DNA of 63,384 bases, filler included, from Asterionella formosa (Eukaryota), in NCBI GenBank assembly GCA_002256025.1. It is 17 parts of 17 records of this genome, joined end to end, with 100 filler letters (N's around TTAATTAATTAA, not from the genome) between each part and the next. Parts side by side here need not be neighbours in the genome. Positions count along the whole stretch, not along the records: positions 53,647 to 54,952 come from NKIB01003116.1; 16 more parts are not named here. The stretch is one strand, 5' to 3'. Position numbers and translations under genes: made by a program. Shown here piece after piece: positions 1 to 63,384 of this stretch (position 1 is the first letter of the stretch; the number at the start of each line of letters is the position of its first letter). The notes beneath the pieces are model-generated. The model made no database searches and was not told the origin of the DNA. It was given only the letters and a program-made list of their open reading frames with translations.

Positions 1-443
1 CACTTAATTCCGTTTATAAACGTGTTAAAATATTACCTTTTGTATAGATCTATATCGTTAGACAAAGAAGACTATAGATAGAGACGTTCGTTTCTCTTTC
101 CGTTTCTATATTCTTATTGTGAGTTTAATAATCTAGTTTAGGTTGTTCTGTTTGAACAAAACAAACGAACTATTCTCCAAATGCTGTTTGCATTTCTAGG
201 AACGAACAATCATAGATAGACCCATGTCTATCTCACACTTACTGATCATAGGTTTTTAACCATGATCATTCATTTCAAACTATCGGTCTTCCGAAATAGC
301 TTATATTGTCCGGCTCATTATAGTCGGAGTAACAAGGTATAATGTGTGGTTGATGAGAGCTTGGTACATCAAAGTTGACTCATTCGAATCGGTTGACTCG
401 TTTGACTCCGAGTCCTAACTATGTAGATGAGCTCACTTTAACA
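1..443 (-). mobile_element. Probable LTR (solo or 5') of an LTR retrotransposon, running off the left edge
   Basis: Non-coding AT-rich block whose minus strand starts TGTTAAAG at 443, exactly where the LINE reading frame breaks off (...RKHAKG). The other end is not visible. Confidence 0.35.
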
Positions 444-950
444 TGCTACTCCCTTGGCATGTTTCCTGAGTTTCTGAAATGTGGCACGGGCTTCTTCGGA
501 CTGAAGAATATTATTGAGTGTTGTTTTTGCTGTTGTGTTTGAGTCGTGGGCGGCTGCTTGAGCACGGGCTTCGAGATGTAGGGTGCATAGAGTGGCGGAG
601 CGGGTTTGGCTGTCATTGAGATTGCGCCAAGCTGCAAAAAGACAGTTCCGATTGTATTGCAGATTACACCGATTAGAAAAGATATCCGCGGAGTCTGAGC
701 GGTTTAGGGTTAGAGGGCGAGGGAGACTGGCAAGAGAGTCTCCATACAAACGTCAGTCAGAGATGTGCTTTTTCCAGAAGATAAATGAGCGGCCAAGTGC
801 CGTTAGTTTGGGAGACCAGGGATAGCCAAAGTTAATTTTGGATGATTTTTTTCTGCTGTGAGGAGAGCGGCAGTGATGTCGCGATCTATGCTCTCGTAGT
901 CAGTTTTGTATGGCGGAAAGAGCGGCATTGGTTGAGACAAGATCTTGGAG
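444..950 (-). mobile_element. Degenerate non-LTR retrotransposon (LINE) ORF2 fragment, between endonuclease and RT
   Basis: Frameshifted peptides YESIDRDITAALLTAEK, YPWSPKL and LHLEARAQAAA...LNNILQSEEARATFQKLRKHAKG resemble diatom LINE ORF2. Confidence 0.65.
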
Positions 951-959
951 GTGTTGTAG

Positions 960-1235
960 ATGGGCAATGACACTTGGTCAGGGAATGATTTATGGAACAT
1001 CCGTTAGGCAGAAGATAAACACAAAGAGCTCAACAGAGGGAAAACTAGTTGATGTAAATAATGTCATGCCGCAAATTCTATGGACACGATATTTCATGAA
1101 GGCACAAGGATACAATATTAGTGACACTGTGGTGTACCAGTAATACACGGCTTAGATGCAGGACAGTCAAAGCACAATTCTTCTGGAGAATAATGGTCGA
1201 GCATCAGGGAGCCGCCAAACCAGACACATTAACAC
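960..1235 (+). mobile_element. Ty1/copia (CoDi-like) RNase H fragment
   Basis: MTLGQGMIYGTSVRQKINTKSSTEGKLV...ILWTRYFMKAQGY...VYQ / DSQSTILLENNGRASGSRQTRHIN are Copia RNase H motifs; interrupted by a 21-bp insertion. Confidence 0.85.
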
Positions 1236-2450
1236 ATACAGTTCTTGCTGTCCTTCCTCTCCCTCTCATAGTCGATCATGTCAAGAGTCACCAAGACTCC
1301 GGAGACACAGCACCCACCATACCCCCATCTCCCAACTCCCCCTTCATGCCAAGCTTAACATCCAAGCCAACCAACTTACGAATCTGGCTTTTCTTCACTG
1401 CCAAATCCTCCACCTCCATCCTTGCTCTCCAGAAGTACATGCATCTTTATCCCTGGTGGGACACCCAATCACCTCCCACCTCCAGGAGACCCTTACCATG
1501 ACCTATTACAATACCCCAAACAATTTTTCTGCGCGACTTTCAAGCTACAAATGATGGCTGGAGTTCCACTACATTCCAAACTAGAGACTGGCTATCCTCC
1601 ACCCACGACCTCAAGCAAGTTTCCTTCGGTCACAAAATTGCAAACTTGCATTGCTTAAAATAATTATTGACCAATGGCCTACCTATAAGCAACTTCACCA
1701 ATGTTGCCTCATGACACTCCTCTCTGCACACACTGCTGTATCACAGTTGAATTCCACATGATCATGTACTGATCTGCCCTGTAGTCACATCCACCTGATG
1801 GGATCATCAGGCCACGGTTCATCTCAAACTTTTACCAAAGACAAATCTTCCTCACAGCAATTGAGGCTGGAATATCCGCCTGACAGTAGGACCACCACCT
1901 GCACAATGGCCATTTTCTCCTCCCTTTCCCATGGACCAACTGTCACTTTAGTCCACATCACTTTTTACCAAAACGCTTCTATTGGATGGAATCATGTATT
2001 CAGAGGCAATTTTTCCCTCCACTGGTGGGGTGTGTTGATGCAATGCTATGAGCAGCAAGGATACCCTGGCAGAGGTTATGATGCCACCGCCTTGTCCCAC
2101 CCCTTCATATGTCTTTGATGAACCTACTCTTCCACCCAATGGAAACCCACAATACTTATCCATGGAGCAAAAACTCTTCAAGCAAATACAAAGCATCTGA
2201 GCCATTTAATTACCTCCATCACCTCTGCTTACACCAACCACCAACCACCACCAACCCACCAAACCTCCATCTCTTCTGATGAGACCACCTGTTTGGTCTT
2301 CCTCTTACCCATCGAGTACAACTCTCGTCCTCTCATATGGAAGCATGGCTAGCCACCTACAACGCCAGCCAAACCCATCACAATAATCACCTCAAGTGCA
2401 ACAAGCACCAGCAAGACACCATTACTCAGTACCTAATACGCCGCCCATTA
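1236..2450 (+). mobile_element. Degenerate LINE ORF2 C-terminal fragment
   Basis: C/A-rich strand with broken frames containing HDHVLICP and QNASIGWNHVFRGNFSLHW, typical of diatom LINE C-termini. Ends approximate. Confidence 0.55.
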
Positions 2451-2920
2451 AATTATCTGATTGCACTCATATGCAGCCCACTAACCTCGAAACTATAGTC
2501 GAGTTTTTTAAAGTGTACTCTAAAATTTACTCGTCCACTATCATGATCTGACCAGAATAACAGTTCCTTCGAAATATCCGCCTTGGACATCTTACGAAAT
2601 TTGATGGACCATCACCATCAGAGTATCATATTATCCTCATCATGAGTACAAATTGTCACAACACCACAATGTATATACCGGTATACTCATGGAGCATATA
2701 ACATAATTTCTTTTACTAAAGTATTATATTTTAACAGTAGTGTTACTCTCTCTCCCTTTTGTGCAAATTAGTCTCTAGATCTCATATTGCATGTCATTAT
2801 GTACCTCTAAAATGCCATTTATTGGACATCATTGGGATTAATTTCAAGTACTCCTCCTTCACAATAAAAGTACATATTAGACTACCCAGCATTCTGAAAT
2901 CACCACAGAGCCCATATTCA

Positions 2921-5900
2921 TCATTTGTTACAAAAGACCTTACCGTTGAAGTTGCTTTCCAGGATATGAACCTTCTGTTCTGCACCCCAATCCATGTAAC
3001 ATGCGATAGCACGTTGGAAAAATGGCTGAGAATTAAAACCAAGTGTGTTCAACGCAAAATATGCCCGTTCATTTGCAAGTCCTTCGTAATTTATGAAACC
3101 GTAGTTAGCTGAGATTTGAATGGCATGCTCGTTTGCCTGCAAAACTTCGTTTGCATCGCGTGACATTAAAGCTATCTGCTCTGCTTCCAAGTGAGCAACA
3201 AATAATGTTGCAGTAACACATCCGCTGTTACTCTGCTTCCTCATGTACCTTAGGATGTTTTCCCCTTGTCGTCGATAACTAGTGCGACTCTGCAGCATTG
3301 AAGTCGATGCCAAAGCAAAGAAGGTAAGCCCAGAGTAGAACTTGTAGATCAGGAAAATCCAATGAAACTTGAACCGATTTCTGACCCTTTCAATTGCTAC
3401 TATCATATCTTTGGCAGTTGCAAGAGATCCAACATGAAATGCAGTCACAAGTTTTGATATCCTGGACATAATCAATAGATACTCATTGCATGGTGGTGTA
3501 GCTCTTTTCATTATTGCAGTCTCATCCCTTCCACCTTGCTGCAGTAGTGGGTGGTAGTCACGATCACCTCCAATGAGCGATAGGATTGTTCGCCAGATTT
3601 GTACTGTTTTATCCAAGGAAGTGTTTTGCTTGAATATTTGCATGCTTTCACACAAGGCTTTGCAGTCGTTTTCGAGGCTTTGCAAATCACGTCCACAGTA
3701 AAATGACGTAGAAATGTAGTTGAAAGCTGCAATTGACGCATACTCCATGTCACCTTGAGCTGATCCAACAGCATGAGCTAGCCTGAATGCGTCGGCAACT
3801 TCAGGTAACGATCTCTTCCCATGTAAATTAAAAACCCATAAAGACACCATAGTTATACAGCTGTGCTTCTGACAACTTTGTTTGTCCAGCAGTTTGAGTG
3901 CAAGCATGCCAAACCGATATGCACTTTCTAAATTTCCCAGCTTTGACTCCAATCTACCATAAGCAGCAATTGCAGGAAGTGACATTGATGAAATACCATA
4001 CTTTATTGACAATTGAAAAACACGTAAAATAGCAAAAGTCCCCAGGTTCACTTCTCCAAGGAAGAAGGCTGCAGCACAGATTTTGACAAGTATGGTCATG
4101 ATCATAATAGCTTGCGCATTTTCTTCAAGAAGGGGCAGTGAAAGAATGAAATTATCTGATTTCCTATGGAGCAATGTCTTTGTCTTTGCAATTGAGCAAA
4201 GAAGGGAAAATGTTGTTGGCTGTCTTTTCACTTTCACTCCCAATTCCTGTAGAATCGAAAGACATTTGTCAATTGACTGTGTTCGCATGGCTTGCGCATT
4301 CAGTGCATCGATCTCCGAGTAGTAGGCAGATGCTTTATCTTCGATGGATCGTGCATTTACCATGATGCTTTTTGCCATTGTATCGCTATATGCAAAGTCT
4401 CCAATGCAATAACCAATCTCTGCAGAGAGGCTAAACAGTCCCAGACAAAGATCGTAGTGTTTGCTCCACATGGTGTCTGCATCAAGAAGCTCAACACCAC
4501 ATCGCAAATACTCGGAGGCACTCAGAAACGCAGATTTCTCGCTTGCTGCCAGCTTTGCTGCATCAAGGTTGAGTCGTGACAAGTCAACCCGATCACCTTC
4601 CTCGACCAAGTATGGCAATGCATAATTTAGATGATGCACAACAGGAAATAGAAAATCGTTATATTTTGGTAGCAGCATCTCTCTTAAATGACTACCAATT
4701 GTCAAATGTATCATTGCCCGTTCCCTTCCTTCGGGGATGGAATCATAAAGAACAGTCTGAGGGTAGTCATGCACAAACTTCATTTTGATTCCAGAATCAT
4801 CACACTTTTCGATAATACCTTCAGCAGTTGCAGCATCCAGGATTCTGGAAACCCTGTCATGGTATTGATCTTGTGTAATTTGGCCCTTGATCTCTGCAAT
4901 TTCTATATTCAATGGAATCACCGTCAAAGTTGATGATACGTGCTCAGAGATCACAATGGCTTCCAGTATATCGCGTCGAAACTGAAAGCCAAGATATGCG
5001 GCATATGTTAAAACAGCTCTGACATGGGGATGTAGCCGTTTCATCTGTTCAGAGATCGTTTTGACGACATTGGAGGACACATTGGTCTCGGTTTGAATTT
5101 TCTCCAAATCAATCAACCAAGATGAATCGGTTCGATCTATGAATCCCCTTCTGAGTAAATCATCCAGAAATTCAAGTACAAAGAAAGGATTTCCTGAAGT
5201 CTTCTTCCATATGCATTCGCTTAGTATCATAGATTCTTCAGAAGTTGACATTTTCAATTGATCTCGAATCAAGTCATGAATTGACTCGACATAAAGATTA
5301 CCAATTGATATCTTGGTCAAATGCACCATTTTTTCATCCTCAGAACATTGAAAGAACTCGTCAACTTTTGCAGTGTTCAAATCATTATCTCGATAGGCCA
5401 ACACTAGAAGAACATATTTACTCCTAGTGTCCGTAATAAGGCCTCGTATCACTTGCATGGATGCTTGATCTGCCCATTGAATGTCGTCAAGGAATATACA
5501 CAATGGGCTCTCTTTTGTGGCAACAACGCCTACAAATCTACGAAAGGCCAGAGTCAATTTGGAAACAATGTTCATCATGGTCCCCACTCCCTCCTCTGGA
5601 TTTTTCTTTTGTCCAAGTAAATTTGAAATATTCGGGATCAACTTGCAAAGCAAATAAGCCTCATCTCCGAGAGCTTCCTTAACGCTGCTTCTTCGTGACT
5701 GAGAAACTTCTGTGAGACTTATGATTTCAGCCAAGTCATTGAACGCGTTCACAATCGCGCTAAAGGGTTCGTCCAGCCTAAGCTGGTCATACTTTCCAGC
5801 GACGAAGTAACCATTAGACTCGATCGAAGTCACAGGGCCTCGAATGGATTCGGCGACTTTGCTCTTTCCAGCGCCTGCTTCGCCTGAAAGAAGGACCACT

Positions 5901-6262
5901 TCAGAAGGTCCATTCCTGGCACGTGTAAAAGCATCCAATAGGATACTCACTTCTCTGCTTCGGCCGTAGAGACGACCGGTACGGTTGAAGCGCACCAAGC
6001 CTCCATAGTTAAACATGTCAGAAGAACCGCCGGAAAACCCCGACAATGAACTAATGACGCTCATTTCATCGTTTTTGTCATCATCATCCGCGTCGTCTCT
6101 TCCTCCATTTCTTGATTGCGCGAAACTAATGCTTACATGTTTCCTATGACTCGGATAATCTGATGTTGATGTTGATGCTGAGTGGAGCAACTGTTCGTTC
6201 GATAATTTGGTGTTCATGAGGCCACTGGAGAGTAGATGCTGAATTGGCACGCACCTTGTCAA
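2921..6262 (-). CDS. STAND-class P-loop ATPase (AAA_16/COG3899-like) with C-terminal TPR-like helical repeats
   Basis: Uninterrupted 1113-codon ORF: LYGRSRE, Walker A GEAGAGKS, GKYDQ, Walker B CIFLDDIQWAD, KTSGNPFF, KFVHD, C-terminal GLANERA...AIACYMDWGA. True start uncertain (ORF start is TTG). Confidence 0.9.
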   Translation of the reverse strand: MTRCVPIQHLLSSGLMNTKLSNEQLLHSASTSTSDYPSHRKHVSISFAQSRNGGRDDADDDDKNDEMSVISSLSGFSGGSSDMFNYGGLVRFNRTGRLYGRSREVSILLDAFTRARNGPSEVVLLSGEAGAGKSKVAESIRGPVTSIESNGYFVAGKYDQLRLDEPFSAIVNAFNDLAEIISLTEVSQSRRSSVKEALGDEAYLLCKLIPNISNLLGQKKNPEEGVGTMMNIVSKLTLAFRRFVGVVATKESPLCIFLDDIQWADQASMQVIRGLITDTRSKYVLLVLAYRDNDLNTAKVDEFFQCSEDEKMVHLTKISIGNLYVESIHDLIRDQLKMSTSEESMILSECIWKKTSGNPFFVLEFLDDLLRRGFIDRTDSSWLIDLEKIQTETNVSSNVVKTISEQMKRLHPHVRAVLTYAAYLGFQFRRDILEAIVISEHVSSTLTVIPLNIEIAEIKGQITQDQYHDRVSRILDAATAEGIIEKCDDSGIKMKFVHDYPQTVLYDSIPEGRERAMIHLTIGSHLREMLLPKYNDFLFPVVHHLNYALPYLVEEGDRVDLSRLNLDAAKLAASEKSAFLSASEYLRCGVELLDADTMWSKHYDLCLGLFSLSAEIGYCIGDFAYSDTMAKSIMVNARSIEDKASAYYSEIDALNAQAMRTQSIDKCLSILQELGVKVKRQPTTFSLLCSIAKTKTLLHRKSDNFILSLPLLEENAQAIMIMTILVKICAAAFFLGEVNLGTFAILRVFQLSIKYGISSMSLPAIAAYGRLESKLGNLESAYRFGMLALKLLDKQSCQKHSCITMVSLWVFNLHGKRSLPEVADAFRLAHAVGSAQGDMEYASIAAFNYISTSFYCGRDLQSLENDCKALCESMQIFKQNTSLDKTVQIWRTILSLIGGDRDYHPLLQQGGRDETAIMKRATPPCNEYLLIMSRISKLVTAFHVGSLATAKDMIVAIERVRNRFKFHWIFLIYKFYSGLTFFALASTSMLQSRTSYRRQGENILRYMRKQSNSGCVTATLFVAHLEAEQIALMSRDANEVLQANEHAIQISANYGFINYEGLANERAYFALNTLGFNSQPFFQRAIACYMDWGAEQKVHILESNFNGKVFCNK

Positions 6263-6699
6263 ATGATGGTTGTTGTAATAACAAGACTGTAATGTATGTG
6301 TCTAAACCACAACTACGGTATGTGCAGAAAAGAGTCAACAAAACCAAGGAACGACTTCTATTATTACATGCCTATTTATGCATTCCCGGCACCCAATAAA
6401 TGATAGCCATGTTTATATCTCCATGTAATCCAGATTGTTGCCATGTATAGGCAGAATGAGCATGGCTGCTCATGTCAAATATGCAAACGCATACCTATAC
6501 TTAATAACCGGGCACGTAGGTTTCACAGGCGACGTCACAGTTCTGTTCGTTTGCAGATGCAACCAAATCTCTACCTATGTATGGCAATGTATTTAGGGGC
6601 AATAGGGGGGCACATAGGATTTTTCGGCAGCAGGTCATGTACATGGGGAGCATTCTCGGACAATGGCTGTGATGCCTTTGGATGCTGTGCCCATTTCCT

Positions 6700-7860
6700 C
6701 ATTAGCATCTAGCATTAGAAGAATTTCTCATCCCTTTTCCTGGTGATTTTGAATAAACGCTATGATGTCCATGATGAATTGTTGTCTTGGGTTTGGGTTC
6801 TCCTTTCCTTGCTTTGACATGATCATATGCTCTTGGTTGTAGGTAGTGCTGTCCCCATGTTGTGGAATGGAGGCATGGGAGACTCTGTAGATCTCTGTAG
6901 GCAGTGATTGTGACAAGTTCTTTGCCCGATTTTTCTTTAAATACCATTTAACTCCATCTGCCCATCCCTGATGGATCCGGACCTGCCTCTTTCTCTGCCC
7001 TCCAGCACCATTTTCCTGTCTGTGTGATGGAGGTTTCTCCTGGTTTATACTTTGATCCTGAGGGAACTTTGCTCGATGAGAAAGCCGATTTCACTGTGTT
7101 GAAAACTCTTGAAGCAATGTCTCTGAAATCCATTAGTATGTCCTGCAGATTCCAATTTGAATTTGTTTTGGCACATCCAAATGTGGTGACATCCAGTCAT
7201 TGCTTGCATAGTTTCCAGATTGAACAGGATCTGAAGCTGTCCTTTGTAGATGTAGGCCATTTATGTTTTGAAAATATAAGCTGAACATGTTTTCCTCTAT
7301 TGGTCTTATCTTGTCATCCCACGTGGTTTGTGACTTGATGTCTGCTTTTCTTGTTGTTGCTGCTATTTTTGATCCATTGTACCCTCCTGCATATCCTTAT
7401 GGCTGCTCCTGTTGCCCTTGTTGTCTTCTGTGTGTCGATATTGGACTTTTCCTGTGTCTAAAAGATCACACGATCTACTTCCATTTGGTGGGGGTGTGGT
7501 GGTGCTTGCTCCCATTCAGTTTGTATCAAATTTGGATTTGTAGGTTATCTAGAAATATTGTCATAGGTTTGCCATGTCTTCAATTTTGGTTGGGAGATAT
7601 AACATGTGATCCTACTGCATGGATGGTTCCGAATGCCATTTGCCAAGCCTTTGTTTAAGTTTTAACAAATTCTTTGATCCTTGCGTTATGAAGATTTCCG
7701 TAAGCGCCTCTTTCCAGTCTAGTTCTGCATCTCCATAGGATCTGGCTGGTTTGGCCATTCCCATCGAGATGTGCAGTGTCAAACTTTGATGCAATTCATT
7801 ATTTCCGGCCTTATGCCTGTGCCATCAGCTGTTGCTATATCTGGTGATATCGTGGGGACT
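6700..7860 (-). mobile_element. Degenerate LINE fragment: upstream region plus APE-type endonuclease
   Basis: Broken frames read SLYFQNING, GPDPSGMGRWS, VTITAYR, NPNPRQQFIMDIIAFIQ, matching diatom LINE endonucleases. Confidence 0.7.
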
Positions 7861-8107
7861 CTAAGATCACATTCTGCACAAATTGATATGAAATTGTCTG
7901 TATGGTGTGATGATCACTGACATAATCATATCGTCATGTTGCAAGACCGTTGCGGCGACCAAGGATTGCTGATTTCTATCTGCAGCTTGTGTCTGCCTCT
8001 CAACTATGTTATGATAGATACACCTACGAAATAGCAACACTTCAATGTCAATTTTCGATGAGAAATTCAGTCCAATAATTTCGTCACAGTCACAACGGAG
8101 TTGCTGT

Positions 8108-11100
8108 CTCATCGTTCCTCTAAATAGTAGCTCGAGCTGCATATGATGCAACAAACTGGTATCCACAATATTCTGAACTTGAAATTCCTTGATTGGAGGA
8201 TGAGCCTTTAACATGACTTGTACATAGACTTTTACTGATAGATTGATGTAAACGTTCACGGATAGCATTTGTTTGTGGATTCTTGACTGTAATGGTCCCA
8301 ATTTTAATTCCATTCAACACTTACATGTGTATGAAAGGAATACCAGTAAATTGACCTCCATTGTCATGTATACAACCTTCTGGACGGAGATATCTGTCTA
8401 ACCAATCATTTTCAGATTTCATCGCAATATATTCTGATGTCTTATTATTGATATGTGAACTGTCTGGTAAACTGGTGACTGTGTTAATTCAAGTTGGAGC
8501 ATGAAATTCAATCGCTTGTGCAGTCACTATTATCTTCCATGGACCAATGAAATCTACTGTGACTTCTGAGCATTGTAATAACAATGCATTCCTTGGTGGA
8601 AGTTCGCCAAAACCAAGCATCAGGTAATTTTGTACGTTTTGACATGTTTGATATAGGCTTGCAATATGTTCCACTCTTGCTTTTAATGAAAGATAGTAAA
8701 AAAATGTGTAGAAACTGTGGCATTTCATCTTATCATACCCACATGAGCTAACCTCTGATGATACCAATAAATAATAGGATCCAATAGTGATGTAGGAATA
8801 ACAATACATCAAGTATCTCCTGGATTCTTCACAAAACATATTAAATGTATATGATGAAAATTGATAGAGGGAAATTTTAATGGATGTGTTTGTTGATTGA
8901 GAATGAGATGAGTTGTTTGATTGAGAATCAATTGTATATCCAGCAATTGTCTATCATGTATGGAGTAATATTCCAGAGGATATTGAATATTGTCTGCCAA
9001 AATTGGATGATTGAGGGAACAGGTAAACAAAGGTTCATCATCTACTTCAATTGAGAAAGTAGAAATGGATGTTGATGCTGAAGATTTCGGTCCAATATCA
9101 TCCCCCACCAAAGACTCAAGCCTTGGGAGGCGAGAGATAGAATCTGTAATATTTGACATTATCAGTACCGTTCATATTGTGAAAAGTGAGAAGATATTCT
9201 TCAATATAAATCCTCCACCGGAGAACACGCTGAGTTTCTGTGTAGGGTAATAAAGAAAAAAATATGATTTTCAGTGTGAACATGTAGAACCGCATTCAAT
9301 GACATAGAGCGAAATTCTTTGAAAGTTTCTTAATTGAAAATCAGAAACATTAGTAAAAAATATGGAAAGGAAAATTACGATCAGGATAACTCATGAGTGT
9401 ATCTGCAACTAACAATGCTTTCATTGATGCACAAGTTTGTTGATGTATGCATAGGTAACCATAAAAATGGTCTAGTTCCATTTCAATCCTGTTTTAAGAT
9501 TTGAAGACCAAAATTTGAAGTCGGTTGGAGTTTATCGATATCCCAATGAGTCAGTTTCTTCAACAGACCATTTCATATAGAATGGTGCTGGAGGACTTCA
9601 GCCATAACAGCATATTTCCGTATCTGAATAGTTAGGAGCTTGAATGGTCCATGTGTAAACATAATCCTTGATAGGTGTATCAAAATATAACAAACCATTG
9701 TGCAAATGTTCTGTGCGAATCATTATAGGAATGCATGACATGCAGAAAAACACTGATATATCCACCATACAGACAGGACATGGTATTTGTAAATTATCCA
9801 TCATAAATAAATCAGCTGGACAAATGAGCAAACTCGCAGAAGGTACTAAGACCAGGTACTTCTGTTGCAAGATACAAGCTGACGGAATAAATTTTGGGAG
9901 CATCATGCGGAGTACTGGCAAAGGAAGAAAAGATGGGATCATACCTCCTATGCATGGTATATATTAATTATAAATGTTCGATTTTACAACGAAATGTCCT
10001 GAATTACAATCCATTCATAAGTTAAAAATCAAGACCCACCGCAATCAAATAATCTTCATCTTATGTCATGCATATACAACGCAGCCACCCATCCTTGGGT
10101 TGCTTATGACATGAGAATGAAATGCAATTAAGCTTATGCATTCTTAGGCAAAGAAAGAATAAGACCGGAATCAGGCCTTGAGATGTGCATATGGAATGAT
10201 ATATTGAATCTACCTTTGCATTTTAAAATATCCCGTGTTACAATAGCGGTGATATCCAACCTGTAATTATCCTGTAAATAACAAAATTTATTCAGGTAAT
10301 GATTGACGTAAGACATATTCAATGTGCTGTTGCTCATAAATATATATATATATATATATATTATTAAAATCATAGCATTGTTGCTATTGTTGCACATACT
10401 TCTGTTAAGGCGATATGTTCAGCATTCTGCTGGTTTTTTATTGGGCACATCGGCCACTAACTGACCACCAGGAGGGTTCATGACCACTAAAATTTCCTGG
10501 GCAGATTCATAATAGTCGGCAGGTATGGCCCTTGGCACAGTACCCTAACCAGACATCATCATAGGGTTAACCCATAGATTTGCTTGTATAAAATATGAAC
10601 GGAAGAAAAAAACATGAATAGATTTAGCTGTGTTAGTATGATAATTTGCTCCGCATAGAATTTCTACGCCAGGAGAGGAACAGGAACAGGATTACGAACA
10701 GGAACAAGGTTAGTAGTGTTAGTAATGTTAACTCCATGAACCTTATGTTTGACCGTTGTTTCATATCCCATGCGTGGTCGGTTGCATTAAAATGCATGTG
10801 CCCTGCCATTGCCACTGAGTACAAAATTATCATGTACAAATTTACGCTTGAAATGGTGGTTGTACTCTTGATACATCACAGGACTGTATTTAGCAATGCG
10901 AAGACGATCTTTTGTTAAAATTGACACCAGTCATGAATATTTTCTTGATGCGTCATGGAATTGTCTTCAACTTCAACTATTTATATACGATTTTGTGTTA
11001 GAAAATTGACACCAGGCACGCGCGTTCTCTCGACATAACACGATTGCCTTCAGCGATGCGAAGTCGATTTTGGCTTACGGTAGAACTCATGCTTGAGGAT

Positions 11101-11350
11101 GTGCTTGAGTTGATCTTTGAATGATTGTTGACTCTCGAATTAAGTCAAACCAAGCGAATCAATTATTTTGTGTTCTTTTCATTGTTCCATTCAAACACTT
11201 GTTGCCACGCATTGTCGATCAAACAAAATGACAATCAACCTCAAATCTTCCTTGGCGGAAACCTCTTGATCTTCTGGATAAGTTATAATGAGTTTTAGGA
11301 GCTTCTTTGAGGTCTTGAGACAGGCAGCAAAGACGATTATAAACATGTTG
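8108..11350 (-). mobile_element. Heavily decayed Ty3/gypsy LTR retrotransposon (gag-PR-RT-RH-IN)
   Basis: Integrase motifs EVTVDFIGPW and TVKNPQTNAIRERLHQ; post-RNase H SRLPR; RT-region QQKYLVLVP / SVFFCMSCIP; gag remnant HMHFNATDHAW. Integrase is last, the Gypsy order. Ends approximate. Confidence 0.75.
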
Positions 11351-12699
11351 AAATGTTTTACTTAGTAATATCATGGCATCCAGCCACTGTTATTGACTCT
11401 CAGAGATATCATGAAGAAGGTAATCTTCCAGCCACATCACTATGACTTTCTTGTTGAGACTGTTATGGTGGGACTGAGCATCTGAGTGTATTACAACGCT
11501 CATCCAGTCAGACAAAACGATATCTGTGAGTCATCTTTTGTAGCAGAAGATGACAAGCAAGGAATCTGTTGGACTGAAGATATATGTGTTAGCCATATCA
11601 CAGGATTTACTGAAATCAATAATCAAGCTTCCCCTGAGCGTCAATTGATCATATCTTTGCTGTAAGACTCCAAATGTCGACCTGGCTTGTAAGGATGCAC
11701 AAAGAAGTTTGAATCTTGATGTTTAGTATGTTGTTATCCTTCATCAATGAGACCACTGGAACTTGAGAGAACATCAACAACAAGTGTATTATTGGATGTC
11801 TGCATATATGTCTTTATTAAACTCTAAATTGACCTACTCCATAATTCCATAGAAACACAAGCCATGACAATTCCTACGTACATGAAACTCGGTACAAAAT
11901 TACAAATTGATGTATTTTTTTGCATTTTGAGATGTTGTGCTCGCTCCGAAATTACTGTCGCTCAAGTTTTCTCGTTAATTTGTACATTAGATAGAAATAA
12001 ACAGCTAGTAAGAGTTATTAAGCTATGGTAGTCATAGCAGAATCAATGATGTCTCGTTTTTGATCATATCTTGAAAACTGAGCACACGAAGATGAAAACA
12101 AATTCTAGCGGCAATTTCTAATTTTCGTGATCAATAATAGTGCAATACATTTTTATTATTGAACGATTATCTCATCTATGATAGGCTTTACCTACAAAAT
12201 AGCAAAACTTCAATGTCAATTCTCGATGAGAAATTCAGTCCAATAATTTCGTCATGGTCAATGCGGAGTAGCTGCATTGAGATAAACTACCTGGTACCAG
12301 TGTGCACATGCATTAGGATGTGACTAACATTCTGTCTACTGGTATACTTATCATGGAGCTGTGCTGCCTGCCCCATCACCAGATAGTACCTTTTGTACCA
12401 TGGTACCAGGGTACCTGATACTGGTACTCCAGACAATACTGATATACTTTGGGGATGACATGCATGAGTTTAGCAGTATCTTAGCATAGTAACAGCTTGT
12501 AGGTATGACATCCTAATGCCATGAACATGTCATGAAACTGACCATAGCATAATGACAATTTTGACAAGAGCACAAAAAACTGTTTACCTTTCTCGATTTT
12601 TAAGTAAACAAAAAGTCATTAAAAATTTAGTTAGGAAATTTTTTAATCAATGATAGACATGCTTGTTGATTTGCTAAATATTTAGTGAAAAAAGTAATC

Positions 12700-15330
12700 A
12701 AGGATGCCATTGACTAACCGATTGTGTAGATTGCAACACTTTTGTGCAAATATGGTAATGGACCTTTGTGTCTTGATGTCTGCTTTTCTTGTTGTTGCTG
12801 CTATTTTTGATTGTACCTTGCATATCCTTGTGGCTGCTCCTGGGTGTGTTGTTGTTGCTTGTTGTGTGGATTTGATTTGCCATTTTATTTTGGGAGAATT
12901 TGGTGAAACTGGTGTTTGTTGTGTCTTTTGTCTCTACTGGTATTGTTCCATGGATGATGTCACTGCTTTACTTTTCTCTTGCTCTGAGTCTGAATATGCC
13001 CAGAGAGTGTTGGTAGCCAACTATCATTTCTGTTGTTGTGTTGTTTTGAGGACCCTTGGCTTCTTCAGTGGGCCAATGTTTGACCTTAGAGTACTGTGTG
13101 CGTGAGATCTGGTTGAATATCCAGTAGCCCTGAAACTCTGGTTTTCTTTCCGGAGCTCTTGTGCCAGTACTGTTTGCCTTGCACTCTCAATCAGCGAATG
13201 CCTCACCTTCCCTTTACCTTTTGCATTCAGATTTTCAACTACATTTTCTGTCACAAATTGGCTACTATTAGAATCTGCTTTGGGCCAGTTGCCAATTTTG
13301 ACCAGTGTCATCGATGACTGTCTTGAATCTTCTCATGACTGTTCACTGTCTAAACATGTAAGGCTTTCTGAGGAGAATTCCATTTTGTCGGACAATATTC
13401 TGGTTTTGTTGTCATCTGAAGAGTCCCCCGGCCTGTAAAAATACCCTCACTGTATTTATTTGTAGTCTGGACTTGCTCTTTTTAGCTTTTTGCCTGTCTC
13501 ATCAAATGCCACTGTTCTGCTACCTCTCACCGCTCTTTATATGGTGGGCTTATCTTGTAACCCTCCATGGCATCACTGCCCATTGTAGTGTAGATTATTT
13601 GTTCTGGTTGAGTGTCTTGGTCACCCAAGGATGACAATGATGCATCGCCTTTTGCCATTGTGCTATTCTGAATTTGTTTATCTTTTCCTGTTCATACACT
13701 GAATCTTTATCTACAATTATACCCACTCTATCCAAGGCTTGTACAATTTTCTCCATGGTTTTAGTGAGCGATAATAATGTCACTGCATTTACACTGCCTT
13801 GTGATGGTGTCAAAACAGAGACATGTGAGGCTGTTTGACTTGGGGGATGTGTGGCTGTCACTGGGTACCCTATGAACTTGTTTATGTGTAAGTGGCTGGA
13901 GGTCTGGCCAGTTGTTCATCTGTCATTGCTATTTGTGAGTGCAGCCCATTCTGTAGAATCTCCAGTAGGCCATTTTGCACATCGGTTTCCATAGTTAGTT
14001 GTTCTGTTATGTCCATGGCTACTGTGACCTCCAAGGATGCAACAGGCTTCTTTCTTGGGTATCTTGTATCCTTCCCACTATTCCTTGGCAGTTGACTAGC
14101 TTTGTTTGTGCCCACCTTGTATTGTGTCTGCTGACCGGCAATAGAAGTTGGTATTGCTAACTTCTTGAATCTTGTGAGCAATGCATTTACCTGCTGCTTT
14201 TCGTCTATATTCCTTTCTCCCCCTACGGGAACCTGTTTCATAGAATATGTAGGTGGAGTGGTGCCATTGAATTCTCTTGCGCGTTTCAAAGTCAATGGTT
14301 TGTGTGCTGTTGGGAAGATGATTAATTTTTACTCTAGTCAATATGTAGTCTGTGTCACAAAGGAGACAGTTGCCTGTCAAATCGACTGCTACCATCACGA
14401 AGTGGCGAAATTTATTCATTTCTACCTGAAGTACTAGCAATGTCTCAATGGCCTGGAACCCTGCTATCATTTTTGTCCTGAGCATGGTTGTCAGCCACTT
14501 TTGTTGAATGTAATGTTGATTAAACCCTCCATGTCCTGTGTGGCAGCAAAGTTATGTGCATGATACCCAACAAATCGCACAGTGTAATCCGATCTGATGG
14601 GGAGCTGAGTATTTTTGTTATGGCCTCCTGATAGGTGGCTTGAGATGTGTCTGGACTAGGACTTATCACACATGCTAGGGTTTTTGTCTCAATCCCAAAT
14701 TGAGAATACTTAATGCCTGGGCTTCTGACCTGGAAAACCAGGATATCAGCAATGGACTGGCCCAGCAAAGAATCGAGCCACTTCATGGTCCCTTCCACTG
14801 ACACCGCAAAACTGCTTTTGCCAAATAGCCATCCGACTTGCACCTCGTCTAAACTTTGCTTGTGTATTCATCAACATACATTCATTGCTCCTGAAAATGT
14901 TTCAATACCTTTCTCTTGATCGTTTGGTAGGAAGTAAGTGACTTAACATGTAGATATGCATCTATCTACCACGTTCTCGTTGTTTTTTTCTCCACTGCTT
15001 TTAAGAACTGTTGCTGAGAAGCCTTGGGGAGATGGAGTACTTCGGAAGGTAACTTGCATCTGTTCCTTTCTCCAGTAGAAGGAGGCTAATCGAGCTATCT
15101 GTGTTGACCATTGGCTGCAGTAAAATCACCAGTTTTTCTATGAAAATCCCCGATTGCACCATGAAATCCGCCCTCAAACTTTTGCATTTCCACGCAATGA
15201 TCTTTATACCAACATTTCCCATACCCTGCAGTGTTTGTTTCCCTTGGTTTCTGGTGGAGACCTTTGGTGTTAGGAAATATGGACGTACAAGATACAGACG
15301 GTGAGTGGATCAAAGTGCAAGGAAAGCAAA
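12700..15330 (-). mobile_element. Degenerate ORF1-like region of a LINE-type element
   Basis: Chain of broken minus-strand ORFs (QVGWLFG motif); its 3' end (~12772-12845) is nearly identical to ~7333-7410, which precedes the LINE endonuclease. Confidence 0.5.
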
Positions 15331-15550
15331 AGAAAGAAGCCACGTCCACAGTGAAGGTTACGTGGACAGAAAAGTAGGTATTTATACATTGTTAACATGA
15401 AATCTGCTCATTCCTTACTAATTAATCGGGTTTACGTTGATAAAGCCTCCCCTGTAGACTGTCTTCTGTCCATTGTTGCCTTACAGACACAATAGAATAC
15501 AGTCCGAACTTGTGGATTCAGCATAATTAGTAAAGAAAGAGGCGAATACA

Positions 15551-18500
15551 ATGGGAGGCGGCAAGAATAAAGAGGCCGATGATGGTGATGTCACACCAAA
15601 AGACAAGAAGGAAAGTGTTGGTGGCAAGAAGCTACCATATCGATACGGAAACCAGAAGAATGCTGTTCCACGGCAGTCCAAGTTTGAAGGGAAGTGCAAC
15701 GAGCTGAAAGGTCATGTCTATAAAATAAAGGTCATGTCTATAATTGCTCAAATACAAGACAGGCAGACTTGTTTATCAAGACAACAAAGGAGGTGGCTGA
15801 GTTTGTGGGGCGGACCTACAAGTATGGCGGTGACATCCGATTGGCAGTAGAAAACCTTCAGATGCCAAACATCGCTGAGCCATATGATCCACCAGCAGGC
15901 GCATCCAGGACTCAGGAGCGCATTTGGTAAAAGCAGGTAGATGAATATGTTAAGCAAGCAACCTACATAAGCAAGAATATTAAGACCCTCTATTCACTAG
16001 TCTGGGGCCAATGCACAGACATTATGAGGCAAAAAATCAAGGCCTTGCACGATTTCGAGGAGATGTCGACCAATGGTGATGGTCTTGCATTGCTCAAAGC
16101 AATCAAAAACACTGCTTTCAACTTTCAAAGTCAAAAGTGCCTTCCACATTCACTGTATGAATCGACTCGGCGTCTCTACATGACTGTCCAAGGAAAGTAT
16201 ATGACAAACCAGGCTTATCTTGAACAGTTCCAAAACATGATCGATGTCATTGGAAATACAGGAGGAATGGTGGACCATCAACCAGGAATCGAAAGAGCCA
16301 TAATGAGGGAAAGGGGCATTGATCAAACAAATGACACAGCCATGCAACAAATGGAAATTGAGAAGGAGGCCCAGAAAGGCTATTTGGCTGTTGCCTTCAT
16401 GCTTGGTTCAGATAAGGCTAGGTTTGGTCGCCTGCTCGAGAACTTGGAGAATGACTATCTCCAAGGCCAAAATAATTACCCAACATCCATCACTGCAGCC
16501 TATAATCTGGTTACTAATTGGAAACAAGACCCCCGTAGTCTCATAAGTACAAGTGGACCAGTCAACGACGGAGTATCATTCACCAATGTAGACAGTGAAC
16601 ATGGAGAACAAGATATTGCACTCACAAACAATGGACACACTAAATCTGGACGAAATAAATTGTCACACATCACATGCCACAGATGTGGCAAACAAGGACA
16701 TTTTGCTGAAAAATGCGAAGAGAAGCGTCAAGAGCCACATTAGGACCATCAAACTGGCTCCATGCTTTTGATGGCAGGTATAGAGAACAGAGAGTTCAAT
16801 CATGAGGAGCACTTCAAATTCCTGCAGCACACTAAGGAAGTATCATTGAAGCTGGATGAGAGCGGAAAAATCCCAAAGAGCTGGATATTGTTAGACAACC
16901 AGTCTACTGTTGATGTCTTCTATAATGCAAATCTACTCAGGAATATCAGAAAAGGCAAAAAACCTATGGATATTCACTGCAACGCAGGTGTTACAAGCAC
17001 TAACTTGGCTGGTGACTTGCCAGGATACGGGACAGTGTGGTACCATCCAAATGGGATTACCAACATCTTTTCCTTGGCAAAAATGCAGGAATGTGGGTAC
17101 CACATTAAATATGATAGCAAGGATGGAAATGAATTCATCATTTACAAACCAGACCGAAGCATGAGAGTGTTTAGACAATCAGATCGCGGTCTAGACTTCG
17201 TGGACAGCAAGATGGCCAGCACTACAGAGGTCACATTGGTTAATACGGTAGACAATAACCGTTCTAACTACACCAACCGTGACTATTCTCATGCAGTATT
17301 ACCTCGTCAATTACAAAAGATCATAGGAAGGCCAAGTACTTGTACATTCACTAAAATTGTAGAAAACAATTTACTACCAAACTGCCCAGTGATGCAAATT
17401 GACATCATGATGGCAGTCCTGATGTGGGATCACTAAAAGGGAAAACCGCTCGATTGACATCCCAGCCAGCATAATGAATCACTATAAAAATGTCATCTTG
17501 GGAGGTGACATCATGTTTGTAAACAAAATACCTTTCTTTGTGACCATGTCCCTCCATGTCAAATTTGGGACAGCAGAAATGCTGCAAAGTCAACAAAGCA
17601 AGACAATACTAAGGGCAATGAAGCTAGTGAAAAGCGGCTATATGAAGAGGGGATTTAAGATCTCAACATAATTAATGGATGGACAATTTGAATCAATCAG
17701 AGGTGACCTGGCCGAAATGCAAATCAATCTCAATACTGTTTCCAATGATGAACACGTCCCAGAAGAGGAAAGATACATTCATACCATCAAAGTGCATGCA
17801 CGTTGTGTGTATAACACATTGCCGTTTCGGCGAATTCCAGCAAGGATGATAATTGAAATGGTCTATCACAGCGTGTTCTGGCTTAACAGTTTCCCAGCAG
17901 AAGATGTAATATCTCCCAAACTAAGCCCTTGTGCCATTGTGATTGGAACACTCATCGATTACAATAAGCGCTGCAAAACTGAGTTTGGCACATATGTGCA
18001 AGTGCATGAAGAGCATGAAAACTACATGGCCACCAGAACCACAGGGGCAATCGCACTACGACCAACAGGAAACGAGCAAGGCGGTCTGATGTTCACTGAT
18101 TGTGATGGTGCTTCTCTCACCAACCCTGAGGATGATGATAGTGATAATGAGTCCTATTACCCTGATGAAGATGCCAATTCCAGTATTGATGAATACAATG
18201 ATGACTATTATCTAACTTCCGATGCGGAGAACATCCCTGATGCTCCCATCGCAGGAGTGTATGATGAAGAACAAGAACACCTCACAGGAGTGTATGATGA
18301 AGAACAAGAATACCTCTCAGGATAAGAAATTGATGATAATGCCGAAATCGAGGAGGAAAATTTAGAAAACGAAATTTAGAATAACAACGAAATCGAGGAC
18401 GAAAATGTTGAAGAAAATATTAATGATGTGGCCAATGAAGAGGAGCAACAAAACATGTCACTAGACGAGGAAAAGGATGCAAAAATGGGACCCGAAGCAG

Positions 18501-19345
18501 TGGATATGAACTACAACCCAGACGACCATGGGACTATAGTCACATGCATACAACTCTTGAAAATACAGTGCTGACACAGCCAGCATAACATGAAGAAAGG
18601 ATTAAGCGCTTTGATGATGCAGGAATCGATGCAGTACTAAAGGAACTACAACAGCTAGTACATGACAGAAAGGTCCTAGAGCCAGTAAACGCCAAAGAGA
18701 AGATAAATGAAGAAAAAAAGGCGCTCTGCAATATTCAATGTTCCTAAAACAAAAAGGAATGGTGTCATAAAGGGACGGGGATGTGCTGATGGCCGAAAGC
18801 AGAGAGCATATACAGACAAGGAAAAGGCAAGTTCACCAACCGTGGCTATCGAATCAGTACTGCTATCCTGTGTAATCGATGCAATGGAAGGTCGCGATGT
18901 TGCCACAATTGACATATCCGGGGCATTCATGAAGGCAGACATTGAGGATGTTGTTCACATGAAGTTAGAAGGTAAGATGGCCAAACTCCTTGTGCGAATA
19001 GATCCCAAACTAAACCACAAACATGTGCAGATGCAAGGGGGTAAGCAGGTCTTATAGGTGGAACTAAAGAAAGCATTTTACGGAACTCTTAAGGCAGCGC
19101 TGTTATTTTGGAAGAAACTTACAACCAAATTGAAACAGTGGGGATATGAGGAGAATCCATACAATTGGTGTGTAATGAACAATACAATTGATGGGGCCCA
19201 ATGCACAATATTATGGCATGTGGATGATCTTAAGATATCTCATGTCAAGCCAAATGTGGTTACCAAGGTAATCAAGCAGTTGGAGGCGGAATTTGGCATT
19301 GAGGCACCCCTTACAAAGACATGTGGATAAGTTCATGAATACCTT
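15551..19345 (+). mobile_element. Ty1/copia (CoDi-like) gag-pol, pseudogenised and 3' truncated
   Basis: gag zinc knuckle CHRCGKQGHFAEKC; protease WILLDNQST; integrase DIMFVN...DGQF...HVPEEER; RT KGRGCADG, DISGAFM, LKKAFYG, WHVDDLK. Stops, frameshifts and internal deletions; breaks off inside RT. Confidence 0.95.
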
Positions 19346-19442
19346 GTCTGCAAATAAAAACTATCATATTTTCATGATGCATCATAAGATTGTGATCATC
19401 TGATCATATTTTTTCGTTATATCATCTAATAACTTTGATTAA

Positions 19443-20666
19443 AAGGTTCCTGCATTTGAACCCCTAGCTCGAGGTAGGGTTTAAAAAATAATATTAAGTC
19501 AGAGTAGTCAAACATTAACTTCTTGCGAGTAAAATGTAAATGTATATCGCTAAACGGAGCTTTCACCAATACACACCCTTTCCACATGCTAAAATACAGT
19601 CATTTATCAAAGTAGGGGTATAGGTCAACGCTATATATCGTCAGGATATAGGATCTGGCGAGAAGCTGCAGAAAGGAACACCGGTTTTTTAACTATGCTG
19701 AAAATAGTGGATTTTACCGGGCTAACTCGTTTATTTGGCCTAGTAAAAAAACCGAAGTTCCTTTCTGCAGTTTCTCGCCGAAAGTTAACTTCTGGGGCTA
19801 TATGAAGATCACCCATGTACTTAACTCTTCTTCAAACCCTGCCAACGTTGAGCTATCGTCGGCCAAAAATTCAACGATATCGGCCTTTTCAATGGTCACC
19901 AAAACGTTGGAATCAGAATCACAAATCGCCGAAACGTCATCATCGGAATGGTAGTCCTGTGCTAAAATTTGTAGTCGTAAAATCTCGTGTACAAAAAGTT
20001 CCAATGTAATTGGCCGCTGTATTAATCATATTCTGATTGGTTATCCTTACATCCGTTCGATTGGCACGGTTTGCGAGGTCTTGCAATCCAACGCCGGCCA
20101 CACTGGATACACATGAAGCAATTTTCTTGGGTGTTGGCCGATCCTACCCGTATACCGGTATCCGTACGGAGTAGGAATACTGAATACCGTGTAGCCCTAT
20201 CCGAAAACCATATCCGTACGGAGTAGGAATACCGAGTACCGGGTAGAGTAGGAATACCGAGTACCGGGTAGACCAAGCGGTACCAGGTAGCTGATCATCA
20301 TTGGTCATAGTACGAGGTACCAGGGTAGTGCACGCTTACCAGTACGTTACTACCGTTAGTATGCACATTCAAATATTTTTCGGAGCCGCCGGGTCGTGAA
20401 TGTGAAACATATTTGTTGATACGAGTAGGTGTTACTATTGGTAGAAAAGCAATATAAAACATTCAGCGATGGAGAATCTATTTATACATATTTAATGCAT
20501 TTGAAATGGAATCTATACACGTACGCGCAAATTTCCACTCATTTGAATATTTCAAACTGAATCATTGATATTCAAATTAGCACATAAAATTCTTAGTTCC
20601 AGGGAATTTCGGCAACCCCTAAGCAATATTTTAATGTTTGCCTAGGGGTTCAAATGCAGGAACCTT
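19443..20666. mobile_element. Non-autonomous DNA transposon with perfect 25-bp terminal inverted repeats
   Basis: AAGGTTCCTGCATTTGAACCCCTAG at 19443-19467 and its exact reverse complement at 20642-20666; no transposase-length ORF inside. Confidence 0.8.
20145..20275. repeat. Imperfect internal tandem repeats (GAGTAGGAATACCGAGTACCGGGTA-like units)
   Basis: TATCCGTACGGAGTAGGAATAC occurs twice and GAGTAGGAATACCGAGTACCGGGTAGA twice. Confidence 0.8.
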
Positions 20667-20996
20667 AAATCCTCCCTTTGTTGTTCATGTATAGTTGCAG
20701 CAAAACCTTCTGGCTGGGCTTATCATAAAGCAACAGCTCCAATAATTTCCCAGCTAGCAGCCCCTTCTATTTCAAAATTATTCCAAATTGAATGATGTAT
20801 ACATCTAAGCCGCGTATTACGTGAAGTGACCATCACGTAAATAAGCCTAGTTGATTTTGAATGCATCACATGAATTAGTTGAATACATCAAAATACGTAG
20901 TTGAACATGTCTATATATTATCTGAATACATCACGTTAAATATTTGATCAAAGTATCATGCATGCATTCCTGATCATCACTATATTATGTGATCAC

Positions 20997-21105
20997 CTTC
21001 ACATAATTATTTGAAATACTTCACATAATTATTTGAAATACTTCACATAATTATTTGAAATACTTCACATAATTATTTGAAATACTTCACATAATTATTT
21101 GAAAT
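20997..21105. repeat. 22-bp minisatellite (CTTCACATAATTATTTGAAATA)n, ~5 copies to the contig end
   Basis: Directly visible perfect tandem copies. Confidence 0.95.
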
Positions 21106-21205
21106 NNNNNNNNNNNNNNNNNNNNNNNNNNNNNNNNNNNNNNNNNNNNTTAATTAATTAANNNNNNNNNNNNNNNNNNNNNNNNNNNNNNNNNNNNNNN
21201 NNNNN
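21106..21205. other. Artificial contig spacer (44 N + TTAATTAATTAA + 44 N), first of 16
   Basis: The same spacer also starts at 42307, 43713, 45119, 46525, 47931, 49336, 50735, 52141, 53547, 54953, 56359, 57764, 59169, 60577 and 61981; the 12-mer has stops in all six frames. Confidence 0.99.
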
Positions 21206-21306
21206 ATAACCATAACCATAACCATAACCATAACCATAACCATAACCATAACCATAACCATAACCATAACCATAACCATAACCATAACCATAACCCTAAC
21301 CATAAC
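21206..21306 (+). repeat. (ATAACC)n hexamer array, ~16-17 copies, with one CCCTAA unit
   Basis: Directly visible at the contig start. Confidence 0.95.
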
Positions 21307-21679
21307 ATTGTCATGTGGAAGCTACACCTGGCTATGGGCTGTCATGGAACTTTGTCCCACACGAGACGTTAGCGACACCTTGATGATGATGCGAAGTGAT
21401 TCAAACGTCAATCATTCAAAAGACAATGATTCAAAAGACAATGATTCAAACGACAATGTAACAATGCACAACCTTGGAGCATTTTCAGAGCAAGGAATGA
21501 AATATTTCTTCCCGTCCCAAGCTTCGCCAATCCGTCGGAGCGACTTTTTTGCCAATATCAGTATCGAACATAAACCTGATGCAGCTTGGTTCAACTCTTT
21601 TCCTGACATCAACATTGCTGGCTACCCGAAAACAGGAACTTCTCTGTTGTATCGAATCCTCGCTGGCCAATCTAACTGA
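21206..21679 (+). pseudogene. Truncated sulfotransferase-like gene fragment
   Basis: Frame open from the contig edge (ITITIT...TLSCGSYTWLWAV) to PDINIAGYPKTGTSLLY, a 5'-PAPS-binding-loop-like motif, then TGA with no obvious donor site before it. Confidence 0.5.
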
Positions 21680-22191
21680 TTTTACTTAAAGAGGGTCCAG
21701 GAATATGGTGAGAATGCCTTCCATATATTAGATTATCATTTACAAGCTAATAAAAGGTATGATTGTCATTTTGAATCACTTCCATTCATGATTCACATGA
21801 AGCTGCTATATCCTGATTGATTTGTCTGTTGAAGTGATGCAGCTACTTCCTGATTCGCGATGTCTGTGCAATCGAAGTCAGCAGCATATGTGTTGTTAGC
21901 ATTTGGGGATAAGAGAAATTCCTCCTGAACTTTATGATTATTGCTTTTGATTTGTTCAAGACAAGACATTTCACTCCTTCTGGAAAAAACAGCATGATGT
22001 TGCTAATTTCTCATTCTGAACTTTAGAAAATTCTGTACATTTGGTATGTAGTGCTGATGTATTCTGAAAAATATTCTATTCTCGACAAAAATCATAGCTT
22101 TCCCATTAAATATGACTTATCATACAGACCCACATGGGAATTATATTGATTTATTAGTCAGATCATACATACTGTCATGCTTTCATGATTA

Positions 22192-22959
22192 TTATTTTCT
22201 CCATCCTCCCAGCATGGCTGAAACCATGAATCTCCATGTGATTAGTACTGTAAGGCTATCAAATATGTAATCTGCATCTGCCTTGGTAAGTCCTCCCAGA
22301 CTTGGAGTTCGCAAACAATCACATGCTGCATCCCCAGCGAGGGCCACTGCAACCATGAGTGCACATGACATGATCCATGTCTTGCCAGTGATCCACAACA
22401 TGCGTGCTGTGTTGCAATCTAATGTATTCTGAAAGCAAAAGGCTTGATTGATCCAGCCACTCAACAACCAACACGTTGACATGACGACACTGGCAAGTCC
22501 AGCGGTCGAGAGCGACGGAGAGTAGTTGATGTTTGCCACGCTCATAATAGTGAGCAAGTGCTCTGGCGTCATGGCAGAATTCAGCTGATCAAACCAAACT
22601 GGAAGATGGAATGCCGTAAAATCTCCCAGGGGGTCCAGCATAGTGGCTTGGTCCACCCCACCTGATTGAACCATAGTAAGGTACATGTCATTCATGGAGT
22701 GGTCCATGAAGGAGTAGATAAAGAGCGCGAGAATGTCTCCTGACATGATAAGCTGGTCTTCGGGTGGCGGAGGTAGGATGCTCTTTTTCTTTTGATCAGG
22801 TGGCGTCAGAGCAGATCCTGCCATTTTGAAGGCAGTTGCATCAGGAGCACGTTGGCGTATCTGATTGTGGTGGCATCGTGGCGCAAACGCCGCTGCTGCC
22901 GGGAATAGCGAGCCAATGTTCGCGCAGTGGCACAGCAGCAGCACGATCAGATGTTTCAT
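22192..22959 (-). CDS. Plastid-targeted multi-pass membrane protein (DUF3054-like)
   Basis: ATG at 22959 gives a signal peptide ending AAAF-AP (diatom bipartite plastid motif); hydrophobic segments beginning GDILALFIYSFMDH. Family assignment tentative. Confidence 0.75.
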   Translation of the reverse strand: MKHLIVLLLCHCANIGSLFPAAAAFAPRCHHNQIRQRAPDATAFKMAGSALTPPDQKKKSILPPPPEDQLIMSGDILALFIYSFMDHSMNDMYLTMVQSGGVDQATMLDPLGDFTAFHLPVWFDQLNSAMTPEHLLTIMSVANINYSPSLSTAGLASVVMSTCWLLSGWINQAFCFQNTLDCNTARMLWITGKTWIMSCALMVAVALAGDAACDCLRTPSLGGLTKADADYIFDSLTVLITWRFMVSAMLGGWRK

Positions 22960-23581
22960 AGTGTGAGGGAGAAACGCTGGCAACAGCAAAAGCGTATATT
23001 GAAACAGCAATGTGAATTCGCAGTCAACCCTCAAATCAATTGAATTTATTTTATTGAAATGGTTCGGTGTTGATTCTGCCGAGTACCGATATGTACCGGT
23101 ATTGTCATTGAGGAGAGGAGAATATCATGTTTGAGGATGCATACATAATATCTGTACCGGAATATTTAATAACATGGAGCAGATGCCTATAAAACTGCAA
23201 AAATCAATTATCTCATCATTACAGGGTGCGTACACATAAGACCGGTATTGAATGCGGATGATGTAGAGTGTGTGTGCATTCACAGAACATTTATAATTTG
23301 TATATTTTCGGTAGCCTGGTACCTGGTACCAGGGACGATGGTAGTACGATGGTGGCGTCATCGCTATAATTTCTGATGCCGTCACCAACATTCTTTTTGT
23401 CCGGGTTTCCTGCACACGCACTGCACTATCGGTACCAGCGCTTGGCGCGTGCCGCCATCTGCTATGTACTTGTGCATACGTAGAATGGGGATCAAGAGGA
23501 TACGTAATACCACCATGTGGCAACACCTGCATTGAGTCTTGAACGTCTACTGGTAAAGCTGGTAAAAACAAATAAAATACA

Positions 23582-24784
23582 CTACCAGGTAGTGTCCTTA
23601 TTCTTGACTAGGCTTGCATTGGGATGGTTGTCATAGGGATCGAAATATTCAACCACTTCTCCCTCACAATCCTCCTCCTCCTCGTCATCGTCATCGTCAT
23701 AATCATCTCCCTGTAGGTACCCTTCATTGCCTTCATCTTCTCCTGACTCCTTCTGTGACTGGTAATAACCGCTAAACTCAGCATCAATAGTAAACTGCAT
23801 TTCCTGCACTCCAATACCATCCTTTGAACTTGTTACATGCACCACCGGTCCTTGCGATCCACCATGACCATCTTGTGCATGCAATTGAGTATGATATCGC
23901 ATACAAACTTCGTTTGCATATTTGACAATCTGTGCTTTGGACACCCGATCTGCCTTGGTAATAACGACCGAATAATCAATGCCAGCGTCGTCCATCCAAC
24001 CCATTATATTCCGATCGATTTGAGTTGGTCCACGGCGTGCATCGATTAGTATGAACAACCGTCTCAGTGTCCCATGGTCCCGTCTGGCCAATAGAAAATC
24101 TTGCGTCTTGGCTTGCCACTCTTGCACAACAGCTTGGGGAGCTTCAGCATACCCATAACCTGGTAAGTCTACAAGAAATCCATGTGCGATTTGCGGATCC
24201 CAATCTTTTTCAAACAAACTGCGAGGAATCATGGGGAAATAATTCACCGTTTGTGTACGTCCTGGTGTTTTGGAACAATGTGCCAAGCCATGCCTCATAA
24301 TTGCGTTGACGAGACTTGACTTGCCAACATTGGATCTCCCTAGTAACGCGATTTCTGGAATGTGGTAGGTAGGGAGCTCTTGATTAGGAAATTTGGCAGG
24401 CGGGCAATACTCGAATTGTGAGTGTCGAAAGGATTCTGGGATTTCCTGCTCATTGAAGAGACTGCTGGGCTCAACGTTGAATTCCTCACATGCGCTAATT
24501 GCCACGTAGGCATTGGGCGAGGATGTCGATGTCACATACAGAGGAGGAGCTTCTCGGGGCGGCGGTGGTGGAATGGGAAGAGAAACGCGAACAGGCGCAT
24601 GAAGCGCTTGGCGTTTCTTGATTCTTGCTCGATCGTGCTGTAGCTTCCTGATCTTCTTGGAAGCAAAGCGTCGAGAGAATCCTGCTTGAGAAGCGCTTTG
24701 GAGGCAACCACAAAGCTGACTAGTTGCGACGCGTGAAAAGTTGACAGACCAAAGGCTTCGTTGCGTCAAGGAAGAAAGCATCAT
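23582..24784 (-). CDS. engB: EngB/YihA/YsxC ribosome-biogenesis GTPase, probably mitochondrial
   Basis: G1 GRSNVGKS, G2 SKTPGRT, G3 DLPGYGYA, G4 TKAD; Arg/Ser-rich presequence; acidic tail. Confidence 0.93.
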   Translation of the reverse strand: MMLSSLTQRSLWSVNFSRVATSQLCGCLQSASQAGFSRRFASKKIRKLQHDRARIKKRQALHAPVRVSLPIPPPPPREAPPLYVTSTSSPNAYVAISACEEFNVEPSSLFNEQEIPESFRHSQFEYCPPAKFPNQELPTYHIPEIALLGRSNVGKSSLVNAIMRHGLAHCSKTPGRTQTVNYFPMIPRSLFEKDWDPQIAHGFLVDLPGYGYAEAPQAVVQEWQAKTQDFLLARRDHGTLRRLFILIDARRGPTQIDRNIMGWMDDAGIDYSVVITKADRVSKAQIVKYANEVCMRYHTQLHAQDGHGGSQGPVVHVTSSKDGIGVQEMQFTIDAEFSGYYQSQKESGEDEGNEGYLQGDDYDDDDDEEEEDCEGEVVEYFDPYDNHPNASLVKNKDTTW

Positions 24785-25227
24785 GCATATGTAGGGTCTG
24801 ATTTCTATTTTGTGTGGTGTACATTTCGCATGGGTGGTATTCTAAATCATTTATTTCTTCACGTCCATAGATCCGGTTGTCGAGAAAAATTTAGCTATTT
24901 TCTTAATAGTGCAAATTGTCTTGTACCCATCGAATTGTTCGTTCGTCGTTGCTGCACGACAATGGCTTTGGAGGGAATTTCCATTTTCTAACCTGAATGC
25001 ATGGCCGATGATGATGAATGGAAGGTTCATCCCTCTGATTACCGGTATACGGTACTCATCACCAAAACAAATACCGGTCCTATTTTCCCTACGTATATTA
25101 TATCTTATAGACCCCTTTTTTCTTTTAGATTTACACATTATAATAAAACTTCTGCCAAAATAATATATGACATTTTGGAATGGGAATAATGCTGTCAAAT
25201 CATGGTAATTGAATTCCTATATCATCC

Positions 25228-27038
25228 CTATCGCTTCTTTCGACCACCGCCCACTCGTTTACTATCACTTCCTGCTACCACCATATTAGCCGTACTTGGG
25301 CCACTATGGATATTACTGCCATCTTTGCGGGCTGCAACATCTAACTTGGCAGCATCTCTTTCATTTGCTCCAGCTCCTTGACTTCCTTTGTTCGCGTTGT
25401 TGTGACGTCGGTTCTTTCGACCTGATCGTTCGTATTTAGGAATCCAACGTTCCGCATCTACAGGACGAACGATTGTGCTTTGAGTGGTCATTTTCCGGAG
25501 ATATTGTTCTCGATGCTTGGCCCGCTGACGTAAAATAGATTCAGGGGACTTTTTCGTTTTCGTCGTTGCATTGTTGAGAACCATGGTTTGTTGCTGTTGG
25601 AAGGACTTTACCTTTGGTAATGGGGCCATTTCCAAGGCTTGACCATCATGATTGCTTGATGATGTTGTTTCCATAATTGTTGGGTCCAATTTCAATTCAT
25701 TCCAAATATTGGTCGCCTTGGTGACTTGACCCATGGCGAGTAAAGCTTGGACATAATTGACTCTACTAATGACATCTGTTTTTGCTTCCAGCAATTCACA
25801 GGCTTCTTTGTAGAGTCCTTTGGACATGTAATAATGAATAAAGGCGGAAGGGTCGTGATTCAGTAATTCCTGTGCCTTGTCTTCTTGTCCCAACTGTTGG
25901 TACAAACTAGCCATCGTCGCGACAACGCCTGGCTTCGCTTGCATGGATGGCGGAAGTTGTTGCAAAGTTTGCAATTGTTCATTGGCCTTTACAGTATTCG
26001 GTTTGTCTTCTTGAATCGTACAAAGATGGAGGAGGATGGTAGTAATGGCGTGATCCAAGATATCATTGTTAGTAACCTGTTGTTGTCGTTTCTGATGTTC
26101 GCGTAAGGTAACCAATCGTTGGTCCAACAATTGTATTGCCTCCGATTTTTTGCCTTGATGATTCAGCATATGTGCTTCAACGACTGTGACAAGTGCCTTC
26201 CACCAATGTTCGTCATCCTTGAAGCGTGTCGGGGCGACTGGCAGCTCCAGTCCCTTTTTGTTGTTGGTCCCCAAAGTGCCCAGCAACGCTTGACAAGCTT
26301 CCTTGCAAACGTCCAACTTGTTTGACTTGATCCCCGAAATGGCCCGATTGTAATAATATAATTTACGTTGGAGCGGTGAAAAGGTTTCGAGTTGATTTTG
26401 ATCCAGTTGCATTGGTTGTTTTTGAGTATTAATTTGAACTACGGTTGCAACTTGTGCGTTAGCTGTGGATTTGGTTGGATATTCTTCCACAATATTCCCC
26501 GTCGTCCAATGAGTTGACCATGCCAAGTTGGCTTGAATGGTTGATTTGTCATTGATAGTGGTTGCATGGACCTGAGCTTGCTGCAACAAGGCCCGAGCAA
26601 TCCCACAATGCTGTCCAGTCAATACGTAGTGTGTTCCTAGATTGTATGCCAAATCATATGGATACAACTCATCGTCGTCATTGCCATGGTCATTTTTGGT
26701 GGAATCTATGAGTGCCTGAGCTTTTGTGATAATATAGTTGTCTTCCGGTGGCTGACAACTGGTGCTGGTGGTGCTCTGAGTAACGGGAGTCACGTTGCTG
26801 GTCAAGACGGCCATGGCGTTGGTCAATATTTCCATTTGCTCTTGACTGACGTTGTTATCTTTGCTGCTCTGCAGCATGGTGAAATAGCGCTCTATCGCTT
26901 GGTTAGTGTCATTGGAACGAAACAGACTTTGTGCCAGGACCTGCTTTCCCAAAGGATCGTCCTCGCAGGCAGAGGCCGCCGCCAATGCGTACTTCTTCTG
27001 TCGGTACAAGGCGTAGGCCTTGAGGGAGGACTTGTTGT

Positions 27039-27070
<32 letters not shown>

Positions 27071-27297
27071 GAGCAAATGGCAACGGCGCGGCTATAGTCT
27101 TCCAACCACAAGCAGGCCTTGGCTTGCACTTGCGTCACAGTCTCACGCAGCGACGCTGGAATTCCATCCACAGCAAGCAACCGCTCGCATTGCGGAAGGA
27201 GCTCTCCATATGATTCTTCCTGGATGGAGATTTCGAGGGAACGAAGCACTTCCACCCACTCGAGTTGAGCTGCGGTTGCGGTTGTGGTTGCTGTCAT
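25228..27297 (-). CDS. SRP72: Signal recognition particle subunit SRP72
   Basis: TPR-like body (KAYALYR, LAQSLFR, YDLAYN); C-terminal RNA-binding motif PVDAERWIPKYERS then GSQG and a basic tail. ATG 27297 chosen as likely start. Confidence 0.9.
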
Positions 27298-28448
27298 GGC
27301 TGATGAGGATGAAATGTCAACCAATGTGAAAAAAATATTACCGTACAAAAATATTATATGAAAATCCGTACGCATACCGGTATATATATACAGGTAGTTT
27401 TAGAGCCAATACTTGGGTGTACCACGTACTGACTGTTCAGGACGTGTTGGTGTCTAGTACTGGTACAAGAACTGATACTAGTACTACTACCACCAGCATT
27501 TGTTGGAGGACCGCCACCCGGTATATTCCATGAAGAGCAATGTGCGGTTGTGGTCCACTCCAGAGTAATTGTTTACATGTCGCTGATGGGTGCAGCCCAA
27601 AAGCACAATGGGTAGCCGCTCATAGTTTGTAGCATTCTAGATAGTTAGCCTATTAAAACGAAATTTAATGTTGCATTCAAAAGAGGTAGATCCTCATATT
27701 TGATGTTCTTCTGAACTCTCTACACTAAGAATTTCAGCCATGTACAAAATATATTGATAATTTCATTCAATCATCCTCATTGTCAATGCAAAAATAGGAT
27801 AATTGTGAATGTCCAAGACCATGATTCACTCCACCTTCTGCTTTCTTCTGTTCTCCTTGCAATAGAAGTGTCACTCCATTATGTCAGTATCTTTTAATGG
27901 ATTGACAGAATCCCAGCATGCTGAACTGTCATCATTGCAATGGCTAAGTTGCTTATGCTTTTTGCACAACATTCCTGGAGCTTGATTTCTGACAAAAGTG
28001 GCTGCACAGTACAATAGAACAAACTCTTTCTAACAAGAAATCAATAGTATTGAACCCTACCAAAGAATCAATAATGGCTGCTCTTTTGTTGTATCAGTGA
28101 AAATGACAGGTTAAGGAATACAGTACGCACATGAGTGATGAAATATATGGATTCCAACAAGTCAAGGATCAATAGTTTTAGTGATTAGAAACCAAGACAT
28201 GCAATGCTTACTTATTGACAAATCAAATTAACAAGATCTAGGTTAGTGTGAGATGTCTTGTTCAGGATTACATGAGTAATCAGGAAAGAACAAGACTAGA
28301 TAGACTATTGACAGATAGCTCACAATGTTACAAAGTGAAAAAATATGTTTTCAGCTTTAGTGATCTTAAAAGTAAAATCTGTGATATTCTCAACGAATAA
28401 AGCTAGACAATTTAACTCGTTTTAAAACAAACCAAGAGGTCTAGAGAC

Positions 28449-28935
28449 ATGGTTGGGGATGATGAGAAATCAGGTGAGACTGTTTGCTTGATCAAGTTTT
28501 ATGGAAACAAGACTTCTTGGCATGATTGGAGTATCAAGACTCTTCAGCTTGTTGCAAAATCTAAAGGTCTATGGCATGCGTAGTATGCCAAAAACACAAA
28601 GCCCATTGACAATGATGCCTATCTGGTGTCAACTGATGATGACAAGAAGAAGATGACGTATGAGTTGAATGACAAGGCATGCATACTATCAACTATTGAT
28701 TCTTAGTGTCAGTGGGATTGTATTTAGGATTGTTAAGCAACTCAGCCAAGACAGATGGTTCTTTGATGGGCAGGTGGAGATGCTTTTCTTGCCTGGCACT
28801 ATGCTCCTCATCAAGTCAGCACTGAATTGATTCAGCTAACAGGCAAATTCAATGATTGTACTTTGGAGAGTACTAAGAAAGTGGACCCAGATGAATGATT
28901 CATTGCTCTTGATAACATCAGGAACAGTATGTATC
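28449..28935 (+). mobile_element. Decayed Copia gag fragment
   Basis: Broken frames: FYGNKTSWHDWSIKT, LILSVSGIVF, GDAFLAW, LIQLTGKFNDCTLES...DPDE. Confidence 0.6.
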
Positions 28936-29426
28936 AACCATTTGGACTTGAACGATTTTCGTCGGCTCAATTGCCCTATTGTGCAGCTTGCTTTAAGCTA
29001 CGGATTTATTTGTATATTTTATGTATGTGTATAGAAAGATTAAAACTGGCAACTACATTTAGAATACGGTTTAGAAACCTGTTACTCCCTCTTGTACCCC
29101 TGGTACCAGTTTCAGGTAAACTCCCTCTGAATTATACATCTGCTTTGCAATGTAGAGGTACGTATTGACTACAGGTACCGGTATCCCGGAATACCACAGG
29201 GTGCTTTACTGCTGTTTACAGACTCAACAAAGCAGCAACCGTACCGGTAATAGGACAGGCTGACACATCGCAGTCCTCGTGTTCCCTTCTCTTCCCAGCT
29301 TTATAGCTAATACGACAATACGAATCCTCCAGACCAATATCATACATGCCTGAGCGCTCGTCGCTCACTCGAACATTGATTGATTAATAACCCTCACAGA
29401 AACGACAACAAAGCGAAGCACACACA

Positions 29427-29591
29427 ATGGCCCCTCCAAGTACAGGCAATTCGTCGTCCTCCTCCTCCGACTCTGCGACTGGAGCTCCTTCTACTTCTAA
29501 TTCTGTCAAACCTCCCTCTAGCGCCCTATTGCAATTGCTCTCGCCAGATGGGTACTACACTTATTTGAACGTTCCCAAAGTGGAGGATACC

Positions 29592-29625
<34 letters not shown>

Positions 29626-30604
29626 TCGATGAAGAGTTAATCAAAAAGAATTACCGAAAGTTATCCCTGAAGCATCATCCAGACCGACCTGATGGCGATG
29701 CGGAAACATTCCATGTGCTGAATCGGGCTCAGAAGGTACTACTTCATCCGAAAATGCGTCAACAGTACGATTTACTAGGAATTGATTTAGATGAAGAAGA
29801 TGAAGATAAACCAGACGACTCTCACGGCAACGATGACAACAACACTGGGACAACCAATAACAGCACCAACAATTCCTCATCGTCGTCAGGACCAGAAACC
29901 GTTATATCACACATCGCGAGTGCTACATTAGCAACCATCTTGCAAGTTATGGTTCGGACAGGTGAGTGACATGATGTGATTGTTGTATCTATACTTTCGA
30001 AATCTTTTTCTTAAGTACTCATCGTGATCTTTTTTCATTTCTTGACTAATACCAAAAAAATTCTATTCTAGCAATGATGGGATTGACGGCAGTAATCTTG
30101 GTACGCTACAGAATCCTGTTATTCCCTGCAGTGGCCTTTTTAGTCTTTGTTGCCTACCGTGTCCATTTCGTTACTGCATTGAATGCCACCAGTAGGAATA
30201 GTATGGAAACCTTGTCCCCATTGATGATTGGGGTAGGACTAGTACTCATGTACAGAGGGAGATCGGGAAAATTGGAGTGGAGCCAAGGATTTTGGATTGG
30301 TGAAGCTCTTGTACTGACAATGTTTTCCTTCAACTCTGTACCGGCACAACGGACACCAGCCATGGGCATTTTGTTCAGTGCAGTAAGCTTTCTTCTGACA
30401 TTTTGGTTGGGAGGAAAATTATGGAGGTATGTCACAGTGCTGGGAGTAGAAGCTCTCATTGCCATCATGTGTGCCTTGGCTTTTCCGATCATGGAATTGA
30501 TTTTGGAACAAATAATGATGGAAAAGTTGAAAAAGGTGGGCGCGAAAATTCGACTACAAAATGAACGGTATCAAGCCTATTATGCGGCACATCCAGTGTC
30601 CTGA
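29427..30604 (+). CDS. J-domain (DnaJ) protein with C-terminal transmembrane segments; exons 29427-29961 and 30072-30604 (355 aa)
   Basis: YYTYL...IKKNYRKLSLKHHPDR...RQQYD J-domain. Phase-1 intron 29962-30071 (GTGAGT...CTAAT...TAG) joins the two ORFs in frame. Confidence 0.92.
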
Positions 30605-31554
30605 TGCAAAGGATGTCTTCTTTAGTTAAAATTACATGTCATTCAAGCTAGCTAGTGTGTAAGTTTGGATGAATGGGAGCATTTTTATGTCTCCCCTTGC
30701 ATGTTGATTCTTACATTCTGAAAATCACTTGGACATTATCTCAACTCTTGGCTTGGCTACAGAATTAGTCGTTCTATTCATGATGGACAATTTTTTCCAT
30801 GTGGCTGGCTAGTTGGATCATCATCAAAGGGAGTACACCAGGGGATGCTCCCATACTGTTTTCCCCAAATAATGATAATATTCATAATTTTTCATGTGGC
30901 ATTTCATTCTTAGACTTAATTGCCGCTCTTTGAGCCAAGCTGTGTATCAGCTTGTCAATTGCAATGGGTCCATATTTTGCTCATTCTTGTCATATTTCTT
31001 CGTTAACATGTCTGCTATCAACAGCGTAGAATTACCAGAATATTGGTCAAATAGAATCACAATCTTGTAATTAGTAGGATTCGATGCATTTAAATATCAG
31101 CAGCATTTTCAAACTGCTGTAAACCATATCAATTGATTATAGTTCTTGAAGCATCATTTCTTGTTCTCCCTTTTTCAAAATGGACTAGGAAGGGACTCCA
31201 AAGCAATGGTTTCTTAGTTCACTAAAATATTCCTCTATAGCTGCATTACTCTGGACTTGAGGCAGGGCCATTGCTTCTGTTTGCCAGAACTATTCCAGCC
31301 AGCCAGTTTTCCTGTCAATAACTTTTATAAAAATGCTTTCTTGAAACATGCATGGCTCATCTGTAACCTTGAAAACTAGGCGTTATTTGTATGTACCAAA
31401 GCTCAATTGGTTGCCCATTGTCATGGAGGGATGTTCTCAGCTCTAAGGAAAATGAAGCAGTAGTTAGCTAGCTAGCTAGCAAGCTAGTATTAGTAGTAGA
31501 ATTCCACAACTCAACTTATTAGTAGTTTCCAATGGCTGATGCTATAACTGGTCA

Positions 31555-31790
31555 AAGCAGCCACAACAGCAACAATAGCAACAAAAGCAACAAAAGCAAC
31601 AAAAGCAACAAAAGCAACAATAGCAACAAAACAGCAACAATAACAGCAACAATAACAGCAACAATAACAGCAACAATAGCAGCAACAATAGCAGCAACAA
31701 TAGCAACAACAGCAACAACAGCAACAATAGCAGCAACAGCAATAACAGCAACAACAGTAACAACAGCAGCAACAAGAAGAAGAAGACAAG
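31555..31790. repeat. Compound CAA/CAG/TAA-rich low-complexity repeat
   Basis: AGCAACAAA, ACAGCAACAATA and GCAGCAACAATA units; source of spurious poly-L, poly-C and TATI ORFs. Confidence 0.9.
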
Positions 31791-31880
31791 AAAAACATAA
31801 ATGACAGAGCACAGTGGCTGATGAGCAACATGATTTGGCATTTGGATACCGGTAGATAGGGTTACAGTTAATTGACAGGC

Positions 31881-33566
31881 ATGCTAATTTTTGTAGGCCC
31901 CGCCGACAGATTCCAGGATCCACCACGCACAGCCAGAATGCAAAATTGTCGGGAACTAAAGCAAACGACAATGAAGCCATCATCGTCAACTTCAGAGGAT
32001 TATGATACCCGGCCATCGTTCAACTACCATGAGCGCATAGTGGTGACAACAACAGAGCAAGTGCTACTCGAATCGCTGGCTGTGTTGGAGTACAACAATA
32101 AGGACGAGAAACGAGCTCTCACAACTCCATTTCCGTCGACTGTCCAACAGTTGCTCAAGAAGTTCTCAGCGACTCGAGTTCTACTGCAAGCCAGCAGCAA
32201 GCCGCACAATGAGCACCGTTTGGCTGATGGAGATGCTGCTGCACTGCTGCAGTTAGCACCCCGGGGTCCATCTGGAGTCTTGGTGCAAGTAGAGTGGATG
32301 AACGAGACAGTGGGATCGCACAGCAACCATGCAACGATCGAGCGATTCCTCGCACTGCTCGAGCAATTGCAGCACCATAGAATTCTAGTAGCGCCGCTTC
32401 AGTCCGTCACTCAACAAAGATTGCATAGACACCACTACGTACTGGCCAATCAGACAACCATTTTTGTTGTATTACCAATGGAGGGATCAGCCATGGCGGC
32501 GGAGGGACTCCGATCATTAGGCCGTCAAACGTCGTGTCCTCCGAACACGGGGATTTGGAACTTGGCGAATCCCACGGAGTACAGCAAAAAGATGCTGCAT
32601 GGAGTCATCAGCAACAAGGTGAATAGTCGAAGATCCATTTGGATAGAATTGCAAGCATCTCGCGACTGTTTCCTTGGCACAGCAGAAGGACGTTGTCAGA
32701 TGCAACACACCGTTGGTATGGTGTATGGGCATGAATCCGATCAAACTTCACTAGCGCAGCTACTGCCTGGAACTCACTTTCGGCCATGCCCATTTGTCAA
32801 TGAGACACAGGTACTCCTGCCAGATTCAAAGAGGCTGACCTTGACAAACACGACGAACTGGAGTGCTCCACTTTGGAACAAAGGGATGACCTTGAGGCAA
32901 GTGTCACGATCACTATTGACTCTGACCAAGACGATCATTCGACCCAATGGAATGGCGAATTCAGGCACACTTCAAACAATTGTAACTAGTGCCAACTACA
33001 CTGGTTCCATCAACATCCTTGATGTTATCCCAACAACCTACATTCGACCCAAATGGACTACATTGCGCGTTGATGGGGTTCTGACATCAAATAAAACCAT
33101 TAAACAATCAGGTGGGGCTATTGAGATGAGAAACTACCTCGTTCTACAACCTTTCACCACAGTCATCATTTCTCTGGAATACGCGCCCATTCTGTTAAAC
33201 TTTCAACTCTTTCCAGCAGATCCTAATCGAGGCATCGAAGTGCCTCCCAGTTTATTATTCGCCGCAGAGGGTAGCATTACACTGTATTCTAATTCGCTCC
33301 TACTACTGCCACCTCTCCCAGACATGTCAATGCCATTCAATGTGATTTCCCTGACTTGCACACTTTATGTCTTTGTGATTGGTAGCATCGTCAATATGCT
33401 CGTGAAACGAGCCTCCGAAAAGATGAAACATGCCTTGAATCCTCCTGCTAAGAGCAGCCGTGGTGTGCACATGATTCGAGAAAAGATACAAAGGATATGG
33501 AAGAATATGACAGGATCTATTGTTGGACATGGAGCAGATACTGGTACAAAGGAAAAACAGCAGTAG
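31881..33566 (+). CDS. PIGT: GPI transamidase subunit PIG-T/Gpi16
   Basis: RGPSG, FPADPNRGIEVP and LPDMSMPFNVISLTCT followed by a TM helix and basic tail. Start uncertain. Confidence 0.88.
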   Translation: MLIFVGPADRFQDPPRTARMQNCRELKQTTMKPSSSTSEDYDTRPSFNYHERIVVTTTEQVLLESLAVLEYNNKDEKRALTTPFPSTVQQLLKKFSATRVLLQASSKPHNEHRLADGDAAALLQLAPRGPSGVLVQVEWMNETVGSHSNHATIERFLALLEQLQHHRILVAPLQSVTQQRLHRHHYVLANQTTIFVVLPMEGSAMAAEGLRSLGRQTSCPPNTGIWNLANPTEYSKKMLHGVISNKVNSRRSIWIELQASRDCFLGTAEGRCQMQHTVGMVYGHESDQTSLAQLLPGTHFRPCPFVNETQVLLPDSKRLTLTNTTNWSAPLWNKGMTLRQVSRSLLTLTKTIIRPNGMANSGTLQTIVTSANYTGSINILDVIPTTYIRPKWTTLRVDGVLTSNKTIKQSGGAIEMRNYLVLQPFTTVIISLEYAPILLNFQLFPADPNRGIEVPPSLLFAAEGSITLYSNSLLLLPPLPDMSMPFNVISLTCTLYVFVIGSIVNMLVKRASEKMKHALNPPAKSSRGVHMIREKIQRIWKNMTGSIVGHGADTGTKEKQQ

Positions 33567-34254
33567 CTGTGAGCCAATATGTGGGTGCTGAAAATTACCA
33601 AGTGTCCGAAATGCTGTTGGAATGAGTGGTTGGCACCTGTTGAAGGAAGTGATGCTCGAATTCATTTGCATGATGCATGGTTTAGTGTTTCCATTTGATT
33701 GTTGGCACCAGGAATAGTGCTATGGCAATTGTCAAAGAAGAATAGAGAAGCATTACCTCATTATATCTATAGGAATATTACAAACGAATTCTTATTCAGT
33801 ACAAACTAGTGATGGTATTATGTTTCTCCAGTTTTATCGTAAGGTCTAAAAACTCATCAAGAACAATAACCATTTTATGTCCCGCCTCAGTAGAACATTA
33901 TTTGGTAGAGTTTTTGATCTTCTCTCCCGTTTTCTGGGATCTCCGGCGTTCAAAAGATAAAAGCTACTGGCCAGTACCACTGGTTCCTCGTTTACACCTG
34001 CACATCAAGGTTGTAGTCATTGTGATGTTTCCATTTTTTGCTACCAATTTCAGAGGAAAAGACACAAAAACCTCATATCATGGCCAACAATTCGCATATG
34101 TACCGTCAATCAAAAGAGTGTAATGACCATCAAGGAAGGCTGTGTTACTCTATGGTTGCAACAGTGAGGACAAGGAAAGAAAGGGCTGTGATTGTGTTGG
34201 CTGAATAATTTTGATTAGTTATTTATACCAAAATATTTGCGCCACAATTTCAGA

Positions 34255-34327
34255 TCTCTGTTAGCTCAGTTGGTAGAGCGCGGGACTGTTAATCCTGAGG
34301 CCGTAGGTTCGATCCCTACACAGAGAG
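34255..34327 (+). tRNA. tRNA-Asn (GTT)
   Basis: Cloverleaf: acceptor TCTCTGT/ACAGAGA, D-arm GCTC/GAGC, anticodon GTT at 34288-34290, T-arm GTAGG-TTCGATC-CCTAC; no encoded CCA; T-run terminator follows. Confidence 0.97.
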
Positions 34328-35214
34328 ATTTTCTTTTTTCTATTTGCCGTGGTCATTACCGTATACTTCACTGTCCTGGACCTATGGTTGCTGGATCCCC
34401 CTGTACATTTTTTCTCGAGGTGGAACCAAACACCCAATAAATTTCTTGTCATAGACAAAGTAACGTGCTATAATTCTTTTTGTCCTCGTTGGCACTGGTA
34501 CATAATTATTTAGCTACGATTTTGCGATTCTTTTGTGCATACAAAACACAAGAGACGACAGGTAGTGGCGGTGAGCAGCTGGAGAATCCTTCATGATGTT
34601 GTCGCAACCTTGACCATGTCAAAAATACGAATTATCTCCACGAAAATAGAGAACGATGCTTTGCTACTTGCTACCTGTATTAAGAACGACATGGAAAAGA
34701 CAATCGTAAAAGAAGTAAAGTAATAACACTAATAATGACAACGAAAATTGAGATCGCCGATAACAACATGAAGTCGCGTCTTTCTTGCGAGGTGAAGAAC
34801 TCTCTCATTTTTCACATCACGGAAATAATTGTCAAATTAATACATCTTGGAAAAATGCGCGCTATCCTGTAGAACTAAAGAAATTTACTTAGATCCATTA
34901 AAAGGGAAATCTCTTCATTGTCCGGGGCCCTCAAGTAAAATCAGTCAAATTCAGTCACGGCAGTGTACATTGGGGGTTCAGGACAATGAAATACGGGTAC
35001 TTTCAAGATAAAATATTTACCGTTACGGCTTGACAGAATATTTTTTTAAATAGCACGCGAACTAAATTTTCTTTGAGTGTAGCTAACATCAAGAGGGTGC
35101 CACACTTTCTATTTGAGGAGATCCCATAACTGAACAAATTTCGCTTCGTTCTTTAGTAATCAAATATTTCGCTCGTTTGTTTCTATCATGGTATTTATGC
35201 ATGGATCCGAGCGT

Positions 35215-35441
35215 CGACTACATTGTCCTGTTATAATCCAGAGTGCAGAATCATTGCTCTAGTCATCTAGGTCAAACTGCTTCAACCCTTTAAGTAGTTC
35301 GATGATAGGTTTCCTTGCTGTTATCGACATTGTGATAGTGTTACTTATAATTCAGTGAGATGAATCATAGCTCTAGTCATCAAGGTCGAACTGCTTCAGC
35401 CGTTTACGAAGCTCGATGATAGGTTTCCTTGCTGCTATCGA
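35215..35441. repeat. ~114-bp tandem duplication of the last 23 codons and 3' flank of the DHH/CBS gene
   Basis: 35248-35327 aligns without gaps to 35362-35441; weaker similarity extends leftwards. Confidence 0.9.
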
Positions 35442-37700
35442 ATTGGAGAAGCCCTTATTGTGGTAATGAAGGGATGGATAATAACGATGTTGCCGAAGGA
35501 GGTCGGTTCGAGTAACCATACCAACAAGCTTGTTGGTTCCATCAGCAACAACAGGAATGCATCCAATATCATTCTCCATAAGAACCGCTTCGACCTCCGC
35601 CATGGTAGTAGAAGCGTCAATTGTGGTGACATGCTGCTTCATCCACCCCTTCAAGGCACTACCAAGCTTCCTCTCACCTGCGGCTTTGTCTCCCTCCTTT
35701 CCTCTAGTTTTGCCCTCTGATTCCATCCTAGTTTCTTCCCGAATTCTCTTTTGCTCCTTATTCCATAATCTCTGTTTCGCCGCTGCGACTTCTTTGTATG
35801 TGACCAATCCAATGACTTCGTTTTCGTCATCAACGACGGGCAAAGCACGAACATCATATCGAGAAAACATTTCCTCGACCTGAATTTCAGTCATTTGAGG
35901 CCTTGCCGATAACACCGGAGCCGTCATGAAATCACCAACACATAGCTGCCGCGAAAGACTGTCCTCAATGAGCTCATCTACTAACGATTGCAAGATGCCT
36001 TCTGCCTCGCTATCATCCGTCAACCTTACAGTTGCTGACGCTGCCTTGGGATGGCCGCCCCCTCCAAAGCGCTCCAAGAGGTGGTTCAACTTGACAGACT
36101 TCAGACTGACCCCAGGCTTTGCGCGTCCAATGATAATCATAGTGGATGGCTTCTTTCCCATGCTACTTTCTTGGTCTTTGACGCGCTTCTCGGCATCCTT
36201 AAAAAAGGTGACGAATTCCTCGAAATCAATGTGTCCATTTCCATCCATATCAATGTCTGCCATAATTTGCAAAACCGCATCTTCATTGACCAAGACACCA
36301 CCTTGTGACAGGGCCGCGGCAATTTCGTCCTGCTCTAAAAAGCCAGACCCGTCAATGTCTCGTCTGTCAAAAGCTGCTCGCAGCCGTTTTCGTTTCAAAG
36401 CTTCTTCCCCACCTGTCCACGCCTCCGCTTCCATAGTGTATGATGGGGTTATCACGAGCGGCGCACGAGACTGCAACAATCTCGATTGTACCTGCTCCTT
36501 GCTTGCTTTTTTCGAACGCCTAGCTCCACCTGACTTGGCTTCATACACCAGTGCCAGTAAGTACACATCGCTGCTCGACATTTCCAATGCATCTTGTGTG
36601 ACGGATGCAAGTCCATTGATAAATCCGTCAGCACTTAGTAGTACAGTCGAGACAGTCACCCCATGAACGACTGTGGAATTTGTATTTATCAGTGCTTGTG
36701 TTAGTACCCCTTGTTGTTCAATACTGAGAGATCTTTGAGCATGACCCGCAATAGCTGCTTGACTAGCCCCCTGCTCCATAACCCACGCAAGTGCAAGGGC
36801 GTCTCGCGGAGTAGTAGAGTCATAGCAGAGACTACCAGTATCTGCATGAATCCCTAATGCCAAGAGCGTCGCTTCGGCTTCACTTAATTCCATATTGTTC
36901 AGCTTAAGTTTCTCAACAATCATTGTCGAAACACTACCCACCTTGTCCACGATGTATTCTGTAGCTTCCGGAATATCTGTTTCTGCGTCGAAATGATGGT
37001 CCACAACAATAACTTGCTTGGCCATGCCCAGCAAGTGTTCCGCAGGGCCAATCCGGTCCCTCCTCTGAGCATCCACTAACCCTAGCCGATTCAGGCCTGA
37101 CAAGTCCGTTGGCAAACTTCGTAGCGATCTAATTGGGAATAGGTGCTTGTGCAATGCCAGGAATCTCTGTACACCAGGATGAGCGCCTCGTGGCAATACA
37201 ACAAATGTTGGAACATGTTGTTCAGTGGAAAGATATTCCTTGTCTGCCATTGTCTTTCCATGCTCCCATAGTTTGGCGAGCCCCACGGCAGATGCGAGTG
37301 AATCAAAGTCAGCTGTGCAATGTGTCAATACCACGTTGAACCCAGTTTCAGGTACAATTTGGGCCGGAGATTCCGCTAGTATCTTGCGTGTTTCATGACG
37401 AAAGGAGGCAGCTGTCAAGGTCGTGTCCTCCTCGTTACTGGTAGGAGCCACGTGAGGCCGAGCAGTCACGCGACCGTCTTCGTCCTTCATTAGTATCAGT
37501 CCATTGTCATCGAGGGAGCGAGCACTGATGGGCCTGAATGCCTTTGTGTCGTCGTCCGCTGCGGAAAGGTTCTTGATTGCAATCTTGCGGCGCATCCGCA
37601 GCAAAGTGCATTGAAAGGCCGACGCTTCTCGTACTTGTATATGAATGTGCATTCCAAAGAGACACCAAAGAATAACAGGCATTCTCTGCCTTGTCGTCAT
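35373..37700 (-). CDS. Plastid-targeted DHH/DHHA1 phosphoesterase with inserted EF-hand pair and C-terminal CBS pair
   Basis: Signal peptide + ASAF; THCTADFDS, LVD, DHH, GIHADTG, GGGGHPKAA; EF loops DIDGSGFLEQDE and DMDGNGHIDFEE; CBS repeats ALPVVD...GLVT and CIPVVA...GMVTRTDLL. Confidence 0.9.
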   Translation of the reverse strand: MTTRQRMPVILWCLFGMHIHIQVREASAFQCTLLRMRRKIAIKNLSAADDDTKAFRPISARSLDDNGLILMKDEDGRVTARPHVAPTSNEEDTTLTAASFRHETRKILAESPAQIVPETGFNVVLTHCTADFDSLASAVGLAKLWEHGKTMADKEYLSTEQHVPTFVVLPRGAHPGVQRFLALHKHLFPIRSLRSLPTDLSGLNRLGLVDAQRRDRIGPAEHLLGMAKQVIVVDHHFDAETDIPEATEYIVDKVGSVSTMIVEKLKLNNMELSEAEATLLALGIHADTGSLCYDSTTPRDALALAWVMEQGASQAAIAGHAQRSLSIEQQGVLTQALINTNSTVVHGVTVSTVLLSADGFINGLASVTQDALEMSSSDVYLLALVYEAKSGGARRSKKASKEQVQSRLLQSRAPLVITPSYTMEAEAWTGGEEALKRKRLRAAFDRRDIDGSGFLEQDEIAAALSQGGVLVNEDAVLQIMADIDMDGNGHIDFEEFVTFFKDAEKRVKDQESSMGKKPSTMIIIGRAKPGVSLKSVKLNHLLERFGGGGHPKAASATVRLTDDSEAEGILQSLVDELIEDSLSRQLCVGDFMTAPVLSARPQMTEIQVEEMFSRYDVRALPVVDDENEVIGLVTYKEVAAAKQRLWNKEQKRIREETRMESEGKTRGKEGDKAAGERKLGSALKGWMKQHVTTIDASTTMAEVEAVLMENDIGCIPVVADGTNKLVGMVTRTDLLRQHRYYPSLHYHNKGFSNSIAARKPIIELRKRLKQFDLDD

Positions 37701-38334
37701 GGTGTCTTGGCGACAATGAGCAACGGAGGAGTAGCTAAGGACAACTGCAACCTTGATATCAAGAGTGCCAAATGTCGGAGCTTTCTGTTTTCGATCTCCG
37801 CGCTCTGGCAGTTTGCACACCGGTATCTACAGTATCGTCAAATGATGGCTGACGCCACATCATTTACACATATCCATGTATATATATGTAAATTCTATGA
37901 TGGCTCAAGACATTTGAAAAAGGTGTGCGTACCAGTAGTTTCTTTTCAAGTGAATGGAACAGAGATATATATCTATATACAGTATCCCTGAAGGATTATA
38001 GTTGATATCTTTCGTCGTGTCTGTGTACATTATATACTCAACCGAACATAAAATGTACTCCGTATCAGCCATACTAAAATAAACCATGTTGAATTCAGAT
38101 TTTGAAGCAGACAAGGAACGCTCACTTCTCACCATGTGCGTCGCCGGCAGAGAGGCCAACACAAGATGGACGATCGCTAGAGAGACTGGCCACATGATGC
38201 TTGCGGTTCAAATGCAACAAATTCTCACTTCTTCCCACATTCTACCGCTTCCATTTGCCGGACTGAATTGAATTGAATTCCGTTTTGCTGATCCGAATAG
38301 AAGTACGGGAGATCCTAACATCATCATCATCATC

Positions 38335-41124
38335 ATGCGCCACCAACTAGACACACATACGAATCCACGCCCATTCCAACCATTCAACGGCATTATGAGG
38401 CTCGACATTGCCGCCAGCAAGCTTGCTGCAAGACGCAAGATGAAGAAACGCATCGAAGCTACTGTCCTTCAGATGCAGACCCCACTCGTTGCGGACGAGG
38501 AGCAACAACAAGAACCAGCCGTGCCGCAGGACAACCTGCCTTGTATACAGACTTGGATTTACCACGAGCGGAACTCGCGAGGCGCTGCAGGTGGGCCCAA
38601 ACGAAACGACTTGAAGGTTTTGAGCCTCATGGAACTGGACGTGACATGGTTAGATGGGGTATTTCAGGAGCTTGTACAGATTGTTCCCGTTGGTCACATG
38701 TCGCATGCCGCTTGCAGTCTCACACAAGCCTTGATACGAGCCCTGGTTCAGCACAAGAGCCGTCATTCGAGAACGTTGGTGGATGATTTATTCAAGCGAT
38801 TGATTCAAGAAGAAGATGGCTCGGCAAAGCAAATTGTCACGGCGGTACTCTATGGAGTAGTAACTCGGCACTTTACAGACCCACTCCAAGCTGCGAGTCT
38901 CTTGGAACTGATGAGAGATCGTCATCGATTATTTCCCAAAATGTGCGCGAAACCAATGAAATCAAACCTCACGTCTGTCTTGTATTGCTGGACCAAGTCC
39001 GATCTCCCCCAGGCACCATACATGGCGCACAACCTTTTGACGATGATCTCAAAGCCGAACTTGGCCATGTACAACACTGTCTTGCATGCCTACTATAGAA
39101 AAAAAATGCCAGTAGAAGCAGACGAACTCTTGAATCAACTCGAACAGGAAGGGGTCAAACTGAATGTGCATTCATTTCTCTTTTGCATTATGGCTTGGGA
39201 GCAGGATGCCACTCGAGCAATTGCTGTCATGGAGCGTCTGTGCTTGGTACAAGACTTGCACCCCACGACACTTGCTTTTTTGGCCGTTATGCAAGCCATT
39301 TACACAAGTATGCCAGACCCTGGACCCAAGGTTGCTGGTTGGATGAATCGGTTGCAAAGGTATAGAATGGAGCTGCCAGATGAATTAAGATTGCGCAACG
39401 ACTATGCTGTGGGGCAAGCCATCTACCAAGTGGTCATGAAGTCATGGGCAAAGAGTACACAGCCACAGGAAGTGGATGCTGTGATAGAGGAAATGCGTTC
39501 ACTCGGAATTACGCTAAATGCGTCATGCTGGACTATTGTGGTTCAAGCATGGTCGACCTTTAACGTGGAACACGCAGAGACAATTGTGCTGAAACTCGGC
39601 AACGATAATAACTTGGTGCAACCGACATTGACAATGTGTCATTTCATTCTGGAGGGATGGAGTAAATTGGAAAATCCAGAGCGATGCCAATCCTTTTTTG
39701 ATTGGATGTGCGAGCACAATATCCATCCAGATGCAACGAGTTTCAAGTTCGTATTTATCAGTTGGAACAAAGGCACCTCCAATAATAACGCGGGAAAGCA
39801 TATCTTAAGCTTCCTCCGAAATATTGAGAAATATGATTCCATACAACTTGATACATCCATTTATGAATTGGTCCTGAGAACTCTGGCAGTTACCCACAAG
39901 CGGAAGGTGCTTATGTTTCTTAAACGACTCGAATGCATGCATCATCAAGGCATTCATGGTATATCACCAGAATGTTACAACCTTGCTCTGGCATCATCGA
40001 GTGGAATCAAGGAAGTCGAGGATGTCTTCTCAAGGATGAAATCAATTCAGTTTCGCCCAACAACAGAGTCGTTCAATTTCATTCTGCAGGAATGGGCGAA
40101 GAGTTCAAGACCAGACGCAGCACATACGGCAAACTTGGTTCTTGAAAGAATGAAAACTGAGCTTGTGAAGCCCAATGCTGATACATACAACTACATTCTA
40201 ACTATCTGTATGTATTCAAAGAATCGAGATACCATTAAGATTGCACGATCAATTATGGTCCGTCTTGTTACTGCTTATCATTCCGGTGACCTTTCTATGT
40301 TGCCTTCAGCAAACATATTGTTGCGAATTACTGAGAACAATAATGGCCCCCGACTGCGGACAAACGCAAACATAGTGCAGGAGATGGTTTCTGACATGGA
40401 GGGATTTCCTCACCAGGATTTTGCTACCAGTTACTACACGTTTTCTTTAACTGTTTGCTCTATGAGCCTTGACACGGATGCACCATCTATTGCTCGGACT
40501 TTGTGGGAACGAATGATTCGATGTAACCTTCGATGCTTCAATCTTGTGCTTAAAACTTATGCTAGACACGCAGTTCCCCACAAGGCAGAGTATCTCTTCG
40601 AGTCACATAGGACGGGTTACAGCTGGGTTCCCGACCATGAAAGTTTTGAGTATCTACTAGAAGCATGGGCTAGATCAAAAGAATTAAATGCAGCCCAGCG
40701 AGCATTTTATTTGTTGGAGCAGCGAATAGGAAAGCCAACACCACTTGCTTTTGCCAATGTGTTACTCGCATGCTCAATGACTCCTGGAGGTGACTCGGGA
40801 ACCAAATTGCATCAGTACAATCTAGCTATTCGAACTTTTCAGTGTCTAAAAGATGCTGGACACCCTGCTACTTCCTTACATTTCTACCGACTCCTTATGT
40901 GCGCCATTCACCTTGCTCCTGATGCCACTTCCAGGGTGGGAATGGCGACCTTCATTTTCCGACAGTGCTGCAAAGAAGGTCAAGTAGACCAATGGATCCT
41001 TCGACGCTTTTGGAGTATTGCTACGAAATTAGTGCGTCAACAGCTGTTGAATAATGACGATGACAATATTTCTCTTTCTCAGCTTCCCAAGAACTGGATC
41101 TGTCACCGACTATGCACCTGTTAA
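38335..41124 (+). CDS. Pentatricopeptide-repeat (PPR) protein
   Basis: Repeated ~35-aa units (PNLAMYNTVLHAY, PDATSFKFVFISW, PTTESFNFILQEWAKS, PNADTYNYIL, PDHESFEYLLEAWARS). Confidence 0.92.
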   Translation: MRHQLDTHTNPRPFQPFNGIMRLDIAASKLAARRKMKKRIEATVLQMQTPLVADEEQQQEPAVPQDNLPCIQTWIYHERNSRGAAGGPKRNDLKVLSLMELDVTWLDGVFQELVQIVPVGHMSHAACSLTQALIRALVQHKSRHSRTLVDDLFKRLIQEEDGSAKQIVTAVLYGVVTRHFTDPLQAASLLELMRDRHRLFPKMCAKPMKSNLTSVLYCWTKSDLPQAPYMAHNLLTMISKPNLAMYNTVLHAYYRKKMPVEADELLNQLEQEGVKLNVHSFLFCIMAWEQDATRAIAVMERLCLVQDLHPTTLAFLAVMQAIYTSMPDPGPKVAGWMNRLQRYRMELPDELRLRNDYAVGQAIYQVVMKSWAKSTQPQEVDAVIEEMRSLGITLNASCWTIVVQAWSTFNVEHAETIVLKLGNDNNLVQPTLTMCHFILEGWSKLENPERCQSFFDWMCEHNIHPDATSFKFVFISWNKGTSNNNAGKHILSFLRNIEKYDSIQLDTSIYELVLRTLAVTHKRKVLMFLKRLECMHHQGIHGISPECYNLALASSSGIKEVEDVFSRMKSIQFRPTTESFNFILQEWAKSSRPDAAHTANLVLERMKTELVKPNADTYNYILTICMYSKNRDTIKIARSIMVRLVTAYHSGDLSMLPSANILLRITENNNGPRLRTNANIVQEMVSDMEGFPHQDFATSYYTFSLTVCSMSLDTDAPSIARTLWERMIRCNLRCFNLVLKTYARHAVPHKAEYLFESHRTGYSWVPDHESFEYLLEAWARSKELNAAQRAFYLLEQRIGKPTPLAFANVLLACSMTPGGDSGTKLHQYNLAIRTFQCLKDAGHPATSLHFYRLLMCAIHLAPDATSRVGMATFIFRQCCKEGQVDQWILRRFWSIATKLVRQQLLNNDDDNISLSQLPKNWICHRLCTC

Positions 41125-41736
41125 ACAAAATTATAAATTAAGTGTATTTTTTTGGTTTGATAATGGCAGCGTAGCTTCACTAGACCACAAGGTTTTCCAG
41201 TTGCATTGCAAATGCGCTCCCGCCAGGTGACAAGGCTTTCCCTGATACACATGATTCATCTGTAAACATATATTGGAGCTGGAACTAAAAGACAATCGCA
41301 AGTTAACAAAATATCACTCATTTATCATGGGCTGCAATTGAAATATGTTTCTGAACGTCCTCCGCTTCCATAGAGGCTTCCTAAGAATTGGATTTGGCGC
41401 CGACTTCGCTCCTGTTAAACAAGACCAGTGGTTCGAATAAATCATGTGTATATGTTTGTGTCTCGAATTAGTGATAGCATGGCTTAAAAGACCTAACTCT
41501 TTTTTGGATTTCAAATGCTCTCCAGCCGACTGACAAGCAACGTTTTCCCTCATACAGTTGTTGTATCTGTAAAAATATTCGCAAGTCAACATACTATCAC
41601 TTATCTTTACGAAATCTCCCTGATGCTATGACAGCTGCCTTCTTAGTCTGCATTTTGGATAAAGCGTTAAGTTGAACTGAATGAGCATATTAGCATGTAG
41701 GTTACAGGTTCATGGCAAATGTATCGGAAACAATTT

Positions 41737-42306
41737 TCAATTGGTCGGGATTCTTTTGGGAGCCCTGGTGGTTGGGGCAATGGTTGATAATGGTTTCTTT
41801 GTCGGAGCAGTGGTTGTCGGTATCTTGGTCGGTACAATGGCTGTTGGTGTCCTGGTTGGTGAAATGGTTGTTGGTGTCTTGGTCGGGGCATTGGTTGTCG
41901 GCGTCTTGGTCGGGGCATTGGTTGTCGGTGTCTTGGTCGGGGCATTGGTTGTTGGTGTCGTGGTTGGGGCAATGGTTGTTGGTGTCTTGGTCGGTGCGAT
42001 GGTCGTCGGTATCTTTGTCGGGGCATTGGTTGTTGGTACCCTTGTCGCGGAGATGGTTGTTGGTGTCTTGGTCGGGGGAATGGTTGTTGGTGGCTTTGTC
42101 GGGGCTTTGGTTGTATGTAGCTTTGTGGGGGCATTGGTTGTTGGTGTCTTGGTTGGGGCATTGGTTGTTGGTACCTTTTTCGGGGCAGTGGTCGTCGGCG
42201 ACTTGGTTGGGGTATTTGTTGTTGGTGTCTTGGTCGGGGCAATGGTTGTTGGTGCCTTGGTCAGGGCGTTCGTTGTCGGTACCTTTGTGAGGGAAATGGT
42301 TGTCGG
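41737..42306 (-). CDS. 3' part of a Pro/Thr-rich mucin-like protein (27-bp unit, PTKTPTTNA), cut by contig edge
   Basis: A minus frame absent from the ORF track (no Met) reads about 20 PTxxPTTxA units to ...PKRIPTN-TGA at 41739-41737. Confidence 0.75.
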   Translation of the reverse strand, partial: PTTISLTKVPTTNALTKAPTTIAPTKTPTTNTPTKSPTTTAPKKVPTTNAPTKTPTTNAPTKLHTTKAPTKPPTTIPPTKTPTTISATRVPTTNAPTKIPTTIAPTKTPTTIAPTTTPTTNAPTKTPTTNAPTKTPTTNAPTKTPTTISPTRTPTAIVPTKIPTTTAPTKKPLSTIAPTTRAPKRIPTN

Positions 42307-44513
42307 NNNNNNNNNNNNNNNNNNNNNNNNNNNNNNNNNNNNNNNNNNNNTTAATTAATTAANNNNNNNNNNNNNNNNNNNNNNNNNNNNNNNNNNNNNN
42401 NNNNNNAGCCACTCAAGATATAGAAAGCAAAATAAAACCATTCTTAAATATAGTTCTAAATCTCGATCCATTTTATCCTATTTTAGACAGTGATATCGAT
42501 GAGAATTGCGATCATGCTAAGATAGATGTATGACAAAAGTATGCACATCATAGGCCCATGTTTAACTAATTATATAATGCAATGGTATTATAGCTAAGAT
42601 GATAGTATCATCATACTTCAAGCTTGGTAAAAGTTTACTGCATGATCATAATTATATGATACTTTGATCATATTTTTGATCGAAAAACTATCATATATGT
42701 AAAAATCCTGTGCCATTTAGCGTACAATACCCTTGATCCTATATTCATGATGGTCTTCATTTGCAGACGTTCATCATGCTCAGGGTACAGTACTAGTACC
42801 CAAGGTAGCCCTTGTAATCGAAGCATTCGATAAGAAATTAATATATAGCTGAGATACCGGTAATCATGCAATTCTTTTGTATTTACAAAACGCTACAATG
42901 TAGTCCTCGTTGTGATCGGTTGGAGCATCCTCAATCATGTTGTCTCAGCCTTGATCATATTTGCCTAAATTTCACTAATCTAACCGACGCACCTGTCGCC
43001 TGCATCGTCTCGTGTAGAAAATGGGTTTTGCTTCTACAGAATGCTTCTTTTGAGGACGTGAATTGAGGAGGCCCGCCGATTAAAAGAATTGATGTAACTA
43101 TAAATAAACATAGGGAGTAGTTTTTAGATCTTATTAATAAGTCGCAGTGATATCAATTTGAGGGAACCAGTAACAATCGATGACCTGTCAATTTGGATTC
43201 CCAAAACTGCGGCAAGGTCACCCTCACGAGCGAGTCTGAGGTTGCTTGAGGGACAAATTGGGAATCATGTCGTTAATAAGGGAGTTGTACCGACCAATGA
43301 GAATGGATTTATCGACGTAGGTAAGGTATGATGATAACATGATATCAGCAGGGATAATTTATTTGTTCTACAAATTGGTGCCTTTGATCTGAAGGTGTGT
43401 GGTTCCTTTTCCCGCAATTTTTTTGCGAAGCAAATGTTGGGTTCGACTCCCACACTCTCCTTACTTTTGCCCCCTACAAGTAGCTTGTGCTGCAAAACTA
43501 GGTGGTCAGATTTCCCCCTAAATCAGTGGCTAATACAATCACCTTTTGCGAAAGGTGATGGGGCACTCACCTGTGCGTGCTAACAAAACTACCACCAGCA
43601 GGGAAGCACAGGTCTTGTCAGCAGGAGGTAGCACAATGAATACTTGCCTTGAAAAAGGGGAGTATGAATGGGCTATAAAACAGATTATCATACTAAACAT
43701 TTATCATACATANNNNNNNNNNNNNNNNNNNNNNNNNNNNNNNNNNNNNNNNNNNNTTAATTAATTAANNNNNNNNNNNNNNNNNNNNNNNNNNNNNNNN
43801 NNNNNNNNNNNNACCCACCCCAAAACCCGGGGGGCCCCACCAGGCAAAGGAGTTGAAAGGAGACTGCAACTCGAACGATTAATTGGGTCGGCTTGAAATT
43901 CCCATTTCAAGTGATGAATTTAGCATTTTTATTTGCTTGCGAATAGGAAATACCTAAATCACATATCGGCATTAGATATACATGGTGGTTCGTTTATTTT
44001 CAAATTTTCGTTTCTTGGGGTGCTTTGCTTGATATGATTCTGTAGTCTACCGGTACTACCGGTACTTGCTTTGGAATCATGATCATACCCACAAATTTGT
44101 ATGTAAAAAATAATAGTTAAAGTACATACAGCAAGAATACTAAAACATATAGAATGTATATATCCACATAAATATTTATATTTACGGAGTAGACTGACTA
44201 CCGGTACTCTATATTAAAGATAAAATTTATTGTTTGAGGAGCTTGAAACTCGTAGCGAAACACATGTTCTTATTTTTGCGAACAGCCAATAGGCGGAACG
44301 CGACCCCAATCTATATTTAGCGATAATATATAGTGTAACAATATTTTGTTGTTTGGTGTTTTGACACTTCCGTTCTTTGTGTTTTGTTACCTGGTGTTTT
44401 CGCCGCCAAATATACTCATGAATTTACCATGAATACTGAGAATCCATAGAAAATCAAAGTGTGTTTCTCGATCATTAAACTACCGGTATACTTTCAATTA
44501 AAAATTCCATTCA

Positions 44514-44990
44514 ATGCCACGAGTCACCCGATCTACAGCCACGAAGCGCCGTCTCAATTTCGAGGAACCAGACGACACTGGAGCGACCACACCACAAAAA
44601 CGAGGAATTCAAAGCAAGCTCTCCCCTAAAAAGAAAGATACGTTATCCACTCCTGCCAAGAAGGCGCGTGTTGAAGTTAGAGAGGAAGAGTCTTACGTGC
44701 CAAAATATATACACAAGAATGTCGAGTATGCACGCAAAGGAGAAAGTTCTATCAGCGCGAATATGAAGAAAACGTTCTCGCTCATTCAACTGCACTTTCG
44801 CCTTCCAGAGGATTTGGAAACGAATAGAAAATACGGACCACTGAGTGGAACTTGCTTTGAAGAACGGGCCATCATAGCGTACTCCATGGGTGAACTCGAG
44901 GTCAAAAATCCTGAATCAGATGGGATTCAGATATGTACTGCATGTGCTACCGAAGGTCATAAGCGTGACTGCTGTCCTACATTAATATAA
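44514..44990 (+). CDS. Small basic protein with YGPLSG...ER motif and C-terminal CCHC knuckle
   Basis: Clean 158-aa ORF; KRRLNF, TPQK, SPKK, TPAK; ends CTACATEGHKRDC. Confidence 0.8.
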   Translation: MPRVTRSTATKRRLNFEEPDDTGATTPQKRGIQSKLSPKKKDTLSTPAKKARVEVREEESYVPKYIHKNVEYARKGESSISANMKKTFSLIQLHFRLPEDLETNRKYGPLSGTCFEERAIIAYSMGELEVKNPESDGIQICTACATEGHKRDCCPTLI

Positions 44991-45218
44991 GTGTGGCAGT
45001 GTGTGCCAAGTCGTTGCTGCAGAATCTTCGCAGCTGACGCAAATCCGCTGTCAACTGACGACATTATCAAACTGCAAGACGATGCATGTAGAGATTAACT
45101 AACAATTAGTTGTGCCTTNNNNNNNNNNNNNNNNNNNNNNNNNNNNNNNNNNNNNNNNNNNNTTAATTAATTAANNNNNNNNNNNNNNNNNNNNNNNNNN
45201 NNNNNNNNNNNNNNNNNN

Positions 45219-45505
45219 CCGCCCTCACGCAGTCATACATAGTTTCTGTGCATTCCTCGGGTGTAAGTACTTGCATGTCAACATTGCTCACTGCGGAACA
45301 AATATTGTCGTCGATGAGTCATGAGTCGGCACTGCGACAACAAGACGAGCGACTGCAAAGTGAAGAGGAGCACGCAGATGATGACGATAAAGAAGAATCA
45401 GATGCGAGATTGTTGGATGATGTTAGCTTGTCAGACGCCATTAGCTTATCGGATGCCATTACAGAGTTGGAAGAAGCAAGTTTGAGTGGAAGTTTGGCTT
45501 GGTAA
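45219..45505 (+). CDS. Possible 3' end of an unidentified gene with an acidic tail
   Basis: Frame open from the contig edge to TAA; no recognisable motif. Confidence 0.3.
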
Positions 45506-46211
45506 ATGGGGGTGCAATACCAACTTTGATGAAGCTCATTTTGCTATGCTCTGTGCAATGAAGAACTGTTTCAGATGGTGTTGATTTTACATGGGTTTTG
45601 GGGACCTAAGGCGGAACAAGCGTGGGTGGCTTCCGGGTCAGAATATCCAATGTGGCAATATCTTGTCAATATCTCACAACACAATAACTTGGCTCACATT
45701 AGTGTGTACATCACTTTAGACCTTTATTTTTACATTTGACACTCATCAAGTTCATGTCCTCAAATGAACTACCTGGTAGTATGTAGATTCACAAAGTGTT
45801 TTCCTATAACCGTTACCGGTGTCTTTATGCATTGTCTCCAGGACTCAAATCTCGCTGATGATGCACCTACGTATCGTATGAATATACCGTAGTTCAAGTA
45901 TGCCTTTGTCGTATAATTATCGGGTTTGGTACCAGGTATGATAATATTAACGCGGCCTATCATACATAGATCATACGGAGGAATACCGGTCCCCGTATAC
46001 TGCTAGGGTAGACAAGAGGGTAGTTGTCACATGTACGGTATTTTGTTCTTTGAGGAATGTTTTGAGCGAACTCCTAATGTGTGCGAACCGAACACAACTT
46101 ATCCTCACCAGCATGCATCAAAATCAAAAAACGATCGCTCCTAGGAAAAAGCGAGAAAAAGGGATCCATAGTGGTGTCACCATCGTGAGTGCAGCAACTA
46201 GCTCTTGTACG

Positions 46212-46524
46212 ATGAAAGCGCTTCAATTCTTTCCAAAGGGAGTACCAGGACCTACCATCGTAGAGATCCCAAAACCAGTTCCAGTTCACAACGAGGTGCT
46301 GGTCAAGGTTGTGAACAGTGCAATTGATACAGGTTTGGACGCTGTTGTATCCAACGAAATTACTGCTTACTTCATTCACTCCAAGAAAGCTCCCCTTTAC
46401 CTTGGATGGCACTTTGCCGGTCGAGTCGAAGGGTTTGGAATGGATGTGACAGATTTAGCAGTGGGGGTGAATGTGTTTGGTCACCTTCAGTACTCGCCCT
46501 CGCAACGACAAGGCGCGTTTGCGG
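46212..46524 (+). CDS. MDR/quinone-oxidoreductase-like dehydrogenase, N-terminal GroES-like domain (partial)
   Basis: MKAL...EIPKPVP..NEVLVKV...LGWHFAGRVE..G..V....VG..VFG...GAFA; cut by spacer. Confidence 0.85.
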
Positions 46525-48030
46525 NNNNNNNNNNNNNNNNNNNNNNNNNNNNNNNNNNNNNNNNNNNNTTAATTAATTAANNNNNNNNNNNNNNNNNNNN
46601 NNNNNNNNNNNNNNNNNNNNNNNNTGAGACATACAAATTGAATTTTGGTATCCTGATGATACGTGCAATACGAGACAGGTCCTACATTTCTTCTGCTTTG
46701 TTGTTTTGTCGTGCGTCTCGACTACCGTTATGGTCAGACGTTAAACGGCGTTCAAATATCATCCCGTTCCTACCGGTATTGTTAACGACCACGATATACC
46801 AATTGCAGCGGTACTCATACGTACCCTGGTACTAAACATGGCACCAGGTACCTGGTACCTGGCACCAGTATGTGACGAAGGGCACGCTGGTATCATAATT
46901 GAAAAGAGTGGAAGAATCTACCACGGTTTTGAGGATCATGCCAATACATTTGTAAATACCGGTAGACTACGGTAGTCTGCCATGCATGGAAATACCGGGA
47001 GGTAGTCTACCGGTACGGTATGCATATTAATAACATTGCGCATATAGAAATATACGTAGTAATCCAGTCGTAGAAACATCCTGGTACATTGCACACTCGC
47101 CGCCCGTCAATACAGGGGTAGCGGGCGGGATACTAACGGGAAAATTCACGCCGTTGCACTCTATCATTGAATACTATAGCATTTATTTAGACATTCCGCA
47201 CATAGCATAATAATTTAAAAATGAACTTTACACGTCTCTATACTAACTATGTACCTGGTACCGGTATATATTCTATGTACTACACATCGCAAAGGAAACT
47301 CAACAACCGCCACTCCTAACAAACAGTAAATACATACAATCAGGCATACATAGCGGGAAGTTGGGGTCATTTTGCAAAAATAAACAATTTTATATTTTGG
47401 ATAAAAAGAGTCTCAGCACAATTACCGCAACGTGCGCTCCCAGTAGTTAGTACGTAGTGCCGACATCGTACATACCGCCCAGTACACTTCTACGTATTGT
47501 TGATAAAATTGACAATAATTCCGGCACCACAGGTATGCGGCACGTTTTGAGGTTTCTGCCCCGCAGTTCCACATTGCGAGGTCTGCATTTTGCCAAAGCA
47601 AATACCGGTATGATGTACATAAATCCACAAATGACGCAGAGCTAAATAAAATAGTAAAATGTAAAATTAACTTTCACCAATACGCCCGACCACTTTGAAT
47701 CTGCTTAGATACAGTACCTGGTACGGTAGGTCGGTGAAAGTTTACTGCAAAGCAGTGTGTGTGCATACCATTCTGAAGTATTGGATAGTACCTACTGGTC
47801 TAGCTTGCAAGTATTCTACTACGTAGGAATCTTACAGAAAATCCGGCATGTCTTGTGAAGCCATGGAGTCCAAAATTCCTCTTGGTGCTGATGTACCGGT
47901 ATTCTAACAACACCAAAAATGAAAAAAAAANNNNNNNNNNNNNNNNNNNNNNNNNNNNNNNNNNNNNNNNNNNNTTAATTAATTAANNNNNNNNNNNNNN
48001 NNNNNNNNNNNNNNNNNNNNNNNNNNNNNN

Positions 48031-49200
48031 ATCCCCTTTCCCAAAGCACTTGAACTAATCCCTTCGATTTTCCTTCCCAACCTTCCTTGACCCTTGAAAT
48101 TTGTGTCGATGTTGGCACTTGATATTGTGGACAGAGGAACACCAGATCGCTTTTATTCTTCCCTTTAGTATTGGCTCCCTTAGCAGCAAGATCGAATATT
48201 AATTGGGCACGACTTCTTTGAATTTCTTTGGGTACTCCAATGATGGTATCATGTCGACTTGCTTCTTGTTCAGCAGGAGTCATCCAACATGGGCCCACAT
48301 CATCAGGTTGGAATGTGAGGTGCTGTGTTTGACCAGGCTGTAATTTTCTTTGAAAGGGGCCAAGGAATCCTGCTTCTTGTTCAATGATTGTCGATCGCAT
48401 GGGCAACCCCTTTCCACCAAAGGTTTTTTCATCCTGATTGAACTCAATCCATCAGGTCTATGTTTGCTGTGTCCACTTGAATGGTCAAATAGATAAACAA
48501 ACTTATAGTGTGGATGCATCACTTTTAGTACATCAATTGTGTCTTCGAATTGACACACCATGTGATTGTAATTCCAGTAGCCATCTCGATTTTCTCCATA
48601 ATCAAAGTAGACCAAGAATGGAGAATTGTTTTTTGTCAATGGCTTCTTCTTTTTGGTCCCATGTACGTCAATTGCAGCTTCCTCATCTGCATAACTTGCT
48701 CCAAGTCTATTGGCATTGACCGTTGTAAGAATATAGTCATTGATTTCTCTTATCAAGCCATGCTCTCGAGTGATAAATGAACTGATCATTACTCCAGAAC
48801 CCTCATCTTTTGGTAGTAGGGGTCTCTCGCCATTCGGACCTGTCCACATCTTGGAATTCAACAAGAATTGTTTGAATATTGCTTCATCCTGTCCAACAAT
48901 CATAACAGTTTGCTCGTCATTTTTCTTTCGCACACTACAATTGCCTCCCATTGGAAGATCCGGTGAGGTATCAAAGTTGTCTGCATGATATTCTACCATA
49001 GAGGTTCCATCATGGTCACTGTAATGAAATCCAGTATTCTTGACAACTAAACCTTGTGACTCTAGAAGTTTAGATTTTTCTGCTGTAAAATGTACCTACC
49101 TTGGAGCGTTAACCTCTTTCTTGAAGTATTCAGCAATGAAAATTCGACGGTAGGCTAAGGTGTCTGCCTTCTCATGACCATCGACAAAGTAATGTTTGCC
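48031..49200 (-). mobile_element. Pseudogenised DDE transposase, IS630-Tc1-mariner-like
   Basis: YFVDGHE, IVGQDEAIF, PKDEGSGVMISSF, DGYW, FDHSSGH, KGLVQVLWERG; one in-frame stop and one frameshift near 48415. Superfamily assignment from memory of motifs. Confidence 0.75.
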
Positions 49201-50834
49201 AGTTGCCAATGCCACCTTCCAAGAGTCCTCACATTGGAGTAGGCTTCTAATCCAAGATCATTCATAACTCCAATTGAATATTGGAGGCACTGCTGCCAGG
49301 TCCATCTGGTTTCCCCAATTTCCTTCTGAACAAACNNNNNNNNNNNNNNNNNNNNNNNNNNNNNNNNNNNNNNNNNNNNTTAATTAATTAANNNNNNNNN
49401 NNNNNNNNNNNNNNNNNNNNNNNNNNNNNNNNNNNAGATGAAGGCATTGAGTAACCTGGGCCTGTGAAGCCGAAGGATAAAGAAAAATCTATGACAAGGG
49501 TGGTGAGATAGTGTTTAGAAGGGGGGAGCAAAAGATATCATAGCTGAACGCATTCGAAACTTGTATAGACAATAAATGGTGACATGCCATGGCTGCTCTT
49601 GGCTGACAGCTGCCAAGTCAAGTACAAACACAACGAGCGAGGGTGCACAAAAGACAGTCCATCGACTGGCTGATACATAGTTTTGAGACTCACCATTCTC
49701 CAATGGGGTGGACTTTGATCATTGCTTCGTTCAAAGCACAATCAATTCGAATGCTGTCCAGTGAAACAGCCAATGAAAACAATTGTGGCGAAAAAGTGCA
49801 GAACAGATCAAGAGATTTCATAGGAAGTAAAATAACACAGGGCATATTCGATGCACTGCTCCTTGTGTAGACTAGCTATATTTGATCATTTCCATATTTC
49901 ATACTATACAGGTGCATGGATGACTCCTCCCGCCCTTTCATTAGATATGCAGCCATGTTGCGATAATTCTACAGGACCTACAGGATTTCTTTCAATAATT
50001 CAGTATGCGAATCTTTATGTGCCAGTTGTTCAATAATTCATTATAAATACAGCAGCATGACAAACAGCACGCCAAGGCACACTAACAACTCATGATTTAC
50101 GGAGCCCTGTTATCATATGACATTAACACAGAATCAGAAAGCAAGCAACAATACTCAATCCTGGATTTCATCCGAATGCTCCTGAATTGAAAGAGCTTGC
50201 TGCAATGTCAATTGAATCCTTGACTCAAATAAAAGAACTCTGCAATACAGTTGAATGGTGAGTGTGTTCTTGTTGTTTACCTAAATGCTAGTATGGCTTG
50301 TCAGCCAGCTCACGCATTGTTGTTGACAACAGGCAGGGACAATGAGGTCCGGAATGAAATGTGTGTTGCTTTCTGCTGTTGCTAGTTCTATCATATACAT
50401 TACTGACACACTGTTGTTATGAAAATCTCTGCAGGTCAATGAAGAAGCAAGCCATTTCAAGTACAAGAAGGAAATCAGTGTGTGAGGATGCATTCATGTT
50501 GCAACTTCGTAGAATGATGCCTGTTCAAGAGTGAATAATTTCCCCCTTCTGAACGAATAGCTTCTCCTCGTCTTGCAATGTCCTTACAGATGTCTCATAA
50601 TGCCTGCCTTCTCAAGACTGAAGATTCCATTCTGATAGAACAGCTTTGTTTGATTGCATATCGAGATTTGTTTCCCATGTAATGTGAAATACCGGTTGTT
50701 GAATTAGTAATCAACATTATTTGATAGTACTTTTNNNNNNNNNNNNNNNNNNNNNNNNNNNNNNNNNNNNNNNNNNNNTTAATTAATTAANNNNNNNNNN
50801 NNNNNNNNNNNNNNNNNNNNNNNNNNNNNNNNNN

Positions 50835-52014
50835 AATTAAGTCGTACGCAACGCCGGGTGTACCAGGAAAGACATTGAACAAGAATGACGGTGAAGTCAT
50901 TATGGAAGGAGAATATCGAAAAATTGTGGGCAAGTTACTATGATCTACAAAGAAGGATTCGCCGGACTGTGCGAATGCGGTGCGGGAACTATCGGCTCAT
51001 TTAAGTTGCCCAGGTGAAGAACAATGGCATGCAGTGCCAAGAGTCATTGGTTACCTATCCAATATGGAGGATAGAGTTCTCAAGTTGCGTAAGCCAAAAG
51101 AGTTAAGAGTCATTGCCTACGTGGACAGTGACTGGGCTGCTAATAAGGTTAACAGGAAGAGCACGACTGGCTATCTTGTTACTATTGGCGGGGCACTTAT
51201 CAGTTGGCAGTCGAAGGGACAACAAACGGTTACGCTGTCCAGTACGGAAGCCGAGTATGTGGCGATGTCCCAGTGTGGACAAGAGATCAAGTTTATAGCA
51301 ATGCTACTGAATGAGGTTACTGGTGGAAAGGTCATGTTACCAAGTATCCTACGAGAAGACAATACAGGAGCTATTTTTATCGCGAAGAATCAGCAAATCG
51401 GAACCAGGACAAAACATATTGATATTAAGTATCATCATGTAAAGGACATGATTGAGGATGAAGAATTGGAAGTCATTTTTATAAGGTCGGAAGATAATTT
51501 TGCGGACATTATGACCAAGAACGTGAAGGAACAGATTCATACGAGATTGTCCGAACCAGTTCAGAGTGGAACGATGTTACAGCCTCTTGAGCGTGGCAAT
51601 GGGGAGGATGTCAAGAATATTAGCCCGAGTCACAAGGATTGTGGACTCGATTGTAATCGAACGAGTCGAATATTGCATTGCCACGTCAATCAGCTGTCTA
51701 ACGAGATCAGAGATTGAAGATTTCTATGGAAATGTTAAGTGGAAACTCGAAGAGAGTCTTAGAATGACTTTGCAGGAAGCAAAGATGCATGGAAAGGAAA
51801 CATTTAGTTTAGCTTATAATTTAATTTGAGATTTAGATTATCAACCGAGGAAACAGTGTGTTAATTGACAGGAAGGTCAATTAGTCTATCTAGCAGGAAG
51901 GCTAGAAGCAGAGACAAGAGAGAAAGTGAGTGGTACTAGGTAGTACTACGATCACGTAAGAGTCTACGTGAAGAGAGACCCAACCCGCGGGAAGGAGTAC
52001 GGACCATTTCAACA
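50835..52014 (+). mobile_element. Copia 3' end, copy 1: RT end, RNase H, PPT, 406-bp 3' LTR (51609-52014)
   Basis: YVDSDWA, SSTEAEY, EDNTGA, TKHID, ADIMTK; PPT GGGGAGGA then TG...CA; premature TGA at 50941. Confidence 0.95.
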
Positions 52015-52240
52015 TGGCTTTGCTGAACTTTATTTTCTCATATACCCAGTATACAGGTATGTATCCAGTTAAGAAAAGTATCCATAAGAATTGTCTCGTC
52101 AGAGCAAACCCTCAGCCGCCAGGCGACAGAACAAATAAACNNNNNNNNNNNNNNNNNNNNNNNNNNNNNNNNNNNNNNNNNNNNTTAATTAATTAANNNN
52201 NNNNNNNNNNNNNNNNNNNNNNNNNNNNNNNNNNNNNNNN

Positions 52241-53420
52241 AATTAAGTCGTACGCAACGCCGGGTGTACCAGGAAAGACATTGAACAAGAATGACGGTGA
52301 AGTCATTATGGAAGGAGAATATCGAAAAATTGTGGGCAAGTTACTATGGTCTACAAAGAAGGATTCGCCGGACTGTGCGAATGCGGTTCGGGAACTATCG
52401 GCTCATTTAAGTTGCCCAGGTGAAGAACAATGGCATGCAGTGGCAAGAGTCATTGGTTACCTATCCAATATGGAGGATAGAGTTCTCAAGTTGCGTAAGC
52501 CAAAAGAGTTAAGAGTCATTGCCTACGTGGACAGTGACTGGGCTGCTAATAAGGTTAACAGGAAGAGCACGACTGGCTATCTTGTTACTATTGGCGGGGC
52601 ACTTATCAGTTGGCAGTCGAAGGGACAACAAACGGTTACGCTGTCCAGTACGGAAGCCGAGTATGTGGCGATGTCCCAGTGTGGACAAGAGATCAAGTTT
52701 ATAGCAATGCTACTGAATGAGGTTACTGGTGGTAAGGTCATGTTACCAAGTATCCTACGAGAAGACAATACAGGAGCTATTTTTATCGCGAAGAATCAGC
52801 AAATCGGAACCAGGACAAAACATATTGATATTAAGTATCATCATGTAAAGGACATGATTGAGGATGAAGAATTGGAAGTCATTTTTATAAGGTCGGAAGA
52901 TAATTTTGCGGACATTATGACCAAGAACGTGAAGGAACAGATTCATACGAGATTGTCCGAACCAGTTCAGAGTGGAACGATGTTACAGCCTCTTGAGCGT
53001 GGCAATGGGGAGGATGTCAAGAATATTAGCCCGAGTCACAAGGATTGTGGACTCGATTGTAATCGAACGAGTCGAATATTGCATTGCCACGTCAATCAGC
53101 TGTCTAACGAGATCAGAGATTGAAGATTTCTAAGGAAATGTTAAGTGGAAACTCGAAGAGAGTCTTAGAATGACTTTGCAGGAAGCAAAGATGCATGGAA
53201 AGGAAACATTTAGTTTAGCTTATAATTTAATTTGAGATTTAGATTATCAACCGAGGAAACAGTGTGTTAATTGACAGGAAGGTCAATTAGTCTATCTAGC
53301 AGGAAGGCTAGAAGCAGAGACAAGAGAGAAAGTGAGTGGTACTAGGTAGTACTACGATCACGTAAGAGTCTACGTGAAGAGAGACCCAACCTGCGGGAAG
53401 GAGTACGGACCATTTCAACA
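52241..53420 (+). mobile_element. Copia 3' end, copy 2: intact RT end, RNase H, PPT, 406-bp 3' LTR (53015-53420)
   Basis: Near-identical to copy 1 up to the terminal CA, then an unrelated flank. Confidence 0.95.
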
Positions 53421-53646
53421 TATTATTACTTATGTGGATTTGACTTGGTATTACCCATCCTTTGACCAAGCAATTCCTGCTCCAGATATCGTCTTGCCAT
53501 TCGGGTACTTCTTCTACAAGGAGTAACTTTTAGGCTCTAAGTAATTNNNNNNNNNNNNNNNNNNNNNNNNNNNNNNNNNNNNNNNNNNNNTTAATTAATT
53601 AANNNNNNNNNNNNNNNNNNNNNNNNNNNNNNNNNNNNNNNNNNNN

Positions 53647-54207
53647 GACCAAGCAGGACTGGCTTTGATAGTTCGGTGTCGGATTGGGGCATTTGTAACT
53701 GTCCCCACCTTGGTGGGGTGGAAGCGAATGCCTCATAGGTATTTGAGGAAGTGTCCATTTTGTGGTATGGAGGAACCAGAAACGCTGGAACACTTAGTGT
53801 TCACGTGTGGTCGGTGGCGTGGTCTACGCACCGAGCCACACATGGCAGAATTGATCGCGAAAGTTCGGACGTTAGGGCCGAATTTCGCCCTCGGTTTTGA
53901 CCAACAACGGTTGGCATGGCTCCTCGGAGGGAGTTGTGATAACCGCTGGGTACATGGATGGATGATGGGTGAACCAACCGGAGTCACAGCACAGCAAAAT
54001 TGTGACTCTTCGGTTGACAGCTCATCATCCGATGGGGACGGTAGCCAGATGGAACGGAACCCGGCAGGGGCCACCACCCTTGCCAGGTTCCTGATGAGCG
54101 TTGTTAGCCTTCGTGCTAACATAATCAGGTCCCGTTGGGGGTCTTACGCAAGTGAGGCATTTGACGGGGTCCCACACACCTCCACGGGCCAACGCCCCGA
54201 CGGGTAG
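53647..54207 (+). mobile_element. Non-LTR retrotransposon ORF C-terminus with CCHC zinc finger (partial)
   Basis: RCRIGAF...CPFCGMEEPETLEHLVFTC..W...LLGG, the C-x2-C-x9-H-x4-C finger that follows RT in LINEs. Confidence 0.8.
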
Positions 54208-54952
54208 GGCAGACCGCGTACTGGTCAAGACTGGGGCTGCACACAGGTTTTTAGTGAGTGAAAGTCTCACACTACCTCGCCCAGGTGAGAGGGGCGGGGT
54301 GCCTCACCGGACACTGGGACATGATTGGATGACGGGGTGCCTCAAACACATTCCTGAACACGTGAGCTGGTGGGAGGAGTTTGAATCCTCCCATGATGCC
54401 CCCCAAGCACCCCACAACGACGGGGCAGGCGGGCAAAGCGGCCGGATAGGTTTTCTCCTGGCGCCTTGGAACAGCCAAAAAAAAAAAAAAAAAACTTGGC
54501 TGTAGTTCTATTACAGAAAAAAATCCGGGTTTCTTCATGTGCAGCGACCCCTCCCCTGGCCAGGAGGGCAGGGGATGTGCCATCAGTAGGCCTGTGGAAG
54601 GAGGCACGGATGTTGCCAATGTGTGCCTTGGCAGGTGAACGTGGTTAAACTATCTCACCGAAATGTGGCAAAACTAGGTGGGTGGGATAGGATTCTTGAT
54701 GCTATGGGTGGCATGCACTGGAGTTCTGTCTCCTACCCCACTCCCACCTGAGTATTCACTATCATGACTACTCGCGGGACCTCTCTCTAAGCCTGGCAGG
54801 TCGAGATGCGGTTCCGGGCACGGGGAGACCAAAAAAGTGCCGAAACAAACACGTGCTTCGACAAATTATAGGAATCGACGGAGTGTCGTTCCACCCGCAG
54901 CTCCTCGGGGGCTGAACCAAGAAATTGGGACAGCTGAATTTGTGCAGGAGAC
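54190..54952 (+). ncRNA. Candidate structured RNA (retroelement UTR or embedded ncRNA)
   Basis: More than a dozen helices visible by eye, several with G-U pairs favouring the + strand; see findings. Confidence 0.5.
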
Positions 54953-55052
54953 NNNNNNNNNNNNNNNNNNNNNNNNNNNNNNNNNNNNNNNNNNNNTTAA
55001 TTAATTAANNNNNNNNNNNNNNNNNNNNNNNNNNNNNNNNNNNNNNNNNNNN

Positions 55053-55409
55053 TGATACACAGTGATCAACGGCTTGATCAGTGATACAGCATTGGTCAGG
55101 GGTCCAAAAACTGTATCAGTGATACACCCATGATACACCGGTGATCAGACCAAAAAAACCGTTGGTGATACACAAAAAAAAACCAAACCGCCATTTTTGT
55201 ATCATATTTCGGCGATGATACACCAATGACAACAAATAAAAGAATGATAAGAACGGCCCTAAATGGCGGTTTGGTTTTTTTTGTGTATCATAAACGGTTT
55301 TTTTGATCTGATCACCAGTGTATCATGGGTGTATCTCTGATACAGTTTTTAGACTCCTGACCAATGCTGTATCACTGATACAGCCGTTGAACACTGTGTA
55401 TCACGCCCG
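55053..55409. mobile_element. Foldback/MITE-like element with ~144-bp inverted arms
   Basis: 55053-55196 is a near reverse complement of 55261-55403, with a 64-bp spacer; many TGATACA/TGTATCA sub-repeats. Left tip lost at the contig edge. Confidence 0.88.
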
Positions 55410-55600
55410 TTGGCACTGATAAAATAACTGTAAATACGCAAGCACAACACTATTAAATATTGCGCCAACTATTTTTTGTTACGTACATACGGTACTGTGT
55501 ATACATTACCTTTCAGCTTCGTGAGTCAAACAAGAATCAGTAGTCCGCTCATCTCTATACCAATCTTCCAACATCGACTATATCTCGATTAATTGGCGCA

Positions 55601-56358
55601 ATGAGCAGCAAAATAGTGGGTACGGCTGAAACTTCTGATGCTGCCTCTATTGGCATTGATTCGGAAGAGAATCAATGCGTTGTAGCTGATGAGGACGTCG
55701 AAGATATTGTTGAGTTGTCTACTGCTGATCCAACCGAGTCATCTACTGCTGGTCCAACCGACATTGATGAGATGGGTCCTCCACCTGAAATGAAAATACC
55801 TCCAACTGCTGACACACTCGATGTTGACGAGATGGGTACTCCACCTGAAATGAAAATGCCTCAAACTGCTGGTACACTCGACGTTGACAAGATGGATCCA
55901 TCCGAAAATAGTGTACCTGCAACTGCTGGTACACTTCTTGACATTAACGAGATGGGTCCCCCTGAAAAGAGGAAACCCTTTCCCGGTTGTCTAGCCAATA
56001 TTGATGAGTTCATCAACTCGCTCATAGTACCAGATGACTTTATCCTGGATGAAAGTGAGCTGGGATTGATTCATATAAAAGGAATTGACATAAAACATAT
56101 ATCTGTCAAGGTACTTCGAAAAATTTGCGTGAGATTTAAAGTGTCAGGGTACAGGAATGGCAAGAAGGACTCCACTATTTCCTTAATTGTCCGTTTACTG
56201 AAAAGAGACTGGCTGGTTGGTCAACTATACCCCCCCTCTACTATGATCACTTATAATGAAGTGATTGGCATCCACAACAACAACAGGAACAATGATGAAT
56301 CTATTATTGAAGATGAAGAAAAGAGTTGTGGCAATGATGATATGGACTCTGATTGTTC
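55601..56358 (+). CDS. Acidic repeat protein with a SAP/HEH-like segment (partial)
   Basis: About four 20-aa repeats (DVDEMGTPPEMKMPQTAGTL), then ISVKVLRKICVRFKVSGYRNGKKDSTISLI; cut by spacer. Confidence 0.6.
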
Positions 56359-56458
56359 NNNNNNNNNNNNNNNNNNNNNNNNNNNNNNNNNNNNNNNNNN
56401 NNTTAATTAATTAANNNNNNNNNNNNNNNNNNNNNNNNNNNNNNNNNNNNNNNNNNNN

Positions 56459-57763
56459 ACCTATTAAATGAACTCGAGCAAGAACATCATCAGTCCATAG
56501 GTGATAGGAATTGCTTGCTCTATCAATGAAACTTGCTTGAGCAAACGCATACAACTTGCATGCCCAACCAATAAACTCCGATGGACCAAGCTTGTTGTTG
56601 AAGTAATCTTCTGTAACACCAACTAAGACAAGAAAATGTTTAGAACCTCGAAGTAGAAGAGTTAAAATGTTTTAACAGTAGAACAAAACATCACGATTGA
56701 CTTAGTTAAAATCGATTTAAAATGATGGTTGAATTTATTTTGTCGTTCTTGCATTTTATTAATGCACATACCTCCAAATGTAGAGTTGATATATTCTAAA
56801 CGTGCTTTGTTTGTACATTCCATTCTATAATTATCCGGAAGTTGTGCATCACTTCCATTTCATATATAGTTTGAAAGTTCAGGATCAATCTCTGCTTCTT
56901 TGCCTGTCTGCTGTTTTAGATGAAATAACCGGGAGATACATCGGTTAGCAAACCAATCTGCATTCACATCCGATATGCCTACGGAGTTGCAACTTGCAGA
57001 TATGGCTGGGTATTTTATAGCCCTTTTGGGAAATGCAAGAATAGGTTTAAGTGACATCCTTTCAGTAAGAAAACATCCATAGTATGTCTGATGTATAGCA
57101 ATACATCACTTACCTGTTCACAGCAAAATTTCTTTGTTTTGAAAATATAACTAACAACTTTAGCGACAACAGAGGGATCCATTTTAGCTGAAAGCAAATG
57201 TCGTGCTGAATTCACTGCGAAAGCAGATGAATCTTCATAACCACGTAAGGATGAAACTTGAACTGAATGTTGCCCTTTGTAGTGATTCAGGTCAGATGAG
57301 ATTTTATAGTAAGAACGAACAAGGTCATTGTGGATTTCTTGAAGACTGGTGTGCTCATCTTTGAGTTTGTTGTGGATTTCTTGAAGACTGATGGGCTCAT
57401 CTTTGAGTTTGTCATACTTCACCTGATCACTTCGATTGCAAAGCTTTTCAAAAACAAAGGTAGGGTGAATATTATGGGTGGTCTCAATAGCAGAAACTTT
57501 TCTTGAACCGGAATCGAGTGAGTCATCATCTTCATTCTTACTGGCAGAATTCAAGACAGAATCTTCGGGAATAGAACGATTGAAACGAGCCTATGTAGTA
57601 TCAGTACTAGTAAAAGGAGGATTTATGTTTGTTGGAATGTACGGCGCCTTTGGTTTGGCACCACCAAAGGCGTCATGAACAGTATACTGTTTCTGCCTTT
57701 TATTAAAATAACTGGTAGGAAAGGTTCCAAAATCAGCTATCACTCGCTTTGTTTGAGCCAAAT
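56459..57763 (-). pseudogene. Disrupted coding-like sequence of unknown identity with a 42-bp tandem duplication
   Basis: Long minus frame broken by one TAG and a frameshift; KLKDEPISLQEIHN / KLKDEHTSLQEIHN repeat. Confidence 0.35.
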
Positions 57764-58240
57764 NNNNNNNNNNNNNNNNNNNNNNNNNNNNNNNNNNNNN
57801 NNNNNNNTTAATTAATTAANNNNNNNNNNNNNNNNNNNNNNNNNNNNNNNNNNNNNNNNNNNNTATCCTTTCGCTTTTATTCGTCCTTCCTGTCTTGTTG
57901 TGCCGCAAAAACACGATTACATGGCATTTTACATAAACGCAATCGTGCTTACTCCTGTGTGGTTGGCTGTTTTTATGTTGAACTGGGCAAAATACACTTA
58001 GCCTATCTGTGTGAAGTCACACTCTAGCTTTTTTGCAATGCTCTATCCTCCTATTGTTTGCCAACATGAGTCGAGCCAAAAAAAATTTGCCCTCCATGAC
58101 AAACAATTATGGCAACAGTGGTTATGGTTTTTGTTACTTTTCGTGAAGCAAAAGCTCACAATTTGACTTTGCCTGAACTGCAAAACAGTTACGCATTGCT
58201 ATTTATCGCCTACCTTCCATAGAACATCTCTTTTTTCAAC

Positions 58241-58858
58241 ATGAGCTTCTCAATCATTCACTTCTTACTCCTTTCCGTCCTTTTCCTTGCCAGCTCGTCC
58301 TTCGCCGCGAAGAATGAACAAAACAAGACCCGTGTCAACGCGAATCTCATGTACACCCTGGAAGGAGCCACCTTGGAATTGTGCTCTCACAAAACCACGG
58401 AAGCTATCAACAGTTTGGTCCTCAAATCACTCAATTTCCTCTTGCTTGAACGCGAAGCAGATACTGGTGATGGTGCCCTGTTTGAGTTTGATGCCGCCAG
58501 AATTATTTCCGAGTCTATGAAGATTGTTCCACTTGTTGCCGCCAATGAAGGCGCAGATCGCGGACTCTCAAACCAGCCAATCACAATGTACTCAGATTCT
58601 AGATTCTGGAGAGTGAGAGTCGCGCTTAGTGGTCAATGTATGTCATGCCCTAGAAACAACAAGCTCACTGATGACGCCGTTCGTCGGAGTCTTCGTGGTT
58701 CTGCCTTGAATGTCAGCACTATCGACACCACAGATACCGATAACATTTCGCGCTTGGAGCAGGAGCTAGCTGAAGTCTTTGGGGCCCTTCTAGTTTCCAA
58801 AACAAAGAAGTTTTCTTGTCTTGCAGGTTTTACTGATGTCGCAATCTCCTTCGACTAG
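58241..58858 (+). CDS. Secreted protein of unknown function
   Basis: Complete 205-aa ORF; signal peptide MSFSIIHFLLLSVLFLASSSFA; GQCMSCP motif; RRSL dibasic site. Confidence 0.8.
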   Translation: MSFSIIHFLLLSVLFLASSSFAAKNEQNKTRVNANLMYTLEGATLELCSHKTTEAINSLVLKSLNFLLLEREADTGDGALFEFDAARIISESMKIVPLVAANEGADRGLSNQPITMYSDSRFWRVRVALSGQCMSCPRNNKLTDDAVRRSLRGSALNVSTIDTTDTDNISRLEQELAEVFGALLVSKTKKFSCLAGFTDVAISFD

Positions 58859-59268
58859 ACCTCTACAGAATGTGATCGGATTCATGGCTTGTTTTCCAGG
58901 GTCACGATCAAAATCTATCATCAGAGGTCCCAATCAACTAAGCTATACTATCTGCTGCTTGGTGTCAGAATGGATCTCCCTATCACACAATTGCATTCAT
59001 GCCTAGCGATCACTGTCATTCACAGATCAGATTTATTCATCCATGCCAACAGCGTCAGATTATAGAAGCATGTAATTTACAAGTAGAAGACAATGTTGTT
59101 TCGCGAATTTTATGTTGTTTCTTTGCCCTTAAAATGAGACTCTGGAATTTATTACTAGACTATTAACANNNNNNNNNNNNNNNNNNNNNNNNNNNNNNNN
59201 NNNNNNNNNNNNTTAATTAATTAANNNNNNNNNNNNNNNNNNNNNNNNNNNNNNNNNNNNNNNNNNNN

Positions 59269-59845
59269 GAAGCTGTAGGTCTGTGGCAGCGGACAGAAAG
59301 TTTAACTGCACCTGACAAACAGGACACAGTGCAGGTTCAAACAACTGTTGTGTTGGTCCAACTGTGGCTTTCGATTCATGAGATAATACCGCTTCTGTTA
59401 ATGTTTGAAGTTCATCCTGACACTGAGGCTGAAAGTTAGACATAGCACCCATAAACACAGCCATCATCTGCGCCATATCAGATCGTATTGCTTTCAACTC
59501 TTCCCGCAGCACTGGAATACCCTCCTCCTCCTCCTCCTTCGATGGCGCAACTTTCATTGATCCAGAGTCTGCCTCAGCCTGATCAGGTCGAAATTTCCTT
59601 TTCTCTCCTGGTATTTTTTTTAGCGACTCCGGTGTTTGGACCGGCCCATCACTCCTGAGGGCGCGTTGTATACGCGGCGTTTTAGTTATGAATGCACGCT
59701 TTTGAGGAATGGGATTGAATCGCCTTGCCAATAAGGCTGTCAAGGTAGTGGCCGCGTCAATGGCTGGTTTGGTAGTCATGTCAATTTGCGGTTTCTCATA
59801 ACAATCCTCCTTATCCAGATGCTTACCTTTTGTCTTTCGATTCAT
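59269..59845 (-). CDS. Hypothetical protein, N-terminal part (coiled coil, CPVC)
   Basis: Open from ATG 59845 to the contig edge; no family recognised. Confidence 0.4.
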
Positions 59846-60304
59846 TATGATGGGAGCTCGACAATGGATGTAACAAATTCACTAAAATGCGTACCACTGT
59901 TGGAACTTATTGCACCTGGCTGATGTGACCTTTTGAAAATATTTGGAGGTTGTGTTTGGGTTTATCATAACCAAATTCGAATAGTGTTGCCACAGGCAAA
60001 CGACCATTTCTTGCCCTTAAATAAACAATACAAGAAAGGATAAGGATACCTCCTATGTAAGGGTTTAGTAACAGGACGTAACTACATTACAATAGCACGC
60101 CATATGAGCAACAGATAACAGTATGATGGGAGAGGAATTGCACATCGAATGTATTGGAGTAATATACATGTACATAAAACCGCTTGCCATATATACAGAT
60201 CCAAACCAGATATATATAGACTCATAAAAAGCCAACACTTTTCGACTAAAGCAATATACCCACGCTGTAACCGCGAGCCATAAATATATTGATACCATTT
60301 ATAG

Positions 60305-60534
60305 TTAAAAAATCTCTGTGGGAAGTGTGCCATTGAAAGTATTGACAGACAAAACTAGATTATTGAGACTTTTCAATAGTCCAATCTCTGTGGGAAGTGT
60401 GCCATTGAAAGTATTGAAAGACAAAACTAGATAATTGAGACTTGTCAATAGTCCAATCTCTGTGGGAAGTGTGCCAGTGAAAGTATTGTAAGACAAAACT
60501 AGATCAGTAAAATTTGTCAAGAGTCCAATCTTGC
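60305..60534 (-). pseudogene. Leucine-rich-repeat exon fragment (three 24-aa plant-type LRRs)
   Basis: LxxLVLSxNTFxGTLPTEIGLL x3 (72-bp repeat) after a TGTAG acceptor; ends abruptly. Confidence 0.8.
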
Positions 60535-60676
60535 CTACATATTTTATTTAACCCTAGCACTTTTCAGTGCATAACANNNNNNNNNNNNNNNNNNNNNNNN
60601 NNNNNNNNNNNNNNNNNNNNTTAATTAATTAANNNNNNNNNNNNNNNNNNNNNNNNNNNNNNNNNNNNNNNNNNNN

Positions 60677-60906
60677 ACGGCGATTCTGTTCTATCTGACA
60701 ATCATTTCGGGTTTACAGACATCCCCTGATGATTGCTGGAGCCGAAGCTACCAGAAGTGGCACTTGGCTGCTTACGCAGCTAGTTGCGCACCGTAATTGT
60801 CGTCATTGGCAATTATGGATTTTTGCAACAGTGGATTTACGAGTCCTGTTACCTACTCGGCATGCCCCTAAAGTTTCGCGACCGGCGTCGAATCCTAATC
60901 GGCCCC
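60677..60906 (-). ncRNA. ssrA: Bacterial tmRNA, 5' 230 nt (3' part cut by spacer); tag peptide ANDDNYGAQLAA
   Basis: Minus strand begins GGGGCCGATTAGGATTCGACGCCGG; tag frame 60810-60772 reads GCC AAT GAC GAC AAT TAC GGT GCG CAA CTA GCT GCG TAA. Confidence 0.97.
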
Positions 60907-60981
60907 AAAGCTGTAGTTACACAGCTCTGACCGGCAGTTTACGGGAAAGGTTCCCTAGCGTCGACAGCCACGGCGTTTTGG

Positions 60982-61227
60982 CTAGTTGCTGGCGTCGAGC
61001 AGTTGCAGCGCTTCGTTGAGTACCTTGACCGATTCGTCGTGCTTGCCGGCCTTATGCAGGCCTTCACCTTCGGCGCGCAGCTTGCGGACTTCAGCCAGTA
61101 CGGTCTGGTCTCTGGGTGGGTCGTTTTTGAGGATTTCGTCGATCTTGGCCATGTCTGCTGGGCAGTGCATGGCCCAGAGTGCGGTGCTGAACAGGAGGCT
61201 GCAGATAAACAGGCTGAGGCGGCGCAT
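60982..61227 (-). CDS. Small bacterial exported protein
   Basis: GGAGA ribosome-binding site before ATG 61227; signal peptide ending ALWA; mature MHCPADMAKID...HKAGKHDES. Confidence 0.85.
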   Translation of the reverse strand: MRRLSLFICSLLFSTALWAMHCPADMAKIDEILKNDPPRDQTVLAEVRKLRAEGEGLHKAGKHDESVKVLNEALQLLDASN

Positions 61228-61292
61228 CGGTATTCTCCACGGGCGGGCTTTCAAGATAGGAAGCCCGTCGTGGTGATTGGTTCCCCTGCTGT

Positions 61293-61980
61293 TTAGATCG
61301 CAGGCCTGGCGGTGGTGACGCGATCGACCAGATAGACCAAGCCGTGATAGTCGATGCCGGCATGATGGGACAGGCCGATCTCACAGGTGCGGCTGGTGGA
61401 GACGCCTTCCTCGCAGATTTGCACCGCGTCCTTCAGGCTGCGCAACGCGTGGGCATTCAGCTCGGGAGTGGTGAAGCCTTTGTCGCCGGCAAAGCCACAG
61501 CAGTGGATGCCTTCCGGCACAACCAGTTGCTGCGTGCAGCGACTGACGATGTCGAGCAGGCCCTGGGCTTCGCCCAAGTGTTGGGTGCTGCAGGTGACGT
61601 GCACGGCCACGGGGGCTTGCTGCGGGGTGAATGTGAGGCGCTCAAGCAAATGCTCGCGAATGAATTTCACCGGGTCGTGCAGTTTCAGTCGCGGGTCTAG
61701 GTCGTCTTGCAGCAGACGCAGGGTGCAGGGACTGGTGTCGCAGTAGATCGGATCGAGGCCGCCACGACTGGCTTTGAGCAGGGCGTTGATCAGCTCCTGG
61801 CGCTTGCTGTCAGCTTGTTCGGCGTAGCCTTTGGAGGCGAATGGTTGGCCGCAGCAGAGGTTGTCTAGGTCGTCCGGGAATACCACCTGGAAGCCGCCTT
61901 TTTCCAGCAGGCCACGCGTCTTGTCGAGCAGCGAAACTTGCTCGGTGTCGCCGAATGACGGACCCATGGCGCGCGAAACA
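61293..61980 (-). CDS. lldE: C-terminus of bacterial FAD/Fe-S NAD-independent D-lactate dehydrogenase (partial)
   Basis: Two CCG domains (LCCGQPFASKG...DTSPC; HVTCS...HCCGFAGDKG...SRTCEIG); high-GC bacterial codon usage. Confidence 0.88.
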
Positions 61981-62080
61981 NNNNNNNNNNNNNNNNNNNN
62001 NNNNNNNNNNNNNNNNNNNNNNNNTTAATTAATTAANNNNNNNNNNNNNNNNNNNNNNNNNNNNNNNNNNNNNNNNNNNN

Positions 62081-63100
62081 AACATGAAGTGGAAGGCATC
62101 CTTTGTTGATTTTTTCCTTTTAGTGTTCTTGGCCATTTAAATGCAGGCTGTTGAGTTAATAATTCCATATAGGACCACATTTGATTCAGCTCGAATCGTA
62201 GAATCATCATCAAAGATGATTGTAGAGTAGGTAGCATTGTATTTTGTAATGGGATCAACCATCATTTCCACACCCGCATCTGGTTCCATTGCCTTGGAAC
62301 TTCCAGTTGCGTGATTCTTGGAAAAAACATGATGCTTGTTTGGTTTCATGTAGCAGATAGCTCTGTTGCACACATAACAGACCTTTCATTTTCCTTGATA
62401 GTCTAGTACTATCTTTGTCATGTAGCCACCAATACAGAATGCATGTCCACTTATGGAGTTGTACTTATTACTACTGGATTGCTGCTGCCAGCCCATATTG
62501 TAACTATAGGTGAGTTGCGGCATATTGAGTACTGACAAGCGTTCTGTACCAGATAGAGTGTTCCACCACTGGAAATCTTGTCCTTTTTCAGCCCAATTGC
62601 TTCATTCATGCACATTAGTGTTTGAAATATTTCTTCCCAACAAGCCTCTTCCATAGCAAGAGCTGCGGTTGCCACCTCCGCCACCAACCACATCTTCTAC
62701 AGCATTGAAATTAGCTACCTTGCGTGGACCAAAATCAACCTGCAAGAGGTAAGTTCATTGCAGAACAACCAGGTCCTATTCCAGCTTTGTGACAACCAAG
62801 AATAAATTGCAAAGTGTTTTGCTTCTGTCTTCTTCAACGATATCTCACCATGGTTGTCAACATTGTTGTTGCTTCTTGCAGATTCAACTTTAGCAACCTG
62901 TTTCTGGCAGCCCAAACATGTAATTTTGATTGTGCTTGCCAAGCCATAGGTTTCTGCTGACACAACAATCAATGGTTTCTTTGCTGCGCTTACTAAGCAG
63001 GACTGTTCCAAGAAGGATTCATATTTCTTTTCCATGGTAATGTGGTAGGCATTGTTGCTATGACGGTTAGTTACATAGTCACAAATAGTTTGTTTACTGC
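62081..63100 (-). mobile_element. Decayed Mutator-like transposase
   Basis: Broken frames: GLASTIKITC..C, GWQ...YNS.SGHAF, KNHATGSSKAME..G, IIFDDDSTI. Confidence 0.8.
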
Positions 63101-63384
63101 TTCTTCGACAAATGTATTAACACAACTTTTTCAAACACGCATTTTCCTTTAGCAATGTTGACAAATAAAGGATAATTGATGAGTTTTTCCTGCTCTGTTG
63201 AAAAGCTGGTTGAATGGCAGATGTGATAGATGTTATTGTTGTGGGAAGAGGTTCTTTGATTGTATGACACCACCAATTCTGATTTTTGTCAATGATAAAT
63301 AAAATTCCAATGTCCCTGACCACTAGCTCACTCTATATAATTTATAGGTATTCTTGTGATTGCAGAAATCACACCAGTTTTCAG

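What the first reader, a model, noticed from the sequence alone, without database searches (positions are those of the whole stretch)
54190..54952. ~750-nt densely folded RNA-like tract starting at the stop codon of a non-LTR retrotransposon
Seen: almost continuous helices. GCCC/GGGC around the TAG; GACC/GGTC; ACCTCGCCC/GGGCGGGGT (54274-54300); TGGGAGGA/TCCTCCCA (54371-54393); TGCCCC/GGGGCA (54397-54427); AGGCG/CGCCT; ACAGCCAA/TTGGCTGT around an A18 run (54471-54503); CCCCT/AGGGG; GTGCC/GGCAC; TGCCAA/TTGGCA; GGTGA/TCACC; a long TAGGTGGG...TAGGA / TCCTA...CCCACCTG arm (54675-54750); GAGTA/TACTC; GACCT/AGGTC; GGAATCGAC/GTCGTTCC; CAGCTCC/GGGGCTG; CCAA-GAAA-TTGG. Long-range closers: GCTGCACA (54236-43) with TGTGCAGC (54538-45), and GCGGG (54774-78) with CCCGC (54894-98). 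Known: non-LTR elements use structured UTRs for RT recognition and some carry HDV-like or hammerhead ribozymes; neither core is recognisable here. Inference: a large multi-domain retroelement RNA module (possible ribozyme, IRES or template-recognition element), or the 3'/5' UTR junction of tandem copies.
Basis: partly seen in the sequence, partly recalled or inferred. Interest (0 to 1): 0.72.

Follow-up and report, generated by a model that had tools for sequence, protein, structure and literature searches.

The report
Conserved folded tail of a retrotransposon
The 750 bases are a patchwork, but the first 300 are the folded RNA tail of a jumping gene: distant relatives keep the same shape, it probably grips the RNA's poly(A) tail and marks the RNA for copying, and it has jumped on its own many times.

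Summary
The tract is not one RNA module. It is (1) the end and 3' UTR of an APE-RT non-LTR retrotransposon up to its A18 tail (54182-54494), (2) two scrap pieces, one copied from the element's own ORF (54495-54637), and (3) the 5' UTR and first codons of the next copy (54638-54952). As a whole it folds no better than the element's coding region. Part 1 is real: a covariance model finds it at the 3' end of relatives down to about 30% protein identity (57 matches, all sense strand; 18 of 20 pairs with two-sided changes; none in 57 more distant RT loci). It combines a tetraloop-receptor-like hairpin that often straddles the stop codon, a T-arm, and two U-runs held face to face by covarying long-range stems about 20 nt before the poly(A): an ENE-like poly(A) clamp interrupted by two helices. 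A non-autonomous partner shares it, and 13 of 18 true 5' junctions start within 6 nt of its 5' edge, several with target-site duplications. No Rfam match. The family's 5' end carries an HDV-like fold, of which only a 13-nt remnant lies in the tract. Triple helix and protein recognition are inferred, not shown.

The parts
53647..54207 (+). 3' end of the single ORF (APE-RT-CCHC finger); stop TAG 54205-54207; C-terminal GQRPxG peptide shared by distant relatives
   Evidence: zf-RVT E 0.057, below cut-off; RVT_1 E 1.9e-27; Exo_endo_phos E 0.005, below cut-off
54182..54187 (+). 5' edge of the mobile module: solo copies start at 54181-54186
54188..54210 (+). H1: hairpin with asymmetric internal loop resembling the 11-nt tetraloop receptor; its UAR triplet is the stop codon here
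54212..54226 (+). H2: 4-bp stem with 7-nt loop (G-Y-G-H-A-C-U type in 19 of 45 relatives)
54244..54253 (+). S1 5' strand (54244-47), U-run 1 (54248-52) and conserved A
54254..54270 (+). T-arm: 5-bp stem with 7-nt loop, U at position 1 and A at position 5 (label T-loop is recalled)
54273..54301 (+). P5 stem, variable length
54302..54450 (+). S2 long-range stem (54302-04 with 54448-50) enclosing a variable domain with a kink-turn-like motif (about 54327-54359; label recalled) and a YNGAA-loop hairpin (54370-54394)
54451..54460 (+). U-run 2 (54451-54) and S1 3' strand (54457-60)
54477..54494 (+). poly(A) tail, A18; end of the element
54495..54558 (+). piece D: scrap of a multi-copy target region; 54495-54507 equals the P3/L3 stretch of the family's HDV-like fold
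54559..54637 (+). piece E: 79-nt copy (96%) of the element's own coding sequence
54638..54836 (+). 5' UTR of the next copy, lacking the first 9 nt of its usual start
54837..54952 (+). probable coding start of the next copy at a GUG (no AUG for about 70 more codons); cut by the contig end

Best explanation
The tract is a junction inside an array of copies of one non-LTR retrotransposon: a full 3' end with poly(A), scrap left by nested insertion and template jumping, then the 5' part of another copy (shown). The 3' end is a conserved, compactly folded RNA domain of about 300 nt (secondary structure shown by covariation). Most likely it has two jobs. (a) It is the cis signal that the element's protein binds to select its template for target-primed reverse transcription, so any RNA that carries it plus poly(A) is mobile (inferred from the non-autonomous partner and the solo modules). 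(b) Its two U-runs, held face to face by stems S1 and S2, capture the poly(A) tail 17-32 nt downstream in a U.A-U triple helix as ENEs do, protecting an RNA that probably lacks a cap because its 5' end is cut by an HDV-like ribozyme (inferred). The receptor-like loop, T-arm and kink-turn-like motif would pack the domain in three dimensions (inferred from motif likeness). The sharp 5' edge of solo copies most likely marks where reverse transcription lets go of, or runs off, the RNA at the domain boundary (inferred; about 45% against the rivals below).
For: Composite: downstream of the A-run all 8 distinct right junctions differ; piece E maps to the ORF and piece F continues into the APE domain in other copies. 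Structure: RNAalifold on a plain MAFFT alignment of 12 sequences gives 9 of 20 pairs with two-sided changes (0 of 500 shuffles for my near-identical structure). The model built from it gives 57 matches, all on the sense strand, in 100 sources of 549 kb (12 are training sequences), 18 of 20 pairs with two-sided changes on the fitted alignment, and 0 matches in 57 more distant RT loci of 362 kb. An independent T-arm descriptor hits 26 of 156 foreign loci on +, 0 on -. Long-range S1, which is not in the model, gives 4.2 Watson-Crick pairs against 2.1 +- 0.23 when partners are swapped between elements, 0 of 5000 (27 distinct rows); the U-run-to-poly(A) distance is 17-32 nt in 25 of 27. A 920-nt non-autonomous element with a target-site duplication joins the HDV-like 5' end to a covarying version of the module (L319). 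13 of 18 true 5' junctions start at 54181-54186, 5 of the 8 with both flanks show 13-18 bp duplications, and they carry several haplotypes shared with full-length copies plus old diverged ones. HDV descriptor: 11 hits on +, 0 on - in 387 kb.
Against: No triple helix, stabilisation or protein binding is shown. The U-rich loop is not a simple internal loop, so it fails one ENE feature. S2 covariation is weak (57 of 5000). 25 of the 57 matches were dropped before the S1 test (no T-arm column, no poly(A) in reach, or no U-run found) and U-run 2 was picked by rule. The module has no energy signal by itself and the covarying fold is 5.6 kcal/mol above the minimum in the window copy. 17 sufficiently long loci inside the carrier clade have no model hit, and that clade has support only 0.72. 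No cognate tetraloop for the receptor-like loop was identified. The poly(A)-to-D joint itself could not be checked in reads (repeat skipped).
Confidence: 0.68

Rival explanations
1. The module is released as a stable RNA of its own: a 5'-3' exonuclease stalls at, or a nuclease or the RNA itself cuts at, 54182; this 300-nt RNA, protected at both ends, is then retrotransposed. The structure is the same as in the best explanation, but the sharp edge is an RNA end, not a reverse-transcription stop.
For: 11 of 13 solo junctions start at 54181/54182; the variable first base is target-derived where a duplication can be read and no extra G (cap signature) is seen; C is enriched 5-6 nt and G 2 nt before H1 in relatives (32, 27 and 39 of 45); loose ends at 54182 in 6 contigs of run X1; the second sharp start (28 junctions) begins with the same four bases.
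Against: The leader/H2 pseudoknot that an exonuclease-resistant RNA would need is inconclusive (11 against 8.2; 331 of 5000); no ribozyme family matches; only contigs, no raw RNA reads, were available.
Confidence: 0.3
2. The domain is only a template-recognition element; the U-runs form U.U mismatches or bind protein and do not capture poly(A).
For: Two helices interrupt the loop on one side, unlike described ENEs; stringent LINEs have covarying 3' structures without a described triplex.
Against: Both U-runs, an adjacent G-C pair (20 of 27 rows, counted by eye) and the short distance to poly(A) persist while the flanking stems change freely, which is the ENE pattern.
Confidence: 0.25
3. The module holds an internal promoter and is transcribed as a SINE-like unit starting at 54182.
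For: Sharp starts; L1Tc has a promoter and ribozyme in one 77-nt stretch.
Against: A run of five T lies 66 nt downstream and would stop polymerase III (general knowledge); no cap-derived G; solo copies do not descend from one master.
Confidence: 0.12
4. The whole 750 nt is one functional RNA (ribozyme or IRES), as first proposed.
For: z about -3.4 on both strands; the same junction occurs in 5 contigs.
Against: Composite origin; the coding region folds better; those 5 contigs may be one locus; no relative keeps pieces D and E behind the poly(A).
Confidence: 0.03
5. The array structure is an assembly artefact of a collapsed repeat.
For: Short contigs, many near-identical; the A-run joint was not testable.
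Against: Fragments are in the same orientation in all but one locus mapped and start at two exact positions; other samples show the same kind of joints (L239, L241; runs X15 and X16); 16-25 bp duplications match left and right junctions.
Confidence: 0.08

Closest known systems
ENE (element for nuclear expression) of KSHV PAN RNA, Evade/Copia93 and other plant and fungal transposons (PMC7583470, PMC12501189, PMC13541005; passages seen)
   Same: Two U-runs facing each other between short stems with adjacent G-C pairs, near the 3' end, poly(A) downstream, in a transposon RNA.
   Different: A T-arm and a further helix are inserted between U-run 1 and the upper stem; the upper stem encloses 50-330 nt; it sits in a non-LTR element, whereas the passages seen name LTR elements, hAT transposons and fish retroviruses. 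Tycowski et al. 2016, the main survey, was not held, so a non-LTR case there is not excluded.
Stringent LINE 3' recognition structures and R2 SIDEs (PMC3747384, PMC3414825; passages seen)
   Same: Covarying 3' UTR shared with a non-autonomous element made of ribozyme, spacer and 3' end; target-site duplications; tandem arrays; template jumps.
   Different: Much larger and motif-rich; kept over about 30% protein identity; often overlaps the ORF (stop codon inside the motif in 13 of 37, motif inside the ORF in 14, in the UTR in 10); the bare module is itself a recurrent insertion.
HDV-like ribozymes of R2, RTE and L1Tc (PMC3774820, PMC3185411, PMC6765202; passages seen)
   Same: The family's 5' end fits P1-P4 with a C in J4/2 and marks exact 5' starts.
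   Different: It lies outside the tract (only a 13-nt remnant is inside); here P1 starts with C and P1.1 is GG in L3 with CC, reversed relative to two copies in L281.
11-nt GAAA tetraloop receptor (sequence as given in PMC10004510; passage seen)
   Same: Same loop geometry, with the closing C-G, the G.U pair and the U-A and A positions kept in most of 46 rows.
   Different: The exact 5' strand occurs in 1 of 46 and the exact 3' strand in 10 of 46; no partner tetraloop identified.

Membership tests
ENE | U-runs on both strands of the loop | tested here: met
   4-7 U and 3-7 U in the 27 distinct rows (rows lacking them were dropped before)
ENE | Flanking stems with G-C pairs next to the loop | tested here: met
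   S1 0 of 5000, S2 57 of 5000 permutations; adjacent G-C in 20 of 27 by eye
ENE | Simple internal loop between two stems | tested here: not met
   T-arm and P5 are inserted on the 5' side; hence ENE-like, not filed as an ENE
ENE | Poly(A) or A-rich tract downstream | tested here: met
   17-32 nt after U-run 2 in 25 of 27
ENE | U.A-U triple helix and RNA stabilisation | not testable with these tools
   needs melting, probing and decay assays
Stringent LINE/SIDE pair | 3' end shared with a non-autonomous element flanked by target-site duplication | tested here: met
   L319, L240
Stringent LINE/SIDE pair | 3' UTR required for retrotransposition | not testable with these tools
   needs an assay
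HDV-like ribozyme (the tract itself) | Nested double pseudoknot P1-P4 | tested here: not met
   no descriptor hit in the window, no Rfam hit
HDV-like ribozyme (family 5' end, outside the window) | P1, P1.1, P2, P3, P4 topology with C in J4/2 and G in L3 | tested here: met
   L012, L015 and 11 hits in 10 of 80 metagenome loci, 0 on the minus strand; RF02682 below gathering score for L281 only; no HDV hit for own copies
HDV-like ribozyme (family 5' end, outside the window) | Self-cleavage at the P1 start | not testable with these tools
   indirect only: 9 distinct junctions start at the P1 start
11-nt tetraloop receptor | Receptor sequence | tested here: inconclusive
   variant at two to three positions in most rows
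11-nt tetraloop receptor | Cognate GNRA loop docking | not tested
   no partner assigned
Exoribonuclease-resistant RNA | Pseudoknot bracing the 5' end | tested here: inconclusive
   331 of 5000
Any Rfam 15 family (incl. hammerhead, twister, twister sister, pistol, hatchet models held there) | Covariance-model match | tested here: not met
Named non-LTR clade (RTEX, L1/Tx1, RTE) | Placement in an RT tree with reference elements | not tested
   no reference set at hand; best solved relative is L1 ORF2p, E 1e-25; an RTEX-like guess is recalled from motifs only

The most novel reading that the evidence does not exclude
The 300-nt module is a self-contained RNA protected at both ends (a poly(A) triple helix at the 3' end; an exonuclease block or a new type of self-cleavage at 54182) that is produced from the retrotransposon mRNA and retrotransposed as a minimal mobile unit: a portable 'stability plus copy-me' tag used by an old non-LTR clade across distant eukaryotes.
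Probability: 0.25. Interest if true: 0.85.

Novelty: new variant of a known kind. Interest (0 to 1): 0.66.

Why it matters
Non-LTR elements need their poly(A) tail both to survive decay and to prime reverse transcription; how an uncapped, ribozyme-cut RNA keeps it is open. A deeply conserved, covariation-defined domain that may hold the tail in a triple helix and also licenses copying makes that testable with a 300-nt RNA. It is absent from Rfam, extends ENE-like elements to a junction-interrupted form, explains a 'conserved' C-terminal peptide as an RNA constraint, and offers a naturally minimised template for retrotransposon-based gene insertion.

Tried and rejected
Rfam at gathering and E-value thresholds: nothing for the module in the window or in six related loci (the mir-1285 hit, E 1.6 or worse, is chance). 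Folding energy as evidence: rejected. Telomeric-array idea: telomere-repeat contigs fetched match the element pieces only through the repeat itself; one array carries three repeats internally. Single master SINE for solo modules: rejected. Leader/H2 pseudoknot: inconclusive. Twister, pistol and twister-sister likeness: compared by eye with recalled consensus, no conserved scissile strand; not a test. Viral contigs: no relative. RNA runs X15 and X16 hold the module and the ORF end as contigs only; this shows presence, not strand, ends or level; the contig of the non-autonomous element has depth 508 against 8-13 in X15, which the tool says cannot rank expression. Run X1 may be the source sample and is not independent. 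My first right-junction scan had a faulty pattern and found 0 (corrected). Earlier scan notes: nothing by sequence or words. Literature: 0 papers for HDV-like ribozyme + non-LTR + diatom, 0 for ENE + LINE retrotransposon + triple helix, 0 for four of retrotransposon, T-loop, kink-turn, tetraloop receptor, untranslated region; 23 for xrRNA + retrotransposon, 12 listed, none on this by title. These cover open-access full text only; Repbase reports, subscription journals and the supplements of Tycowski 2016 were not seen.

Full report
Setting. The window is a chain of short contigs joined by artificial spacers; the finding lies on a 1306-nt contig, 53647-54952, so the tract ends at a contig end. 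The host is probably a diatom: a cluster 82% identical in the RT region holds a protein that its source names for a diatom, more distant ones come from brown algae, and earlier unchecked notes call this genome a diatom.

Observation. The listed helices are present and the tract folds at z -3.4 on either strand. That is not distinctive: the element's coding region gives z -4.3 to -15.9 and -2.4 to -9.9 against synonymous-codon shuffles in a full-length copy. Piece by piece no part of the tract is beyond -2.1, and the conserved module scores +0.5.

Anatomy. A search of the genome returns 76 matches that break at the same places. Mapped on real copies the tract is: ORF end; 3' UTR to an A18 tail (54477-54494); piece D (54495-54558); piece E (54559-54637), a 96% copy of the element's coding sequence; piece F (54638-54952), which in other copies runs on into the endonuclease domain. 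The ORF is APE-RT with a C-terminal CCHC finger. It has no early AUG; a GUG at 54837 is the probable start, since a 73%-identical relative has an in-frame stop 9 codons before the equivalent GUG. The clade is not assigned.

Arrays. In the loci held there are 28 distinct left junctions to one exact 5' start and 9 to a second, and 8 distinct right junctions after the poly(A), all different. Fragments are sense-oriented in all but one locus. Two of the 8 right junctions match left junctions on other contigs by 16-25 bp duplications, which points to insertion into other copies; short ORF scraps between a poly(A) and a 5' start, as in the window, fit template jumps, which are documented for R2 (passages). 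Similar joints occur in other samples.

The conserved module. Relatives end in GQRPxG or similar after a poorly conserved tail. DNA of 80 metagenome loci shows why: a structured RNA overlaps the stop. On a plain alignment of 12 sequences 9 of 20 predicted pairs change on both sides (0 of 500 shuffles). The model finds 57 matches, all sense, in 100 sources, 18 of 20 pairs with two-sided changes on the fitted alignment, which leans towards the model, and none in 57 more distant RT loci. A separate T-arm descriptor hits 26 of 156 loci on + and 0 on -. In an RT tree the 46 carriers fall in one clade of 86 tips (support 0.72), in which 17 long loci lack a hit and 23 are too short to tell. The stop codon coincides with the motif's UAR in 13 of 37 cases, the motif is inside the ORF in 14 and in the UTR in 10, so the RNA and not the peptide is what is kept. 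H1's internal loop resembles the 11-nt tetraloop receptor. Optional parts are a kink-turn-like motif (9 of 32 against 0.2 in shuffles) and a YNGAA hairpin (9 of 32 against 0.6); both are in the window copy, and both patterns were written after seeing the sequences.

ENE-like core. U-run 1 precedes the T-arm; U-run 2 lies 17-32 nt before the poly(A) in 25 of 27 rows. Their outer flanks pair specifically: 4.2 pairs against 2.1 +- 0.23 on swapping partners, 0 of 5000; the inner flanks more weakly, 57 of 5000 (32 of 57 matches usable, 27 distinct, one row a mis-paired duplicate left in). Neither stem was in the model. This is the pattern described for ENEs, U-rich loop with adjacent G-C pairs and a poly(A) third strand (passages), except that two helices interrupt one side. 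I therefore call it ENE-like and not an ENE.

Mobility. A 920-nt element with a target-site duplication consists of an HDV-like 5' end, a spacer without a long ORF and a covarying version of the module, like R2 SIDEs. Of 22 junction rows upstream of H1, 3 are stops of my extension at mismatches and 1 is the border of that element; of the other 18, 13 start at 54181-54186 (two of them have near-identical flanks and may be alleles). 5 of 8 with both flanks show 13-18 bp duplications. They carry several haplotypes, so the module has been cut out repeatedly. Copies truncated inside the module would be invisible to that scan; 39 of 40 scored matches to the last 72 nt lie on contigs that also hold H1, the fortieth begins at a contig start, and 66 of 106 candidates were not scored.

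The 5' ribozyme. The second exact start fits the HDV topology; a descriptor gives 11 hits on + and 0 on - in 387 kb of relatives, mostly upstream of the ORF, and none in the window. HDV-like ribozymes at non-LTR 5' ends are known. Only 54495-54507 of the tract derives from it.

Mechanism. Shown: composite origin, secondary structure, sharing with a non-autonomous element, independent insertion. Inferred: the protein selects its template through this domain; the U-runs clamp the poly(A) of an uncapped RNA; the sharp 5' edge is a reverse-transcription release point (about 45%), a processed RNA end (35%) or a promoter start (20%).

Novelty. Structured LINE tails, SIDEs, ENEs in transposons and 5' HDV-like ribozymes are each known. 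I found no description of this motif in Rfam or in the open-access searches, but the main ENE survey was not held and Repbase was not searchable. Papers: passages seen of PMC7583470, PMC12501189, PMC13541005, PMC10004510, PMC3747384, PMC11203168, PMC3774820, PMC3414825, PMC6765202; passages and one section of PMC3185411; nothing of PMC4864102. The labels T-loop, kink-turn and RTEX are recalled. Verdict: the 750-nt claim fails, a 300-nt new variant stands; interest 0.66.

Noticed in passing
L239:570-5069; L055; window 53880-54185: The coding region of the element folds well beyond synonymous-codon shuffles along its whole length (z -2.4 to -9.9), the ORF tail at z -4.4; relatives show it patchily.
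   Followed up: partly
L319:1495-2400 (G000:C14060): Complete non-autonomous partner: HDV-like 5' end, about 550-nt spacer, 3' module, poly(A), target-site duplication.
   Followed up: yes
L021:1434-1451: Three telomere-type repeats replace a short stretch inside a 5' UTR fragment of one array.
   Followed up: partly
L243:1-130 and 3' end: A relative sits in what reads as large-subunit rDNA (by eye), with the start of a target-site duplication after its poly(A).
   Followed up: partly
L281:201-4491: A relative follows SSU, 5.8S and LSU rRNA genes (SSU best fits the microsporidian model) and starts with two tandem HDV-like folds.
   Followed up: partly
L252:1-25: A relative's HDV-like start is preceded by TTAGG repeats.
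   Followed up: no
L013:1-740: A multi-copy host stretch (18 matches) lies beside many arrays and looks like an insertion hot spot; piece D belongs to its edge.
   Followed up: partly
window 54638 (F start) and 54182: Both sharp 5' starts begin with the same four bases, preceded by T or C (15 C, 12 T, 1 A of 28); the same four bases end the P2 strand of the HDV-like fold. Unexplained.
   Followed up: partly
window 50835-53546: Two near-identical copia-type pol ends with downstream LTR-like sequence on adjacent contigs (family read by eye).
   Followed up: no
window 55053-55405: Imperfect palindrome of about 350 bp at a contig start, foldback or MITE-like (by eye).
   Followed up: no
window 60677-61980: Contig of about 60% G+C with bacterial-looking frames, probably contamination.
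   Followed up: no
window 34255-34327: tRNA gene.
   Followed up: no
window 49436-50734: This contig resembles the flank upstream of the truncated copy in L023 (by eye).
   Followed up: no
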